IMG/VR virus record: IMGVR_UViG_3300044455_000042 | Location: 1-40,535 of that record | DNA from: a virus | Lineage: Duplodnaviria > Caudoviricetes | Reading direction: 5' to 3' (one strand) | DNA length: 40,535 bases | Shown here: positions 1-40,535 of the stretch, piece by piece | Numbering within the stretch: the first letter of the stretch is position 1 | How the letters are laid out: each line of letters starts with the position of its first letter | Translations under genes and position numbers: made by a program | Notes under the pieces: model-generated | The model's database searches: none | The model's input: only the letters and a program-made list of their open reading frames with translations | What the model was told of the DNA's origin: nothing

Positions 1-127
1 TAACCGTGTTAACCTTGAAAAGTGGCGGACGATGCACACCCGGCGGGTGGCAAACCGGCAGGCGGGAGGGACATCATGAGAACCCCATTTCGATGAGCTT
101 CCCACGGGGTTCCCATTTGTCCCACGG
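1..127. repeat. Terminal direct repeat, copy 1 (circular assembly overlap)
   Basis: 1-127 is identical to 40409-40535 and contains the 3' end of the integrase ORF, so the contig circularises to 40408 bp. Confidence 0.95.
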
Positions 128-240
128 ACCTCAACGAAATCAATGGGTTAGACCACGCCTTGAGAACGCCTCAACTACCTCTAAGGCGTTGATATCATTG
201 GAGGCCGTGGGACATGGGACATACCCGTGGGACGATGGAA
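83..240. mobile_element. attP-like phage attachment site
   Basis: Directly after the int stop. Arm-type repeats TCCCACGG (100-107, 120-127) and inverted CCGTGGGAC (205-213, 225-233). Two inverted IHF consensus sites WATCAANNNNTTR (138-150 plus; 182-194 minus) flank the dyad TTGAG-AACGC-CTCAA (160-174). Confidence 0.75.
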
Positions 241-249
241 ATCAGTAGC

Positions 250-318
250 ATGATCGCCAAACCACCGAGGGCTCCGTTGGCGGTAGTATCCCTCGGCCGG
301 TACAGAATGGCGGCGTGA
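250..318 (+). CDS. Possible 22-aa mini-ORF MIAKPPRAPLAVVSLGRYRMAA
   Basis: ATG 250 to TGA 318, abutting the next ATG at 319; a related interrupted copy lies at 612-727; no clear SD. Confidence 0.3.
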   Translation: MIAKPPRAPLAVVSLGRYRMAA

Positions 319-699
319 ATGATGCGCTGCGATGCGTGCAAATTCTGGGTCGCGGGCGAACAGTACGTCGACGACGATCGGCTTGTTGATGAGAGGCGCG
401 GGAGTTGTCATCGAAGATCCCCTTCACCGTTGGTTGGGGATGTCCACTATGAAATTTTGAACCACTTGACTACGCTTGTTCACGCCGCCGTCGACGACCT
501 GTCTGAGAATTATTTCAACAATTGGGAGGAATCTTCCAACGCTTCATGCTCGTGGCCGACGACTGAAGCATCAGATTGGTGTGGCGAGTTTTCACAGAAG
601 GAAATCGTCCAATGATACCCGTGCCAGCGAGGGCTCCGTTGGCGGTAGCGCAGGCGCCTGGCTACCCTTCGGAGAACTCCGAAGGGTCGTATCCCTCGG
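266..699. repeat. Two-copy structured direct repeat (266-296 and 628-699)
   Basis: CGAGGGCTCCGTTGGCGGTAG is identical at 266-286 and 628-648; GTATCCCTCGG at 286-296 and 689-699; copy 2 has a 41-nt hairpin insertion. Confidence 0.85.
319..615 (+). CDS. Hypothetical Cys-motif phage protein
   Basis: 98 aa; CxxCxxW...GxCxRxxP...WPxTxxxDWCGEF pattern recalled from small alphaproteobacterial phage proteins. Confidence 0.7.
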   Translation: MMRCDACKFWVAGEQYVDDDRLVDERRGSCHRRSPSPLVGDVHYEILNHLTTLVHAAVDDLSENYFNNWEESSNASCSWPTTEASDWCGEFSQKEIVQ

Positions 700-806
700 A
701 AGATACCGGATGGCGAAGGCCGCCTAGCGCCGTTTCACGTGCAACGTGCCGACGCACCGGCCGCCCGCCAAAACGCACCAGCGGCCACGGCTACGCGAAT
801 GGGGGC

Positions 807-949
807 CGTTGCGCGGGACCGAGAGGGACTCAAACCCTCAGTACGCCGGTCCTTCGGGGTTAGCGCCATCCCGCCCGGCTCGCCGCTCGCAAGCGACTTA
901 TCGCGTCTGTCAGTTTAGGCGCATTCTTCCGCCATCGGCCCGCGCAACG
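807..949 (-). ncRNA. tRNA-like structured RNA (not a canonical tRNA)
   Basis: Minus strand: 7-bp acceptor-like stem GGGCCGA/TCGGTCC extended by CGTTGCGC/GCGCAACG; Leu-type D arm TGGCGGAA...AGACGC with an enlarged loop; T arm GAGGG-TTTGAGT-CCCTC; two hairpins replace the anticodon arm; no CCA. Confidence 0.65.
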
Positions 950-954
950 CTGCG

Positions 955-963
955 TTTATAACA
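955..963 (-). promoter_or_regulatory. Extended -10 promoter for the tRNA-like RNA
   Basis: TG-T-TATAAA on the minus strand ending 6 nt before the first base (949) of the closing stem. Confidence 0.55.
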
Positions 964-996
964 CAGCCTGCGCGCCCCCTACGCGGAACTGCGCAC

Positions 997-1026
997 TTGC
1001 AGCCCGCCGGCCGCCCATGGCAAGTT
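997..1026 (+). promoter_or_regulatory. Possible sigma70-type promoter for the rightward RNA/moron operon
   Basis: TTGCAG (997-1002), 18-nt spacer, TGn-CAAGTT (1018-1026); predicted start near 1033 where the RNA stem begins. Confidence 0.35.
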
Positions 1027-1032
1027 CCATCG

Positions 1033-1093
1033 CCGGACGCGGTTAGGGTAGCTCCCGAATAGCCGGTCCGTTAACCGGCCACGCCGTGTCCGG
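1033..1093 (+). ncRNA. Three-way-junction RNA, candidate antisense/leader regulator
   Basis: 10-bp stem CCGGACGCGG (1033-1042)/CCGTGTCCGG (1084-1093) encloses hairpins GGG-TAGCT-CCC and GCCGG-TCCGTTAA-CCGGC; AGGGTA and TCCGTTA are complementary to TACCCT (1094-1099) and TAACGGA (1102-1108). Confidence 0.6.
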
Positions 1094-1118
1094 TACCCTC
1101 GTAACGGAGAGGAACCCC

Positions 1119-1355
1119 ATGCCTGAAGAGATCACCCTCGACTTCATTGCGCGCCAGCTCGAGCGCGTCATCGCTGAACAGGGGAGCATACGCGACGACT
1201 TGCGCGTGCTCACCGCCATGACCCTGCGCGTCGACCACGGGCAGGCACGCACGGCAACCGACATCCAATTGCTGACCGACGAGGTGCGCGCGATGCATCA
1301 GCAACACGCGCGTTTCCATGACCGGCTGGTCAAGGTCGAGGAGGTGCGCTCATGA
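1119..1355 (+). CDS. Small coiled-coil hypothetical protein
   Basis: SD GGAGAGGA before ATG 1119; heptad-like MPEEITLDFIARQLERVIAEQGSIRDDLRVL. Confidence 0.8.
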   Translation: MPEEITLDFIARQLERVIAEQGSIRDDLRVLTAMTLRVDHGQARTATDIQLLTDEVRAMHQQHARFHDRLVKVEEVRS

Positions 1356-1813
1356 TCAGCCGCATCGCGCTCGCCCTGACCATCGCCGCGATCTCGACCA
1401 GCGCAGCCGCACAATCCAACCGCAAGCAGCCAACCTGGGACGACCTGCTCAGGCCGGTTGAGGCAAAGACGAACCCGAACGTCCCGATCGCACCACCCGC
1501 TCCAGCCGTCGCCGCTCAGCCACTACTGCCTCCTAGCATCAGCCCGGCGAACAGAGCTCCCCCAGCAAATCCCAATACAACGTTATTGGACGGCTGCGTC
1601 ATCAGCGCCATCGGCCGACTCCCGAAAGCAGAGGGGCTGCGTGTGCTGAAATCCTCATATGAACATTTCGAGTCTGGTCAGGTGTACCAACTCCAATACC
1701 AACTCTGGACCATATCGATCTCGGTTGATCTCCACGGACGCCAAGCCAACTATCAGTGGCGTTGCCGCATTAATGATAACAGTTCGTCCGAACTACTGCT
1801 CGGCGCCATGTGA
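1352..1813 (+). CDS. Exported protein (moron) with signal peptide and Pro-rich linker
   Basis: ATGA overlap with upstream gene, SD GAGGAGG; signal peptide MISRIALALTIAAISTSAAA; two Cys in the C-terminal domain. Confidence 0.75.
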   Translation: MISRIALALTIAAISTSAAAQSNRKQPTWDDLLRPVEAKTNPNVPIAPPAPAVAAQPLLPPSISPANRAPPANPNTTLLDGCVISAIGRLPKAEGLRVLKSSYEHFESGQVYQLQYQLWTISISVDLHGRQANYQWRCRINDNSSSELLLGAM

Positions 1814-1828
1814 GGAAAGCCGAGCAAT

Positions 1829-1863
1829 AAAAAAAGAGCCGCCCGGCGGTGACCGGGCGGCTT
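1829..1863 (-). terminator. Rho-independent terminator ending the late operon (possibly bidirectional)
   Basis: Hairpin GAGCCGCCCGG-CGGTGA-CCGGGCGGCTT with an A-tract at 1829-1835 (U-tract on minus) between convergent genes. Confidence 0.85.
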
Positions 1864-1887
1864 AAGCTTGAGGGCCGGTAGGCGCCG

Positions 1888-1995
1888 TCAGGCTAGCATG
1901 GTTCCGCCCGCCGGCTTGCTGAAAAAGAACACCACCACCGCGCAGACCACCGCGATCGCGATCAGCGCCAGCACGACGCGGCGGTCGGCCCTCAT
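1888..1995 (-). CDS. 35-aa single-TM peptide after the endolysin
   Basis: ATGA overlap with the endolysin stop; MRADRRVVLALIAIAVVCAVVVFFFSKPAGGTMLA. Confidence 0.6.
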   Translation of the reverse strand: MRADRRVVLALIAIAVVCAVVVFFFSKPAGGTMLA

Positions 1996-2654
1996 GCCTG
2001 CTCGACCTTCACGGTGACGCCCGGCGGCGCGTCGATCGTGATCGTAACCACCAGCGGCTCGGCGGGCGGGTCGGCCTCGATCGCCGCAGCCTGTAGCGCC
2101 GCCAAGAAGTTCCCGTGATAGCCGGCGACCTGCTTGCCCAGTTTGTCCGGGTTGATGATCGCGCGCGCACCCGTCGGGTTGTTGGTGTCGGCGTCGAAAT
2201 ACTGCGGCAGTGACTTGCCGGTGAACCAGCCTTCCATCATGCCCTGGCTCATGACCTGCCAAGCTATCGACGAGTCGAGCGCGCGGCTGGCGTACCATTC
2301 GAGATCGTCCGCACCGGTCAGGTGCAGTTTGGCGGTCGCCCTCGCGTAGTTGTCCCGCCAGGTCAGTTGCACGTAGCCGCGGCCGTAGTAGGTCTGCTTG
2401 GTTTCCGGATCGACCTTGCCGTACTTGTGCCCCGACCCTTTGCCGAATTCCTCGATCGGTTGCATCGTCGCCGCCGTCTCGTGAAACGTGGTCGCCAGCA
2501 TATAGGCGAAATGGCGCAGATCGTCCGATGCCGGCTGGTTCTCCCATGCCGCGAGCAACAGGTTCTGCCCGTCTACTTGGTGCTGGCTGAGCTTGCCGGA
2601 GAACGGTTTCTGCTTCACCGCATCGAAATAGATTTTGCGATCGAATGTGATCAT
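1992..2654 (-). CDS. Endolysin, glycoside hydrolase family 19 (chitinase-like)
   Basis: Motifs AYMLATTFHETA...MQPIEE and YYGRGYVQLTWRDNY; ARAIIN near the C-terminus; at the end of the late operon. Confidence 0.9.
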   Translation of the reverse strand: MITFDRKIYFDAVKQKPFSGKLSQHQVDGQNLLLAAWENQPASDDLRHFAYMLATTFHETAATMQPIEEFGKGSGHKYGKVDPETKQTYYGRGYVQLTWRDNYARATAKLHLTGADDLEWYASRALDSSIAWQVMSQGMMEGWFTGKSLPQYFDADTNNPTGARAIINPDKLGKQVAGYHGNFLAALQAAAIEADPPAEPLVVTITIDAPPGVTVKVEQA

Positions 2655-2908
2655 TGTTTCGGCTTCGTTAAGAGATCGACCATCCGTTCAATCTGAACCG
2701 TGTGTTTCTTGGCATCCTGCTCCAGCACCGTGATGCGCTCTTCCATCTTTGCCATCCGCGCCACGCTGTATTCCGCACCACGAGTTTCCATGATTGATAC
2801 GCGGGTCTCAAGCTTGACGGCATACGCGACGATGGCGATGGCCTGCACCACGAGGGCAATGACCAGCATGTGGTTTTCGCGCAAGAATGACTTGAGCTGG
2901 TCGACCAT
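2651..2908 (-). CDS. Holin candidate (one TM plus coiled coil)
   Basis: ATG 2908 overlaps the upstream TAA; hydrophobic MLVIALVVQAIAIVAYAV; immediately upstream of the endolysin. Confidence 0.6.
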   Translation of the reverse strand: MVDQLKSFLRENHMLVIALVVQAIAIVAYAVKLETRVSIMETRGAEYSVARMAKMEERITVLEQDAKKHTVQIERMVDLLTKPKQ

Positions 2909-3642
2909 TACGATCGGGGATATGCCGCTGCCGGGACCGTGAAGCTCGACTCGGTGGTGTACCGGCAGGCGCCGTTGGTGAACCTGAACTCGTCCTGCCA
3001 GCCGGCGAAGTGGCGCCCGCCGCTTGCGCCGTTCTGGGCACCGACGCCAAACTCGGCCCCAGTGTTGCCAAGCGCACCGTGATTGGTGCCGATCTGCCCG
3101 CCGAGGAACACCCCGTCCACATAGATGCGGATCTTCGTGCCGTCGTAAGCGTACGCGACATGATACCAGACGCCGGTCGATGGCGACCACGATGCCGAGG
3201 CGGCGGTGCCGCCCGAATTGCAAAACCAGCTCAGCCCCCCGTTGAACCGGCAGAAATAGCCGCTGCCGCTGTCGAACTGCCCGCAGAAGCCCTGGTCGCC
3301 GCCGGTCGAGGAAAACCGCACCCACATCTCGATGGTCCAACCGGCTGCGGACAGCGTGCTGAAGTTGGTGTTCGCCGCCGAGCCTACCACGCGCGCAAAA
3401 TCGTCCGAGCCGTCGAACAAAATGGAGGCAGCGCCGAACTTGAATTGCGCTGTGTCGATCTGTGCGCCGTTGAGTGCGGTCATTGTGCGCGGCGAACTGC
3501 TCTCGTCGGTGATCGTCGTTGATGCGTCGGTGCCCTCGCCGCCGAGCAGGAGGCGCACGCTCGAGAAACTCGCGTCGCTGCCACCACCGCCTCCGCCACC
3601 GCCCATGACGGCGGCAACCTGTGTCGCCGGCCGAAATATCAT
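2908..3642 (-). CDS. LamG/concanavalin A-like lectin domain tail protein
   Basis: Start ATG 3642; motifs IDTAQFKFGAASILFDG, WTIEMWVR, WYHVAYAYDG...IYVDG, FAGWQDEFRFT. Confidence 0.85.
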   Translation of the reverse strand: MIFRPATQVAAVMGGGGGGGGSDASFSSVRLLLGGEGTDASTTITDESSSPRTMTALNGAQIDTAQFKFGAASILFDGSDDFARVVGSAANTNFSTLSAAGWTIEMWVRFSSTGGDQGFCGQFDSGSGYFCRFNGGLSWFCNSGGTAASASWSPSTGVWYHVAYAYDGTKIRIYVDGVFLGGQIGTNHGALGNTGAEFGVGAQNGASGGRHFAGWQDEFRFTNGACRYTTESSFTVPAAAYPRS

Positions 3643-4061
3643 GTGAAGTTCCCGCTCGCGATCACGCTCACCGAGGCGCCAGTGGTCACCTTCCAGGCTC
3701 CCGCCGCGCTCCTGATCCCGAGCGCCACCGGGAACGGCACCAGGTTGGACACGCTGGACGCGCCGCCGGTAAAGATCGTGATGGCACTGCCAGCGCCGTC
3801 CTTGATGCTCACCGCGCCGGGCGATGTCGTCGCCGGAATGATCCACACCGTATCGAGATAGTCCTCGGTCGCTCCGGTCGGGCCGAGCACCTGGTCGGTT
3901 GCGGATGCCGCGACGGTTTCATATTCCGCCGCGCTGATGTCGCGGATGTTGTGGACGAACGAGTACGGCCCGGTACCGGCGCCGCTCTCGTCCCACATTC
4001 TCATCGTGATGAGAGTGCCGCTCCCGTCGCGGATCTGTTTCGTCGTGAATGCACCAGCCAT
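3639..4061 (-). CDS. Hypothetical virion/tail protein
   Basis: 140 aa, Gly/Ser/Thr-rich beta-type sequence, translationally coupled in the tail module. Confidence 0.75.
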   Translation of the reverse strand: MAGAFTTKQIRDGSGTLITMRMWDESGAGTGPYSFVHNIRDISAAEYETVAASATDQVLGPTGATEDYLDTVWIIPATTSPGAVSIKDGAGSAITIFTGGASSVSNLVPFPVALGIRSAAGAWKVTTGASVSVIASGNFT

Positions 4062-4249
4062 CAGACGGCCCCCGCATGAAACGCATTGTAGAACTTGCTG
4101 TAGTCCAGCGCATACTCGACAGACGCCGGATCGTAGTCGTCAGGATCGATCAGCGTCGGCAGCGATGGCGTGGCACCCGTGCCGGCGTCGGCGCCGATGT
4201 TGCCGGGCGTGAATATCCCGGTGATGCAGTAGTCGAGTGTGAGCGGCAT
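4061..4249 (-). CDS. Small hypothetical protein
   Basis: 62 aa, TGATG overlaps on both sides, fills the gap exactly. Confidence 0.65.
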   Translation of the reverse strand: MPLTLDYCITGIFTPGNIGADAGTGATPSLPTLIDPDDYDPASVEYALDYSKFYNAFHAGAV

Positions 4250-6294
4250 CAGTCCCTCGGGAAGGCTTCAACCGGGACAGACACGCCGCTGTCGCTGGCG
4301 CTGCGTGACGATCCCTTGGTGATGCGGATTTCATCGATCTTGCCCGGCCAGGTCCTGCCGCCGCTGATCGAGTTGCAGCCGATCGACAGCACGGCACTAA
4401 GGCCGGTGTCATCCGAGATCGAGCTGTTGGCGGGCGTTGCCGATCCGATCATGGGCGCTATGGCGTCGCCAAAGGCAGCGCGATAGAGCCGCGCCTTGCC
4501 GGCCGCATCCTTGTCGACCCTAACATAGTATCGAGTCCCACTGACCCACGTCAGCCCGCTCGATACCGGAACGGCAGTCCAGGCGGTGCCGGTGCTGTCC
4601 TCGGCGAGGAATGTCAATTCGCCGCTACCCGTCGTGTTGACATAGATCATCCACGACGTGATCGGAACACCGCCACCCCACACACCGATGATCGTGCTGT
4701 CCACCGGTGTCGTATTCGATACCGTCGAGATGAACGTCACCCACACCTCGATGCAGAACTCGTCCGAGTTTGATGTGGCCAATTGCCAGTCGGCGTGATC
4801 GGTGTAGTAGATCCCGTCAGCATCAGACGTTGCGTCCAGCACCAGGGATTGACTGCCGAATATCGGGCTGGTCGATGTCAGGGTGGCGGCCCCGATCACC
4901 GTCGCATTGCCATGAAGATGCGGACTTTCGTCCGTCATGTTTCCCTCGAAGCCCATCAGCAGGACGACCATGGGCAGCAGAGGATCGGTGTCGCCGTACA
5001 GCCGGCAGCGCAGCATTGCCTCGGCCGTGACCTCCACGACATAATTTGCGCCGTGCGTCGTCTCAATGACCTTCCACACATCGTCGTCGACACCGTCCGC
5101 AAGGCCGCTCAGTGCGACCAGATCGCCGGGCTCGATCTCGAACCCGAATGCCGAGACCCTGAATTGAACCCGCTTGCGGGCGTTCTCCTCGTAGTACTGG
5201 GCGAACGTCACAAGCGCCTGGCGCGTTGCCGCATCGAGAACGAGCGGCAGCGTCATCGTCTGCTTGCCGACCGCAGCACTGACGACCACCGGATCGCGTG
5301 GCCGCTTCGCAAGCGATGTGACGATCGTGTAGTCCTGATCCGGATCGACCGTTGCTAGCTCCAACTCGCGCGGCTGCGCGCTCGGCTCGGAACGAGCGAT
5401 CGTGACCGGCGTGTCACCCGCAATGATGCGGTCCCGCGTGACAACCAGATCGGCCGTCACGTTCGAGCCACGGTCCTTGACCCGCAGCTTGTCCGACTGG
5501 AGAAGATCGATGTTGCGGTAGGCGCGCGTCACCGATTGAGACAACTGCACGATGTTGAAGTTGTCCTTCATCAGCAGCGCCGGCACGACATCCGAGATGT
5601 TGACCGCCTCGAACTCGGCCGACGTGTAGCCCGCCCATGGCGACCAGGCGACTTGCTCGAGCGCGTCTCCCAGGTTTACGCCGTCGTCCGGATCAGCGCC
5701 GTCTGTCGTGTCTCCGATCAGGCACGACACATAGGGCACCGGCTTCACGAACTGCGCATAGGGCAGATCCTGAATGAACAGGACCATCTGCGGGCGGTAG
5801 GCAATGCCCTTGCCGGGAAATTTCAATTCCTCGAGCGGGTCGACGGCCTGGTCGAGGCGCCCGCCGTAGAACCGGAACGTGAACGACTCGGCGGCGAACG
5901 TGCCATCGCCCGGCAATGTGCCGCCGCCGCTCGATGTCCACGCCGTCATGCTGTCGAACGCGATGTCGTAGATGATGCGCGTGCCGTCCGGATTGGCCGG
6001 CAGGCCAAACGACACACCGAACGTCACCTTCCCGCTGTCGAAGTAGGGACCGAATATGATCGACCCGCCGATGCGGGCGAGCCCCAGAACCGACAGCGCG
6101 ATCGGCTTGTCGTAGAGAATGTCGGCCTGGATCTTCGGGTCGAGGGTCGGCGTGACCGGAGTGGCGGGAGGGGGCGCGCTGCTGGTGGTGGTGGCGGTAC
6201 GAGTTTGGATTGCTCCCCAGTCTGACCAATTTGGCTCGTCGCCCCATATGCCCAACATTGATTTGAAGGGAAATGCGTCAACCCCGCTGGCCAT
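4249..6294 (-). CDS. Tail tip/central tail protein (GTA-like tail domain plus C-terminal LamG)
   Basis: Follows DUF2163; GLARIGGSIIF, PGKGIAYRP, EIEPGDLV motifs; C-terminal FCIEVWV...WPGKIDEIRITKG LamG domain. Confidence 0.85.
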   Translation of the reverse strand: MASGVDAFPFKSMLGIWGDEPNWSDWGAIQTRTATTTSSAPPPATPVTPTLDPKIQADILYDKPIALSVLGLARIGGSIIFGPYFDSGKVTFGVSFGLPANPDGTRIIYDIAFDSMTAWTSSGGGTLPGDGTFAAESFTFRFYGGRLDQAVDPLEELKFPGKGIAYRPQMVLFIQDLPYAQFVKPVPYVSCLIGDTTDGADPDDGVNLGDALEQVAWSPWAGYTSAEFEAVNISDVVPALLMKDNFNIVQLSQSVTRAYRNIDLLQSDKLRVKDRGSNVTADLVVTRDRIIAGDTPVTIARSEPSAQPRELELATVDPDQDYTIVTSLAKRPRDPVVVSAAVGKQTMTLPLVLDAATRQALVTFAQYYEENARKRVQFRVSAFGFEIEPGDLVALSGLADGVDDDVWKVIETTHGANYVVEVTAEAMLRCRLYGDTDPLLPMVVLLMGFEGNMTDESPHLHGNATVIGAATLTSTSPIFGSQSLVLDATSDADGIYYTDHADWQLATSNSDEFCIEVWVTFISTVSNTTPVDSTIIGVWGGGVPITSWMIYVNTTGSGELTFLAEDSTGTAWTAVPVSSGLTWVSGTRYYVRVDKDAAGKARLYRAAFGDAIAPMIGSATPANSSISDDTGLSAVLSIGCNSISGGRTWPGKIDEIRITKGSSRSASDSGVSVPVEAFPRD

Positions 6295-6297
6295 GCG

Positions 6298-7125
6298 CTA
6301 ACCCTCGAGCATGGCTTGAGCACCGAGAAAATGCGGCTCGCCTTGAAAGTTGATGTAGTTGGAAAACTTGCCGCAGCCGTTGTCGCCCATCGTCTTGTCG
6401 CAGCCCGGCCATAACGTGAGCGCCTCGCCCGCCGTGAACAGCGCGCCAAGCGGAAGATATGTGGTCAGTTGCAACGTCGACTGTATCCAGTTGCCAATCT
6501 CGAACTTGATACCCGACGCAGTCTCTCCTGTCCCCTGGTTGAACCAGCCATCGGCGGGCGGCGCCCCTAGCCCGGCGACCGTGATGTTGAACCTGTCGAT
6601 GATCGTCCCGACCGTGCCGGTATGGTCCCACGCATCCGGGTCAACCTGACATGTCGAGCTGAACAGGTCCGTCCGGCACATCGGCGAGTACCGCTGGATA
6701 ACCGACTCGGCCCTGGCACCGAGCCCGCGAATGTCGAACGATCCGGTTGCGCCGATCGGATTGATCGTGACCGGCTGGATCGAGCCGGTGAACAGTGGGT
6801 CACCGAGCGTCGTGAGATTGTCACGGTCCACTACGTACAGGATGACCTCGGCGCCGTCCCACAAACCGACATTCAGATCGAACGTGTCGATCGTGCCGCC
6901 AGCAGCATGTGCGAAGTTGATCTGTAGAGATGGCATCTCGCCGCCGAGGATGTGCTTGACGCCCATGATCTCGCAGCCGGGCAAGGGCACGAACGTCTCG
7001 GCCGCTACCGTGATGGATGTCTCGGCTTCGGCAATGCGCAAGACCGGCCCGTCGCGGCGGGTGAGCCTGGCCAGCCGCGCCGGAAACAGCGTCGTGGCCG
7101 TCAACGGCAGACCAAACGAACGCAT
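6298..7125 (-). CDS. Baseplate hub, DUF2163/BR0599 family
   Basis: GLWDGAEV, YSPMCRTDLFSSTC and GCDKT...C.KFSNYINFQGEPH motifs. Confidence 0.9.
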   Translation of the reverse strand: MRSFGLPLTATTLFPARLARLTRRDGPVLRIAEAETSITVAAETFVPLPGCEIMGVKHILGGEMPSLQINFAHAAGGTIDTFDLNVGLWDGAEVILYVVDRDNLTTLGDPLFTGSIQPVTINPIGATGSFDIRGLGARAESVIQRYSPMCRTDLFSSTCQVDPDAWDHTGTVGTIIDRFNITVAGLGAPPADGWFNQGTGETASGIKFEIGNWIQSTLQLTTYLPLGALFTAGEALTLWPGCDKTMGDNGCGKFSNYINFQGEPHFLGAQAMLEG

Positions 7126-7775
7126 TAGGCGATCTCGGCCGCCCCGATCACTTCGCGGATCGGCAATGAGTTGATCTGCGCGATGTTGTTCTCGTTGATG
7201 ACGAGATCCAGCCGGTTCGTGTTGAACCGCACCGGCACATCAAACTCACCGGTCACGGTAATCCAGTGACCGGTGGTTGGCGGCGAGACGAATGTAATCA
7301 GTCCCGTCGCACTGATCGTGTAGTGCGTCGTGATGGTCTGCGTTACGCCGTTGACCTTCACCACCAGGCCGGTGACCGGCAGATAGATCTCGCGGACGTA
7401 GGTCAACGAACCGGGCGTGTTGAGAATGATCTCGCTCGGATCGTAAGTCTTGACGATCTGGAACGTGCTGTCAGATCCGTCCCCGGTCCCGATGCGCTCG
7501 TCGGTCAACTGATAGTCGGCCCAGTCCTTGAACGGAAACGGATACAGGTTTCCGACGTGGGCGCGGAACAGCGCCAGGACGGCCCGGAATGTTCCGTCTG
7601 CATCGGCGGTATCGAGAATGGTATAGGTGATGTCCCACTCGCCGCGGCACTTGGCCCACACGCGGACCCGTTGTTCGGTGCCCGAGATCGACTCCTGAAT
7701 GACGTTCTGGTAGGTCGGGCCGCCGGTCATTCCGACCTCGACATCCGGCGGCAAGCGATAGGCCGGGAAAGTCAT
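7125..7775 (-). CDS. Distal tail protein, DUF2460 family
   Basis: GGPTY...SGTEQR..W, FPFKDWAD, GTGDG, TGEFDVPVRF motifs; follows the tape measure gene. Confidence 0.9.
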   Translation of the reverse strand: MTFPAYRLPPDVEVGMTGGPTYQNVIQESISGTEQRVRVWAKCRGEWDITYTILDTADADGTFRAVLALFRAHVGNLYPFPFKDWADYQLTDERIGTGDGSDSTFQIVKTYDPSEIILNTPGSLTYVREIYLPVTGLVVKVNGVTQTITTHYTISATGLITFVSPPTTGHWITVTGEFDVPVRFNTNRLDLVINENNIAQINSLPIREVIGAAEIA

Positions 7776-10700
7776 CGTGCTGCCAGACTGCGGCGCATGA
7801 CCTGCGCGGCTTGATACCCGGTCTGCTTCAACGCCGCAGCCGTGGCCGAGTCGGCATTGCCCATCACGTTGATGGTGACGTTGACCGGCCGCATGTTGCT
7901 GTTGGCGGGCGTCTTGATCTCGACCGGAATGCGCCCGCTCGGCACCGGAACGTAGGCCTCGGGCGTACTGCCCTCGCCGAACACCGCAACCTGTGGCGAG
8001 GTTGCCATGCCACCGGATTGATAATGACGCAGTGGCAACTCTCCATATTGCGTCATGATGCCCCCGCCCGCGAACGTCCGGAAACCGAGCTTCGATGTGC
8101 GTGGATCGGACGAGTAGAACGGAGAGAACACGTCCGTGATGGCTCGCGTGTTCGCGTCAACACTGCCCTGCAGGCTGTTCAAGCTGTCGACGAGCTGCTG
8201 GATCAGTTGCTCGCGTTCGAGCGAGACCGGCTGCTGCCTGATGACATCCAGTTCTTGCTGAAGAATGCTGGCGCGTTGTTCCTCGGGCAACAGCTGGTTC
8301 AACGACGTGAGATATTTCTGCGCAATCTCGCCCATCACCGGGCCGAGCGAACCTGCTAGAATACCCTGGATGGTCGCGGCGGCGCCCTGCGTGGCCAAGC
8401 CCTGGGTGACGGTCAATTCTGCTGCGGTTTGTGCATTGGTTGCACCGGTGGCGGCCCGTTCGGCGGCGGCCTGCTCTCGCAGTTGCACCTGTCGTTCTGT
8501 AACCTTTTTCATGTCCAGTTTAAGCTGGCCGTTTTCAAACTTCCAGTTTCCAGAACCATAGAGTTGATCGAACACCTCCGGATTTTTCCGCGATGCGTAA
8601 AGTTGAAGCTGAGGAACCTCCAGTGAATAGCCCTCCGGATTGAACTGGCTCATCTGGCCAGAGGAATTGGTCCAGACGTTCTTGCCTTCTTGCAAATTGT
8701 CAAAAACATCATTCACTGTCTTGCCGATTGAGTCCCACTGGGCACGCCAGACAAGCAGGATCCCCGTGAATTGTCTTGCCGACAAAGCCATTTGATCTAT
8801 TCCGCGCTGCACAGCGGCGGCCGCAGCCGCCTGTCTTTCCATTTCGGCGGCGGCCTCCCGTTGGTTCCTCGTATTCGCCTTGCCGGCTTCATCGTTGGCA
8901 ACAGCCCAGCTGATGACGCCCTGCGCGTATGCATTCCATGCGTCCTGCCTTGACTTGATGTTGCGGATCGCAGCTTCCCCCGCCTCTCGCTCGGCCTTGT
9001 GCCTCGCCTCGTCGGCGTTTGCCAATTGCTTACTGGCAACCAACTGTGCCTTGGTGCTGTCGACGCCCTTGCCAACCAGGTCCTGATAGGTCTGGCGCGC
9101 CTTGATGCGGTCTCTTTCCGCATCCGAACTGGCGCGGATCAGCTCGCCCTCTTGCTGCAGGGTCCTCAGCATGCGGTCGGCTTCGGTATTGACTTGCGCA
9201 ATGGCAATAGCGCGCTGCATCTCGGCCTGCTCGATTGCTTTGGTCAGGCCGATCTGCTGTGTCAGGCTTGCAACCGTCGCCTCATACTGCGCGTTGATCT
9301 GACCAATGCCGGTGACCTGGCTGGCAACGTCCAATTGCCCCTGCAGTTGCACCATAGTCTGTCTATGCTGGGCTTCGATCTGGGCGAGCGCCACTGCGCG
9401 CTCGGCACCGGCAATGCGCGACGCTTCAGCCGACCCTAATTTGTCTGTCAGTTCGACAATCCTCAACCGATGCTGAACTTCGATCTTGGCCATATCGCCG
9501 ACAGCCTGCGCCATCTGCAATTGTCCGCTCAAACTATTGAGCATCTTGGCAGCCTCGATGCTCATTCCGGGATAGGTCTGCGCCATCCTCAAAGTGGCAA
9601 CAGCCATTCGTTCGGTGGCTTCCTTCGCCTGATCGAGTTGCAGTTTGCTCAGATTGTATTGCGCAATAGAGCCAAATCCTACAGCGGCCATTTGAGCATT
9701 GGTGGCAATGCCTTTGAGCGCATCATCCATCGCTCTGGCCTGAAGTGCAGCACGCTCCAACTGCATGCCTGACTGGTTCAGCTTGATCATATCCTCGACG
9801 ACCTGGGCCAGTTCTGGGTGCGCCATGCCGATCTTTGCAAGCTCGGCATTATATTCCTTCAGGCCCGGCAGGCCGGCAGCCTGCGACGCCTTCAGCGCAT
9901 CGAAGGCCGCGACCATCTTGTCCATGCCGGGATCTTTCAACGCTGCGAACGCCGTGGGCGCAACGCCCATCTCGCCGGGTGTTTCTGTCGGCGTGCCCGC
10001 GCGACGCTGGGCGAGGTTTAGAGCATCCTCCGATGCCTTATTCAATTTGACCTGTAGATCGAGCTGGTTCCTCATCATTTCAAATTGCGTCTGTTCCTTC
10101 GACTGCAATTGCGACCTGGCCTCGGCGGATGTCCTCGCGTCGATCAGCACCTTGCCTTCTTTGAGCAGGCGGTTTTGTTCCTCTAGAGCCTGCTCGACCG
10201 TGGTCGACGCCCTGACAAACTGCGACGCCGCATAAACCGCCGCAACGCCGATCGCGGCAATGCCCGTCACGATGCCTGTGGTCGAGGTGAAGAAGTTCTT
10301 GGCCCAACCAATGGCCTGGGAGAAGAAACTGCCCACGCTCTTGCCCGATGAAATGAACACATCGGCGATCTGCGTGCCCTGCTGTGCCAGAACCATCAGC
10401 GGCGATTGACCAGACACCAGCGACACGCCCACGTCCTGCGCCTGCCGGCCGAGGTTGATCAGCTCGTGCCGCGCGAGGCCTACCCCGGTGACGGCGGCAC
10501 CCGATGCCGCACCCAGCGCAGACATGCCGGCGACCATGCGGGTACTCGCTACGGCACCAGCATCGCCAGCCGCAGACATGCCGGTGATCATCTGTTTTGT
10601 GGATGTGTTGACCTGATCGTATCGCTCTTTCACGGCGGCCAGAACCGTGTTTGCCCGTTCCTGAAGTTGCGGGTTCTGCGCTACCGCGCGATTGATCTCC

Positions 10701-10924
10701 TTCTGAATTTTCTCATAGTCCTGCGCCGCCCGAACACCCTCGACGAAGCGGCGCTCCAGCTTTGCCATGGATTGCTCGAGCGTGAGCGAACTCTTGGCCG
10801 CCTGTTCCGAGACGATCGCGACGTTCTGCTCGGCCGCCGCAACCTTCTTGATATCGGCCTCGAGCTTGTCCAGCCCCTCGGACGTGCCGCGGATGGTGAT
10901 GGTGCGGATAACGTTGCCGTTCAT
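7772..10924 (-). CDS. Tail tape measure protein
   Basis: 1050 aa, Ala/Gln-rich helical; NLGRQAQDVGVSLVSGQSPLMVLAQQGTQI motif; C-terminal FAGGG...FGEG..PEAYVP motif. Confidence 0.95.
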   Translation of the reverse strand: MNGNVIRTITIRGTSEGLDKLEADIKKVAAAEQNVAIVSEQAAKSSLTLEQSMAKLERRFVEGVRAAQDYEKIQKEINRAVAQNPQLQERANTVLAAVKERYDQVNTSTKQMITGMSAAGDAGAVASTRMVAGMSALGAASGAAVTGVGLARHELINLGRQAQDVGVSLVSGQSPLMVLAQQGTQIADVFISSGKSVGSFFSQAIGWAKNFFTSTTGIVTGIAAIGVAAVYAASQFVRASTTVEQALEEQNRLLKEGKVLIDARTSAEARSQLQSKEQTQFEMMRNQLDLQVKLNKASEDALNLAQRRAGTPTETPGEMGVAPTAFAALKDPGMDKMVAAFDALKASQAAGLPGLKEYNAELAKIGMAHPELAQVVEDMIKLNQSGMQLERAALQARAMDDALKGIATNAQMAAVGFGSIAQYNLSKLQLDQAKEATERMAVATLRMAQTYPGMSIEAAKMLNSLSGQLQMAQAVGDMAKIEVQHRLRIVELTDKLGSAEASRIAGAERAVALAQIEAQHRQTMVQLQGQLDVASQVTGIGQINAQYEATVASLTQQIGLTKAIEQAEMQRAIAIAQVNTEADRMLRTLQQEGELIRASSDAERDRIKARQTYQDLVGKGVDSTKAQLVASKQLANADEARHKAEREAGEAAIRNIKSRQDAWNAYAQGVISWAVANDEAGKANTRNQREAAAEMERQAAAAAAVQRGIDQMALSARQFTGILLVWRAQWDSIGKTVNDVFDNLQEGKNVWTNSSGQMSQFNPEGYSLEVPQLQLYASRKNPEVFDQLYGSGNWKFENGQLKLDMKKVTERQVQLREQAAAERAATGATNAQTAAELTVTQGLATQGAAATIQGILAGSLGPVMGEIAQKYLTSLNQLLPEEQRASILQQELDVIRQQPVSLEREQLIQQLVDSLNSLQGSVDANTRAITDVFSPFYSSDPRTSKLGFRTFAGGGIMTQYGELPLRHYQSGGMATSPQVAVFGEGSTPEAYVPVPSGRIPVEIKTPANSNMRPVNVTINVMGNADSATAAALKQTGYQAAQVMRRSLAAR

Positions 10925-11343
10925 TTCGTCCTCCGCTTGCCGAGCCCACGCATGACGCGCCTGACGCCTTCGGCATCCGTCGCCTTGGCCGCGTCAGCCA
11001 ACGGCGGCCCGTCGGCTTTGCGAGCATTCAGCATCCCGAGATAGGCGTCGTCAGCTTTGCGGATGATCGCACGCGCGCGATCATATTCGGCGTCGGTCAG
11101 TTCCATTTCATCGCGCAGGTATTCCCGCAACTTCGATCCGGGGATCGGCCCGACCGTCATGCCGAGTTGCCGCTCCGTTCCGAGTTCCCAGAATGCATTC
11201 CACAGCCAGACCAGATGCGGTTCGAGTTCGGGCTGATCGTGGAATGCGGCTGGCGCATCCCGTCCGCGCTCCGCCATGAACTGCCAGTGCTTGACCTGAC
11301 CGCCCCACTGGTGTTGCCACCGCAGGGCGGCGATCAATTTTTT
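10921..11343 (-). CDS. Tail assembly chaperone C-terminal extension (gpT-like, -1 frameshift)
   Basis: Open -1 frame across the chaperone stop; WLWNAFWELGTERQLGMTVGPIP motif. Confidence 0.8.
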   Translation of the reverse strand, partial: KKLIAALRWQHQWGGQVKHWQFMAERGRDAPAAFHDQPELEPHLVWLWNAFWELGTERQLGMTVGPIPGSKLREYLRDEMELTDAEYDRARAIIRKADDAYLGMLNARKADGPPLADAAKATDAEGVRRVMRGLGKRRTK

Positions 11344-11744
11344 GCGTCTTGCTCGATCTCTTCCTGGCCCTGCTCGGCGACGACGTTCGCCGCCCATACA
11401 CAGGCCCAGACGAATGCCTCATATTCCGGATCGGTCAAATACTTGTGCGCCGCTTCCTTCGAATACGGCAGCGGCTCGCCCGTGCCATTCTCGATGCCGC
11501 GCCAGTCGAGCAGCGAACAATCGCGAATGAGAACGCTATTGATGCGCAGCCGGTCTTCCGGCTCGAGTCCATTGACCCGGCGCTGGCGCGGCACCGCGGC
11601 GATGAGCTTCTGCTCCATGCGCGCCCAGTCCTTGTTGCCGCTGCCGCGCACCTTCAGTTCCAGATCCATGAACTCGGGGATGTCCTTCACCCAGGCGCCG
11701 TCCTCGCGCTTCTTCAGATCGATCTTGCGGTCGCTTAATTTCAT
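11334..11744 (-). CDS. Tail assembly chaperone (gpG-like)
   Basis: Between tail tube and tape measure genes; LLDWRG...PLPYSKE motif; ends AKN on a slippery run. Confidence 0.85.
   Translation of the reverse strand: MKLSDRKIDLKKREDGAWVKDIPEFMDLELKVRGSGNKDWARMEQKLIAAVPRQRRVNGLEPEDRLRINSVLIRDCSLLDWRGIENGTGEPLPYSKEAAHKYLTDPEYEAFVWACVWAANVVAEQGQEEIEQDAKN
11337..11343 (-). other. -1 programmed ribosomal frameshift heptamer A AAA AAT
   Basis: Frame 0 reads GCA AAA AAT TGA; the -1 frame reads AAA AAA TTG ATC and stays open to 10921. Confidence 0.8.
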
Positions 11745-11762
11745 GACACCTCTCTGTTGTCG

Positions 11763-11792
11763 AAAAGAAAAAGGGCGGCATCGCTGCCGCCC
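11763..11792 (-). terminator. Rho-independent terminator after the tail tube gene
   Basis: GGGCGGCA-GCGA-TGCCGCCC then TTTTTCTTTT on minus. Confidence 0.8.
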
Positions 11793-11817
11793 GCCTCGTG
11801 TGCTTCGCCCCGACAGA

Positions 11818-12300
11818 TCAGACTGTCGTGGCAGGCTCTTCCGTCAGCGCACTGTTGACCCCGATGTTGAAGGCTCTCCGCCTGATGTTGTCATTGGTGC
11901 CGAGCCGCAACTCGTTCGACATCACGAGTCCGCGAAAATAAATGATTGCAGCCGACCCCACGACCGGCGGCGGAAACTCGATCTTGAAAGCATAGTTGCT
12001 ATAGCTCGCCTCGGCCGCGATCACGGCTACTTGCCCGACGTCGAGCGGCACCGTGTCGAAGCAGATCACGTTCATCGTGCCGGCGTTGCGCGCGCCCTTG
12101 GCCTTGCGAATGCGGCTGTCACCGATCGCCGCTCCGGTGACCTCGGTCGAGACGTCGCCCACGTTGCCGAGATCCTCGACCTCGGAGATCTCTATCCAGG
12201 TCAGTGCCTCATATTCAGCAAGTGTGTCCACCGTCGACGCGGCGGCCGTGTTGCTGATGTAGAATTTCGTACCAGAGGTGGTTTCGATGTCGCCAGCCAT
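11818..12300 (-). CDS. Major tail tube protein
   Basis: W.EI.EVEDLG.VGD...RIRKAKGARNAG motif; SD AAGGAG; position in the tail module. Confidence 0.9.
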   Translation of the reverse strand: MAGDIETTSGTKFYISNTAAASTVDTLAEYEALTWIEISEVEDLGNVGDVSTEVTGAAIGDSRIRKAKGARNAGTMNVICFDTVPLDVGQVAVIAAEASYSNYAFKIEFPPPVVGSAAIIYFRGLVMSNELRLGTNDNIRRRAFNIGVNSALTEEPATTV

Positions 12301-12363
12301 GGCGCATCTCCTTTGAGAATGGGCGCCTCGCGACGCGCCGGAAGCTGCCGCCCCTGCAGCGGG

Positions 12364-12394
12364 AAAAGAAAAACCCGCCAGGGGCGCTGGCGGG
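12364..12394 (-). terminator. Terminator-like hairpin upstream of the tail tube gene
   Basis: CCCGCCAG-CGCCC-CTGGCGGG then TTTTTCTTTT on minus. Confidence 0.7.
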
Positions 12395-12425
12395 CGTTCG
12401 AACTGGGTTAGGGGTTAAGTTTCAG

Positions 12426-12827
12426 TCAGTCGTAGAACTGGTAGCGATACGGGACTATCACCGAGAGCGAGAACCAGTTGCCGTCGTTGGTGGTATCGTT
12501 GACGATCGGCGGCGATGGGGTGAACGTCTCGATGCCGTGGAACTTGCGGTCACGGAACATGCTGGCGATATCGTCCGCCAGTGCCAGCGCGGTTTCCATC
12601 TCGGCGGTGCGGCGAACATTGAGCACAAACCTTGCTGCACCCTCCTCGAAGTAGTGCCGCTCCAACACCGGCTTGCTGCCATTAACCACCGGATACTGCA
12701 GGACAACGAATGCATCGTGCGTGTTGGCAGGCTGACCCACAGTGATCGCCGGAATGATCGGCGGATCGTTTAACGTCTCTTCGTAGTACCGCGCCTGGAA
12801 CGCAGCCTCGACCGCAGCGGATGGCAT
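12426..12827 (-). CDS. Tail terminator protein (DUF4128-like)
   Basis: 133 aa just before the tail tube gene; EEG...LADDIASMFR...NWFSLSVIVPY pattern. Confidence 0.75.
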   Translation of the reverse strand: MPSAAVEAAFQARYYEETLNDPPIIPAITVGQPANTHDAFVVLQYPVVNGSKPVLERHYFEEGAARFVLNVRRTAEMETALALADDIASMFRDRKFHGIETFTPSPPIVNDTTNDGNWFSLSVIVPYRYQFYD

Positions 12828-13426
12828 TAGCGCAGCCTCACGATGATTGCCGGATTGCGTTCACCGCCGGCGACGGTCTGGTACGCGAACGAAACCTTGG
12901 CGACATTGCTGAACTTCCGCGCGAGCGTTGCCACGGCCTGGTAGACACCATCAGGCGCCTGCGGCGATGATGGCGGCCGCCCCGTTTTCTTGTCGCCCTC
13001 GAGCTTGCGCGCATATGGCGTCGTGTTGACGAAAACATATTCCTGTGCAGGCGCCGGTGCGTTCACGCTCGTCTCTGTCCCATCAGCAAACAGGACATGC
13101 GAACTGGCGTAGTGTCCGGTCAGGCGTGGCGAGTGTGTTTCCAGTTGCTGGTAGATCCAGGCCAGTGCCTCGTTGACCAACTCGAACTCGGCGCGGATGA
13201 CGCCGTCCGGCTTGACGCTGGTGAGTGCCGCGCCCTCGCGCCCGTCGACATAGACCTCGTATGGCGGAACGACGCCGAGAACCCGCTTGTTTTGTGTCTT
13301 GGCTTCCTCGATCGTTTCGGCCGCGAATGACGCCAGCATGGCCGAGCGCGCCTTCGGCCCGAGATCCTCCGACAGAAATAGCTCGAGGTCACGACTGATC
13401 GGCTGCACGCGCGTTTTCAGCGCCAT
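12827..13426 (-). CDS. Tail completion/neck protein (HK97 gp10-like)
   Basis: SPRLTGHYASSH, FVNTTPYARKLE and SPQAPDGVY motifs. Confidence 0.75.
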   Translation of the reverse strand: MALKTRVQPISRDLELFLSEDLGPKARSAMLASFAAETIEEAKTQNKRVLGVVPPYEVYVDGREGAALTSVKPDGVIRAEFELVNEALAWIYQQLETHSPRLTGHYASSHVLFADGTETSVNAPAPAQEYVFVNTTPYARKLEGDKKTGRPPSSPQAPDGVYQAVATLARKFSNVAKVSFAYQTVAGGERNPAIIVRLR

Positions 13427-13770
13427 CAGGCGCGCACCGTAAGTTCATAGCCGACCAGCACCGCTTCAACGCGGCGGGCCTTCACCTCGTAGACGGTGTA
13501 CTCGATGCCATCCTGGTTGATCAGGTAGTCGCCTATCTCGACATCCGACGGCAGTCCGTTGTCGAACAGCGCCTGCGAATAGATGATCGCGTTGACATCC
13601 TGCTGCGCGATGCCGCCGGTCAGTTCCTTGCGCTCGCCTTTCCACATGCGCCCGACCGTGGCATAGGTCGCATCGAGCCGGCCCGTGCCGGTGCCGGTGA
13701 TGCGGCGGATCGTGACGGGCTCGTGCAGGTTGTCCCGGTAGAGTTGCCTCGCCTCGGTCGCCAGCGTCAT
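13426..13770 (-). CDS. Head closure/head-tail joining protein
   Basis: 114 aa; VTIRR...ELTGGIAQQD...IGD pattern; follows the adaptor gene. Confidence 0.7.
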   Translation of the reverse strand: MTLATEARQLYRDNLHEPVTIRRITGTGTGRLDATYATVGRMWKGERKELTGGIAQQDVNAIIYSQALFDNGLPSDVEIGDYLINQDGIEYTVYEVKARRVEAVLVGYELTVRA

Positions 13771-14456
13771 GCCAGCACCGGCCTGCGATAGCCGTCACGC
13801 ACCAGCGCTGACTTGATGTCTTCCGGCACGATGGTGTCGGTCTTGGTCTGGTCAACCCAACGATCAAGCGTAATCACACCGGGGATCTCGACGTGCTTCG
13901 TGTTTGGATCAACCGAGCTGCTGGCGCTCAAATGATAGATGCCGACGAGTTGCGATGCGTACATTTTTAGATCGTCCGGAATGGTGTCGTAGCCGGCGGC
14001 ATATTCGACGATCACCCGGCCGCACGGCCAGTAGAGTGTCTCGTTGCCCGATATGCGTGTGAGCGACCCCATGGGAATGTCGAGATCCCAGTCATCGGTC
14101 GTCAGCTCCGTCGTGTCCTCGGTGACCGAGATGATCTCAAGCACCGGCCATCGCGCGAGATATAGCGACCCATATTGATAGCGCGGCCTGACGCGCATCG
14201 TTTCCACGAGCGTCTCGGCGTGCAGTGTGCGAGGCGCGGCGCCGCGCAGTGGCGTTGCAGTGGAATACAGCGATGCGTCATAGCCGGCGGTAGCCACACC
14301 GCAGGCTGCGGCCAGAGCCGCCGCCGCGCGCAGCCCCTGGATCGCCAGCGCCTCGTCCTGGCTGTCGTCGTCCGGCTCGAGCCCGGCCGCAACGCGCAGT
14401 TCCTCTTCCGTCAATAACTGAAGATCTGCGGCGGGCTCGGTGACGATCAGCATCAT
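13767..14456 (-). CDS. Head-tail adaptor (HK97 gp6-like)
   Basis: Start ATG 14456; LIVTEPA..LLT.EE, LYLARWPV..I.SV, VEYAAGYDTIPDDLK motifs. Confidence 0.8.
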   Translation of the reverse strand: MMLIVTEPAADLQLLTEEELRVAAGLEPDDDSQDEALAIQGLRAAAALAAACGVATAGYDASLYSTATPLRGAAPRTLHAETLVETMRVRPRYQYGSLYLARWPVLEIISVTEDTTELTTDDWDLDIPMGSLTRISGNETLYWPCGRVIVEYAAGYDTIPDDLKMYASQLVGIYHLSASSSVDPNTKHVEIPGVITLDRWVDQTKTDTIVPEDIKSALVRDGYRRPVLA

Positions 14457-15301
14457 TCGATCTCGCTCAACTCGGACAGGCCGGCGGTCGTCGGCAGCGC
14501 GTCGTAGAGGGTGATGGATTGGAGAGCGCATCCGCTGGGGTTGGTTTGAAAGGCAACAGCCGCGGTAAATGGATTGCTGGGGGGCCTGTCCGTCTCAGTC
14601 AAGACAACAGATGTCGGCGCACTCCCGTTGCACGCCAAATCAAGGCGAGCACTGGTAAGGGTCATGGCCAGCCCGTTGATCCCCGGAGCAACATTCACAA
14701 TATCCTCAATGGTGGCGTCCAATAAAGTTCCCGTGCCATAGGTGCTCGCGTTGACGTCCCCCTCCACTTCGGTAACGCCATCACCAGCCACTGTCAGGCC
14801 ATCGTTTCCGTCTGTCGATCCAACAAAAACCGAAACCCCTGCTGTATCTACCTGCTTCCACACAAAAACAGAAGTTACGTTGGAAACCATCAAGGCTCGC
14901 GCCGAGCCGATCATGGCCGGGGGGTCATCGGAAGGGACGAGCCCGTCTGCCGTAAGGTCGGAAGAATTATATTCCGTTGTGCTCCATCCGTTCTCGGTGT
15001 TCGGATCACTCCCCAGCAGCGTGTCGACCGCGACCTCGCCGTCGGCCAAGGTCCACGCGCGCCCCTGCGGGTCGCCGCCCACGAGGTCGATGTGGATCAC
15101 GGCATCGGCGGGCACCCAGTCCGGCCGTTCCCCGCCGCCGCCGCACTCTTCCTCGTGAGACATGTTGGCGCGCGCTTCATCGTTTGTCTCCCACACTGTC
15201 AACTGACCAACGAACTTGCATTCCGCGGTATCGGCCGCCCGCGCAATGGCATAGGTCGGCCAAACATTTATCCGGCCGATGTTCTTGGCTGTGATCGTCA
15301 T
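14453..15301 (-). CDS. Hypothetical virion-associated protein
   Basis: ATG 15301 in a TGATG overlap; acidic, with a poly-Gly linker and beta-rich C-terminal part that is visibly less GC-rich. Confidence 0.7.
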   Translation of the reverse strand: MTITAKNIGRINVWPTYAIARAADTAECKFVGQLTVWETNDEARANMSHEEECGGGGERPDWVPADAVIHIDLVGGDPQGRAWTLADGEVAVDTLLGSDPNTENGWSTTEYNSSDLTADGLVPSDDPPAMIGSARALMVSNVTSVFVWKQVDTAGVSVFVGSTDGNDGLTVAGDGVTEVEGDVNASTYGTGTLLDATIEDIVNVAPGINGLAMTLTSARLDLACNGSAPTSVVLTETDRPPSNPFTAAVAFQTNPSGCALQSITLYDALPTTAGLSELSEIE

Positions 15302-15975
15302 CAAAGTTCTCGCTTGAACGCAAACGTCCCGATGTCCTCGCGGCCGAGATCCGTCTCGACCGTGCTTTCGGACACCAGTTCGAAACCGCACTGCTTCATC
15401 GCGTACACCAGTCCGTCGCGCGAAAAATACCAGATGTGCTCCAGCGGCCGGAAATGCTTCGACCGCAGCACGTGCTCGGCATCACGGAATATCGGCAGCG
15501 ACACGAACAACCACCTGCGCACATTGGCGAGCAGCGGCTGATAGTCCGGGATATGCTCGAGCACATCCCACAGCGTCATCGCATCGAACGGACACCGGTA
15601 TGGATCGACCAGCAGCTTGCGCTCGGTGAGCCATTCGATGGCGGCCTGGTTGACATCGTAGCCCCAGGTCGGTTGTGCGTCCGCGCGGCGCCGGTCGATG
15701 AATGCGCCCGAGCCAATGCCGATGTCGACCAGCGCGCCCCGATAGTGCCGCTCGACGAAGTCATGACGCGCCATCATCAGCGCCCGCCCGAGCGGCGTCT
15801 GCGCATCGCGTTCGAACCGGTCGAAATATTCCTGATCGTAAGGCTCGACGCCGGCCTCGACCGGATAGTGTCCGATGCCGAGTTCCGGCCACCAGGTCAG
15901 GCGACGCGCGGCAAACTGCGCAACCAGCGGGAACACTGCCTGGTCGGGCCGGTGCAGTTGTACAGCGTCATGCAT
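15301..15975 (-). CDS. Class I SAM-dependent methyltransferase
   Basis: LVDIGIGSGAF motif I, WGYDVN, FDAMTLWDVLEHIPD. Confidence 0.88.
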   Translation of the reverse strand: MHDAVQLHRPDQAVFPLVAQFAARRLTWWPELGIGHYPVEAGVEPYDQEYFDRFERDAQTPLGRALMMARHDFVERHYRGALVDIGIGSGAFIDRRRADAQPTWGYDVNQAAIEWLTERKLLVDPYRCPFDAMTLWDVLEHIPDYQPLLANVRRWLFVSLPIFRDAEHVLRSKHFRPLEHIWYFSRDGLVYAMKQCGFELVSESTVETDLGREDIGTFAFKREL

Positions 15976-16550
15976 CAGACGATCCGTTCGAACGCAAGCC
16001 AGGTATCCTCGACGCGCTGGATGGCGGCGCCCGCTGCATGCATTTCATCGAGCACGGCCTTCACGTCCACTGTGCCGAGGTCGTGGTAATCGTGGCAGAC
16101 AATGATCCCGCCTGGACGCACCAGCGCCCGCGCCAGCATCATGTCGTGCAGGACAGCTTCGCGGCCATGATCACCATCAATAAAGACAGCCTCGCATGGT
16201 GCGAGATCCGCGACGGTCAGATCGAGCGAGCCGCGCGGCTTGACGATCAGGTGAAAGCGCGGATCGGACAAAACCATTTCGCCAGGGTTCGGCACGGCAT
16301 TGTCGCGTTGCAGCGCCAGCAGCGGCACATAGTCGAGCGGGACATCGATCCCGGTGTAGCGTTCGATCCCCGGCACGTTGTCCATGATCGCCTTGGCGGT
16401 GCGGCCGACATTAACACCGAACTCGATCACATGGCGCGGCCACACGCTGCTCACGAGCGCGATCAGGGTTTCGAGATCACCCTCCGGCATGAACCGCGTC
16501 GGCAGCCCGGTCCAGTCGATCGGCTGCACGTCCAGCGACGACTGCGACAC
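15975..16550 (-). CDS. Class I SAM-dependent methyltransferase (Methyltransf_24-like)
   Basis: VIEFGVNVGRTA, YTGID, AVFIDGDH...VRPGGIIVCHDY; start uncertain (GTG 16550 or CTG 16559; frame open to 16679). Confidence 0.88.
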   Translation of the reverse strand: MSQSSLDVQPIDWTGLPTRFMPEGDLETLIALVSSVWPRHVIEFGVNVGRTAKAIMDNVPGIERYTGIDVPLDYVPLLALQRDNAVPNPGEMVLSDPRFHLIVKPRGSLDLTVADLAPCEAVFIDGDHGREAVLHDMMLARALVRPGGIIVCHDYHDLGTVDVKAVLDEMHAAGAAIQRVEDTWLAFERIV

Positions 16551-17442
16551 GCTCGGCAGCGGAGACCTTTTGTCCCGCGGCCCGAAAGCGGGATAGCTCT
16601 CCGAGCGGGTCGGCAATGGTCTTGTCGCAGTCATCATGCAGCATCCTCGTGCATCGGCAAAACTTCTCCGGCATGGCAAAGCCGATGCGGCTCAGATCGA
16701 GCCGCGGGTCGGTGATCTTCTCGGGCGCGTTGTGGCCGCCGTGGCCGCCAAGCACCACGAACGTCCGCACTTTGAGCGCGAGGCCCGCCGGCACGATCCA
16801 TCCGACGCCGCCAACCACGATGTCCGCATCCCGCACCAGCGCGAGCAGCTCGCGGACCTTGAGTTCGCCGAACACGAAATGGTGGTGCGCTGGCGGCAGA
16901 GTTCCGACGAGCCACTCGTGGCCGGCCTCGATGTCCGCAACCGCGACCACGGTATGGGTTGCCATCAGCTCTGCCGCCAGCGCGACGATGTATTCCGGCA
17001 GCGGTGCCCGCGCCGTGTTGTCCCACTCGGTTCTCCGTGTGACCGGCCGGATGACTGCGATCGGCTTGTCCGATACGATCGGCGACGGTCCCATGTCAGG
17101 CAGATCGAACAGTGCCGGATCGAACAGAACTTTCAGAGCCGACCACCGACGCTCCAATGACTGAATGACCGAATAGTCCGCCAACTCCGCGCCGTATGAA
17201 ACCTTCACCTCGCGCATCGGCGGCGGCTTCGACCAACGCGTCTTTGGCTGGCGTTCCAAGTTTTTCATCTGCGTGCGCAGTCGACGCGGCGCACGCACAA
17301 GCCGGATGTCGAGATCCTCGTAGAGTTCCGGCCATGGCGTATCGAGCCACACCTGGTATCGCGCGGCTGCGGCGCGCACGAACGGCCGCTGATAGCAGTT
17401 ATCCCCGAGCCCCCAAAGACCGCGGATCAGGACCGGCTTCAA
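16477..17442 (-). CDS. Glycosyltransferase, GT-B fold (GT9/heptosyltransferase-like)
   Basis: TTG start overlapping the upstream TGA; N-terminal GLGD motif; ELLALVRDADIVVGGVG...AGLAL.VRTFVVLGG. Confidence 0.8.
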   Translation of the reverse strand: MKPVLIRGLWGLGDNCYQRPFVRAAAARYQVWLDTPWPELYEDLDIRLVRAPRRLRTQMKNLERQPKTRWSKPPPMREVKVSYGAELADYSVIQSLERRWSALKVLFDPALFDLPDMGPSPIVSDKPIAVIRPVTRRTEWDNTARAPLPEYIVALAAELMATHTVVAVADIEAGHEWLVGTLPPAHHHFVFGELKVRELLALVRDADIVVGGVGWIVPAGLALKVRTFVVLGGHGGHNAPEKITDPRLDLSRIGFAMPEKFCRCTRMLHDDCDKTIADPLGELSRFRAAGQKVSAAERVAVVAGRAADRLDRAADAVHAGG

Positions 17443-18074
17443 GCCGCGCGCCGCTCGCCCAGCGCCTCCTGCAGGGTGATTGCCGGCAGCAGATCGGTCC
17501 ACGCCGTGCCGGGCGAGGCATTGTACGCCGCGATCCCGAGCGCCTTTAGCGACGGAACGATCGTCACAAGATCCCCGAGGTGCTTGTCGTAGCAACCGGG
17601 CGTGTGAGCCCATCGGTGCGGTGTGTGATGATGAGTGCGGCCGTCCGCGGCTTTCTGTCCATCGGCACCGAGCCACACGATCGTTCCGCCTGACCCGACG
17701 AGATGCGCCGCCAGGTTGGTCGCCGCGGTCAAGGATGTCCATCGCTGCATCAGACTATGGGCTTCGCGCGCCAGTCCCGGCGGTTTCGTCTTGTGGCAAA
17801 GCAGCACGCGCTTGTCCGGTATCATACGCGATGTGGTCACGACGCGGCCCGCGAAACTGTCGACCGCCGCCCGGTTTTGCGGCTCATACCACCAGCGCCA
17901 ATCGCCGAAGTACAGGATGTCGGCAAACGGCACCGCATGGACGCTCGAGTTGATGACAATCACCCGGCGCCCGCGCAGCGCGTCGAGATCCTGGCCGAGC
18001 ACCGATGGCCCGCCAGCAACTATCCACGCCGTCTCGCCCGGCCACTCACGCGGCACCGACCAGAATGGCTTCAC
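17439..18074 (-). CDS. DUF115/Maf-like (sialyltransferase-fold) putative glycosyltransferase
   Basis: AWIVAGGPS...VIVINSS...ADILYFGD...AATNLAAHL...IVWLGAD...YNAS motifs. Confidence 0.7.
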   Translation of the reverse strand: MKPFWSVPREWPGETAWIVAGGPSVLGQDLDALRGRRVIVINSSVHAVPFADILYFGDWRWWYEPQNRAAVDSFAGRVVTTSRMIPDKRVLLCHKTKPPGLAREAHSLMQRWTSLTAATNLAAHLVGSGGTIVWLGADGQKAADGRTHHHTPHRWAHTPGCYDKHLGDLVTIVPSLKALGIAAYNASPGTAWTDLLPAITLQEALGERRAA

Positions 18075-18700
18075 TTGAACCTGACGACCTCGGGCGCGCG
18101 CTTGTCTTCCGGCCGATAATCACGACCATCAGTCCCGCGCTTGACGGCCAGGCGCCAGTCGTCGCTCTTGCCCGGCTTCGCCGTTGTTTCGGTCTGCGCA
18201 ATCCAGAACGACCCGCCCGATGTGACGCCATCACCAACGCTATATGCGCCCTCTTTCCAAATGCCGGCATCCAGTACGACCGCCGTCTTCACCTGATGCA
18301 CCTTGCCGCCAAGCGACAAAAGCAAGGTGCGCCCGCCATCCGGCGTCGTAACCGATGCGGCATCAATCGTACGCTCAACCCGCTGGTCGATGTATTCCTG
18401 CAGTAGCGTCAGGTCGGCGGCGTTGCGCCCAGGCTCGCCTTTCTGGCCTCGATCGCCGTCCTTGCCACCCGCACCGGCCGCTCCCACGGCACCCTGCTTG
18501 CCCGGCTCGCCGCGTTCGCCCTTCTCACCACGCTCGCCCTGCAGGCCGCGCTTGCCTTCCGGCCCAGTCTCGCCCGCCGGTCCCGGCACGCGCGCCAGCG
18601 CCCGCACCTCGGTCAGCGCGCGGTGGCACATCGCAAGACAGACGCTCAGCGCCTCGGTCAGCGTATATTGCGGCGAGGGTATCGTCGGAGGTTCGGACAT
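18071..18700 (-). CDS. Collagen-like (Gly-X-Y) virion protein
   Basis: About 18 consecutive GXY triplets; C-terminal GIWKEG.Y..GDGVT.GGSFWIA...DWRLAVKRG domain. Confidence 0.85.
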   Translation of the reverse strand: MSEPPTIPSPQYTLTEALSVCLAMCHRALTEVRALARVPGPAGETGPEGKRGLQGERGEKGERGEPGKQGAVGAAGAGGKDGDRGQKGEPGRNAADLTLLQEYIDQRVERTIDAASVTTPDGGRTLLLSLGGKVHQVKTAVVLDAGIWKEGAYSVGDGVTSGGSFWIAQTETTAKPGKSDDWRLAVKRGTDGRDYRPEDKRAPEVVRFK

Positions 18701-18710
18701 TCAGCAACCC

Positions 18711-21212
18711 TCATGCAGCTAGTAGCAAGGCCATGATCGCGGCCTCGTCGTCGTCGTGCCGCCCGGTGGCCGCACCCTTGAGGACGATGGCGCCCGAGCC
18801 CACACCGCGCGCACCGGAAACGCCCGCACTGGTAACCGACAGTCCTTTGAGCACCGCATGTGCCGCGCCAGCCTGGCCGCGTTCGCCGACCGCCGCAGCC
18901 TTGACCGTGAGCCGCGCCGCGCTGCGCCCGTCGACACCGGCCGTTCCGCCCGCAGCGCCGGTGATACGGGGAATGGCCGCAACACCAGCGCCAACGGCGA
19001 CGACGAAGCCGTGAGCCTCGCCCTCAATCTGCGGCAGGATGGCGTAGCCAACTCCCTCAACCGGGAATGGCCGCTGCGGCCGATAGATGCCACCGCCACC
19101 AACAAAGATCGGCGGCGCGACCTCGCCGGTAACCTCGCCTGCGCCAGAGATCGTTGCGGCGCCAGCCACCAGCACACCGGTACCAACGGTGACGCCTTCC
19201 TCGATGACGACGCCTTCGCCTGTGACCGTCGCTGGGCCAGCAACCAGCGTACCGGTGCCGACAGATGCGACCAGGCCCGCGCCGTCGACCTCTGCCGATC
19301 CAGCAACGAGACTACCGGTGCCGGTCGAGACCGATGCGCCAGTACCCGCTACCGCCGCTACCGCCGCTTCCAGCGCGCCAATGCCGACCGATGCTGAAGC
19401 GCCGACGCCTGCGACCGTCGATGCCTGCGCAACGAGCGCGCCGGTACCTGTCGAGTCGGACGCGCCAGATCCGGTGACCGTCCCCGCTTCCGCTTGTAAC
19501 GCACCAGTGCCGCTCGAAGCCGTGACGCCAGCACCGGATGCAACGGAGGACTGCGCCGCCAGTGCGCCCGAGCCGTCCGATGCCGAGACGCCGGCGCCCG
19601 CCACCGTGGCAGCTTGTGCAGCCAGCGCACCGGTCGCAACCGACGCCGAAACACCAGACCCGCTGACAGTGGAAGCGCCTGCCGCCAGGGCGCCCGTGCC
19701 GGTGGCCGCAGCCGCGCCGACACTGCCCAATCCGCTGACCGCCGCAGCCTGCGCGGCTGGCGTGCCAGTTCCGGCCGAACCCGAAACGCCACCCGTAGAG
19801 CTTACCGTCGCCGCCTGGCCTGACGGTGTACCTGCGCCCACCGATGACGAAATGCCCGCACCAGCCGCAGCGCCCGCCTGCGCGGCTGGCGTGCCGGCCC
19901 CGGTAACGCCCGGCGCCGCAAGCGCCTCACCCATCCACGAGGTGAATCCGCTTGGGCCAGTATAAGTGAAGTCAGCAACCTCGGTACGGAGGGCGATGAC
20001 ATCGCCGCCGGAATTACCTGCGACAAATGCCAGACAGTAGTCTACATTCGAATGGGAGCCTGAAAAACTTAGGCCATTCGTTCCCGTTGCAGGATTAGCA
20101 GCAGCGTTATTGTTCCAAAGACCGTTATTCTCTCTGAACCAGATCTTTTTCGCGCCGCTATCCCACGCGAGACAAATCACGTCGGCCGATACGGAACCAC
20201 TTCCCGTCGTTCCGACGGTCGTCGTTTCGTCTATAATATCTCCGCTGAATGCAACACACGTAAATGATTCAGCCAGACTACTTACGCCCGATTGCTTGGA
20301 TTTAATCCCAATTTTAGGGTTGGAGGTGCGGGTACTGAGCAAAAATTCCGCGTAGTATTTTCCTGCTGTACCATTGGGATGAACGGTGGTTGATCTAACG
20401 CCGGTCGATGTGGCCGTTGTTGTCGCTGTCTTGTCGCTGTTGGACAGCGTGATGCTCGCCGACTTGTCGTTAGCGTTCCACGCATCGCTGATAGAAGGCG
20501 GCGCAATCTTGAACGCGCCAGCGATGACGACGTGCGCGGCGGCAACGGAGGCGGTGGCGGTGAGATTACCGGTCGCGCCAGCCGCAGCCTTGATGGCATC
20601 GAAAACCGCCAGCGAGGTATCGGCACCTGTCGTCGTAAGACTGTCGGCACGCTCCAGCCAGGTCGTCGTAGGCGCCGCAGTACTGGTTGCGCCGCTCGCG
20701 CCGACAGGACTGGTCGCATTGAAGCTCGACCATGCCGCTTCCTGACCGCCTGCCGCCATGGCGACGATCAGATCGTTGGCCTGCGTCGTCGTGAGGCCAG
20801 TCCCGCTGACCGCCGTGATACCGGTCGCAGTGGTGAAAGAGGTCTGCGTATCCTTTGGCGCCGAAGAATCAACGTCGCGATAGGCAACAATTCGCCCGAG
20901 CGCCACAGATGGTGCGACCGGATGCGTGAACGTCAGGTCCGGATCGGACGCGCCCCGGACGCAGTATGCCATCAAACCAGAAGCTGCAGCCGACCCTGTC
21001 GTTAGAACATTGTTGTTCTTCTGCTCCGATACCAGCGTCCATTCGGCGGTGATCGGAAGCGTGATCGACGTGGTGGACGCGATGCGCGACGAGATGCAGG
21101 CAATGAGTAGATCGCCCGCCTGCAGTGTCCCGGCAATGCCGGTCGTGACGAGAGCATGTGAGGTAGCGGTTACCTGGACGACGTTGGAAACGCCGAGAAA
21201 CTGCCAGGCCAT
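18711..21212 (-). CDS. Large Ala/Gly/Ser/Thr-rich fibre-like virion protein with central SPRY/ConA-like domain
   Basis: 833 aa; AGDLLIA and ANDLIVA N-terminal modules; GKYYAEF...DVICLAWD...KIWFRENN domain; 21-aa repeats. Confidence 0.8.
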   Translation of the reverse strand: MAWQFLGVSNVVQVTATSHALVTTGIAGTLQAGDLLIACISSRIASTTSITLPITAEWTLVSEQKNNNVLTTGSAAASGLMAYCVRGASDPDLTFTHPVAPSVALGRIVAYRDVDSSAPKDTQTSFTTATGITAVSGTGLTTTQANDLIVAMAAGGQEAAWSSFNATSPVGASGATSTAAPTTTWLERADSLTTTGADTSLAVFDAIKAAAGATGNLTATASVAAAHVVIAGAFKIAPPSISDAWNANDKSASITLSNSDKTATTTATSTGVRSTTVHPNGTAGKYYAEFLLSTRTSNPKIGIKSKQSGVSSLAESFTCVAFSGDIIDETTTVGTTGSGSVSADVICLAWDSGAKKIWFRENNGLWNNNAAANPATGTNGLSFSGSHSNVDYCLAFVAGNSGGDVIALRTEVADFTYTGPSGFTSWMGEALAAPGVTGAGTPAAQAGAAAGAGISSSVGAGTPSGQAATVSSTGGVSGSAGTGTPAAQAAAVSGLGSVGAAAATGTGALAAGASTVSGSGVSASVATGALAAQAATVAGAGVSASDGSGALAAQSSVASGAGVTASSGTGALQAEAGTVTGSGASDSTGTGALVAQASTVAGVGASASVGIGALEAAVAAVAGTGASVSTGTGSLVAGSAEVDGAGLVASVGTGTLVAGPATVTGEGVVIEEGVTVGTGVLVAGAATISGAGEVTGEVAPPIFVGGGGIYRPQRPFPVEGVGYAILPQIEGEAHGFVVAVGAGVAAIPRITGAAGGTAGVDGRSAARLTVKAAAVGERGQAGAAHAVLKGLSVTSAGVSGARGVGSGAIVLKGAATGRHDDDEAAIMALLLAA
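19130..19910 (-). repeat. About 12 degenerate 21-aa (63-nt) coding repeats
   Basis: Units such as GTGALAAGASTVSGSGVSASV, ATGALAAQAATVAGAGVSASD, GSGALAAQSSVASGAGVTASS; boundaries approximate. Confidence 0.8.
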
Positions 21213-21213
21213 C

Positions 21214-21591
21214 TTACAGCGATGCGGTGTATGTCAGGCTCGTCATCGAAACTGTCTGGCCGGCGGAGATGATGATGCTCGACAGCGTGATGTCGCCGCC
21301 GCCGCCGGTCGCCGTTACGCTGCACAGGACGATGGCCGTTCCGCCGCCCTGGCGAAACTCGGCCTTCGCAACCGTGCCGCCGACCGCACTGCTATCGGCC
21401 GTGATGGCCGCCGCCGTGGCAACACCGCTCGCCGCCGCGCCGAACGCCGGATTGGAGAACGTCAGCGTTGACACCGTCGTGCCGCCGCTCGTCTGGAAGA
21501 CAAGCTTGCCGGGCGGCGTGTTGAGATCGATCTGGTCGACCACGTAATCCGCGATGCCGCTGCGGATGGTCGCCGGGTGTGTGACTGACAA
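21214..21591 (-). CDS. Small virion structural protein, paralogue 2
   Basis: TTG start after GGGAGGGA; LTFSNPAFGAAASG...GGTVAKAEF...ITLSSIIISAGQTVSMTSLT. Confidence 0.75.
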   Translation of the reverse strand: MSVTHPATIRSGIADYVVDQIDLNTPPGKLVFQTSGGTTVSTLTFSNPAFGAAASGVATAAAITADSSAVGGTVAKAEFRQGGGTAIVLCSVTATGGGGDITLSSIIISAGQTVSMTSLTYTASL

Positions 21592-21593
21592 AG

Positions 21594-21776
21594 CTATTCC
21601 CTCCCCATGATCTTGGCCGCCGGGCCGCCCAACTCCACAAGCCCATCCACGATCCATTGCGGAATCAGCTCGACGAGCTTACGGTCGGTCGGCCGCGTCT
21701 CGTAGCTCAGCCCGGCCACATACTGGCTCTGGGTTACGTCCGAGTAGAAATCCTGCAGCGCGGTGAACCGCATCAC
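21594..21776 (-). CDS. Small hypothetical protein
   Basis: 60 aa MRFTALQDFYS...YVAGLSY...WIVDGLV; coupled to neighbours. Confidence 0.7.
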   Translation of the reverse strand: MMRFTALQDFYSDVTQSQYVAGLSYETRPTDRKLVELIPQWIVDGLVELGGPAAKIMGRE

Positions 21777-22138
21777 GGCATCGCCAGCGTGAACTTGCGG
21801 ATGCGCACCGGGCCGCCGCGATAGATACTCGTCGTGTTGAGCTTGATCACCGCGTCGCTGTTCTCGTCACCAATGTCACATTGGATGATTTCATCGCCAT
21901 CCGATGACAGGATGCGCGCTGTTGTCGCCTGCCCGCGGGCGAGCGCGCCATCCTCTTCGCTGATCGGATTGAGATCGATCGCGCCACCGGCGGCAGCCTG
22001 CGCCGCAGGATTGGCGAGCTTCAGCACCGCAAGCACGTTGCCGCTAACGGCCAGCAGTTCGATGCTGCCGCCGTCCATCATGGCGCCAAGAACATCGAGC
22101 ATCGCGTTGCTCGCAGCCTCGGACAGTTCAACGATCAC
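21773..22138 (-). CDS. Small virion structural protein, paralogue 1
   Basis: NAMLD...GGSIEL...LKLANPAAQAAAGG...GQATTARI...IKLNTTSIYRGGPVRI. Confidence 0.8.
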   Translation of the reverse strand: MIVELSEAASNAMLDVLGAMMDGGSIELLAVSGNVLAVLKLANPAAQAAAGGAIDLNPISEEDGALARGQATTARILSSDGDEIIQCDIGDENSDAVIKLNTTSIYRGGPVRIRKFTLAMP

Positions 22139-22404
22139 GGCTGCGGCTCGTCATAGACCAGCGTATAGCCGCCGTTCTCGTTGCGCTCGATCCGGCTCGG
22201 CCGCGGTGGCGGCAACGGCGAAGCCGACCGCGGTACGTTGCGCTGCACGATCGGCGGCGACTCGTGCAGCAGATGAATGGCCGTCTTGACCTGCTCGGCA
22301 AGCTCCGGCGGCACGGTGGTCCTGGCAAACTGCTCGGCCACGCACTCGCGCACGAACGGAACCATGCCCTTGGCCAGGGCGGTGATCTCGTTGTCGTTCA
22401 TCAT
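22135..22404 (-). CDS. Hypothetical protein after the portal
   Basis: 89 aa; ATGA overlap with the portal stop. Confidence 0.7.
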   Translation of the reverse strand: MMNDNEITALAKGMVPFVRECVAEQFARTTVPPELAEQVKTAIHLLHESPPIVQRNVPRSASPLPPPRPSRIERNENGGYTLVYDEPQP

Positions 22405-23798
22405 GCGGCCTCGCGGTGCGCCTTCAGTGCCAGATCAAAACGCTGCGTGATGCGCGCGAGCTTTTCCTCTTCCGGCTCTGGCTCGGGCTCGGGCTCATCA
22501 TCCGCCTCTTCTGGCGGCGGCAATGCCGGCGTGTTCGGCGCGAACGGATCGGCCTGTGCGTCGCGCTTGGCGAGAGCCGCGAGGCTAAAATTCTGCTGCT
22601 GCAGGTACGGCGACTCGCCGCCCGTCACCGGCTTCAGATCCAGCTTGCTGCGGCCTTCGTTCGGCGACATCACGCCCGCGCCGATCGCGTCGCGAATGGC
22701 GGTGATCGCCGTCACGCTGTCCATCCGCAGCAGGTTTTCGGTATCGAACTCGGTTCCGAGGCCGGTGCCATAACCGCCGAGGCCCAACCCATCGTCGAGC
22801 AGTTCCTCGATTTCCTCTATTGGAGCCTGGAGGGCTTGCCCGAAGTACTCAACCTGGAGGGCCTGAACGTTGTTGTACGAGGGCAACGCGCCGACGCCGA
22901 CCTTGTACGGAGGAACGTGATACACGCTGCACACCACCTCGGCCGACCATTTCAGGCTCTCGACCATCTGGCCCTCGACGTTGGTCATCGCGATCTTCTC
23001 GTACTTCATGCCGTTGTCGAGGATGGCGACACGACCGAGATTGATCTTCGAGAAGTTAGCCTCCCACTTCACCTTGATCGACTGCGCGACCTGGTCGCTC
23101 ACCTCGGCGGGCGCGGTCAGAATGCCGCCCGGCATCGACGAATTCTCGAACAGCAGTGCCGATGCGTTCTGCGCATTGAGGCCCAGCATCGATGCCAACC
23201 CGCTGGCAAACACCGGAGGCGTGCCGCACAGCGGATGAAACAGGCAATTCATCCGGTCATGAATGATCTCGCGCGCCGGCACCACGATGTCGTCATCGAT
23301 CGCGGCCATGTTGTCGCTGCTCAAGCGATAGAACACGCTGCCGTCGTCGGCCACCAGTACCTGCACCCGCGTCGGATCGAGCACATGCAGTGCGATCACC
23401 ACGTTGCGGTTGTCGCGCACCTTCAGCACGTAGGTGTTGCCGCGCGACAGCTTCGACAGCATCCAGTTTTCCCAAAATTGATTTCTGGTCTGGTAATTAT
23501 TGGGCCGCCTCAATACCGGACTGAATGCAGGGTTTGTCGTCTCGGACCAGATGCCGTTGGCATCCATCTCGACGAGCTTGACGCGCAGCTTGGCGATGTC
23601 ACGCGCGATCAGCGTCTTGCAGGCGAAGTCCGCATGATACGACGAGGCTGTGTCGTAGTTGACCGAGATGTTGCGCTGCCAGGCGCCGGCGAACGGCTCG
23701 CGGATCAGCGGAAACCATCCGCCGCGGCCTTGCGGTACCGACGACAGCGCCTTCTGCTTTTCTCCGGTGAACGGGATCGGCAGCCCAAAGATCCGCAT
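22401..23798 (-). CDS. Portal protein, HK97 family
   Basis: RPNNYQT..QFW...GNTY, EIIHDR, FENSSMPGGIL, VCSVYHVPP, GVMSPNEGR motifs. Confidence 0.95.
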   Translation of the reverse strand: MRIFGLPIPFTGEKQKALSSVPQGRGGWFPLIREPFAGAWQRNISVNYDTASSYHADFACKTLIARDIAKLRVKLVEMDANGIWSETTNPAFSPVLRRPNNYQTRNQFWENWMLSKLSRGNTYVLKVRDNRNVVIALHVLDPTRVQVLVADDGSVFYRLSSDNMAAIDDDIVVPAREIIHDRMNCLFHPLCGTPPVFASGLASMLGLNAQNASALLFENSSMPGGILTAPAEVSDQVAQSIKVKWEANFSKINLGRVAILDNGMKYEKIAMTNVEGQMVESLKWSAEVVCSVYHVPPYKVGVGALPSYNNVQALQVEYFGQALQAPIEEIEELLDDGLGLGGYGTGLGTEFDTENLLRMDSVTAITAIRDAIGAGVMSPNEGRSKLDLKPVTGGESPYLQQQNFSLAALAKRDAQADPFAPNTPALPPPEEADDEPEPEPEPEEEKLARITQRFDLALKAHREAA

Positions 23799-24109
23799 TA
23801 GAGTTTTGCCTGCGCTATCTCTTGCTGCAGCCGAGCAATACCCCAGCGGCCGTCGACCGCGATGCCGAGCCGCTCGGCTTCCGCACGTAGCCGAATGATG
23901 ATCTTCGCGCCCTCGTCCTCCGGCGCCTCAACGACTTCCGTAGGCATGACCACCACCGGCTGCGGCCGCTCTGGTGCCGCTTCCGGCGCATAGCGCGCCA
24001 GACGCGCACCAACTAGCACGCGCGCATGCATGTCTTTCGCATCGAATTCATCGCCGGCCTGCATCCGGCGCGTGGCATATTTTAGCGATTTCGTCGCGAT
24101 CAGTTTCAT
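23798..24109 (-). CDS. Hypothetical head-associated protein
   Basis: 103 aa; C-terminal LRAEAERLGIAVDGRWGIARLQQEI helical motif. Confidence 0.75.
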   Translation of the reverse strand: MKLIATKSLKYATRRMQAGDEFDAKDMHARVLVGARLARYAPEAAPERPQPVVVMPTEVVEAPEDEGAKIIIRLRAEAERLGIAVDGRWGIARLQQEIAQAKL

Positions 24110-24498
24110 TGGCCGGCCTCTGTGGGCGACGCGGAAGCGGAGTCAACGGTGAGCACGGTAAACGCGCAGGTCTCTTTCTGGGCGATTGGTTCGTCGCGCG
24201 TACCGGATCGCAGTTTGATATATCGCGCCATCAATAGCGTATTGGGATTGATTGCCACGGCCACCCCCGGCGTGACATTGAAGACTACTTCTTTTGCGGT
24301 CGTCCCGGTTTCAAGATCGAAGTCGAACAGATCGCGGAATTCGACCCCCTCCACTGATACCTGAACCGACACACGGGCAGCAGTCCAGACATCCGGCATG
24401 ACGATCCCTACCACAAGGTCGCTGCCCGCATCGACTGCTGTTGACAGGGATGTATCAAACCCAATGTATGCCGGGAGTTTATTGATGGTTTTGGCCAT
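24106..24498 (-). CDS. Hypothetical protein (possible head decoration)
   Basis: SD GGAGG; beta-rich VGIVMPDVWTAA.VSVQVS...YIKLRSGT; directly after the capsid gene. Confidence 0.75.
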   Translation of the reverse strand: MAKTINKLPAYIGFDTSLSTAVDAGSDLVVGIVMPDVWTAARVSVQVSVEGVEFRDLFDFDLETGTTAKEVVFNVTPGVAVAINPNTLLMARYIKLRSGTRDEPIAQKETCAFTVLTVDSASASPTEAGQ

Positions 24499-24518
24499 GA
24501 TTTAACCTCCGGGATATC

Positions 24519-24547
24519 GAGGGCGGGCGGGAAGGGCACCCGCCCTC
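24519..24547 (-). other. GC-rich hairpin after the capsid gene (no U-tract)
   Basis: GAGGGCGGG...CCCGCCCTC inverted repeat. Confidence 0.5.
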
Positions 24548-24561
24548 AACAACCGAGCGCC

Positions 24562-26511
24562 TTATGCGGTGTTGACTTCGCCACCCCACGAAACGCCCGT
24601 CAGGTACACGACGGCAGGATCGCGCCGCCTGAGCCAGTTGATGGTACGCTCGGCCCGAATGGCGACGCTGTTCGTTTGCCACATGCTGACCAGCGACGCG
24701 CCGGTCGGCGTGTGCGAGTTGTGCGCCGGCACATCTGCCATCTCGAGCGATGCCTCGCGGCTTGCATCGATCTGGATCTGGCCGTCGTCCGCCAAATAGA
24801 TATCGGACGCATTGGCCAGAATGACGATGTCACTGACGTAGTCCGAGGCGATCACCGGCATGCCGTTGAGCGTGCCGCCGGTCATGGACATCCCGGCAAA
24901 TTCCGCCTGCCCCAAGGGGTTCTGCAGCATGGCCAGGGCAACCGCCGTGTTGCTCCCCATAATCCACACACCGCTCGACGGAGGATTATTGAACGATGCG
25001 TATTTGGCATAGACAGAACGGATATCGAGCCGCACGTCGTCAGCATCATCACCGCTCGACGCAATGGTTTCGGCACCGTTGGTGATCGAGGCCGGCTTGA
25101 TGCTCGCGGTCCCGGCATTGGCGGGATCGACAAAGTCCATGTCGAGCCGCTCGCGCAGCGCAGCCGCAAGGCTTTCACGCACGATGACATCCGATTTCGG
25201 CGACGAACTGCGGATGCTTTCTTCCGTGAGAACGGCGATGTTGGCGCACTTGGTCGGCTCCATCGTCGTGCGCGTGAAGTCAAACGAGGTGAGCCCTTTC
25301 GCCTTGCCTTCCCCGGTCCAGTAGGCAGCACCGCCGCCGGTCTGTGTAATCAGCGGCGTGCGGAACATCACATTGCGCAATGCTGGAACGCCACCATTGC
25401 CGAAACGGCCGAGGATGGTTTGCGGCCGCAGGTACTCGACGAAGTCCGCCACCGCACCGCTTTCCTCGCCGACCAGGTTGGCCGCCCAGTTGCCGTCAAT
25501 GGTCGTGCCAGCCGGCACCGGAGCCTTCGTGGTGAGTTCGCCAACCACGATGCTGTCCGGTCCATAGAGTTCGCGGGCAATGTCGACCGCCGGCCGATAC
25601 TGCTTGTGCGAGAGCGCCATGCACTTGACCATGCGCGCGAACGCAAGGCCGGGCGCGAGTTTCGGCTGCGCCTTCACGATGATCGACGATCGCGCCTCGG
25701 CGCCCTCGCGCGCCGTCTCGGCCCTGGTCACCGGCTTGGCCGCGAATGCCTTCGCCTTCTCGACCGCGCGCAGGCGAACGAGATCCTTGTCGATCGCCTC
25801 GACCGTGGCGGCGAGGCCGTCGAACTCGTCCCCTTCGCCCGCGTCCGAGGTGCGATCCTCGTCCAGCGTCTTCTGCATCACATCTTCCATGCGCGACGCT
25901 GTCGCTGCGCGCTTGGCCTCAAGAGCAGTGATCTGCTCTGCGATCGTTTTCATTTCGGTGCCCTCCAGGGCAATCGGTTGAGATCGTCCGGAGGCGCCCG
26001 GTGGGTTGAGATGAACGACACGGTGCGGCGCTCGTTGGCCTGACGCGGCCCGCTGCGCTGTGTCGATCGAACGGATCGTCGTGATGCTGGCGTCCTGGTG
26101 CGCGGCGATCGTCACCGCGCTGAGCTCGAGCCAGGACCATTTTTTGAAGCGAATGCCCTTGGTTTCAGGAATGAACTCATGCTCGAGCGGCTTGAAGCCG
26201 ATCGACAGGCCCGGCACCAATCCGGCTTTGATCAGTGACCAGGCGCGGTCAATCTCAGCCGTGACGCCCTTGGCGATCTTCGCGACGATCTCAATGCCGG
26301 CCTTCGTGACCTTGGCATGCGTGACCTGGCCGATCGGCTGTGCCGAGTCGTGCTGCCACAACAGCGGCAACGGCAGTTTGTATTCCGCGCCCATCGGCTC
26401 AACAACGTCGTTCAAGCGGTCAGGCGCAGGCGTGGTGGCCCAGCCCGTGATGACGCGCGCGTCCTCATCGACCTGCTTGATTTCAAGCAGGCTATACGCC
26501 CGGTTGAGCAT
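24562..26511 (-). CDS. Fused prohead protease plus HK97-fold major capsid protein
   Basis: N-terminal PLLWQHD..PIG, GLSIGF, ELSAVTIAA protease motifs; coiled-coil delta region; capsid motifs AYWTGEGKAK, PVIASDYV, SMWQTNSVAIRAER. Confidence 0.95.
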   Translation of the reverse strand: MLNRAYSLLEIKQVDEDARVITGWATTPAPDRLNDVVEPMGAEYKLPLPLLWQHDSAQPIGQVTHAKVTKAGIEIVAKIAKGVTAEIDRAWSLIKAGLVPGLSIGFKPLEHEFIPETKGIRFKKWSWLELSAVTIAAHQDASITTIRSIDTAQRAASGQRAPHRVVHLNPPGASGRSQPIALEGTEMKTIAEQITALEAKRAATASRMEDVMQKTLDEDRTSDAGEGDEFDGLAATVEAIDKDLVRLRAVEKAKAFAAKPVTRAETAREGAEARSSIIVKAQPKLAPGLAFARMVKCMALSHKQYRPAVDIARELYGPDSIVVGELTTKAPVPAGTTIDGNWAANLVGEESGAVADFVEYLRPQTILGRFGNGGVPALRNVMFRTPLITQTGGGAAYWTGEGKAKGLTSFDFTRTTMEPTKCANIAVLTEESIRSSSPKSDVIVRESLAAALRERLDMDFVDPANAGTASIKPASITNGAETIASSGDDADDVRLDIRSVYAKYASFNNPPSSGVWIMGSNTAVALAMLQNPLGQAEFAGMSMTGGTLNGMPVIASDYVSDIVILANASDIYLADDGQIQIDASREASLEMADVPAHNSHTPTGASLVSMWQTNSVAIRAERTINWLRRRDPAVVYLTGVSWGGEVNTA

Positions 26512-26528
26512 GATGGATCATCCCTCAG

Positions 26529-26690
26529 TCAGAAAAACCACACGGCGGCCATCGCGAGAAAGATAAACATCAGGCCGCCCGCCAACGCGCCAAGCCAGCC
26601 GGATGTCCAGCCGTAGTAGCCGGTGCAGACCACGAACAGGACCGCGGTCAGGACATCAATGCGGCGGATGACGAAGGAGCGACGCCGGAA
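26529..26690 (-). CDS. Small two-TM membrane protein (start unclear)
   Basis: RRIDVLTAVLFVVCTGYYGWTSGWLGALAGGLMFIFLAMAAVWFF; no nearby in-frame ATG, so the 5' end is approximate. Confidence 0.45.
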   Translation of the reverse strand, partial: FRRRSFVIRRIDVLTAVLFVVCTGYYGWTSGWLGALAGGLMFIFLAMAAVWFF

Positions 26691-26708
26691 TACCGGAACG
26701 TCGCCCCA

Positions 26709-26733
26709 TAAGAAAAACCGGCGAGCCAGCCGC
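26709..26733 (-). terminator. Weak terminator-like hairpin after the PEP-CTERM-like gene
   Basis: GGCGG-CTGGC-TCGCC then GGTTTTTCTT on minus. Confidence 0.4.
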
Positions 26734-26734
26734 C

Positions 26735-27484
26735 TCAGACGCGGCGATTGCGCCGCCACCGGCCCAGTCCGAGCAACGCGAAACACCCGGCGATGATACC
26801 GGGAATGCCCGCGCCCACGATCGGACCGGGTACAGCCTGCGGGATGATGAAGAAGCTGTCCGGACCATCGTTCGCGCCCGAAATGCGCGCGTAGAAGATC
26901 AGCTTGTCGCCCAGCTGGATGTCGGTGCCAAGGTCGATGTTAAACCCGGTCAGCGTGTAGTCGGGAAATCCGGTCCCGTTGTTGGTCGACGGAACCAGAG
27001 CTCCACCCGGCTGAAGCAACGAGTACTGCGCCAGCACGGTGTGCTGGGTCAGGTTCAGCAGGGCGAACGCCTCCAAGGTCTGCGCCTGATTGGTGTCGTT
27101 GACATCGACGCCGATGGCGAAGTTCAGCGAGCCGTCGCCATTGGCGAGCAGGTAAGCCCGCAGGAACGAACCGTCGTAGGCTGTGCCCACGGTATCGAAA
27201 CCGGGATTGCCGCCGCCTGACACGTTGGTGGAAAAGTAGATGAGGCTGTCGGCATTGCCGGCGTTGTGAAAGTTGGTATAGCCGAACGTGGCCGACTGCT
27301 GCGGCTGGTGATCGCCGCAGATGACGCACTGGATGTTCAGCGGCTGGTTGCCGCCTGGCACCACCGCGTCGAGCGACAGGGTTGTGCCGGTGTTCGTCCA
27401 AATCTGGCCGCCGAGAGTTACTTGCGCGTGGGCAGGGCTGGCGAGCGCACCAAGCATGGCCGCCGCCAGCAATAGCTTCTTCAT
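26735..27484 (-). CDS. Exported protein with PEP-CTERM-like (VPGP) sorting signal
   Basis: SD GAGGAG; signal peptide MKKLLLAAAMLGALASPAHA; C-terminus AVPGPIVGAGIPGIIAGCFALLGLG-RWRRNRRV (motif, TM, Arg cluster). Confidence 0.85.
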   Translation of the reverse strand: MKKLLLAAAMLGALASPAHAQVTLGGQIWTNTGTTLSLDAVVPGGNQPLNIQCVICGDHQPQQSATFGYTNFHNAGNADSLIYFSTNVSGGGNPGFDTVGTAYDGSFLRAYLLANGDGSLNFAIGVDVNDTNQAQTLEAFALLNLTQHTVLAQYSLLQPGGALVPSTNNGTGFPDYTLTGFNIDLGTDIQLGDKLIFYARISGANDGPDSFFIIPQAVPGPIVGAGIPGIIAGCFALLGLGRWRRNRRV

Positions 27485-27511
27485 CGGGTAGATCTCCTCT
27501 GGTTTAATCGA

Positions 27512-29200
27512 TCACGCAAAATGCAGGTGATATTCCGGGTTTTTATCCGGGTTTTTCACCATTACGGTCGCGGCATCCATCAGCGCGCACCACGCGTCGA
27601 TCTTGGCGTCGCCGGCGTTGGACTTCGTGGCACGAATTGCGGTCGCGGTTGGCTCGATCTTCACGTTGCCGCAACACCATTCCATCAAGCCGCTAGGCGC
27701 ATGCACAAACGTTCCGTTGGCGAGCTTGCGCTCCACCGTCTTGATCGCGCCCATCAGCCGGTAACCTTGGCCGATGCCAACAATTTCCTCAGACGCTTCG
27801 GTCACGTCGATCTCGGCCAGCGCATCTACGAACTCGCCGTATGGCCCTTCAATGTCGAGCGCCACACAGGACAACAAACCGGCGCCCTTGACGCGCTCGA
27901 CAATCTCGACGATCTCCGACACATCATCGAGCCGATCATCAACAATGGTCAATTCGCCCGCCGCCGCGAAGTCCTCGAGCCGCGATGCAATCGACAGCCG
28001 GCGATTGAGGACGCCGCGATGGCACCAGGCGTGCGACCACGAAAGCCAACGCTTGGTAACCTTCTCGCGGCCGAGCACCGACAGCCCAAACAGATCGTCG
28101 AGCCCGCCGCCGTCAACCCCGATCACGATCGTCTCACTGCGCTCGATCAGGCTGTCGAGCGTCAGTTCGTGGTCGACCGCGCCAGGCCAGAACTCGGCGC
28201 CAGCCCAGCCGTCGGTTTTCATCCCGAGCCCCATCTCGATGTTGAGATGCTGCGAGGCCCAGATCCGGATCGCCTGGTCGTTCTTGGTCTGCTCGGTCTG
28301 CCAGTCGGCCACCAGACTATCCAGATGCACCGACCGGCCGAGGTTCGGCATCACCATCGCCCAGTTTGCCGGATCGCCCCACCGCTCGCGATGCTTGCCG
28401 ATCGCGTCGGGAAATTCGTACAGCACCGGCAACAGCGGTCGGCTCACCTTGCCGCGGAAATGTCCGTCCCTGATCCGCCGCGCGTTGTTCAGTTCGTCCT
28501 TGAACGCGCCAGTCGGAATGTCGTCCGATTGCGTCGTCGTGATCACCAGCAAACCTTCGGGCGTCTTCTCCAGCCCGCCGCGGATCTGCCGCAACACCTT
28601 CGGCGTGTGCGGGTTCTTGCCGAGCAGATGCAGCTCGTCCAGCAATGCGATGAACAGGATCGTCCCGCTCAGAATGTTGACGTCAAAGGTCTTGATCCGC
28701 AGCGCGGACTGGTTCGCCAGATCCTGAATGGTCTTGATGTGGTCACGGGTCCGAAACCGTTTTTTCAGGGCCGGGCTAGCCTCGATCATGCCCACGGCCT
28801 TGTCATATGCGGTGTCCGAGATCGCCTGCGTCGGCGCCACGAACAAACCCTCGGCCCGCGGCCGCTGGTTCAAATACATCGCGGTCAGCAACAAGCCCGC
28901 GCTGTAGGTCGTCTTGCTCTGCCCCTTCGGCAGCATCGCCAGGATGTCGCGGACATAGCGCCGCCGTTCGCCCGGAAACCAGCTGCCAAACGCCACCCGC
29001 ACGAGATCGCGGAACCACGGCCCGCAGGCATCCCGCATCAGCGGGAGCCCCGGGACGTCCGGCAGACAGAGCTGATCGAAAATAGCCAGCCCGTCGCTCG
29101 CCTCCGCGTTATTGAGCGGAAGATCGGGGATCAGCGACCGGCCATGCAACAGACGGTCTTGCCAATCCGGACAACTCAGATCCCACATTTCGTTCGGCAC
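27512..29200 (-). CDS. terL: Terminase large subunit
   Basis: Walker A-like LPKGQSKTT, VAPT, Walker B LLDELH, ITTQS, nuclease GVDGGGLDDL and KIDA motifs. Confidence 0.95.
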   Translation of the reverse strand: MPNEMWDLSCPDWQDRLLHGRSLIPDLPLNNAEASDGLAIFDQLCLPDVPGLPLMRDACGPWFRDLVRVAFGSWFPGERRRYVRDILAMLPKGQSKTTYSAGLLLTAMYLNQRPRAEGLFVAPTQAISDTAYDKAVGMIEASPALKKRFRTRDHIKTIQDLANQSALRIKTFDVNILSGTILFIALLDELHLLGKNPHTPKVLRQIRGGLEKTPEGLLVITTTQSDDIPTGAFKDELNNARRIRDGHFRGKVSRPLLPVLYEFPDAIGKHRERWGDPANWAMVMPNLGRSVHLDSLVADWQTEQTKNDQAIRIWASQHLNIEMGLGMKTDGWAGAEFWPGAVDHELTLDSLIERSETIVIGVDGGGLDDLFGLSVLGREKVTKRWLSWSHAWCHRGVLNRRLSIASRLEDFAAAGELTIVDDRLDDVSEIVEIVERVKGAGLLSCVALDIEGPYGEFVDALAEIDVTEASEEIVGIGQGYRLMGAIKTVERKLANGTFVHAPSGLMEWCCGNVKIEPTATAIRATKSNAGDAKIDAWCALMDAATVMVKNPDKNPEYHLHFA

Positions 29201-29576
29201 GCGCCGCGATCACTCTGTCAAACGGCGAACTGATATCCAGTTGTTGCGCTGCAGTAGCCGCGGCCTCCTTCTTGCCCGGCGCCATACCCGCCGTCTGGTC
29301 GCGCGGCTCGGACCACTTCGCACGACACCGCAGCCAGAACATCATCGCCGGCACGCTGCCTTTCTTGGCGGCGGTGAACAGAAACCCGGCGACCTGCGCG
29401 TTGGTTTTGACGTGTCCAAGATCCAATTCGCGCCGGTAATGTTTGCCCAGGGTCAGGTGGTTGATACCCATGACGCGCGCAATGTCTTCCTCAGGTACGC
29501 CATAGGATGCAAGGGACTCGACATAGGTTCGGTCCTTGGTCGTCGGTTGGTGAGGTGGTCGTCCTTGCTTAGCCAT
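29109..29576 (-). CDS. terS: Terminase small subunit
   Basis: GRPPHQPT, HTH EDIARVMGI...L.KHYRREL, AMMFWLRCRAKWSE; directly upstream of terL (92-nt overlap). Confidence 0.8.
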   Translation of the reverse strand: MAKQGRPPHQPTTKDRTYVESLASYGVPEEDIARVMGINHLTLGKHYRRELDLGHVKTNAQVAGFLFTAAKKGSVPAMMFWLRCRAKWSEPRDQTAGMAPGKKEAAATAAQQLDISSPFDRVIAARAERNVGSELSGLARPSVAWPVADPRSSAQ

Positions 29577-29579
29577 AGA

Positions 29580-29665
29580 TGTGCCTCACTAATAAAAACC
29601 CGTCGCTGAGCCCCCAGCGGTAAGGGACCCCCAAAAGGTATAACACTTTATGCCCCCCCCATCCG
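29580..29665. other. Probable cos/packaging initiation region
   Basis: Short non-coding interval between the packaging HNH and terS with G/C runs, where cos lies in HK97-like phages; exact cut site not identifiable. Confidence 0.4.
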
Positions 29666-29980
29666 CCGCGCTCTTGCCATGAGCGTCTTCACCGTGTGGT
29701 GCGAACCGCAAAGGCATTGGCCGTTGGCTGGATCGAAGGGTAGTCCGCCGTCCTGCAATTCTTGGGCGTGATCGGCGAACATGCGATGGCCTGGTGCTGC
29801 CTTGCTGCAGCGCCTGCCGGCGTCGACCGCCTGACATCGAGCACCAGCTCGAGCTATGACTATTGTTCGCCATGCTTCGTATTGCTGAGAGAGATAGATC
29901 GCATCAACACGCTTGGCCTGTGGCTGTACCACCCTGCTGTTGAACATGCGGGCTAGTGGCCTGGGCTTGGGGATGGGCAT
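29648..29980 (-). CDS. Packaging-associated HNH endonuclease (HK97 gp74-like)
   Basis: Y.S...W...RAGARCQ...C...FADH..EL.DGG...D.ANGQCLCGSHH..KT; upstream of terS. Confidence 0.88.
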   Translation of the reverse strand: MPIPKPRPLARMFNSRVVQPQAKRVDAIYLSQQYEAWRTIVIARAGARCQAVDAGRRCSKAAPGHRMFADHAQELQDGGLPFDPANGQCLCGSHHTVKTLMARARRMGGA

Positions 29981-30012
29981 GCAATCAGCACCCCTCGCAG
30001 ATAGAGGGCTGG

Positions 30013-30282
30013 TCAGCCTCGGGTGGGCGAGGGCGTGGCAATGGATGCGATGGATCGACTGGGCTCTGCATCAACCCGAAACCTGGGGCTCCACCCGAGC
30101 AGCATCGACACCAGCATGATCAACACGATGAGCGCAACCACGGCCCAGAGCAGCTTGGGGATTGGATGCGGGAGGGGAAAGCCGAACGCTGCCGCCGCGT
30201 AGATGATCACGTACACGATGATGCTCAAGACCACTGCGTACAGCAGGATGTGGAGCAGTCCGATGAGTAGACCTTCCAACAT
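30013..30282 (-). CDS. Small two-TM membrane protein
   Basis: SD GGAGG before ATG 30282; two hydrophobic helices separated by GFPLPHPIPK. Confidence 0.75.
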   Translation of the reverse strand: MLEGLLIGLLHILLYAVVLSIIVYVIIYAAAAFGFPLPHPIPKLLWAVVALIVLIMLVSMLLGWSPRFRVDAEPSRSIASIATPSPTRG

Positions 30283-30409
30283 GGCCGGCCTCCAATGCAA
30301 AACGCCGCCCGTGCGGGAGCGGCGTTCATGGTTTGCGGCAAGAAGCCTTGGGGAAAGGCTGGCGCAAAACTGCACCTGGCACAAAAGTAGCCACAACTGT
30401 TCCGTTCTG

Positions 30410-31012
30410 TCAACTGCTGGTAGCTTCCAGCCGTTTGTCGAATACATGTTGTGCGGCGGCGATCCATGCCTGGCGCTGTGTTCCGGTGACCATGTTGGCC
30501 CATGCGGCGTAGTGGCGAAGGCCGATAATGATGGCGCGTGCGGTGCGCTTGCGGCCGTAGCCGATCTCCTCGGCGATCACCGAGATCGGCCTCTCGTCGA
30601 TCACGGCACACCAGATCACCTCGAGCATGGGTGAGCGCGTGCGGGACCATTCGGCGGTCCAGTGGGTTTGCCAGCGTTGGTAGTTCCGCACCGCTAGAGC
30701 GATGTGCACCGGCCATGGGCGGTCGTCCTGGCGGCCGCGAGTGCCGAGCTCGAGCGAGACGGCGCGTAGGATGCCGCCTGTTGCCACAGAGAAGGCCGCC
30801 AGTGTGATTTCGTCGGCGGCCTCTAGTTCGGTGGGTCCTATCCGTCCGGCTTCCAGCAGCGTCCGCAGGGGCGGCTGGTGCCGTTGCAACTTTATGATGG
30901 TGTAACCGGTGCCCACATCTTGCACGTTACCGGCTTCGCGCGCCTCGGCTTCGACCTTGCGCACCGTGCGCTGCATGCGTTGCGCTAGTGCGGCAGGTTG
31001 CTTCCGGCTCAT
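30410..31012 (-). CDS. Putative late transcription regulator (DUF6456-like C-terminal HTH)
   Basis: LLEAGRIG..ELEAADEI and AVIDERPISVIAEEIG...IGLRHYA patterns; located between replication and late genes. Confidence 0.65.
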   Translation of the reverse strand: MSRKQPAALAQRMQRTVRKVEAEAREAGNVQDVGTGYTIIKLQRHQPPLRTLLEAGRIGPTELEAADEITLAAFSVATGGILRAVSLELGTRGRQDDRPWPVHIALAVRNYQRWQTHWTAEWSRTRSPMLEVIWCAVIDERPISVIAEEIGYGRKRTARAIIIGLRHYAAWANMVTGTQRQAWIAAAQHVFDKRLEATSS

Positions 31013-31059
31013 GTTCTCCCCTTGCTTGCTTCCCCGGCCGACCGCTTTTTCTGCACGTT

Positions 31060-31210
31060 TTTCGAGTTATCCACACTAATCCACAGGTGCTCCTTCCACT
31101 ATCACCACTGTTTACCTTCTTTCTTTCTTATTTGGTTAGCATTGCAAAAGGGTATGCACCGCATATGCAATGCTATTGCTTTGCATATCCATTTGCATCG
31201 GATTTTCCCC
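31060..31210. promoter_or_regulatory. Putative replication origin with DnaA boxes and iteron-like repeats
   Basis: TTATCCACA (31067-31075, perfect DnaA box), TAATCCACA (31077-31085), pyrimidine/AT-rich tract and repeated TGCA-core units at 31141-31200. Confidence 0.6.
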
Positions 31211-31526
31211 ACCTTTTCAATGCTGCGGCGCTTCTCCGAGCCCGCATTTTTTGCACGTCCAGCCACGTCGACGACAAACGCTTCTGTGTTATTATGTTAC
31301 CGCTCACCGTCATCGGCCGCATGACCCGCTCGCTGATCTGGTTCCACCGTGGAAGCGTCACGCCGCCGATCCGCGCCAGTTCCGTTGGCGTGTCCGGAAG
31401 CTGCGCACCATGCCGCCACATGGCGATCAGCAGCCGCACATAAACGCCCATCTCCTCGGCCGACATGTGCGTGGTGTCCGCAATCAGCGCGTCGGTCTTG
31501 AGCGGCATGACGGGCAATTCAGCCAT
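31173..31526 (-). CDS. DUF1376/YdaU-family replication initiator-like protein (short)
   Basis: MPLKTDALIADTTHMSAEEMGVYVRLL..W...LPD...LARI...QKRL motif. Confidence 0.88.
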   Translation of the reverse strand: MAELPVMPLKTDALIADTTHMSAEEMGVYVRLLIAMWRHGAQLPDTPTELARIGGVTLPRWNQISERVMRPMTVSGNIITQKRLSSTWLDVQKMRARRSAAALKRWGKSDANGYAKQ

Positions 31527-32091
31527 GCTCAATCTCAGCCCGGAATGCAGTGCGTTCGTCTAATGATGCTTTCGCCCAGGCCTTGCGCAATTGTTTGAGC
31601 GGTGATGGCGGCTTGCGGAATCCAGCCTCGATGGCGGCGGCATTTGTCGAGAGTTCGCCAGCGATGACCTTCTCGGCGAGGTCGGGCCGGTCGCGCTTGA
31701 GACGCTTCAGTGCGTAGGTGGGATTGTTGCCCCGGTTAGGAGTGACATTGTCACTCCTATGTCCCCTTCCAACATGTTTCGGTGCCGCTCCTATTTCCTC
31801 GTTGATGCGTTTCTGCACATCCTCGCGCTTGCGGCAGATCGCCATCAGGTCAGCAATGGTGCAGCCGAGCCCCTCCCACAGCGGACAGGCGGCAAAAGCC
31901 TCAAACGATTTGAATTCCACACCGGCACTGTCGCAGCGCCCAACCCACTCATGCTCCCCAATAATCTCTTTCAGGATATTCGGCGCAATATCGAATATCC
32001 GCTTTCCGCCTTCGCTCAACACTTGTTGCAAGGTGTTGATCCGATCCGGCGGCTCAGCACTGACGCCTCGAATCCTGACTAGATCAACCAT
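31519..32091 (-). CDS. Hypothetical DNA-binding protein (ParB C-terminal HTH-like tail)
   Basis: 190 aa; RGNNPTYALKRLKRDRPDLAEKVIAGELSTNAAAIEAGFRKP. Confidence 0.7.
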   Translation of the reverse strand: MVDLVRIRGVSAEPPDRINTLQQVLSEGGKRIFDIAPNILKEIIGEHEWVGRCDSAGVEFKSFEAFAACPLWEGLGCTIADLMAICRKREDVQKRINEEIGAAPKHVGRGHRSDNVTPNRGNNPTYALKRLKRDRPDLAEKVIAGELSTNAAAIEAGFRKPPSPLKQLRKAWAKASLDERTAFRAEIEHG

Positions 32092-33872
32092 TGGGGCAAA
32101 CCGTTTTTCAGTGTGGCCTCAAACCGCCTCATCCAATCCATGTGCCGGCCAAGTTCGACGAGTGAGCAGCCATCCGGGTTACTGTGCAACTCTCTGTTCT
32201 TCTTCGCCTTGATCCGCTTGATGATGTCCTGATATTCGATAACCTGCAGTCGCCCGGCCTTCTTCATCATGCCCATGACCTGAAAAGTCTTCAGCCGGGC
32301 GGCATTCTCGATCTTGATCTTCTCTTTAATAATTAGCGCAGACTCATTAAATAACGGATCGCGTCTCTTCAACCCTTCGCGCAGTGCTTCTTCCACAATC
32401 CGTTCAACATCATCTTTAACCATTTGTTCGCTGTAGGGTCGGTTCATTACCTCTTGCATGACATTCTCATAGTGTGGGTGATCCCGGATATTTGTAAGTT
32501 CGGCATTCTTGATGATGACATCCGGCGGAATGGCATAGTCTCCCTCAAAGGTGGGCGGTTCGTGCGGCCCATTGTGATTGATTTCTGGTTTCTCCTCAAA
32601 ACATGTTTCGACATTGTCGCCCGCATATGCAGCCATTTCACACGCCTCATCGACGCTCACGATGCCCTTCGGTGTAGGAAGAATATTCCTAGGCACCCTA
32701 GATAGACGCCCGATCGTCTGCAGTGTCGTATTGTTTAATCCTGGCGCGTTCAAAAAGACCACCTCGCATACGTCGGTACAGTCCAGCCCTTCGCCAGCCA
32801 TTCCAACGTTCACTAAAATGTCGAGTGTCCACTGCCGTATTCCTGACGCATCCTTCGGCGGACAGAACCGCTTCAAGATTTCCTCGTTTTCTGCATCAGA
32901 CCGCCCGCGGGGACCTGTGCCAACCCAATCAACTTCAACACCGGGACTGATCAGGGATCTGATTTGCTCACACACCATCTTCGCATGAGAGCATGAGATG
33001 GCCTGCACCAGCATCTGCGCTTCAAATGAATAAGACATCATGCGAGCGAGTGGCTTCTCGAGCAGCGGCGAGAAATATCGCGGACTCCAACGCAACTCCC
33101 GCACAGCCATTTCACGGTCGATAACTTCGGGCTTGTCAGATCCGGCCATCTTGTAGATTTCGGCTGTCGTAAACGTCTGCACATCTACATTGTTGACCAT
33201 TGCATCGACGCGATAGTCATAAGCGTGAAGCTCTAGCGCCTTCACGTATCCCAGCCTCCGAGCGGCTCGGTATTCGAATTTGACATCAGGTTCGCCAAAT
33301 GGCTCGCTCTCGTCCTGACGGTACGGTGTAGCACTCATTGCCAGAAATGCCTGATGAGGCAGCGATTGCAGTTTCTTCGTCCATGCCTTATCCGGGCTGC
33401 CATAATGATGATATTCATCGATGACGATGAACCACCTTCCTGTAGCCATCATTTCTCGCAGAACCGTCAGCGCATTGCCGTTCGAAACAAGCGCCTGGAT
33501 AGTCGTGATAAATATCTCGCATTCCCCGGATCGATGCGCTTTCAGCGCGGGAAGCGGCGTGTCGCCCAAGATCAGCGACTTGGTGGGAATATTGAGAACC
33601 CGGCTCAGATCGCGCGGGAATTCCTCGGCCGCCTGAACTGCTTGGCTGCTGCGAGGAACAATGTAGAGCACCCGATTGACCAAGTTGCGACTGCGTTGCA
33701 CCGCATATGCCACCGCTGCCGTCCTGGTCTTGCCAATTCCGGTCGGCAATTTGGCAACAACGGTTGCGCGCTCAAAAAAGAGTTCTATGACCTCGCGCTG
33801 ACCTTGCCGTAACGATTCGCCAAGGCGGTCTTCGACTTGTGACAGGAAAGACATACGGCCTGAAGATTCCAT
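32079..33872 (-). CDS. Superfamily 2 (DExH, ResIII-like) helicase
   Basis: LRQGQRE, PTGIGKT, IDEYHH, SATPYR, MAGEGLD, QTIGRLSR motifs; SD GGAGGA before ATG 33872. Confidence 0.92.
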   Translation of the reverse strand: MESSGRMSFLSQVEDRLGESLRQGQREVIELFFERATVVAKLPTGIGKTRTAAVAYAVQRSRNLVNRVLYIVPRSSQAVQAAEEFPRDLSRVLNIPTKSLILGDTPLPALKAHRSGECEIFITTIQALVSNGNALTVLREMMATGRWFIVIDEYHHYGSPDKAWTKKLQSLPHQAFLAMSATPYRQDESEPFGEPDVKFEYRAARRLGYVKALELHAYDYRVDAMVNNVDVQTFTTAEIYKMAGSDKPEVIDREMAVRELRWSPRYFSPLLEKPLARMMSYSFEAQMLVQAISCSHAKMVCEQIRSLISPGVEVDWVGTGPRGRSDAENEEILKRFCPPKDASGIRQWTLDILVNVGMAGEGLDCTDVCEVVFLNAPGLNNTTLQTIGRLSRVPRNILPTPKGIVSVDEACEMAAYAGDNVETCFEEKPEINHNGPHEPPTFEGDYAIPPDVIIKNAELTNIRDHPHYENVMQEVMNRPYSEQMVKDDVERIVEEALREGLKRRDPLFNESALIIKEKIKIENAARLKTFQVMGMMKKAGRLQVIEYQDIIKRIKAKKNRELHSNPDGCSLVELGRHMDWMRRFEATLKNGLPQWLI

Positions 33873-34015
33873 AGCTCGGTTCCTCCGTTTGCTTGGAATG
33901 GTTGCTGGTGATCGATTTCAAACTTGTCGGACAGTTCCTCCGCGCAGATTGCGCACTTGCCGTCTTGCAAGAGAAAAAGCTGAACGCGCTGAGATTTCGA
34001 CGCACATCGCGCCAT
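33785..34015 (-). CDS. Small HNH endonuclease (McrA-type zinc finger)
   Basis: QDGKCAIC...FEIDHQQPFQANGGTELWNLQAVCLSCHKSKT; ATG 34015. Confidence 0.85.
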   Translation of the reverse strand: MARCASKSQRVQLFLLQDGKCAICAEELSDKFEIDHQQPFQANGGTELWNLQAVCLSCHKSKTALANRYGKVSARS

Positions 34016-34068
34016 CACAGATCCTGTCTGTTGAGTTTCGCCTCGGCCGGGCCAGCCCCCGGCCGTCG

Positions 34069-34332
34069 TCACGCGCGCGTGGCGCGCTTCGGTTCGTCGT
34101 CGTTCGGTTGCCTCTTGCCTGCGCGTGCCGGTTCGAAATCGAAGACGGCGCGCGCAACGGTGATGCCGCGCGGAGCGAGTGCGCGTTCGATGCGGTCGAG
34201 GGTCCATGCCGGAAAGCGGCCCGCCCGGCGCCACGCATAGGTCAGCGGTGTTGACACGCCGGTGAGTTCCGCCAAGGCGCGGAACCCGCCGGTGGCATCC
34301 AGAACCGCATCAAAGGTAGTCAGGTGTTTCAC
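34069..34332 (-). CDS. Cro-like HTH repressor
   Basis: VLDATGGFRALAELTGVS...YAWRRAGRFPA pattern; divergent from cI. Confidence 0.85.
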   Translation of the reverse strand: MKHLTTFDAVLDATGGFRALAELTGVSTPLTYAWRRAGRFPAWTLDRIERALAPRGITVARAVFDFEPARAGKRQPNDDEPKRATRA

Positions 34333-34368
34333 GCCAAGGGTTCCCCAGGCGGGTTATAAGTGTTAATA

Positions 34369-34384
34369 TTGACAAATCGTCAAG
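34369..34384. promoter_or_regulatory. Putative repressor operator (OR-like)
   Basis: Dyad TTGAC-AAATC-GTCAA in the cro/cI spacer; same dyad at 35037-35053. Confidence 0.75.
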
Positions 34385-34423
34385 TCGGACGCAAGGGGTT
34401 TCTGTCTGTAGAGGGACTCGGCA

Positions 34424-34777
34424 ATGAGGGTTAGCAAGTTGCGAATGGTTAGACCCAAGCGGCCGCCGCAGACGAGCCTGGACGACAGCGACCAGGCCGT
34501 CGGCCGGCGTGTCCGCTTAGTGCGCAAGGCCTATGGGCTTACCGGCCAGCAGTTGGCCGACAAGCTCGGCATCACGATCAGTTCGCTTTCGAAGATCGAG
34601 AACGGCGAGCGACGGCTTGATCCGCGCCACGCAAGCAAGCTGCTGTTGGCATTCGGCGTCGATCACACTTGGCTTTATTGCGGACTGCCTAGCGGACTGA
34701 CTGATACGACGTTGAAGCGTCTGGAAGAGGCGGAACGCACCTCTTCCTCCGGGTCGGAGTCCTCCCGGTCGGCTTGA
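34424..34777 (+). CDS. CI-like XRE-family HTH repressor without S24 peptidase domain
   Basis: VGRRVRLVRKAYGLTGQQLADKLGITISSLSKIENGER...FGVDHTWLYCG; 117 aa. Confidence 0.9.
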   Translation: MRVSKLRMVRPKRPPQTSLDDSDQAVGRRVRLVRKAYGLTGQQLADKLGITISSLSKIENGERRLDPRHASKLLLAFGVDHTWLYCGLPSGLTDTTLKRLEEAERTSSSGSESSRSA

Positions 34778-34929
34778 GGGGAAGCGGCAATCAGAACGTC
34801 CTCGACGTGGCGCACCGCACAATTGCGTGCGTATTTCAGTTCGTCGACATCGTTTGTGAGTTCGAGAAAGAACTTGTCGACCTTTCGCTTCAGCTTGAGT
34901 TGCCGTCGCGGCGATAAGCTTGTTTTCAT
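34675..34929 (-). CDS. Possible small hypothetical protein convergent with cI
   Basis: MKTSLSPRRQLKLKRKVDKFFLELTNDVDELKYAR... helical; overlaps the cI 3' end; no clear SD. Confidence 0.35.
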   Translation of the reverse strand: MKTSLSPRRQLKLKRKVDKFFLELTNDVDELKYARNCAVRHVEDVLIAASPQADREDSDPEEEVRSASSRRFNVVSVSPLGSPQ

Positions 34930-35036
34930 TTCAAATTTCCTAGCGTTGCGGGTTGGGCTCCCTCTTCTATGTAGCCAGCCGACCACCGGCCACATCTTGC
35001 GCTTGACGATTTAGGCTGTGACTTCAACGGAGCCGC

Positions 35037-35053
35037 CTTGACGAATTGTCAAG
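35037..35053. promoter_or_regulatory. Putative repressor operator (OL-like)
   Basis: CTTGAC-GAATT-GTCAAG dyad; extra half-site CTTGACGATTT at 35002-35012. Confidence 0.75.
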
Positions 35054-35062
35054 TGCGGAGTA

Positions 35063-35078
35063 TTAATTTGACATTAAC
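35063..35078. promoter_or_regulatory. CtrA-binding site
   Basis: TTAA-TTTGACA-TTAAC matches TTAA-N7-TTAAC. Confidence 0.7.
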
Positions 35079-35214
35079 CTGTGCGGCAACTTCGTGCAAC
35101 CACACCGGTGACCCCCTGCCATGCGACATTGTCGTCCGATCGGTCAGCGTGTCTGCCCCATCCACGGCATCCAACACGATCGACCAGACTCCCACACGAT
35201 ATCGGTAGCGCGTT

Positions 35215-35724
35215 ATGGCTGACCGCCTCGATCCGACCTTCGTCCGCGCACAGATAGCGCTGCTGCGCGTCACGCACCCCAACATATGGGACGAGGGCGA
35301 CGATCAACTGATCGCCGACATGCTCGAGGGGTCAACGGATCTGCACGAGTTTCTTGCCGCCGTCGTGCGCCGCATGGTTGAGGCCACGGCATTCGCCGCC
35401 GGCATCGAGGCGATGATCGACCAGATGAAAGCCCGCCGCGACCGGTTCAACCAGCGTACCGAGGCGATGCGCGGGCTGGCTCTGTCCATCATAACCGCGG
35501 CGCAGATCAAACGACTGGAACTACCCGAAGCCACGCTGTCTGTCGTGAAGCCGCGCGAGCGCGTTGTCGTTGCCAATGATGCCGATGTGCCCGCCACCTA
35601 CTGCCACCCGCCCGTAGTGAAGCCGGACCTCAAGAAGATCAAGGCGGCGCTAGATGCGGGCGAACGGTTCAATTGGGCATCCATCCAAGTCGGCGAGCCG
35701 ACGTTGATGGTACGGATTCGGTGA
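35215..35724 (+). CDS. Siphovirus Gp157-family protein
   Basis: DDQLIADMLEGSTDL, coiled coil, LELPEATLS, KPDLKKIKAALDAGE motifs. Confidence 0.88.
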   Translation: MADRLDPTFVRAQIALLRVTHPNIWDEGDDQLIADMLEGSTDLHEFLAAVVRRMVEATAFAAGIEAMIDQMKARRDRFNQRTEAMRGLALSIITAAQIKRLELPEATLSVVKPRERVVVANDADVPATYCHPPVVKPDLKKIKAALDAGERFNWASIQVGEPTLMVRIR

Positions 35725-36191
35725 TGGTTAACCCCGGTAAGCTTAAGCCGCTGTCTGAACGCTTTTGGCCTAAGGTCAAAAAGTCAGGGCCAGATGATTG
35801 CTGGATATGGATAGGCGCGAAGATGAGCCGAGGCTATGGCGTCATCAGCAAGGGCCACCATGTTGAGGGGAGGGCACTTGCGCATCGCATCTCATATGAA
35901 ATGCAAAACGGTCCCATTCCTGACGCCGCTTTATTTGTTTGCCACCGATGCGACACACCGGATTGCGTTAATCCGCATCATCTTTTCTTGGGAACCAATG
36001 CCGACAACGTGAGGGATTGCTACGCCAAAGGCCGCCGAACGGCGCCTCGTAGCCCGAAGCTTTCGGAGCAAAACATTGTAGCGATCCGCGCTTCGGGAGT
36101 CTCCTGCCTGACGCTAGCAGACCAATTCAGCGTTCATCACTCGACCATCACTTCTATCCGCCGCCGCAAAACATGGAAGAACGTCAAATGA
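35724..36191 (+). CDS. Free-standing HNH homing endonuclease (HNH_3-like plus HTH)
   Basis: RFWPKV...CWIWIG...GYG...AHRISY...VCHRCDTPDCVNPHHLFLGTNADNVRD...KGR. Confidence 0.92.
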   Translation: MVNPGKLKPLSERFWPKVKKSGPDDCWIWIGAKMSRGYGVISKGHHVEGRALAHRISYEMQNGPIPDAALFVCHRCDTPDCVNPHHLFLGTNADNVRDCYAKGRRTAPRSPKLSEQNIVAIRASGVSCLTLADQFSVHHSTITSIRRRKTWKNVK

Positions 36192-36964
36192 GCGCCGTCG
36201 AGCAAGCCGCACCGCAGAACGCCATCGGCCAGACTGTCGACGACGTGATCGCCCGTGGCGACCTGTCGAAACTGTCGCCCGAGGATCGGGTCGTGCATTA
36301 CCACAATGTATGCAAGTCGCTCGGACTGAACCCGTTCACGCAGCCGTTCCAGTACATCACGCTGAACGGCAAGCTGCAGCTCTACGCGCGGCGCGATGCC
36401 GCCGATCAGTTGCGCAAGCTGCACGGCATCAATATCGAGGTGGTTGATCGCTCGGTGCATAACGATCTGCTGACCGTGCATGTGCGCGCCACCGACAAGA
36501 GCGGGCGCCGGGATGAAGACTTCGGCGTCGTGTCGATCGGCGGGCTGAAGGGCGAGGCCGCCGCCAACGCTTTCCTGAAGTGTGTGACGAAGGCAAAGCG
36601 CCGCGTCACGCTGTCGATCTCGGGGCTCGGCTTTTCCGATGAAACCGAGATCGACGACATCCCCGGCGCCGAGCCGCAGTCGTTCGCCACGCCCACATTG
36701 CCGCCGAGGCCAGAGGCACCGTCCGTACCATCGAGCGACGACTATGTGGCGGGCTGGGAGGTGATGATCGAGAACGCGATCTCGGCCGACGATCTCACCA
36801 TGAAATGGAACGCCGAACGACCGCTGCGCGGCCAGATCGAATGGCGCGACGACAGGACACCGGCTCGCCTGAAGGAAGCCGTGACGCGCAGGATCGAGAA
36901 ACTGAGGCCAAAGGACAAGCGGCCGGATCTCACCACGCAGCGGCTGGAGGCGCAGGACACGTGA
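36188..36964 (+). CDS. Single-strand annealing recombinase (RecT/Red-beta-like; subfamily uncertain)
   Basis: CKSLGLNPFTQPF...LYARRD...ANAFLKCVTKAKRRVTLSISGLGF.DETEI; next to gp157. Confidence 0.7.
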   Translation: MSAVEQAAPQNAIGQTVDDVIARGDLSKLSPEDRVVHYHNVCKSLGLNPFTQPFQYITLNGKLQLYARRDAADQLRKLHGINIEVVDRSVHNDLLTVHVRATDKSGRRDEDFGVVSIGGLKGEAAANAFLKCVTKAKRRVTLSISGLGFSDETEIDDIPGAEPQSFATPTLPPRPEAPSVPSSDDYVAGWEVMIENAISADDLTMKWNAERPLRGQIEWRDDRTPARLKEAVTRRIEKLRPKDKRPDLTTQRLEAQDT

Positions 36965-37188
36965 ACGAGATGAACGAGGCCCTGCGCAAGGCGCTGCTGG
37001 ATGAACTGCTCTACCGCATGGCGGATCACGTCAACCGCGGCCTGGACGACGACGATGCCCTGATCGTGAGCGTCGAGGAAATCAAGCACATCATTCGCGG
37101 CAGCCGCCTCGGGCTGGTGCGGATGCTGATCGACAATGCGATGCGCGATGCGATCTATATGCGCGAGATGGGAACGACACCGCGCTAG
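36961..37188 (+). CDS. Hypothetical protein
   Basis: GTGA overlap; MNEMNEALRKALLDELLYRM... Confidence 0.65.
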   Translation: MNEMNEALRKALLDELLYRMADHVNRGLDDDDALIVSVEEIKHIIRGSRLGLVRMLIDNAMRDAIYMREMGTTPR

Positions 37189-37199
37189 GAGGCCCGGCC

Positions 37200-37454
37200 A
37201 TGCCAATCCCGCCCGACGAACTTAGCGCGTTCTTCGATCGCCATTACGATGAGGTGCGCAAGCACTGGGACTGCTCGGTCGACAGCGGGCACATGACGGA
37301 CATTGCCCTGCAACGCAGGGAAGTTCGCATGGACGCTATCGGCGCGATACTGCGCGCGCTCGGCGAGGGTCAAGCCGTGCTGACGTACAACCAACCGCCC
37401 GCGCGCGAGCCGTCGCCATTCATCGTGCTACCGCGGGCGCACGCCGATGACTGA
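37200..37454 (+). CDS. Hypothetical protein
   Basis: SD AGGAGG; 84 aa. Confidence 0.75.
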   Translation: MPIPPDELSAFFDRHYDEVRKHWDCSVDSGHMTDIALQRREVRMDAIGAILRALGEGQAVLTYNQPPAREPSPFIVLPRAHADD

Positions 37455-37926
37455 GTTTCAGATTGCCGTCGAAGCCCCCCGGCCGAATGGCGGCAATCGT
37501 GCCGGGAGCGGAATAGTACTGGGCCAGCCCCCAGGAAAATTCCCGCTCCCGGCTGCGCTATTGCTCGCCGCCATTCCGCTGCTGGTGTTCGGCGCGGTGG
37601 CGGTGTCTCGGCCGGCGCCGCCGGTGCCGGTCAAGCCGGTTCAATCGGAAGGCGTGCGCATGATCCGCATGGACACGCAGACATTCCGGGCGCGGTGGAT
37701 GCCGGTCAACGACATGCCGCCCGCCACAACCACAAACGAGAAGGGAAACGCACTCGACTTACGGGGAACTACGAGCGCGCCGGTGGTGGTGGTTGCGAGG
37801 CCACCACCACCGGCTGCCCGCATCGTGAAGCGAGCTTCGCTACGCCAGGACATCTGCGCGCGCCACGGCCTTCGGCGCGTAACATACACCGTGCGCGGAT
37901 ACCAGCACTGGAGATGCAGGCGATGA
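37447..37926 (+). CDS. Membrane-anchored hypothetical protein
   Basis: TM LPAALLLAAIPLLVFGAVAV; C-terminal DICARHGLRRV...WRCRR motif. Confidence 0.7.
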   Translation: MTEFQIAVEAPRPNGGNRAGSGIVLGQPPGKFPLPAALLLAAIPLLVFGAVAVSRPAPPVPVKPVQSEGVRMIRMDTQTFRARWMPVNDMPPATTTNEKGNALDLRGTTSAPVVVVARPPPPAARIVKRASLRQDICARHGLRRVTYTVRGYQHWRCRR

Positions 37927-38057
37927 CGCGCGTGGTCCTACGATCTTGGCGAAACTGGTGGCGATTGAAGTGTTGGCTGCACTGCTGCGGCGGCACCGTC
38001 GAGCACGATGGCAGGGTCCACTGGATGTGCGCTGAGTGCGGCAAGGTGGTCACATGA
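37923..38057 (+). CDS. 44-aa Cys/Trp-rich zinc-ribbon-like protein
   Basis: ATGA overlaps at both ends; CWLHCCGG...WMCAECGK. Confidence 0.55.
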   Translation: MTRVVLRSWRNWWRLKCWLHCCGGTVEHDGRVHWMCAECGKVVT

Positions 38058-38317
38058 CCAGCATCACAGAGCGGCTGCGCGAATTGATTGAGCAGACCGA
38101 CGCATTTGCCAACAACCGGCACCATTCGTTTGTGACCACGCAGCAAATGGCCCGCGAAAGCGCGGCTGCGTTAACGGAGGCCGCCGACGAGATCGATGCT
38201 CTGGAAGCTAATCTGGCGTCCAGAGACGACGCGCTGGCCGCCAAGTATGCCGAGATCGAGCGGCTGCGTGTCATGTACAACGACTGCATCAAAGATTTGC
38301 GCGAGGCATCAGAATGA
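38054..38317 (+). CDS. Coiled-coil early protein (ERLR...EAADEI type)
   Basis: MTSITERLRE...EAADEIDAL...AEIERLR. Confidence 0.75.
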   Translation: MTSITERLRELIEQTDAFANNRHHSFVTTQQMARESAAALTEAADEIDALEANLASRDDALAAKYAEIERLRVMYNDCIKDLREASE

Positions 38318-38338
38318 CCGAACAAGCAGAGAAGATTA

Positions 38339-38506
38339 ATGACTGACCCCGCCATCAAACTACAGCGTATCGAGGAAAAGCTGTGTACGTGCGGCGCCGC
38401 CGGAAGCGGTGAGGGACACACAGACTGGTGCCCAGCCGAAAAGTTCGACCGCATTCCGAAAAATATGCGCGCGGACGAGGCTCTTAAACGATTGGGATAC
38501 GTGTAA
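38339..38506 (+). CDS. 55-aa hypothetical protein with CxC...HxxWC motif
   Basis: Translated by hand: MTDPAIKLQRIEEKLCTCGAAGSGEGHTDWCPAEKFDRIPKNMRADEALKRLGYV; below the ORF-track cutoff. Confidence 0.55.
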   Translation: MTDPAIKLQRIEEKLCTCGAAGSGEGHTDWCPAEKFDRIPKNMRADEALKRLGYV

Positions 38507-38508
38507 AC

Positions 38509-38811
38509 ATGACCGACATCGTAGAGCGGCTGCGCGCAACGCAGTTTGACAAAGACAACATGCCACGAATGAAGCAGGAGAGGTGGTTTCCGGTGGGGCT
38601 TGCACTTGAGGCCGCTGACGAGATCGAGCGGCTGCGCGCGGATAACTACCGGATCGGTTATGCGCTTGAGGAGATCATCCAGTCTGCCGATGGCGATGAC
38701 TCCGAATACGGAGCGCCGACCAGCGGGTGGTACTGCATCTCCACGCACCTGATCGACCGGGCACGCTCCGCGCTTTCCGCAAAACCCGTTCCGCAAGGTG
38801 AAACGCCGTAA
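38509..38811 (+). CDS. Early protein (DIVERLR...EAADEIERLR type)
   Basis: MTDIVERLR...EAADEIERLR...ALEEI...ARSAL. Confidence 0.8.
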   Translation: MTDIVERLRATQFDKDNMPRMKQERWFPVGLALEAADEIERLRADNYRIGYALEEIIQSADGDDSEYGAPTSGWYCISTHLIDRARSALSAKPVPQGETP

Positions 38812-38821
38812 CGTCAAATGG

Positions 38822-38837
38822 TTAACGCTTCCTTAAC
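38822..38837. promoter_or_regulatory. CtrA-binding site upstream of xis-int
   Basis: TTAA-CGCTTCC-TTAAC matches TTAA-N7-TTAAC. Confidence 0.7.
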
Positions 38838-38853
38838 GAAACGGATTGTACCA

Positions 38854-39291
38854 ATGTCGCGTCATTCGAAGCCGGTCGGGGAACACCTCTATTGCACCGA
38901 GGAAGAAATAGCCGAGTTCGTGCTTGGTCCCGGCCGACTGCGGGACTGGCGCGATCGGGTGAAGGTCTTGGAGCGGCAGGGGCTCCCGCAATTCGATCCC
39001 CTGATGGGCGGCCGATACCGGCCCGCCGTGCGCGCGTTTTTCGACCGCCTGAATGGCATCACGAATGAGGTGCTGCCGAGCAGGGCGGATCAACCGGAGA
39101 AGTGGAAGTCATGCGAACCAACGTCGTCAGTCTCCCCGACCGCGGCCCCGGCGACGCCCCGGGACTTGAATATGCGAACAGGGCAGGGGGCAAGCGTGTC
39201 CCGCTTTGGCGCGCGCCCAAGAAAGCCGTCAGACTTGGCTTCGAACCGAAGTCCGTCGCGCTCGCCGCCGACCTCTCCGAAGTCGAGCTAG
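38854..39291 (+). CDS. Excisionase-like winged-helix protein
   Basis: LYCTEEEIAEFVLG...LERQGLPQFDPLMGGRYRPAVRAFFD; directly upstream of and overlapping int. Confidence 0.7.
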   Translation: MSRHSKPVGEHLYCTEEEIAEFVLGPGRLRDWRDRVKVLERQGLPQFDPLMGGRYRPAVRAFFDRLNGITNEVLPSRADQPEKWKSCEPTSSVSPTAAPATPRDLNMRTGQGASVSRFGARPRKPSDLASNRSPSRSPPTSPKSS

Positions 39292-40487
39292 CGTCGGCAT
39301 GTCGCCGTCTCCAGGCACAGGCACTCGAATTCATTGGGAGCGGCGAAAACCGTGAGCCGAAGTTCGACGGCTCGATCAAGTCACTGTGCGAACTGTTCCA
39401 AACGCACCGGCTCGGCCCGTTCAAGCGCACGACGAACCCGGCGAAGTGGAACTCGCTCGAAACCTACACCAAGGATCTGAAGAAAATCATCGATACTGTC
39501 GGCGGCCGGCAACTGCACCGGCTCACGGCAGACGATTTCCAGGACTGGTACGAGCACTGGCGCGAGCCGAAGACGCCGGGCGGCGCCCCGCTGATCGCGA
39601 CCGCGCACCGCACCATGACGATGGTGCGGATGGTGATGCGCTTCGGCATGATGATCGAGGCGTCACCGCATTGCGGGCGGCTCGGTGCGGAGCGCGACGG
39701 TGTCCTGGCGAACATGACGTTCCCGAACGCACCCCCGCGCACCGCGATGGTCACCGCCGAGATGATCGACAAGGCTTGCGAGTTTGTCCGCAGCCGGGGC
39801 TATTTCGAAATGGCGCTCGCGTTCGCCATTCAGTTCGAGACTGCGCTTCGGCCGAAGGATGTCATCGGGGAGTGGACGCCGAACAAGGCCGGTGAACCTG
39901 ATAACGAGCCGAGCCCCTTCACCACCGCCCGCACGCGCTGGGAGCATGGCCTGACCTGGGGCGAGCATGTCGATGCCGACCTGATCATGGCAAAGCCGAC
40001 CTGCAAGAGCCGGTTCACCAAGACCGTGGTTGCCGACTGGACCCTGTGCCCGATGATCATGCGCGAGCTTGCCTTCTTGCCCAAAGAGCAGCGCGTCGGC
40101 CCGGTGATCCGGCAAGGCGACTGGCATCTGCGCCGGCGGTTCGTCGAGAACGGCGAGTCGTTCGTCGAGCGCGTGCCGGGGCGGGCGGCCGGTCGCCCGT
40201 GGAACGCGACGGTGTTTTCGTTCGACGTGATGGAGCTGTTCCGCGAGCTGGCCGAGACGGACCCGCGCTTTGTCGGCGTCACAAACCGCGACCTGCGGTC
40301 GGGTGCGATCACCGAGGCGATGAACAAGCTGGAAGGCGAGGGCATCGAGATGGGTAACGTGCAAAAGCTCTACGGCACCCACGGCGAGCGCGGAACGACC
40401 CAGCGTTATAACCGTGTTAACCTTGAAAAGTGGCGGACGATGCACACCCGGCGGGTGGCAAACCGGCAGGCGGGAGGGACATCATGA
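39111..40487 (+). CDS. int: Tyrosine integrase
   Basis: Catalytic-type residues: QFETALRPKD (R), KPTCKS (K), RDLRSGAITEA (R), GTHG (H), TTQRYNR (Y); followed by the attP-like site. Confidence 0.9.
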   Translation: MRTNVVSLPDRGPGDAPGLEYANRAGGKRVPLWRAPKKAVRLGFEPKSVALAADLSEVELASACRRLQAQALEFIGSGENREPKFDGSIKSLCELFQTHRLGPFKRTTNPAKWNSLETYTKDLKKIIDTVGGRQLHRLTADDFQDWYEHWREPKTPGGAPLIATAHRTMTMVRMVMRFGMMIEASPHCGRLGAERDGVLANMTFPNAPPRTAMVTAEMIDKACEFVRSRGYFEMALAFAIQFETALRPKDVIGEWTPNKAGEPDNEPSPFTTARTRWEHGLTWGEHVDADLIMAKPTCKSRFTKTVVADWTLCPMIMRELAFLPKEQRVGPVIRQGDWHLRRRFVENGESFVERVPGRAAGRPWNATVFSFDVMELFRELAETDPRFVGVTNRDLRSGAITEAMNKLEGEGIEMGNVQKLYGTHGERGTTQRYNRVNLEKWRTMHTRRVANRQAGGTS

Positions 40488-40535
40488 GAACCCCATTTCG
40501 ATGAGCTTCCCACGGGGTTCCCATTTGTCCCACGG
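40409..40535. repeat. Terminal direct repeat, copy 2
   Basis: Identical to 1-127. Confidence 0.95.

What the first reader, a model, noticed from the sequence alone, without database searches (positions are those of the whole stretch)
250..727. Paired repeats flanking ORF 319-615: same short peptide, one copy split by a 41-nt hairpin
Seen: copy 1 reads MIAKPPRAPLAV-VSLGRYRMAA. Copy 2 (ATG 612, overlapping the previous stop) reads MIPVPARAPLAV, then a 41-nt insert holding the hairpin CCCTTCGGAG-AA-CTCCGAAGGG, then VSLGRYRMAKAA in another frame. LGRYRMA is kept through synonymous changes (GGC/GGA, CGG/AGA, AGA/CGG), and GTA codons sit on both sides of the insert. Both copies also fold (CGAGGG/CCCTCG). 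Inference: either duplicated structured RNA elements, or a micro-peptide pair in which one copy is disrupted or needs recoding (bypass or frameshift).
Basis: partly seen in the sequence, partly recalled or inferred. Interest (0 to 1): 0.7.

Follow-up and report, generated by a model that had tools for sequence, protein, structure and literature searches.

The report
Orphaned serine-integrase tails flanking phage gene
The two repeats are copies of the last ~25 codons and attachment site of a serine-integrase gene that related phages still carry whole, likely left behind when this phage acquired a different integrase; the second copy is frameshifted and shows no signal of ribosomal recoding, so it is likely just decaying.

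Summary
The repeats are real (250-318 and 612-727; 41 extra nt at 649-689), but they are neither a new structured RNA nor a recoded micro-peptide. They match the 3' end of a large serine recombinase (LSR) gene. Related phages with the same downstream module carry an LSR ending GRYRMAA-stop at this spot, across an inverted-repeat attachment site. 62 of 121 LSRs examined end in a conserved LGRW/Y...AA tail. In Bradyrhizobium chromosomes the LSR lacks the tail (0 of 27 loci), and the detached tail sits at the other junction (9 of 9), so integration cuts it off. This phage has a likely tyrosine integrase instead and keeps only the tail. A second phage with an unrelated tyrosine integrase also keeps it, and a third has the same tail-cargo-tail layout. 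The synonymous codon pattern is explained by this coding origin. Copy 2's extra bases are partly ancestral linker, out of frame, without bypass or frameshift signals. Stand-alone translation of copy 1 is possible but untested. Integrases that span attP are in print (Mx8, Goe14, DsiB), and this scan noted such tails before on other DNA.

The parts
39111..40487 (+). Resident integrase, likely tyrosine type; its last codons recur at 1-79 because the 127-bp terminal repeat closes the circle
   Evidence: Terminal repeat. Only weak profile hits (Phage_int_SAM_1 E 0.19, XerD E 0.14). A low-confidence model (mean pLDDT 51) has lambda and Tn1549 integrases as its top 9 fold matches, best E 0.0065. No LSR body found in the genome.
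100..232 (.). Predicted attP of the resident integrase: 53-nt imperfect inverted arms with two IHF-like boxes (138-150 on +, 182-194 on -)
   Evidence: Inverted repeat I1; boxes by a recalled consensus; conserved in L003 and L004. Not tested as attP.
250..318 (+). Copy 1: orphan 3' end of an LSR gene (inner attachment-site arms plus tail), open 22-codon frame with its own ATG; outer right arm and linker missing
   Evidence: Aligns to LSR tails (P0004 tail E 7e-9 against the window); arm symmetry 12 of 25 versus 21 of 25 in L009.
266..286 (+). 21-nt core shared exactly by both copies and by L003 and L004; predicted crossover dinucleotide AG at 268-269
   Evidence: centre inferred from arm symmetry.
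319..615 (+). Cargo gene in a variable slot: 98-aa phage protein with CxxC and WP...WCGEF motifs, function not assigned
   Evidence: No Pfam, PHROG or NCBIfam family; nearest ESM Atlas clusters are unnamed viral proteins, scores 0.91-0.92; relatives hold other genes or nothing here.
612..727 (+). Copy 2: second orphan LSR 3' end, frameshifted between core and tail (68 nt from centre to the GRYR codons; 27, 45 or 54 nt in the other copies)
   Evidence: homology to copy 1 starts at GGAAATC (about 601), inside the last codons of the cargo.
649..689 (+). 41-nt segment: 3' part is homologous to the LSR linker (ELR-RVVSLGRYRMA against DLRGRIYTLGRYRMA of P0003); the rest is made of short inverted copies of neighbouring bases
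   Evidence: tblastn; inverted copies 651-660, 661-666 against 644-649, 664-674 against 677-687.
732..745 (.). parS-like palindrome that marks the right edge of the slot
   Evidence: Only such site in the genome within 2 mismatches of a recalled consensus; found in 4 of 5 related loci scanned and in L147.

Best explanation
Both repeats are detached copies of the 3' end of a large serine recombinase gene (its attachment site plus the GRYRMAA tail), likely stranded when the integration module was replaced by a likely tyrosine integrase and likely doubled when a cargo gene was gained, with copy 2 likely decaying by an ordinary frameshift. How it works, step by step. (1) Shown: in related phages an LSR reading frame runs through an inverted-repeat site and ends in this tail at the same genomic position. 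(2) Shown in the wider family: integration cuts the gene at that site, so the integrated enzyme ends in host-derived residues and the tail is left at the other junction. (3) Inferred: the Ala-Ala end is a ClpXP-type degron that makes the free-phage integrase short-lived. (4) Inferred: module swaps cross over just left of the site and leave site plus tail behind; this is seen with two unrelated tyrosine integrases. (5) Inferred: cargo genes enter behind the tail's stop codon and use it for translational coupling; recombination between a cargo-bearing and a cargo-free allele yields tail-cargo-tail, and recombination between the two copies would remove the cargo again (L003 has copy 1's middle with copy 2's 3' end). 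(6) Inferred: copy 2 lost its frame by one base, plausibly when the quasi-palindrome became perfect; nothing has to be recoded.
For: L009, L012 and L013 share the downstream module or the parS-like site and carry LSRs (Resolvase, Recombinase and Zn-ribbon domains) that end [LF]GRYRMAA-stop. LSR fragment P0122 ends TARAPLAQTYPATIVSLGRYRMAA. 69 of 121 LSRs have the tail motif, 62 of 121 end in AA, and all 62 have the motif; tail in 1 of 9 proteins on contigs over 100 kb against 13 of 16 on 30-100 kb contigs, Fisher p 0.002. Bradyrhizobium-genus loci: 0 of 27 keep the tail and 21 of 27 end KSVSS, which is the antisense reading of an uninterrupted ybgC gene; 9 of 9 opposite junctions encode the LGRW tail. 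L013 has integrase-tail / cargo / second tail. L147 has an unrelated tyrosine integrase followed by an orphan site and tail with no upstream ATG in frame. In run X2 one contig matches 255-284 exactly and runs left into the outer arm of an inverted repeat, another runs right of 286 into the opposite arm, and a third has copy 2's 5' half without any tail.
Against: No complete LSR gene with exactly the window's core was retrieved: the nearest are P0122, P0004 and 30-letter contig ends. The order of events (swap, cargo gain, doubling) rests on a handful of loci and no tree. Among the four window-type orphans all 6 variable sites in 9 tail codons are silent (p about 0.001-0.002 if they diverged in place), 4 orphan copies (copy 1, L003, L004, L013 copy 2) have an in-frame ATG, and AGA codons occur in orphans but in 0 of 8 Arg codons of the four intact-type tails printed; this may mean the orphan frame is itself under selection. 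None of the 9 Bradyrhizobium junction tails ends in AA (KA, KP, IA, VA, TA), which weakens the degron reading for that branch. The resident integrase is tyrosine-type only on weak evidence.
Confidence: 0.8

Rival explanations
1. Same origin, but the orphan has been domesticated: copy 1 is a translated 22-aa leader kept by selection, either to deliver ribosomes to the cargo gene or as a free degron peptide (protease decoy, or an interfering fragment for LSRs of competing elements). Copy 2 is free to decay because copy 1 is intact.
For: In-frame ATG in copy 1, L003, L004 and L013 copy 2, from at least two different left flanks; the short form has lost a multiple of three bases (27 against 45 or 54 nt); silent-only variation in the tail; two different 3' ends both finish in AA; the orphan follows the attP arm in the window, L003 and L004 and in contigs of runs X1, X2 and X4; stop-start contact with the cargo in the window, L004, L012 and L013.
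Against: The L147 orphan has no in-frame ATG or GTG upstream, only an internal TTG. L003 and L013 copy 2 have no cargo behind them to couple. One contig lacks the tail altogether. L013 copy 2 has the codons of another LSR allele (L012), so silent differences can come from the allele pool. The 9-codon test window was chosen after seeing the conservation, and the 5' codons change freely (I/M, A/P, K/V, P/S).
Confidence: 0.2
2. The copies are working attachment sites: the cargo is a cassette moved in and out by an LSR supplied in trans, as in an integron.
For: The 21-nt core is invariant in the window's two copies, L003 and L004; tail-cargo-tail occurs in 2 of 4 cargo-bearing loci (window, L013; not L004, L012); L003 looks like an empty site.
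Against: Both window copies lack the outer right arm (GCAAACCC in L009, L012, L013), and arm symmetry is 12 and 6 of 25 against 21 of 25 in L009. Both copies carry the same phage-side half, not the complementary attL/attR pair that one integration leaves. No contig joined copy 1 to copy 2 in the four runs laid on 60-1400 (contigs drop rare forms).
Confidence: 0.06
3. Duplicated structured RNA, for example an antisense RNA against the ribosome-binding site of the gene at 1120 or a target of the C4-like leader at 1033-1093.
For: Copy 1 and L004 fold into a long hairpin (z -2.07 and -2.26) with one apparent compensatory pair; the core holds CTCCGTT and CGAGGG, complementary to AACGGAG and CCCTCG at 1096-1109.
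Against: L003 does not fold better than shuffles (z +0.74, 154 of 200). Duplex energy with the target ranks only in the best 4.4% and 2.0% of 26,924 genome windows. The cores of L009, L012, L013 and L147 lack these blocks although L009, L012 and L147 have the leader and target. No Rfam match.
Confidence: 0.05
4. Programmed recoding in copy 2 (ribosomal bypass from GTA 645 to GTC 686 or GTA 689, or a -1 shift) regenerates the peptide.
For: Matching Val codons flank the segment and it holds a stable hairpin. The -1 frame is open from 647 to the stop at 725-727, and a single-tRNA -1 re-pairing is possible at CCT 666.
Against: The codon after GTA is GCG, not a stop, and frame 0 stays open for 83 codons; there is no tandem slippery heptamer; the hairpin overlaps the only -1 site instead of lying downstream. 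The features of T4 gene 60 and byps used for comparison are recalled. The segment is unique to this copy, is partly ancestral linker, and an intact copy 1 makes recoding unnecessary.
Confidence: 0.03

Closest known systems
Integrase of SPbeta-like Bacillus phage vB_BsuS-Goe14 (bioRxiv 10.1101/2021.11.22.469490; passages seen; its supplements were not seen)
   Same: Serine integrase with attP in its C-terminal coding region; integration truncates it and leaves the cut-off end as a separate ORF.
   Different: There 131 residues are lost and no degron is described in the passages seen; here the tail is about 20-25 residues, ends AA in the phage branch, and is found orphaned in phages that have lost the LSR body.
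DsiB of Dehalococcoides ssrA islands (PMC3146451; passages seen)
   Same: Large serine recombinase whose 3' end overlaps the attachment site, so the stop codon depends on integration state; displaced 3' fragments remain at island borders.
   Different: Targets ssrA in Chloroflexota; authors describe the C-terminus as divergent, whereas this family has a conserved LGRW/Y...AA tail.
Myxophage Mx8 integrase (PMC6070905 and PMC4383910; passages seen)
   Same: attP inside int; integration gives a new 3' end and alters activity.
   Different: Tyrosine-family enzyme (recalled; the Islander passage treats it among tyrosine integrases); no orphan tails or cargo-flanking copies in the passages seen.
Integration-dependent immunity of mycobacteriophages BPs, Brujita, Charlie (PMC3694055; first third of the text read)
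   Same: Integration removes a C-terminal proteolysis tag encoded across attP.
   Different: There attP lies in the repressor gene and the integrase keeps its tag; here the integrase's own tail is cut, and a degron role is only predicted.
ybgC attachment site (attBY) of bipartite Bradyrhizobium symbiosis ICEs (PMC9174649; passages seen)
   Same: The chromosomal relatives of this LSR family break ybgC.
   Different: The passages seen do not name the integrase family or a split tail; that these loci are those symICEs was not tested.
Translational bypassing (T4 gene 60, byps); recalled, no paper read
   Same: Matching codons around a hairpin.
   Different: No stop or hungry codon after take-off, no conservation, and the segment is partly ancestral coding linker.

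Membership tests
3' end of a large serine recombinase gene spanning its attachment site | Homology to the C-terminus of proteins with Resolvase, Recombinase and Zn-ribbon domains | tested here: met
3' end of a large serine recombinase gene spanning its attachment site | About 50-bp site with inverted arms around a central dinucleotide inside the reading frame | tested here: met
   L009: 21 of 25 positions symmetric; window copies keep the inner part only, 12 and 6 of 25.
3' end of a large serine recombinase gene spanning its attachment site | Integration separates the tail from the enzyme body | tested here: met
   Shown for Bradyrhizobium-genus relatives at about 43-45% identity to P0001: empty site, truncated LSR, tail at the other junction. 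Not shown for a prophage of the window's own group.
Functional LSR attP site | Both outer (zinc-domain) motifs present; attP and attB differ by their spacing (PMC11722253, passages) | tested here: not met
   Outer right arm absent from both copies.
Functional LSR attP site | Cognate LSR encoded in the element | tested here: not met
   No match to P0004 by the genome search; tblastn finds only the two tails.
C-terminal Ala-Ala ClpXP degron | Ends in AA, unstructured | tested here: met
   Both copies end AA; 62 of 121 LSRs end AA; the last ~45 residues of P0001 are low-confidence in the model. AA as a Caulobacter ClpXP signal: PMC11034885, passages.
C-terminal Ala-Ala ClpXP degron | ClpXP-dependent degradation, lost on AA-to-DD change | not testable with these tools
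   Needs experiment; 0 of 9 Bradyrhizobium junction tails end AA.
Programmed translational bypass | Matched take-off and landing codons | tested here: met
   GTA 645-647; GTC 686-688 or GTA 689-691.
Programmed translational bypass | Stop or undecodable codon after take-off (recalled feature) | tested here: not met
   GCG follows; frame open for 83 codons.
Programmed translational bypass | Coding gap conserved in homologues | tested here: not met
   Out of frame in 1 of 9 copies measured.
Programmed -1 frameshift | X XXY YYZ heptamer with a structure 5-9 nt downstream (recalled feature) | tested here: not met
   No heptamer in 612-692.
Known structured RNA family | Rfam match; conserved fold with covariation | tested here: not met
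   No match over 250-727 at E up to 10; fold not kept in L003. Too few sequences for a formal covariation test.
Translated small ORF | Ribosome occupancy or peptide product | not testable with these tools
   No RNA reads available; only sequence signals.

The most novel reading that the evidence does not exclude
Phages that swapped their serine integrase for a tyrosine integrase have repeatedly kept its tail as a stand-alone, translated 22-34-residue peptide: a portable degron or LGRW/Y motif that titrates ClpXP or an adaptor, or interferes with the LSRs of competing phages and ICEs, while its stop codon serves as a plug-in point for cargo genes.
Probability: 0.15. Interest if true: 0.7.

Novelty: new variant of a known kind. 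Interest (0 to 1): 0.32.

Why it matters
It removes an apparent case of ribosomal recoding and explains the silent codon changes as the trace of an integrase gene. The wider result is a large alphaproteobacterial LSR family, including the branch that breaks ybgC in Bradyrhizobium, whose conserved C-terminal tail exists only in the excised state. If the tail is a degron, integration itself would set integrase stability, which is directly testable and relevant to anyone using these LSRs as tools, since database entries mix the two forms. The orphan copies also record how temperate phages swap integration modules and collect cargo at a fixed slot. The principle is in print for other integrases and has been noted several times by this scan, which limits the surprise.

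Tried and rejected
Rfam scan of 1-2000: nothing over 250-727. ARAGORN: no tRNA or tmRNA; at a lowered threshold it called 60 candidates genome-wide, so the tRNA-like look of 810-872 is not evidence. A tmRNA-tag reading of VSLGRYRMAA was dropped when the LSR homologues appeared. Exact and gapped searches for the core found nothing in viral contigs or genome contigs; blastn against phage and plasmid records gave only short chance-level hits. Four viral relatives of the resident integrase at 46% identity lack the element downstream; three of their records were searched whole, 0 of 3. The 80 genome loci from the LSR alignment were mostly a more distant branch: 0 of 70 closed ORFs had the tail. No detached tail was found in about 63 kb beside the Microvirga LSR. 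Antisense pairing of the core with the 1120 ribosome-binding site is not exceptional. The structure string given was misplaced against the alignment, so that count is void; loop-target complementarity was read instead (the L012 row picked a wrong start and was ignored). Sequencing runs: no RNA holder listed; one guessed RNA run covered only short unrelated pieces. The resident integrase found no solved relative by sequence and no PHROG. The AlphaFold model of P0001 gives no confident place for the tail. No complex was predicted.

Full report
Setting. The window is a complete circular phage genome: the first 127 bases repeat at the end, and it encodes portal, capsid, terminase, tape measure, endolysin and a repressor-like HTH protein. 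The best-holding sequencing runs are soil metagenomes and may be its source. An alphaproteobacterial host is inferred only from the relatives of the LSR below. The finding lies right behind a 458-aa integrase (39111-40487) and an inverted-repeat region (100-232) with two IHF-like boxes (recalled consensus). That integrase is probably tyrosine-type: profile hits are weak, and a poor model has lambda and Tn1549 integrases as its nine best fold matches, best E 0.0065.

Observation. All sequence facts hold. The 21-nt core is the only exact repeat of that length in the genome and was not reproduced in 100 shuffles. Copy 1 folds modestly better than shuffles (7 of 200), copy 2 likewise (10 of 200) but without the CGAGGG/CCCUCG pair.

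Close relatives. An exact search of metagenome contigs gave two loci. Both carry the same integrase and attP-like region. L003 has one copy, with copy 1's middle and copy 2's 3' end, and no cargo. L004 has one copy whose stop abuts a 180-aa gene. Contigs of public runs laid on the region add variants (X1 and X2 are one sample, possibly the source). One matches 232-286 and continues with the outer arm of an inverted repeat. One matches 255-284 without a difference and runs left into the opposite arm. One has copy 2's 5' half but no tail. One from another study matches 255-318 and continues into a different gene. So the slot between the element and a parS-like palindrome (732-745) is variable.

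What the element is. A search for the conserved leader at 1033-1093 returned L009 (the other hit, L010, lies inside an unrelated ORF). L009 has the same leader and a homologue of the 1352-1813 gene, but in place of the tyrosine integrase a 574-aa large serine recombinase. Its frame ends FASAKPANPDLAEANPGQIVSFGRYRMAA and crosses a site whose arms are symmetric at 21 of 25 positions. Four closer homologues also end GRYRMAA, and fragment P0122 ends TARAPLAQTYPATIVSLGRYRMAA. DNA alignment places both window copies on this 3' end. tblastn of LSR tails against the window finds 241-315 (best E 7e-9) and 674-715, and no LSR body.

The tail in the family. Of 121 proteins (P0001 plus the best 120 of 1215 hits), 69 have a [LFM]G[RK][WY]-type motif near the end and 62 end in AA; all 62 have the motif. 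Among the 119 with a contig length, the tail is in 1 of 9 on contigs over 100 kb, 13 of 16 at 30-100 kb and 53 of 94 below 30 kb (Fisher p 0.002 for the first two). In 201 genomes of the genus of G005 (Bradyrhizobium by the title of L056), 23 had a close LSR; 0 of 27 loci keep the tail and 21 end KSVSS. Those residues are the antisense reading of ybgC, seen uninterrupted in two genomes. Searching 10 of the 23 genomes with the other half of ybgC gave 9 strong matches, and 9 of 9 continue in frame into an LGRW tail. The two junctions often lie far apart or inverted, as expected for the bipartite symbiosis ICEs that use ybgC (PMC9174649, passages); I did not test that these are those elements. 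Against a simple degron story, none of these 9 tails ends in AA. C-terminal AA is a ClpXP signal in Caulobacter (PMC11034885, passages), and the tail of P0001 is low-confidence in an AlphaFold model, which fits a flexible tag but proves nothing.

Orphans recur. L013 has a whole LSR, a 207-aa methylase-like cargo behind its stop, and then a second tail copy with its own ATG overlapping the cargo's stop: the layout of the window. L012 has LSR and cargo without a second copy. A last viral scan for the tail codons gave 5 loci from 4 records: the three LSR records and L147. L147 has a tyrosine integrase (PF00589) with no significant likeness to the window's, its own inverted arms, then an orphan site and tail and the parS-like site. 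So at least two separate module swaps left the tail behind.

The 41 nt. From the site centre to the GRYR codons there are 27 nt in copy 1, L003 and L004, 45 in L009, 54 in L012, L013 (both) and L147, and 68 in copy 2, the only one out of frame. The 3' part of the segment aligns with the LSR linker (ELR-RVVSLGRYRMA against DLRGRIYTLGRYRMA), so copy 1 is a deletion form as much as copy 2 is an insertion form. The rest consists of short inverted copies of nearby bases, typical of template switching (recalled). A one-base loss that perfected the palindrome would explain the frameshift; this is inference. Recoding signals are missing: GCG follows the proposed take-off codon, frame 0 is open for 83 codons, and there is no slippery heptamer. 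The sequence itself is supported by a contig of run X2 with no differences over 255-1400.

Is the orphan doing something? Neither copy is a whole attP: the outer right arm is gone and symmetry is 12 and 6 of 25 (role of outer motifs from PMC11722253 and PMC5499577, passages). For translation: in-frame ATGs in copy 1, L003, L004 and L013 copy 2; an in-frame shortening; and 6 of 6 silent sites in 9 tail codons among four orphans (p 0.001-0.002 under in-place neutral change; window chosen after the fact, and the 5' codons vary freely). Against it: L147 has no in-frame ATG, one contig has lost the tail, and L013 copy 2 carries another allele's codons. I give domestication about 0.2. An RNA role is weaker: no Rfam match, no fold in L003, and unremarkable pairing with the downstream ribosome-binding site.

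Comparison with what is known. Attachment sites inside integrase genes are described for Goe14 (serine; bioRxiv 10.1101/2021.11.22.469490, passages), DsiB (serine; PMC3146451, passages) and Mx8 (PMC6070905, PMC4383910, passages). Removal of a proteolysis tag by integration is described for the BPs repressor (PMC3694055, first of three parts read). Searches, seen as listings, showed no paper on this family's tail or on orphan tails in tyrosine-integrase phages; the library lacks most subscription papers, and no supplements were read (those of the Goe14 preprint describe its detached ORF and could bear on novelty). This scan has earlier unchecked notes of the same principle on other DNA and none for this sequence or genome.

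Verdict. A real repeat with a settled origin: orphaned LSR 3' ends around an exchangeable cargo gene. It works like a scar and likely a coupling point, is not a member of any recoding class tested, and is a new variant of a known kind. Confidence in the identity is about 0.95, in the whole account 0.8. Interest 0.32.

Noticed in passing
window 996-1112: C4/CI-like structured leader (1033-1093; z -3.9; weak int-alpA hit 22.3 bits against 35.8 gathering) with a loop complementary to the ribosome-binding site just downstream. Loop and target change together: TCCGTTA/TAACGGA in the window, CCGTAAC/GTTACGG in L009, TCCGTA/TACGGA in L012. A CTTGC promoter-like box at 996-1000 is invariant in 5 of 5 loci. 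Compared with C4 from passages of PMC5320573 and PMC2864571.
   Followed up: partly
window 732-745: Single parS-like palindrome, kept just behind the slot in L003, L004, L009, L013 and L147; a phage might use host ParB. Consensus recalled.
   Followed up: partly
L095-L116, L119 and L126-L138: LSRs of the Bradyrhizobium genus break ybgC; the host side supplies an in-frame ATG in front of the detached tail in most junctions, so a ~28-aa tail ORF could be translated from the integrated state.
   Followed up: partly
window 664-674 and 1094-1109: The 41-nt segment holds CTACCCT, complementary to the first loop region of the leader, and the core holds two blocks complementary to the leader's target; not conserved outside the window-type loci and not exceptional in energy.
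   Followed up: partly
window 810-872, minus strand: tRNA-like look with a T-arm-type hairpin; not called by ARAGORN, z about 0, not seen in L003 or L004.
   Followed up: partly
window 1120-1813: Two plus-strand genes behind the leader (a coiled-coil-like 78-aa ORF and a signal-peptide-bearing 153-aa ORF) facing the lysis genes across a terminator-like hairpin at about 1826-1870; the second is conserved in L003, L004, L009, L012, L147 and has no family hit; a lysogen-expressed gene such as superinfection exclusion is a guess.
   Followed up: no
window 39111-40487: Divergent integrase with no Pfam, PHROG or NCBIfam hit below E 0.1; viral relatives at 46% identity have a different attP core. Its host target was not found.
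   Followed up: partly
L012:4231-5229, L013:4234-4857, L004:1554-2096: Cargo in the slot is often a DNA cytosine methylase-like gene (L012 passes TIGR00675; L013 weak; L004 no hit).
   Followed up: partly
window 35673-36191 and 32079-33872: An HNH-like ORF between the Gam-like gene and a likely annealing protein (by eye), and a lower-GC helicase gene.
   Followed up: no

What the first reader, a model, noticed from the sequence alone, without database searches (positions are those of the whole stretch)
250..1355. Candidate integrated RNA switch next to attP: divergent RNAs sharing one recognition code
Seen: the bipartite word TACC-N3-5-AACGGAG occurs three times: plus strand 1094-1109 (RBS of ORF 1119) and minus strand 647-634 and 285-272, downstream of the leftward promoter. 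GCTACCCT (661-668) also complements AGGGTAGC (1045-1052). The two promoter-like sequences are back to back (955-1026). Inference: the junction RNA could act on both the rightward operon and a leftward transcript running antisense towards attP/int, or the plus-strand repeats could compete for the RBS. This could be a secondary immunity or induction locus, relevant because CI lacks an autocleavage domain. The matches are short, so chance is not excluded.
Basis: inference. Interest (0 to 1): 0.8.

Follow-up and report, generated by a model that had tools for sequence, protein, structure and literature searches.

The report
int-alpA leader RNA beside phage attP
A small three-armed RNA of a catalogued but untested phage family sits in front of two accessory genes and likely limits their translation through a loop that matches the first gene's ribosome-binding site, while the two distant copies of that word lie inside a duplicated mini-gene on the other strand and are probably not a second target.

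Summary
The word is at all three places, but the shared-code switch is not supported. The junction RNA (1032-1094, +) is a divergent int-alpA member. It scores 22.3 bits against Rfam's 35.8 cut-off and 36.8 bits with a model built from other loci. Across the family its variable loop tracks the adjacent ribosome-binding region (81 of 108; permuted mean 11.5). Remote sites are not enriched. The two minus-strand words are one duplicated unit; two relatives carry a single copy. The unit reads as a plus-strand 22-27-codon ORF with synonymous changes, abutting a swappable gene. Its word is folded away in its own hairpin. One independent match has post-hoc p about 0.06. The leftward promoter-like site lies in a ~180-nt insert with a tRNA-like RNA that both relatives lack. 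Best reading: a leader RNA that likely damps translation of ORF1119-ORF1352, possibly as a dimer. This scan has noted int-alpA leaders on other DNA. New here: a single-site variant, the attP-side peptide unit and a conserved parS-like site.

The parts
100..232 (.). attP-like inverted-repeat region after the integrase-like ORF (context)
   Evidence: 53-nt arms, 72% complementary; about 90% conserved in L133 and L134; the label attP is inferred
235..318 (+). Small ORF, unit copy 1 (27 codons from 235, 22 from 250); its stop directly abuts the ATG of ORF319
   Evidence: The four C-terminal variable codon columns are all synonymous across 4 copies; 4 of 9 variable columns synonymous in this frame, 0-2 in the other five; open in L133 and L134
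265..296 (+). Hairpin inside the small ORF that contains the reverse complement of the word (272-285)
   Evidence: Folds; seed mostly paired, mean unpaired probability 0.32 on either strand
319..615 (+). Swappable cassette gene, 98 aa, cysteine-rich, no family
   Evidence: One homologue at 72%; replaced by a DNA methyltransferase in L134 and absent in L133
612..727 (+). Unit copy 2, a duplicate with a 41-nt frameshifting insertion (648-688) that holds GCTACCCT 661-668 and a near-perfect palindrome; second minus-strand word at 634-647
732..745 (.). parS-like 14-mer, one mismatch from the chromosomal parS core
   Evidence: Only such site in the window; present at the same place in L133 and L134; shuffled mean 0.01; core sequence in PMC7022226
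800..978 (-). Insert between CTACGCG(A/G)A repeats (791, 979) carrying a tRNA-like long-stem RNA (about 948-807) and the leftward TGnTATAA (963-956)
   Evidence: Absent from L133 and L134; present in one contig of run X4; ARAGORN calls it only at a lowered threshold; no Rfam family
997..1026 (+). Promoter-like TTGCAG-N18-CAAGTT, inferred start near 1032
   Evidence: TTGC invariant in three phages; not found by the consensus scan
1032..1094 (+). int-alpA-type three-way-junction RNA: P1 1032-1043/1083-1094; P2 with loop UAGCU 1049-1053; P3 with loop (U)CCGUUA 1067-1073
   Evidence: Fold z -3.2 for 1028-1115; Rfam RF02996 22.3 bits; own family model 36.8 bits, E 5e-10
1097..1112 (+). Shine-Dalgarno-masking hairpin CCUC/GAGG with the single target UAACGGA (1102-1108) in its loop
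   Evidence: site unpaired probability 0.90, P3 loop 0.87, SD 0.38; identical in L133 and L134
1119..1355 (+). ORF1119, 78-aa protein of an unnamed family, coiled-coil-like by inspection; first gene behind the leader
   Evidence: 12 proteins found, one of them its own cluster; no Pfam or PHROG family above cut-off; the gene at this place differs among relatives
1352..1813 (+). ORF1352, 153 aa, signal-peptide-like start by inspection, overlaps the stop of ORF1119
   Evidence: Homologues at the same place in L133 and L134; no named family
1837..1862 (.). Terminator-like hairpin between this operon and the convergent lysis genes
   Evidence: found on the minus strand; conserved in L133 and L134

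Best explanation
The RNA at 1032-1094 is a divergent int-alpA three-way-junction leader whose P3 loop is complementary to the ribosome-binding site of ORF1119, and it likely lowers translation of the ORF1119-ORF1352 accessory operon by loop-loop pairing with that site, probably between two copies of the transcript. Shown: fold, family placement, loop-site complementarity and its covariation in the family, and that the minus-strand words are a duplicated unit. Inferred: transcription from 997-1026; that the site sits in the loop of a weak hairpin hiding the Shine-Dalgarno sequence; that pairing blocks ribosome loading; that the self-complementary AGCU in the P2 loop brings two transcripts together so that output falls as transcript level rises. 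The attP-side words are by-products of a plus-strand hairpin inside a 22-27-codon ORF, which likely couples translation to whichever cassette gene follows it. The leftward promoter-like site belongs to a separate, optional tRNA-like insert.
For: Family: 19 of 20 loci sharing the core hit RF02996 at E<=0.5, 13 of 20 above the cut-off. A model from 49 such loci (window excluded) finds 1033-1107 at 36.8 bits, the only good hit in the window. P1 and P3 covary: 88.5% of cells paired against 65.8% shuffled and 34-54% slid. Own loop versus own downstream 60 nt: 81 of 108 with >=6-nt complement; 200 permutations give mean 11.5, maximum 22; 67 distinct loops. The spacer pairs with the SD side in 58 of 68 de-duplicated members, null 34.5, maximum 43. 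P2 holds a 4-nt palindrome in 16 of 23 other P2 types, null 8.2, maximum 16. Loop and site are both predicted open. Leader and site are nearly invariant in two relatives while the next gene differs. Unit as coding; cassette swap.
Against: No expression or binding data. Direction (repression or activation) and cis versus trans are untested. The Rfam gathering score is not met, and the whole-record Rfam search did not report it. The window has one target site where most family members have two (83 of 114 candidates of this P2 type). A 4-nt AGCU self-pairing is weak on its own (+0.3 kcal/mol for the isolated 5-nt loop). All three sequenced members have the same loop, so covariation is shown for the family, not for this lineage. 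ACC is enriched between the two sites (29 of 57 against 9.3) and more so with this P2 type (15 of 46 against 1 of 22, p 0.013, lineages not independent), which leaves some room for a P2 contact. The small ORF rests on four related copies and has no distant homologue.
Confidence: 0.6

Rival explanations
1. One reading: the junction RNA uses both loops as a code and also binds the minus-strand words on a leftward transcript running towards attP/int, as a secondary immunity or induction locus.
For: The word is kept in all three sequenced relatives, two of which were found by searching for it. Between window copies 1 and 2 the ten codons around it are unchanged while flanking codons vary. P3 and P2 can each pair with the remote word (-7.7 and -7.5 kcal/mol). 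ACC is enriched in family spacers. This variant lacks the usual second site.
Against: No remote-site excess in 58 family loci: upstream 1 kb, sense 14 against 14.2, antisense 15 against 14.5. Spacer-P2 pairing is not enriched (38 of 68 against 34.9). The leftward -10 is absent from L133 and L134. A contig of run X4 with that insert shows no unit at 80% likeness in its 377 upstream bases (it could be more diverged). The word is mostly paired in its own hairpin, which also explains its conservation. Post-hoc p about 0.06.
Confidence: 0.1
2. The plus-strand unit RNA, made when the early transcript reads through an intact attP after excision or infection, pairs with the ORF1119 RBS and competes with the P3 loop.
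For: Colinear 8+4-bp duplex with the RBS region, -15.5 kcal/mol, stronger than the P3 loop's -9.0; the unit follows attP in all three phages.
Against: Ranks 31st and 69th among 18-nt windows of the genome; seed unpaired probability 0.32-0.38; the unit has a simpler reading as a coding hairpin.
Confidence: 0.08
3. Same parts, opposite sign: P3 pairing with the loop of the weak 4-bp hairpin strains it open, frees the Shine-Dalgarno sequence and turns translation on.
For: The site lies in the loop of an SD-masking hairpin here and across the family; IsrK is a prophage precedent for activation by refolding (PMC4825925, passages).
Against: The site overlaps the SD itself (1102-1108 against GGAGAGG 1106-1112, from the sequence); by start sequence many family members appear to precede nucleases and replication proteins that need limiting (my reading and earlier scan notes, not scanned).
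Confidence: 0.12
4. C4/CI-type immunity RNA: the 63-nt RNA is cut out of its transcript, accumulates in the lysogen and silences the same operon on an incoming phage with the same loop.
For: 67 distinct loops on a fixed scaffold fit specificity groups; the target is on the same transcript, as for P4 CI and P1 C4 (passages).
Against: No upstream second target on its own transcript; no C4 or IsrK family hit at E<=10; the genes behind it are swappable accessory genes with no antirepressor match.
Confidence: 0.1

Closest known systems
int-alpA RNA motif, Rfam RF02996 (typed 'Gene; sRNA'; its origin in Weinberg et al. 2017, PMC5737381, is recalled: the main text does not name it and the supplement could not be read)
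   Same: Three-way junction with UAG and GAAWAG joiners, short P2, variable P3 loop complementary to the downstream RBS region
   Different: Below the gathering score; P1 extended to 12 bp; one target site instead of the usual two; leads accessory genes beside attP
Phage P1 C4 and P4 CI antisense RNAs (passages of PMC8198154 and PMC4825925)
   Same: Small structured phage RNA with a target on its own transcript next to a small gene
   Different: No upstream target; no evidence for two specificity loops; no antirepressor or replication gene downstream; no Rfam C4 match; processing untested
Gifsy-1 IsrK (PMC4825925, passages)
   Same: Prophage RNA that is both leader and possible trans-acting RNA on its own mRNA
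   Different: Different family; IsrK activates; direction here untested
Chromosomal parS (PMC7022226, table passages)
   Same: 14-bp core with one mismatch at 732-745, kept in three phages
   Different: On a phage next to attP; no ParA or ParB found among the proteins scanned; binding untested

Membership tests
int-alpA (RF02996) | Score at or above the Rfam gathering threshold (35.8 bits) | tested here: not met
   22.3 bits, E 0.078, full-length alignment
int-alpA (RF02996) | Shares core and structure with loci that pass the threshold | tested here: met
   13 of 20 loci sharing the 19-nt core pass; a model from 49 such loci scores the window 36.8 bits, E 5e-10
int-alpA (RF02996) | Three-way junction with UAG and GAAWAG joiners | tested here: met
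int-alpA (RF02996) | P3 loop complementary to the downstream RBS region (feature seen in my family set, not a curated criterion) | tested here: met
   7-nt match at 1102-1108
int-alpA (RF02996) | Two tandem target sites (usual in my family set) | tested here: not met
   Window has one site; 83 of 114 candidates of this P2 type have two
C4 / CI antisense immunity RNAs | Match to the Rfam C4-related models | tested here: not met
   None among 6 matches at E<=10 in 1-1500
C4 / CI antisense immunity RNAs | Targets upstream and downstream on the same transcript | tested here: not met
   The only same-strand AACGGA in 1-7500 is at 1103; the remote words are on the opposite strand
C4 / CI antisense immunity RNAs | Two separate specificity segments | tested here: inconclusive
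   Spacer-P2 pairing not enriched, but ACC is biased to this P2 type
C4 / CI antisense immunity RNAs | Processing to a mature RNA; termination or immunity phenotype | not testable with these tools
   No RNA holder listed
C4 / CI antisense immunity RNAs | Controls an antirepressor, kil/icd or replication gene | tested here: inconclusive
   ORF1119 and ORF1352 have no named family
tRNA (for 948-807) | Cloverleaf called at the default threshold | tested here: not met
   0 genes; called only with introns allowed and a lowered threshold
parS (for 732-745) | Match to the palindromic core | tested here: met
   One mismatch in each of three phages
parS (for 732-745) | Bound by ParB | not testable with these tools
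   Needs ChIP or gel shift with the host ParB

The most novel reading that the evidence does not exclude
This single-site int-alpA variant gets its missing second site in trans from the attP-side hairpin. The peptide-coding unit (or its antisense strand) is joined to the early transcript only when attP is intact, so it would couple the integration state of the phage to translation of the accessory operon: an RNA sensor of excision built on an orphan RNA family.
Probability: 0.12. Interest if true: 0.8.

Novelty: new member of a known kind. Interest (0 to 1): 0.35.

Why it matters
int-alpA is a widespread phage RNA (about 920 stored stretches hold one 19-nt core in IMG/VR). My searches of the held library found no functional study: 'int-alpA' gave 2 papers, one a table entry and one seen only as a listing; 'RF02996' gave 0; two descriptive searches gave one off-topic paper each. 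A compact, single-site natural variant is a convenient test case for whether the loop represses or activates and whether it acts in cis or through a dimer. The family reading is not new to this scan. The bolder claim, an RNA link between attP state and gene expression, would matter more but has little support. The conserved parS-like site beside attP is a separate lead: it could let the phage use the host's partition protein.

Tried and rejected
Rfam at gathering score on the whole window: 0. ARAGORN default: 0. Promoter consensus scan: 0. IMG/VR exact searches for the unit, the P1/linker and the tRNA-like T-arm: 0 each. ORF319 and ORF1119 searches in IMG/VR gave only distant loci without the RNA. 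Integrase relatives at 46% show no match to the unit (the tail's output was cut), and GTDB had no integrase relative. GTDB hits to the subfamily joiner (10 loci) were family members or chance matches in unrelated taxa, inspected only around the RNA. BLAST against GenBank phages and plasmids: nothing useful. L132 is a chance 20-mer match and was dropped. No RNA holder listed; the laid runs are contigs and say nothing on expression; parts without cover there prove nothing by themselves. Peptide profile search: 3 hits, each from repeated short stretches; one was read and is a repeat protein, all three set aside as chance. ESM Atlas: unnamed clusters only. Minus-strand ORFs behind the remote words: short, GTG or CTG starts, not conserved in length; rejected by inspection. 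Idea that ACC is simply the partner of GGT after site 2: not significant (p 0.11), so ACC stays partly unexplained. Rows dropped: of 120 loci, 76 distinct candidates were parsed and 38 passed the stem filter; one search used 83 of 114 and 32 of 72 candidates, de-duplicated to 68, and a few of those (such as L152, L205, L223) look like chance members; one search used 58 of 108. The supplement of PMC5737381, which may describe int-alpA and its proposed function, could not be read.

Full report
Setting. The window is a virus record with direct terminal repeats; 1-127 repeats 40409-40535. It has head, tail, lysis and repressor genes. ORF 39102-40487 is integrase-like by position and recalled tyrosine-recombinase motifs (Pfam match only E 0.2), and an inverted-repeat region at 100-232 follows it, read here as attP. 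The host is unknown; related protein clusters are mostly Pseudomonadota.

Observation. The word is present at the three stated places and is rare in shuffles. That test overstates the case. The two minus copies sit in one direct repeat, and two close relatives from metagenome contigs, L133 and L134, carry the unit once. For one independent match, 15 of 250 random stretches of the same genome share an equally long bipartite word with the RBS region. The 661-668 complement lies in a 41-nt insertion unique to copy 2.

The junction RNA. 1032-1094 folds as a three-way junction. Rfam gives int-alpA at 22.3 bits, below the 35.8 cut-off. Its 19-nt core retrieved 121 viral loci; of 20 scanned, 19 hit int-alpA and 13 pass the cut-off. 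An alignment of 49 of these shows covariation in P1 and P3 (P2 was fixed by the search pattern), and the model built from it finds the window at 36.8 bits and L134 at 33.8; L133, which has an extended P2, matches in part. I file it as a divergent member.

What the loop recognises. In 81 of 108 contexts (107 distinct loci plus the window) the P3 loop has a complement of 6 nt or more in its own downstream 60 nt; permuting loops gives 11.5 on average and 22 at most. Most members have two sites. The spacer between them pairs with the Shine-Dalgarno side in 58 of 68 members against a null of 34.5, which puts the RBS site in a hairpin loop. The window has the same hairpin (CCUC/GAGG, loop GUAACGGA) but only one site; loop and site are both predicted open. 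The P2 loop carries a 4-nt palindrome here (AGCU) and in 16 of 23 other P2 types. I took the dimer idea from earlier scan notes and tested only this palindrome count.

Is there a two-part code? Spacers do not pair with their own P2 more than shuffled spacers (38 of 68 against 34.9), and the T of TACC is paired in P1. Against my reading, ACC is enriched in spacers (29 of 57 against 9.3; TACC 4 of 57 against 1.7) and more frequent with this P2 type (15 of 46 against 1 of 22). Lineages are not independent, so this is unresolved.

Are there remote targets? In 58 family loci with long flanks, own-loop complements away from the adjacent site are at control level on both strands. In the window the 6-mer AACGGA occurs 30 times, and the full 7-nt complement occurs at 1102, 32352 and 38172, not at the remote words.

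What the remote words are. On the plus strand the unit is an ORF of 22-27 codons. Across four copies, the four variable codon columns of its C-terminal GRYR are all synonymous, including switches between CGN and AGA arginine codons; the five N-terminal variable columns are not synonymous. No other frame shows this. In the window and L134 its stop abuts the start of the next gene, which is ORF319 here and a DNA methyltransferase in L134; L133 has no gene there. The predicted fold covers the weak start region of the next gene, which suggests translational coupling (inference). The invariant middle, which includes the word, is the stem of this hairpin, so structure can explain its conservation; L133 and L134 were found by that sequence and add no evidence on it. 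Copy 2 is a duplicate frameshifted by the insertion.

The leftward promoter. The only TGnTATAA in the window (963-956, minus) lies in an insert between CTACGCG(A/G)A repeats that L133 and L134 lack; neither has the motif. The insert holds a long-stem RNA with a tRNA-like acceptor and a T-arm resembling phage tRNA-Ser. One contig of run X4 has the insert and the junction RNA with a changed site, but no unit at 80% likeness upstream. The three elements therefore do not travel together in the few relatives seen.

Mechanism. Most likely a transcript starting near 1032 folds the junction; the P3 loop pairs with the loop of the RBS hairpin and blocks ribosome loading, probably on a second transcript brought in by the P2 palindrome, capping output of two accessory proteins. 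Fold, family and complementarity are shown by computation; transcription, direction and dimer are inferred. CI does lack a peptidase domain, but no antirepressor was identified and nothing found links this locus to induction.

Literature seen. PMC5737381: main-text term search only, supplement unreadable. PMC12370729: one table passage. PMC4825925, PMC8198154, PMC7022226: passages. All others: search listings only.

Verdict. Observation partly confirmed; interpretation partly supported. A new member of a catalogued orphan family, already met by this scan elsewhere, in a locus with three side findings. Interest 0.35.

Noticed in passing
window 732-745; L133 1107-1120; L134 3604-3617: A chromosomal-type parS core (one mismatch) is kept at the same place beside attP in three phages whose flanks differ; no ParA/ParB among the proteins scanned. 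The phage may recruit host ParB.
   Followed up: partly
window 800-978 (RNA about 948-807, minus): Optional insert between 9-nt repeats with its own extended -10 and a tRNA-like RNA: 7-bp acceptor with G-U at position 3, short D-arm, about 80 nt of extra hairpins, Ser-like T-arm, leader-trailer helix, no CCA. Some wobble pairs favour the plus strand. No homologue in Rfam, IMG/VR, GenBank phages or plasmids; present in a contig of run X4.
   Followed up: partly
window 235-318; L133 1014-1103; L134 2969-3052: Unannotated 22-29-codon ORF right after attP with a conserved C-terminal LGRYRMA; abuts a swappable gene (ORF319, a DNA methyltransferase, or none).
   Followed up: yes
window 648-688: 41-nt insertion with a 24-nt near-perfect palindrome (664-687) that frameshifts unit copy 2; origin unknown.
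   Followed up: partly
L133 1231-1262: P2 is extended by 13 nt while keeping the UAGCU loop; the added CGAGGG is complementary to the CCCTCG before the target site.
   Followed up: no
L002, L012, L018, L071: int-alpA RNA lies about 10 nt downstream of a tRNA-Ser at the end of a phage tRNA cluster, so it may be co-transcribed and released by tRNA processing.
   Followed up: no
L003/L025/L046/L063/L066 records, second hits such as L140, L143, L148, L149: Some viral records appear in both int-alpA searches about 2.2 kb apart (same contig names, for example 3300045988_078012), i.e. two copies with different P2 and P3 loops in one phage.
   Followed up: no
family loci: ACC is over-represented between the two target sites, mainly with the GGGTAGCTCCC P2 type; neither SD pairing nor P2 pairing explains it cleanly.
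   Followed up: partly
L126 4001-4400; L127 3660-4400: Tandem arrays of short ORF1119-like genes behind a different promoter, without the RNA leader.
   Followed up: no
window 34424-34777: CI-like repressor is HTH-only (117 aa); no antirepressor identified among the proteins scanned, so the induction route is open.
   Followed up: partly

What the first reader, a model, noticed from the sequence alone, without database searches (positions are those of the whole stretch)
807..963. tRNA-shaped RNA with its own promoter but no anticodon arm or CCA
Seen on minus: acceptor-like stem, Leu-type D arm with an enlarged loop, T arm with UUUGAGU loop, and two hairpins (GTCGCT-TGCG-AGCGGC; GCCGG...CCGGC enclosing CGGG/CCCG) in place of the anticodon and variable arms. 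The 5' leader pairs perfectly with the 3' trailer over 8 bp, and TGnTATAAA lies just upstream. Known: P1 C4 and P4 CI RNAs are RNase P-processed phage regulatory RNAs. Inference: a repurposed tRNA scaffold (regulator, RNase P substrate or decoy) rather than a decayed tRNA, since all stems are intact.
Basis: partly seen in the sequence, partly recalled or inferred. Interest (0 to 1): 0.78.

Follow-up and report, generated by a model that had tools for sequence, protein, structure and literature searches.

The report
Phage tRNA-framed RNA with kissing core
A soil phage carries a gene for a small RNA that keeps the corner and stems of a transfer RNA but has a conserved folded core in place of the decoding arm; dozens of other phages keep the same shape through compensating mutations, and it likely works as a stable decoy or ligand for a host tRNA-handling protein, which is untested.

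Summary
Confirmed, and stronger than reported. Minus-strand 949-807 is one of 43 distinct members of an RNA family found in viral, metagenome and prophage DNA, with no Rfam or ARAGORN hit. Members keep a leucine-type tRNA frame by compensatory change: acceptor 291 of 301 cells paired with 42 different sequences, and the tertiary 19-56 elbow pair is Watson-Crick in 39 of 43 (A-U, G-C, U-A). The anticodon and variable arms are replaced by a conserved purine-rich two-hairpin core. The acceptor helix extends 4 bp or more in 26 of 43, against 3 of 465 ordinary phage tRNAs. It is not a decayed, spliced or codon-reading tRNA, and no C4/CI-type target was found. It resembles T5 RNA1/RNA2 and T4 RNA C (tRNA-like stable RNAs, function unknown), which lack this core. 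Best guess (0.45): a stand-alone stable RNA that binds a host tRNA-recognising factor late in infection. No transcript evidence. The scan found other tRNA-framed phage RNAs on other DNA, but not this family by sequence look-up.

The parts
807..949 (-). Whole RNA gene including the extended closing helix (about 143 nt; 127 nt, 941-815, if cut at the tRNA +1 position)
   Evidence: Sequence; model R1 score 115 bits, the window being in the training set
955..963 (-). Extended -10-like element; a start 6-8 nt downstream would fall at the first base of the closing helix
   Evidence: Sequence; not called by the sigma-70 scan; no listed change at 955-963 in a related contig of run X5 (5 rows not shown); function inferred
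942..949 (-). 5' strand of the helix extension (pairs with 814-807; C73 at 815 bulged)
   Evidence: extension of 4 bp or more in 26 of 43 members against 3 of 465 tRNAs
935..941 (-). Acceptor-like stem, 5' strand
   Evidence: helix 1: 7 of 7 pairs change on both sides
903..932 (-). Leu/Ser-type D arm: 3-bp stem, A14, A15, 15-nt insert, G18 (911), A19 (910)
   Evidence: five stem variants that keep pairing
918..922 (-). D-loop half of the loop-loop pairing (GCGCC)
   Evidence: helix 4: 84% of cells paired, 4 of 5 pairs change on both sides
882..902 (-). A-rich junction (902-898) and hairpin Pa (897-882) in place of the anticodon arm; near-invariant G-C, U-G, C-G base
   Evidence: no 7-nt anticodon loop
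845..879 (-). Hairpin Pb in place of the variable arm: 5-bp outer stem, purine-purine juxtaposition (A.G in 25, G.A in 15 of 43), AGGA bulge (853-850), inner stem and loop
863..867 (-). Pb-loop half of the loop-loop pairing (GGCGC)
840..844 (-). Conserved GUA linker and U48 (pairs with A15; G15-C48 in L401)
823..839 (-). T arm; U56 (832) matches A19
   Evidence: U56 in 7 of 465 ordinary tRNAs
807..822 (-). Acceptor 3' strand (822-816), C73 (815), trailer strand of the extension (814-807); no CCA
808..977 (.). Optional cassette: RNA gene plus promoter-like element, absent as a unit in related DNA
   Evidence: Joint 807 to 978 with 18 other letters between, one contig each in runs X3 and X4

Best explanation
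This is the gene of a conserved phage non-coding RNA family whose paired stems and tRNA corner are kept by compensating mutations and which has no anticodon arm; it is likely transcribed as a stable stand-alone RNA that would bind a host tRNA-recognising protein, probably as a decoy during late infection. Shown by comparison: the tRNA frame (acceptor, D stem, T arm, 19-56 pair; 15-48 with one double change), the replacement core, the D-loop/Pb-loop complementarity, the long closing helix, and the free acceptor sequence and discriminator. Inferred: (1) transcription from the -10-like element here, or release from the late mRNA in embedded members by RNase P and 3' trimming; (2) an L-shaped fold braced by the kissing pair, with the purine-rich junctions forming a binding surface; (3) a host partner, because no neighbouring phage gene is shared; (4) a tRNA-targeting defence nuclease or a similar tRNA-handling factor as that partner, titrated by an RNA that offers no anticodon loop to cut. 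Confidence that it is a selected structured RNA gene is about 0.95; the value given here is for the whole mechanism.
For: 43 distinct members. Acceptor 291 of 301 cells paired against 41% for mismatched members, 42 different 5' strands, discriminator C15/A13/U9/G6: shape is selected, synthetase identity is not. 19-56 Watson-Crick in 39 of 43, shuffle mean 18.4, maximum 31 of 20,000; 9 changes among the three pair types on a poorly resolved tree. Tool count on 45 rows: 92% of 1310 cells paired, 29 of 34 pairs change on both sides, slid controls 33-44%. The second half of the core, searched without any tRNA motif, lay inside a tRNA frame in 19 of 19 hits. No neighbouring protein family is shared by more than 5 of 43 loci, and the two largest are portal and terminase. 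Members lie in both orientations to late genes (16 sense, 7 antisense; my tally), and the window's copy is an optional cassette downstream of the lysis terminator. Phage tRNA-Tyr blunts Septu and 'may act as a decoy or supplement' (PMC13096335, passages).
Against: No transcript or processing data. No partner identified; the decoy step is analogy only. The Septu result concerns a real tRNA that can also resupply translation, which this RNA cannot. Closing helices of 7 to 24 bp depart from the 12-bp acceptor-plus-T ruler that many tRNA-binding proteins read (ruler recalled), and U56 is rare in true tRNAs. 16 members sit in sense within or ahead of late operons, which also fits a cis role. The near-invariant core fits an aptamer or ribozyme as well as a protein site, and its invariance is partly built into my search patterns.
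Confidence: 0.45

Rival explanations
1. A cis-acting processing or stabilising signal (t-element-like): RNase P or another nuclease cuts the late mRNA at the tRNA frame, or the folded RNA shields the downstream message.
For: 16 of the 23 members next to packaging, head or neck genes are in sense (tally). In L398 the RNA sits between a complete protease gene and a complete capsid gene. Several abut the upstream stop codon within 10 nt. T-elements keep acceptor and T arm without an anticodon arm (PMC5499578, passage).
Against: 7 members are antisense to the late genes. The window's copy lies beyond the lysis terminator and two opposite-strand genes, has its own -10-like element and is optional. 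A cutting signal would not need the conserved core or the kissing pair.
Confidence: 0.17
2. The core is a ligand-binding or catalytic RNA (aptamer or ribozyme) carried in a tRNA chassis that gives it stability and clean ends.
For: Near-invariant unpaired purines in three junction strands, a fixed U-G pair (43 of 44 rows) and a purine-purine swap next to the AGGA bulge, while loop sequences are free.
Against: No fixed downstream gene or expression platform. No Rfam riboswitch or ribozyme match on the element at E up to 10 beyond chance-level partial hits. The core half was never found outside the frame (19 of 19).
Confidence: 0.15
3. A structural RNA of virion assembly: the two complementary loops pair between molecules to form dimers or rings, as phi29 pRNA does (recalled).
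For: Loop-loop complementarity in 28 of 30 long-loop members; 23 of 43 lie near packaging, head or neck genes.
Against: 13 of 43 members have a normal short D loop and no kissing pair. Neighbouring terminases and portals belong to several families. The cassette is optional in related DNA.
Confidence: 0.06
4. An antisense regulator like P1 C4 or P4 CI, processed by RNase P.
For: It neighbours a weak int-alpA-like RNA (E 0.03). Bacterial RNase P cuts hairpin-like and extended-stem substrates (PMC5499578, passages).
Against: Complementary 11-, 12- and 13-mers elsewhere in the window: 7, 3, 2 against shuffle means 6.2, 1.7, 0.5. Loops are tetraloops or taken by the kissing pair. No C4 match in Rfam. 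Host targets were not searched.
Confidence: 0.06
5. A decayed tRNA-Leu gene, or a tRNA with an intron that splices to a working tRNA.
For: The ends resemble tRNA-Leu: the 3' pattern retrieves ordinary tRNAs, many of them Leu (20-nt context), and tRNA-Leu genes score 25-36 bits on the model.
Against: Compensatory change in all helices. Only 1 of 43 has any 5-bp partner for positions 27-31, so no anticodon stem can be restored by one excision. Acceptor and discriminator are unconstrained.
Confidence: 0.03

Closest known systems
Phage T5 RNA1 and RNA2 (AY543070.1, annotated 'tRNA-like stable RNA with unknown functions')
   Same: Phage-encoded, 125-144 nt, tRNA frame (RNA1 has a Leu/Ser-type D arm, T arm and closing stem) with hairpins in place of the anticodon arm; function unknown.
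   Different: They lack the conserved core motifs and score 15.8 and 13.4 bits on the model, below ordinary tRNAs in the same loci. They lie in a large tRNA cluster; here 5 of 33 loci have any tRNA in the flanks. Kissing pair and 19-56 switching are shown only for this family.
Phage T4 RNA C (species 1) and RNA D (NC_000866.4)
   Same: Stable late RNAs of unknown function (PMC9697503, PMC12685909, passages); RNA C has a T arm.
   Different: RNA C has a long rod on the D side and no core motif; 13.8 bits partial match.
Bacterial Y RNA YrlA
   Same: tRNA-mimic domain without an anticodon, also found in phages; one is cut by RNase P and gains CCA (PMC4201824, passages).
   Different: YrlA is encoded next to a Ro60 orthologue; no TROVE hit among 149 proteins scanned, 146 of them from 20 member loci; no Rfam match.
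P1/P7 C4 and P4 CI RNAs
   Same: Small structured RNAs of temperate phages, cut by RNase P.
   Different: They lack a T loop and act by antisense pairing (recalled); this family keeps a full elbow and shows no target in the window.
Plant mitochondrial t-elements
   Same: Acceptor/T-arm mimics lacking the anticodon arm.
   Different: T-elements are degenerate cis signals at mRNA ends; this family has a conserved core and occurs stand-alone and antisense.

Membership tests
Canonical tRNA (Rfam RF00005) | 7-bp acceptor, 5-bp T stem with 7-nt loop, D arm, elbow pairs | tested here: met
Canonical tRNA (Rfam RF00005) | 5-bp anticodon stem with 7-nt loop | tested here: not met
   1 of 43 has any partner for positions 27-31; 16 of 43 cap Pa directly with a GNRA tetraloop; ARAGORN and Rfam negative
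Canonical tRNA (Rfam RF00005) | Conserved synthetase identity (acceptor pairs, discriminator) | tested here: not met
   42 different acceptors; all four discriminators
T5 RNA1/RNA2 and T4 RNA C kind (tRNA-like stable phage RNAs) | tRNA frame with non-decoding insert, phage-encoded | tested here: met
T5 RNA1/RNA2 and T4 RNA C kind (tRNA-like stable phage RNAs) | Sequence or model homology to those RNAs | tested here: not met
   At most 15.8 bits, no core motif
T5 RNA1/RNA2 and T4 RNA C kind (tRNA-like stable phage RNAs) | Accumulates as a stable RNA during infection | not testable with these tools
   No RNA holder listed
C4 / CI antisense RNAs | Rfam C4 model match | tested here: not met
C4 / CI antisense RNAs | Loop sequences complementary to targets in the phage's own transcripts | tested here: not met
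   Matches at chance level in the window; other members' genomes not tested
C4 / CI antisense RNAs | Matured by RNase P | not testable with these tools
   Extended stems do not exclude bacterial RNase P
tmRNA tRNA-like domain | G3-U70 alanine identity with A73 (recalled) | tested here: not met
   G3-U70 in the window but C73; G-U at pair 3 in 3 of 43; a related contig in run X5 has C70
Y RNA YrlA | Encoded next to a Ro60/TROVE gene | tested here: not met
   0 TROVE hits in 149 proteins; the later members were scanned against PHROGs only
Intron-containing tRNA | One excision restores an anticodon arm | tested here: not met
Allo-tRNA (8/4 or 9/3 acceptor branch, PMC5389517) | 8/4 or 9/3 branch with an anticodon arm | tested here: not met
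   5-bp T stem and no anticodon arm
t-element | Fixed position at an mRNA end, acting in cis | tested here: inconclusive
   16 sense, 7 antisense beside late genes; window copy stand-alone

The most novel reading that the evidence does not exclude
A new class of phage RNA in which a true tRNA elbow is fused to a conserved catalytic or ligand-binding core: a tRNA-shaped ribozyme, aptamer or inhibitor that docks on the host's tRNA-reading machinery (ribosome, RNase P or an immune nuclease) and disables or redirects it, giving the first mechanistic handle on the decades-old tRNA-like stable RNAs of T4 and T5.
Probability: 0.25. Interest if true: 0.88.

Novelty: new variant of a known kind. Interest (0 to 1): 0.64.

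Why it matters
T4 RNA C and RNA D are still described as of unknown function, and T5 RNA1 and RNA2 are annotated so. This family offers a residue-level map drawn from covariation: which tRNA contacts are kept (elbow, D stem, T arm), which are free (acceptor identity, CCA, anticodon), and a conserved core with an optional kissing brace. That turns 'tRNA-like RNA' into testable mutants and compensatory rescues. One member is in a sequenced Bradyrhizobium strain. If it is a decoy, it would be an RNA anti-defence agent; if the core is active, a new structured-RNA class; either way it is a natural tRNA scaffold.

Tried and rejected
ARAGORN: 0 genes in the window and none on the element in the member loci scanned. 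Rfam: 0 hits at gathering score in the window; only partial chance-level hits on the element at E up to 10; none on 18 member loci or on 4 loci at E up to 10 apart from a 13-nt T-loop match to tmRNA. First pattern (3' end only) gave 102 loci, read by eye as almost all ordinary tRNAs. blastn of 5 members against 50,697 phage records and 2 against 72,556 plasmids: no match over more than 26% of the query. GTDB genomes: 1 hit with a strict pattern; 1 of 151 genomes in the genus search, the same genome (the first look scored 22 candidates a genome, so misses are possible). Sequencing runs: no RNA holder listed. Antisense targets in the window at chance level. Alanine identity rejected. Intron reading of L398 rejected: both flanking genes are complete. 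Shared neighbour gene: none. Relatives of the 1119-1355 protein: 1 weak locus without the RNA. Literature: 10 full-text searches listed no paper describing this family; most subscription papers are not covered. Supplements: Fremin 2023, 6 files searched for core motifs and two contig ids with no hit, 3 files not searched; Weinberg 2017 supplement unreadable. Either could hold this motif unnamed.

Full report
Setting. The window is a whole 40.5-kb virus record with a long-tailed phage gene set on the minus strand: terminase, protease-capsid, portal, tail and endolysin at 2654-1992, then a terminator-like hairpin at 1862-1837. Two plus-strand ORFs without family hits follow (1119-1355, 1352-1813), then the element. 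An alphaproteobacterial host is inferred from the DUF2460/BR0599 tail genes (host link recalled) and from a 75%-identical member in a Bradyrhizobium genome.

Observation. ARAGORN and Rfam see nothing. The single sequence folds only modestly better than shuffles (z -1.6 and -2.1), so homologues were needed.

Finding the family. A pattern for a Leu-type D arm with a long loop plus a distant T loop gave 86 viral loci; 68 distinct sequences were parsed, 9 with the window's middle domain and 59 without. Further patterns on other parts and a covariance model from 15 members gave 51 aligned matches, 45 distinct. I dropped two weak rows that lack the core (27.1 and 19.7 bits) and kept two low-scoring rows that have it (L204, 31.1; L364, 28.3), leaving 43. 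These form 39 clusters at 90% identity and 29 at 75%. The other 41 score 48-134 bits, training rows included; ordinary tRNA-Leu genes score 25-36 and the wider class at most 48.9, so the lower edge overlaps and membership rests on the core motif. The family is rare in isolates: one GTDB hit and none in cultured phage records.

What is selected. Acceptor: 291 of 301 cells paired, 41% when strands of different members are crossed, 42 different 5' strands (my script chose the best register, but the model alignment gives 97%). Discriminators are C15, A13, U9, G6; 2 of 43 encode CCA. The D stem has five paired variants. G18 is kept in 42 of 43. Positions 19 and 56 form a Watson-Crick pair in 39 of 43 (A-U 18, G-C 18, U-A 3; misses A-C 2, G-U 1, U-C 1), against a shuffle mean of 18.4; shuffles ignore kinship, but a rough tree needs 9 changes among the three types (bootstrap not settled). 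The 15-48 pair shows one double change. Position 19, the acceptor and the kissing loops were in none of the collection-scan patterns. Over the whole structure 92% of cells pair and 29 of 34 pairs change on both sides; slid controls give 33-44% (all 45 rows, alignment fitted to the model).

The replacement core. After the D stem come an A-rich junction, hairpin Pa (fixed G-C, U-G, C-G base; GNRA cap in 16 of 43, longer stems in most others), a short purine junction, hairpin Pb with a 5-bp outer stem, a purine pair that swaps between A.G (25) and G.A (15), an AGGA bulge, and a GUA linker. Invariance of these words is partly built into the patterns. Only 1 of 43 could form an anticodon stem. Searched without any tRNA motif, the second half of the core lay in a tRNA frame in 19 of 19 hits.

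The kissing pair. Thirty members have a long D loop; in 28 it is complementary over 4 or more Watson-Crick pairs to the interior of Pb, in 17 over 5 or more; crossed members reach 4 in 37% and 5 in 8% of 652 pairs; shuffled loops average 3.7 against 4.8 observed, maximum 4.3 of 500. The 13 short-loop members lack it, 7 of them closing Pb with a tetraloop. It is therefore an optional brace. Whether it forms within or between molecules is not known.

Ends. The helix runs on for 4 bp or more past the 7-bp acceptor in 26 of 43 (one bulge allowed) against 3 of 465 ARAGORN tRNAs from my loci. A -10-like hexamer lies 3-9 nt before the helix in 10 of 43 (shuffles 4.1; 8 of 2000 as high); the window's own TATAAA does not fit that strict pattern. 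Others are embedded in operons and would need cutting out. Bacterial RNase P handles hairpin-like substrates and extended stems better than protein-only RNase P (PMC5499578, passages), so cleavage at +1 remains possible.

Context. By my tally, 23 of 43 lie within the fetched 3-5 kb of terminase, portal, head or neck genes (16 sense, 7 antisense), 3 beside lysis genes, the rest in early or unannotated regions; I have no baseline for this enrichment. No accessory neighbour is shared. Five of 33 loci have a tRNA in the flanks. Related contigs in two runs join 807 to 978, lacking gene and promoter-like element together; a contig in a third run keeps the locus, with few changes in the RNA, one turning G3-U70 into G3-C70.

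Mechanism. Shown: a selected tRNA-shaped structure that cannot decode and carries no fixed charging identity. Inferred: stable expression, late timing, a host partner, decoy action. Both orientations, the stand-alone optional cassette and the lack of a partner gene favour action in trans on a host factor; the kept elbow says the factor, or the processing route, reads tRNA shape. Phage tRNAs counter tRNA-cutting defences (PMC13096335, passages), which supplies the analogy. I put this at 0.45; cis processing signal 0.17, aptamer or ribozyme core 0.15, assembly RNA 0.06, antisense 0.06, dead or spliced tRNA 0.03.

Comparison. Earlier notes of this scan pointed me to T4 RNA C and T5 RNA1/RNA2. Fetched and tested, they share the idea of a tRNA frame with a non-decoding insert but not the core, and score at most 15.8 bits. 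It works like that kind but is not their homologue. Sequence look-ups of two members in the scan's notes found nothing.

Papers seen. Passages only: PMC5737381, PMC5389517, PMC10690425 (six supplement files searched), PMC11662646, PMC13192938, PMC13096335, PMC7609411, PMC5499578, PMC4201824, PMC9697503, PMC12685909. Ten searches listed no description of this family; unread supplements of PMC10690425 and PMC5737381 could hold it.

Verdict. A real, uncatalogued, strongly covarying phage RNA family: a new variant of the old and unexplained kind of tRNA-like stable phage RNAs. Interest 0.64.

Noticed in passing
L103-L188 (e.g. L104, L105, L109, L110, L116, L160, L166, L151): A wider class of Leu-type tRNA frames with a hairpin in the D loop and very different middles: 59 distinct hits without this family's core, 53 with at least 6 of 7 acceptor pairs, 46 of those with G19-C56; some loci hold 2-3 copies, several lie among tRNA genes. 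Similar to earlier notes e1-10043348 and e1-6107528.
   Followed up: partly
window 1036-1107 (+): Weak int-alpA RNA match (22.3 bits, E 0.03, below gathering) ahead of ORF 1119-1355, divergent from the finding. The stretch 1030-1117 is covered far more deeply by related soil contigs than its neighbours and joins to different downstream genes.
   Followed up: partly
window 100-232: A 53-nt imperfect inverted repeat with short repeated words, well covered in related contigs; possibly an attachment site or origin. No integrase was found among the ORFs scanned.
   Followed up: no
window 250-312 and 612-715: Two direct repeats (37 nt at 84%, 31 nt at 81%) flank the 98-aa ORF 319-615, suggesting insertion by duplication.
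   Followed up: no
L196 4152-5186: In the Bradyrhizobium prophage the RNA follows a NusG-family gene and precedes an mmgR/suhB sRNA and the terminase.
   Followed up: partly
L398 2321-4577: The RNA lies between separate protease and capsid genes that are fused into one ORF in the window's phage (24562-26511).
   Followed up: yes
L209 3975-4112, L210 3981-4100, L202, L203, L225: tRNA frames whose insert begins with the same AAGUC word but lacks the rest of the core; L210 ends in CCA and passes the Rfam tRNA cut-off.
   Followed up: no
L212 789-866: Type II hammerhead ribozyme 3 kb upstream of a member.
   Followed up: no
L197 4657-4866, L223 2883-4040: KTSC-domain genes near 2 of 20 member loci; may be chance.
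   Followed up: no

Follow-up and report, generated by a model that had tools for sequence, protein, structure and literature searches.

An RNA at the head of a two-gene cassette

The 40,535-nt stretch of DNA analysed here (the window) is an entire circular record of a soil phage with a terminal repeat of 127 bases, and among its genes are those for portal, major head, terminase, helicase and endolysin proteins and for a repressor-like HTH protein. The question raised by this locus is how a structured RNA, which sits between an integrase-like region and the converging lysis genes, may act on the two overlapping ORFs that follow it. The first-pass annotation had proposed an antisense RNA of the P1/P7 C4 and P4 CI kind, both of whose arms would match the ribosome-binding region of the next gene. 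The RNA, ORFs 1119 and 1352 and a terminator-like hairpin (1826..1862, no strand assigned, called on the minus strand) together form an accessory-cassette layout. The hairpin separates the cassette from the converging lysis genes and is kept in L099, L110, L114, L123 and L124.

Fold and family membership of the RNA

The RNA (1033..1093, plus strand) is an int-alpA-type three-way junction according to the predicted fold, covariation and covariance models, with helices P1, P2 and P3 and the junction segments UAG, CGAAUAGC and CAC. In the predicted fold, P1 is formed by 1033-1043/1083-1093 (11 pairs, or 12 counting G1032-U1094), P2 by 1046-1048/1054-1056 and P3 by 1062-1067/1074-1079. The three-way junction with two hairpins described in the first pass agrees with this prediction, and the covariation seen in 60 relatives supports it: two-sided changes occur at 8/8 P1 pairs and 96.4% of helix cells are paired, the latter figure being inflated by the pre-filtering of the 60 rows for pairing. 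The fold has a z of -2.28, with 6 of 200 shuffles folding equally well. Arm 1, the P2 hairpin (TAGGGTAGCTCCC; 1044..1056, plus strand), belongs to the near-invariant core of the family; the exact insert of this type was present in P2 in 74/148 family rows, most of which came from a pattern search with the P2 stem fixed.

No Rfam match was obtained for the window at gathering threshold, nor any int-alpA match at that threshold for the close relative L033. At relaxed threshold the best match was int-alpA (RF02996), with 22.3 bits against a gathering value of 35.8 (E 0.062), and the window aligned to positions 1-71 of the model with all three helices. The int-alpA signature was found, namely the UAG and CGAAAAGC junctions and a GCNGG P3, with one junction change from A to U. 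A search with a pattern derived from the junctions uncovered 88 viral loci (66 distinct), and 17 of the 19 pattern relatives tested scored above the int-alpA gathering cut-off. Further scans added 47 metagenome, 120 genome and 103 variant-arm loci, and the named hosts of family loci include Bradyrhizobium, Pseudomonas and deltaproteobacterial bins. A structure descriptor retained 190 of 338 pattern matches (148 failed), and removal of 36 duplicates left 154 distinct rows. Six further rows were removed by P2, loop-length or flank limits, and the insertion-broken L033/L121 record was set aside. Family counts below use one row per distinct loop (n=88), with three doubtful parses (L191, L209 and L220) retained and counted as misses.

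A covariance model, R1, built from 60 relatives with none from the window subfamily, scored the window RNA at 42.6 bits (E 3e-10), the next best score being 9.5; this homology test is only partly independent because the relatives were found via a pattern drawn from the window. Judged by its sequence, the window RNA is a divergent int-alpA member. It shares with int-alpA the three-way junction, the UAG and CGAA(A/U)AGC junction, the GCNGG P3, a variable P3 loop complementary to a downstream SD-like sequence and, in several relatives, a location 3' of a recombinase gene. It falls below the formal threshold because of its J3/1 CAC, its CGAAUAGC junction and the lack of a U-run. In contrast to int-alpA, J3/1 is CAC in the window (2/88 in the family) rather than CU (62/88), there is a U in CGAAUAGC, P1 is longer, the U-run is missing and there is one target instead of two. 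The window RNA also heads an exported-protein cargo, whereas 12/71 family ORFs encode HNH, GIY-YIG, methyltransferase or HTH proteins.

The int-alpA motif, whose Rfam type label is 'Gene; sRNA', is, we presume, attributable to the Weinberg 2017 survey (PMC5737381). The name alpA is absent from the main text of PMC5737381. In the mostly open-access literature covered, one paper does no more than list int-alpA, and neither a functional study nor a mention of RF02996 was found. Unannotated members of the family, with R1 scores of 37-54 bits, are present in three cultured phages, Vibrio PS15B.2, Enterobacter Tyrion and Aeromonas 4_4512 (L370, L371 and L372), which would be tractable test systems. 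In a separate group (L267 and ~21 similar loci), arm 1 is TGTCGCACA, and what the short loop matches is not an SD-like word but AACC, in up to three copies downstream.

Probable pairing of the P3 loop with the ribosome-binding region

The P3 loop UCCGUUA (loop 2; 1067..1073, plus strand) is the variable pairing loop of the RNA, and it is complementary to its sole target in the window, TAACGGA (1102..1108, plus strand). The complementarity of TCCGTTA and TAACGGA had been noticed in the first pass, which placed the loop one base too early, at 1066-1072. Three bases of the target fall within the purine run GGAGAGGA (1106-1113), and a better-spaced SD candidate, GAGG (1109-1112), lies directly 3' of the target. 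When the 26-base tail of the window alone is considered (beginning at 1095), a 7-base loop match arises by chance in ~2 of 1000 shuffles and a 6-base arm-1 match in ~2 of 100.

Our family-wide analysis supported the loop. A complement of at least 5 bases to loop 2 was found within 45 bases after P1 for 79/88 distinct loops, against a mean of 21 and a maximum of 37 in 2000 permutations of the loop/tail pairs and 9/88 in an upstream control. When 71 lineages of <60% identity were taken, 65 had a loop-2 complement (permuted 17.9, maximum 31), and the excess holds in each downstream zone taken separately. Spacing from P1 to the first site is stereotyped, with a family median of 7 and a value of 8 in the window. 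Loop and target thus co-vary across the family, and they do so inside the window subfamily as well, which supports the earlier proposal of a structured RNA that pairs by its loop with the ribosome-binding region of the next gene. Two target sites are present for 50/88 family loops (permuted 4.5, maximum 12); the window and its subfamily have one, and so lie outside this two-copy pattern, which was seen here and is not a published criterion.

The second half of the earlier proposal was that arm 1 also pairs. AGGGTA (1045-1050) is indeed the reverse complement of TACCCT (1094..1099, plus strand). Across the family, a 6-base downstream complement to arm 1 was observed in 1/88, the window only (shuffles 1.2), and a 5-base complement in 4/88 against 6.7 in shuffles, while in the 10 members whose arm 1 differs, no 5-base downstream complement was seen. 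Arm 1 is likely to be a structural core of the family rather than an antisense element.

A two-arm contact, with arm 1 on 1094-1099 and loop 2 on 1102-1108 as for a' and b' of C4, could still have been gained by the window subfamily only. The 6-base arm-1 match is present in 8/10 subfamily sequences and a 5-base match in the other two, 1095-1099 can pair with arm 1 in all variants seen, and a variant whose arm reads AGGGTG has A1095G and retains two G-U pairs. We nevertheless consider this quite unlikely. Apart from the absence of the match across the family, the first base of TACCCT differs in L131 and L491, breaking the first pair, while arm 1 is unchanged; four of the six bases of TACCCT are explained by, or adjoin, a hairpin (P4) described below. 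Arm 1 is itself paired in P2 with a probability of 0.98, and forcing it onto the target costs 15 kcal/mol. With P1 intact, moreover, arm 1 and 1094-1099 would be separated by the full length of an 11-pair helix. A 5-pair arm-1 contact is unlikely, and the bipartite logic borrowed from C4 and CI is not supported.

Variants of the window subfamily

A near-identical cassette was found in 10/47 metagenome loci, with L491 as a more distant member. The promoter-like boxes, the RNA and the target are fixed in this subfamily, and the upstream and downstream genes differ: the gene upstream of the L110 RNA is a serine recombinase, and the gene 3' of the RNA and target is ORF1119-like, ORF1352-like or another. 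L491 has the loop GTCCGTA and the target TACGGA, with 6 bases matched against 5 in either crossed combination with the window. Its loop and target are shortened together, P4 and arm 1 are kept and the first base of the arm-1 site is changed. Depth-based difference and loose-end tables point to a further compensated pair, loop CCGTAA with target TTACGG, in two soil contigs from two studies.

Of 21 loci from one further search for the subfamily, the sole member was the L033 record already known; a second search gave no member among 46 loci, and a third gave one new member, L491, among 70. No subfamily member was found in 401 Bradyrhizobium-order genomes, which gave 2 ordinary family matches, and protein-led searches of viral contigs yielded 1 and 2 loci, all lacking the RNA. 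In one soil metagenome, the cassette (1000-1140) is covered by 23 contigs of high summed depth with several variants. In L033 (G001:C1 ~13050-15200), an insertion-sequence-like element lies between RNA and target and splits the leader from its gene; the break point falls inside 1094-1100 and the target continues beyond the element. Its TnpB-like gene is one that we take to be of IS607 type.

A predicted hairpin over the Shine-Dalgarno sequence

Fold prediction places the target in the loop of a hairpin, P4 (1097..1112, plus strand), in which CCTC pairs with GAGG of the SD and the loop GTAACGGA displays the target. In the window the P4 pair probability is 0.71-0.74 and the target is mostly unpaired. 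The site TACCCT would then be mostly the 5' strand of P4, not a target of arm 1, its CCTC segment (1097-1100) being the predicted anti-SD strand. In 42 of the 57 family members with two sites (57/86), the sequences on either side of site 2 make a stem of at least 5 pairs (permuted 12.9, maximum 23); because these flanks pair, the SD-proximal target is displayed in a hairpin loop. Equivalence of the window site is ambiguous, since it has the distance of site 1 from P1 but a structure like that of site 2. Both P4 strands are present in 10/10 subfamily sequences, and the stem has no covariation of its own because it is invariant within the subfamily. It should be noted that ViennaRNA does not score kissing loops, and forcing the loop-target pairing as a nested one costs ~10 kcal/mol. 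The possibility that site 1 is enclosed across the family by pairing of the linker ahead of it with the SD was considered and rejected, the mean stem being 4.41 against 4.36 in permutations.

P4 is the lowest-energy fold in 3/10 subfamily sequences; in the other 7/10 it is an alternative SD hairpin with a downstream C-run. This would fit an activating RNA, whose loop takes 1102-1108 and breaks the competing hairpin (GGAGAGG with the C-run) that buries the SD, and IsrK offers a precedent for activation (PMC4825925, excerpt). The window, L114 and L491, however, lack the C-run, and GAGG can still pair in P4 once the competing hairpin is broken, so that we regard activation as very unlikely.

Predicted transcript start and proposed mechanism

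A promoter is predicted at 996..1026 (plus strand), with a CTTGC(AG) -35-like box, an 18-base spacer and a TG-n-CAAGTT extended -10-like box. CTTGC is invariant in 10/10 aligned subfamily sequences, and the spacer is variable. Of 50 TAnnnT hexamers counted across the family, 24 have their 3' end 3-8 bases ahead of P1, with a peak at 6. A consensus promoter scan of the window did not pick up 996..1026. From the conserved boxes, transcription is predicted to start near G1032; the RNA appears to open the transcript, leaving no room for an upstream target. In the window, P1 is followed by neither a U-run nor a terminator. We favor a leader in cis because the RNA seems to lie at the first base of its transcript, its spacing to the target is stereotyped and a terminator after P1 is missing.

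The best explanation, which we judge on balance probable, is that an accessory transcript of two genes has the RNA, a one-target form of int-alpA, as its 5' leader, and that this leader limits translation by intramolecular loop-loop pairing. Transcription would begin near G1032, and P1-P3, supported by covariation, would fold. P4 would then form, with 1097-1100 pairing the SD GAGG at 1109-1112 and TAACGGA held in the loop, and the loops of P3 and P4 would kiss over 7 bases, a pairing supported by co-variation in a geometry that we infer. The kissing contact would stabilise the weak 4-pair stem of P4 and keep ribosomes off ATG 1119, and translation of ORF 1352 would presumably follow by coupling. 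Arm 1 and CGAAUAGC would act as a scaffold or binding surface, not as antisense. The direction of the effect, repression, is what the pairing model would predict. With the usual upstream decoy target of the family missing, the one-site form would be a damper and not a two-state switch.

An alternative is that a short RNA (~1032-1093), made by processing or early termination, acts in trans on read-through transcripts, its own or those of an incoming phage. Dose-dependent silencing or immunity specificity would then be expected, as with IsrK and CI. A released RNA would fit the U-rich run found after P1 in 33/88 members and the Rfam int-alpA consensus, whose 3' end is a U-run. The loops diversify together with their targets, as expected of immunity specificity, and IsrK has both a short and a long active isoform (PMC4825925, excerpt). 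The window, however, has neither U-run nor terminator after P1, and its loop and target hardly vary among subfamily phages that differ in integration and cargo genes, unlike a determinant of heteroimmunity. The short, fixed spacing also suits a fold in cis, and we find action in trans rather unlikely.

A more far-reaching scheme, which we offer as very doubtful, sees int-alpA as a kissing-loop translation switch that is portable and can be re-programmed, with a fixed junction that senses a protein or ligand. The window subfamily would have lost the decoy and recruited arm 1, converging on a C4-like bipartite form that gates an exported cargo beside the attachment site.

The locus supplies a natural one-site form, compensatory changes within its subfamily and, for the SD-proximal target, a measured surrounding hairpin. 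One-site and two-site leaders would offer a direct contrast for the decoy model, and a leader of 90 bases whose 6-7-base code can be swapped would be a handy part for translation control.

Comparison with C4, CI and IsrK

The Rfam comparison with C4, c4-2 and isrK proposed in the first pass came out negative: the C4 (RF01695) and c4-2 models gave no match at gathering threshold, and none of the three was among the four matches at E up to 10. C4 of P1/P7 resembles the window RNA as a branched RNA that pairs near a ribosome-binding site on its own transcript (PMC12197685, excerpt). C4 carries its antisense sequence in two regions, a' and b', with the target motif a1b1 as a separate element (PMC2864571, excerpt). 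The window RNA, in contrast, has one co-varying loop, no conserved upstream target and no recognisable antirepressor downstream. No second, upstream target of the a1b1 (C4) or seqA (CI) kind was seen, as there is no plus-strand AACGG before 1103 in the window. The operon of the window is not a further case of C4-type immunity.

Like P4 CI and Gifsy-1 IsrK, the window RNA probably heads a phage transcript and pairs with a downstream sequence of its own transcript; IsrK, too, starts at its promoter. Processed CI causes termination by binding to an upstream site, seqA, and a downstream one, seqC, and IsrK pairs over ~30 bases and activates (PMC4825925, excerpt). Pairing in the window differs in involving 6-7 bases from one loop.

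Cargo genes

ORF 1119 (1119..1355, plus strand) encodes a 78-aa protein that homologue searches place in a widespread unnamed family, likely a coiled coil. It has 12 homologues and 804 representatives at E<=0.001; the family proteins are 70-80 aa long, and the relatives form unnamed atlas clusters in Pseudomonadota. ORF 1352 (1352..1813, plus strand), which overlaps the stop of ORF 1119, encodes a 153-aa protein with a signal peptide (judged by eye), a proline-rich linker and a two-cysteine domain of cystatin/NTF2-like fold, as seen from alignment and a structure model. There were 31 matches counting itself. The model has a pLDDT >89 over residues 71-150; structure alignment (VIA-align) gave a best Z of 6.4, within the common range, with an rmsd of 3.2 over 84 aligned residues, and Foldseek returned no match at E<=0.001 in the PDB or viral libraries.

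C4 and P4 CI act on icd/antirepressor or kil/replication genes. Neither ORF has a significant Pfam or PHROG match, in line with the earlier remark that the downstream genes are not recognisable antirepressors. Across the family, 71/77 downstream ORFs were scanned with Pfam, and 13/71 had a match (6 HNH, 2 GIY-YIG, 2 methyltransferase, 2 HTH and 1 integrase N-terminal); no antirepressor family was found among the 71, of which 58 are without a Pfam match. From its position, we would guess at an envelope role of the cargo in lysogens. An ORF in L491 (1040-1453, minus strand) shares with the window (1352-1470) the same signal peptide and a 'TWxDLLKPxxAKT' segment, and its C-terminal domain is unrelated, hinting that signal peptide and segment may be a modular leader for exported cargo.

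The integrase-like region and upstream repeats

The 461-aa ORF at 39102-40487, whose end crosses the circular join, gave no match in Pfam, PHROG or PDB sequence searches and was therefore assigned by eye; from its catalytic-type motifs we read it as a putative tyrosine integrase with its attachment site. Long inverted arms come next, 3' of this ORF at 100-232; they are 53-base arms, 72% complementary, and have the look of an attachment site. Farther toward the RNA, a perfect 11-pair hairpin (664-687) carries an 8-base complement of arm 1, GCTACCCT at 661-668, which is found in no aligned relative and lies upstream of the predicted start; the hairpin is likewise absent from relatives.

The TCCGTT repeats at 267-286 and 629-648 were considered as extra targets or antisense copies and rejected. 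They align with the 3' ends of serine-recombinase genes of relatives, and their exact 20-mer has no match among viral sequences, for which reasons we take them as relics. Two partial copies (250-318 and 612-727) align with the 3' end of the large serine-recombinase genes of relatives, and each has an imperfect inverted repeat, a possible relic attachment site. This suggests that the present integrase-like gene may have replaced a serine recombinase in the window phage.
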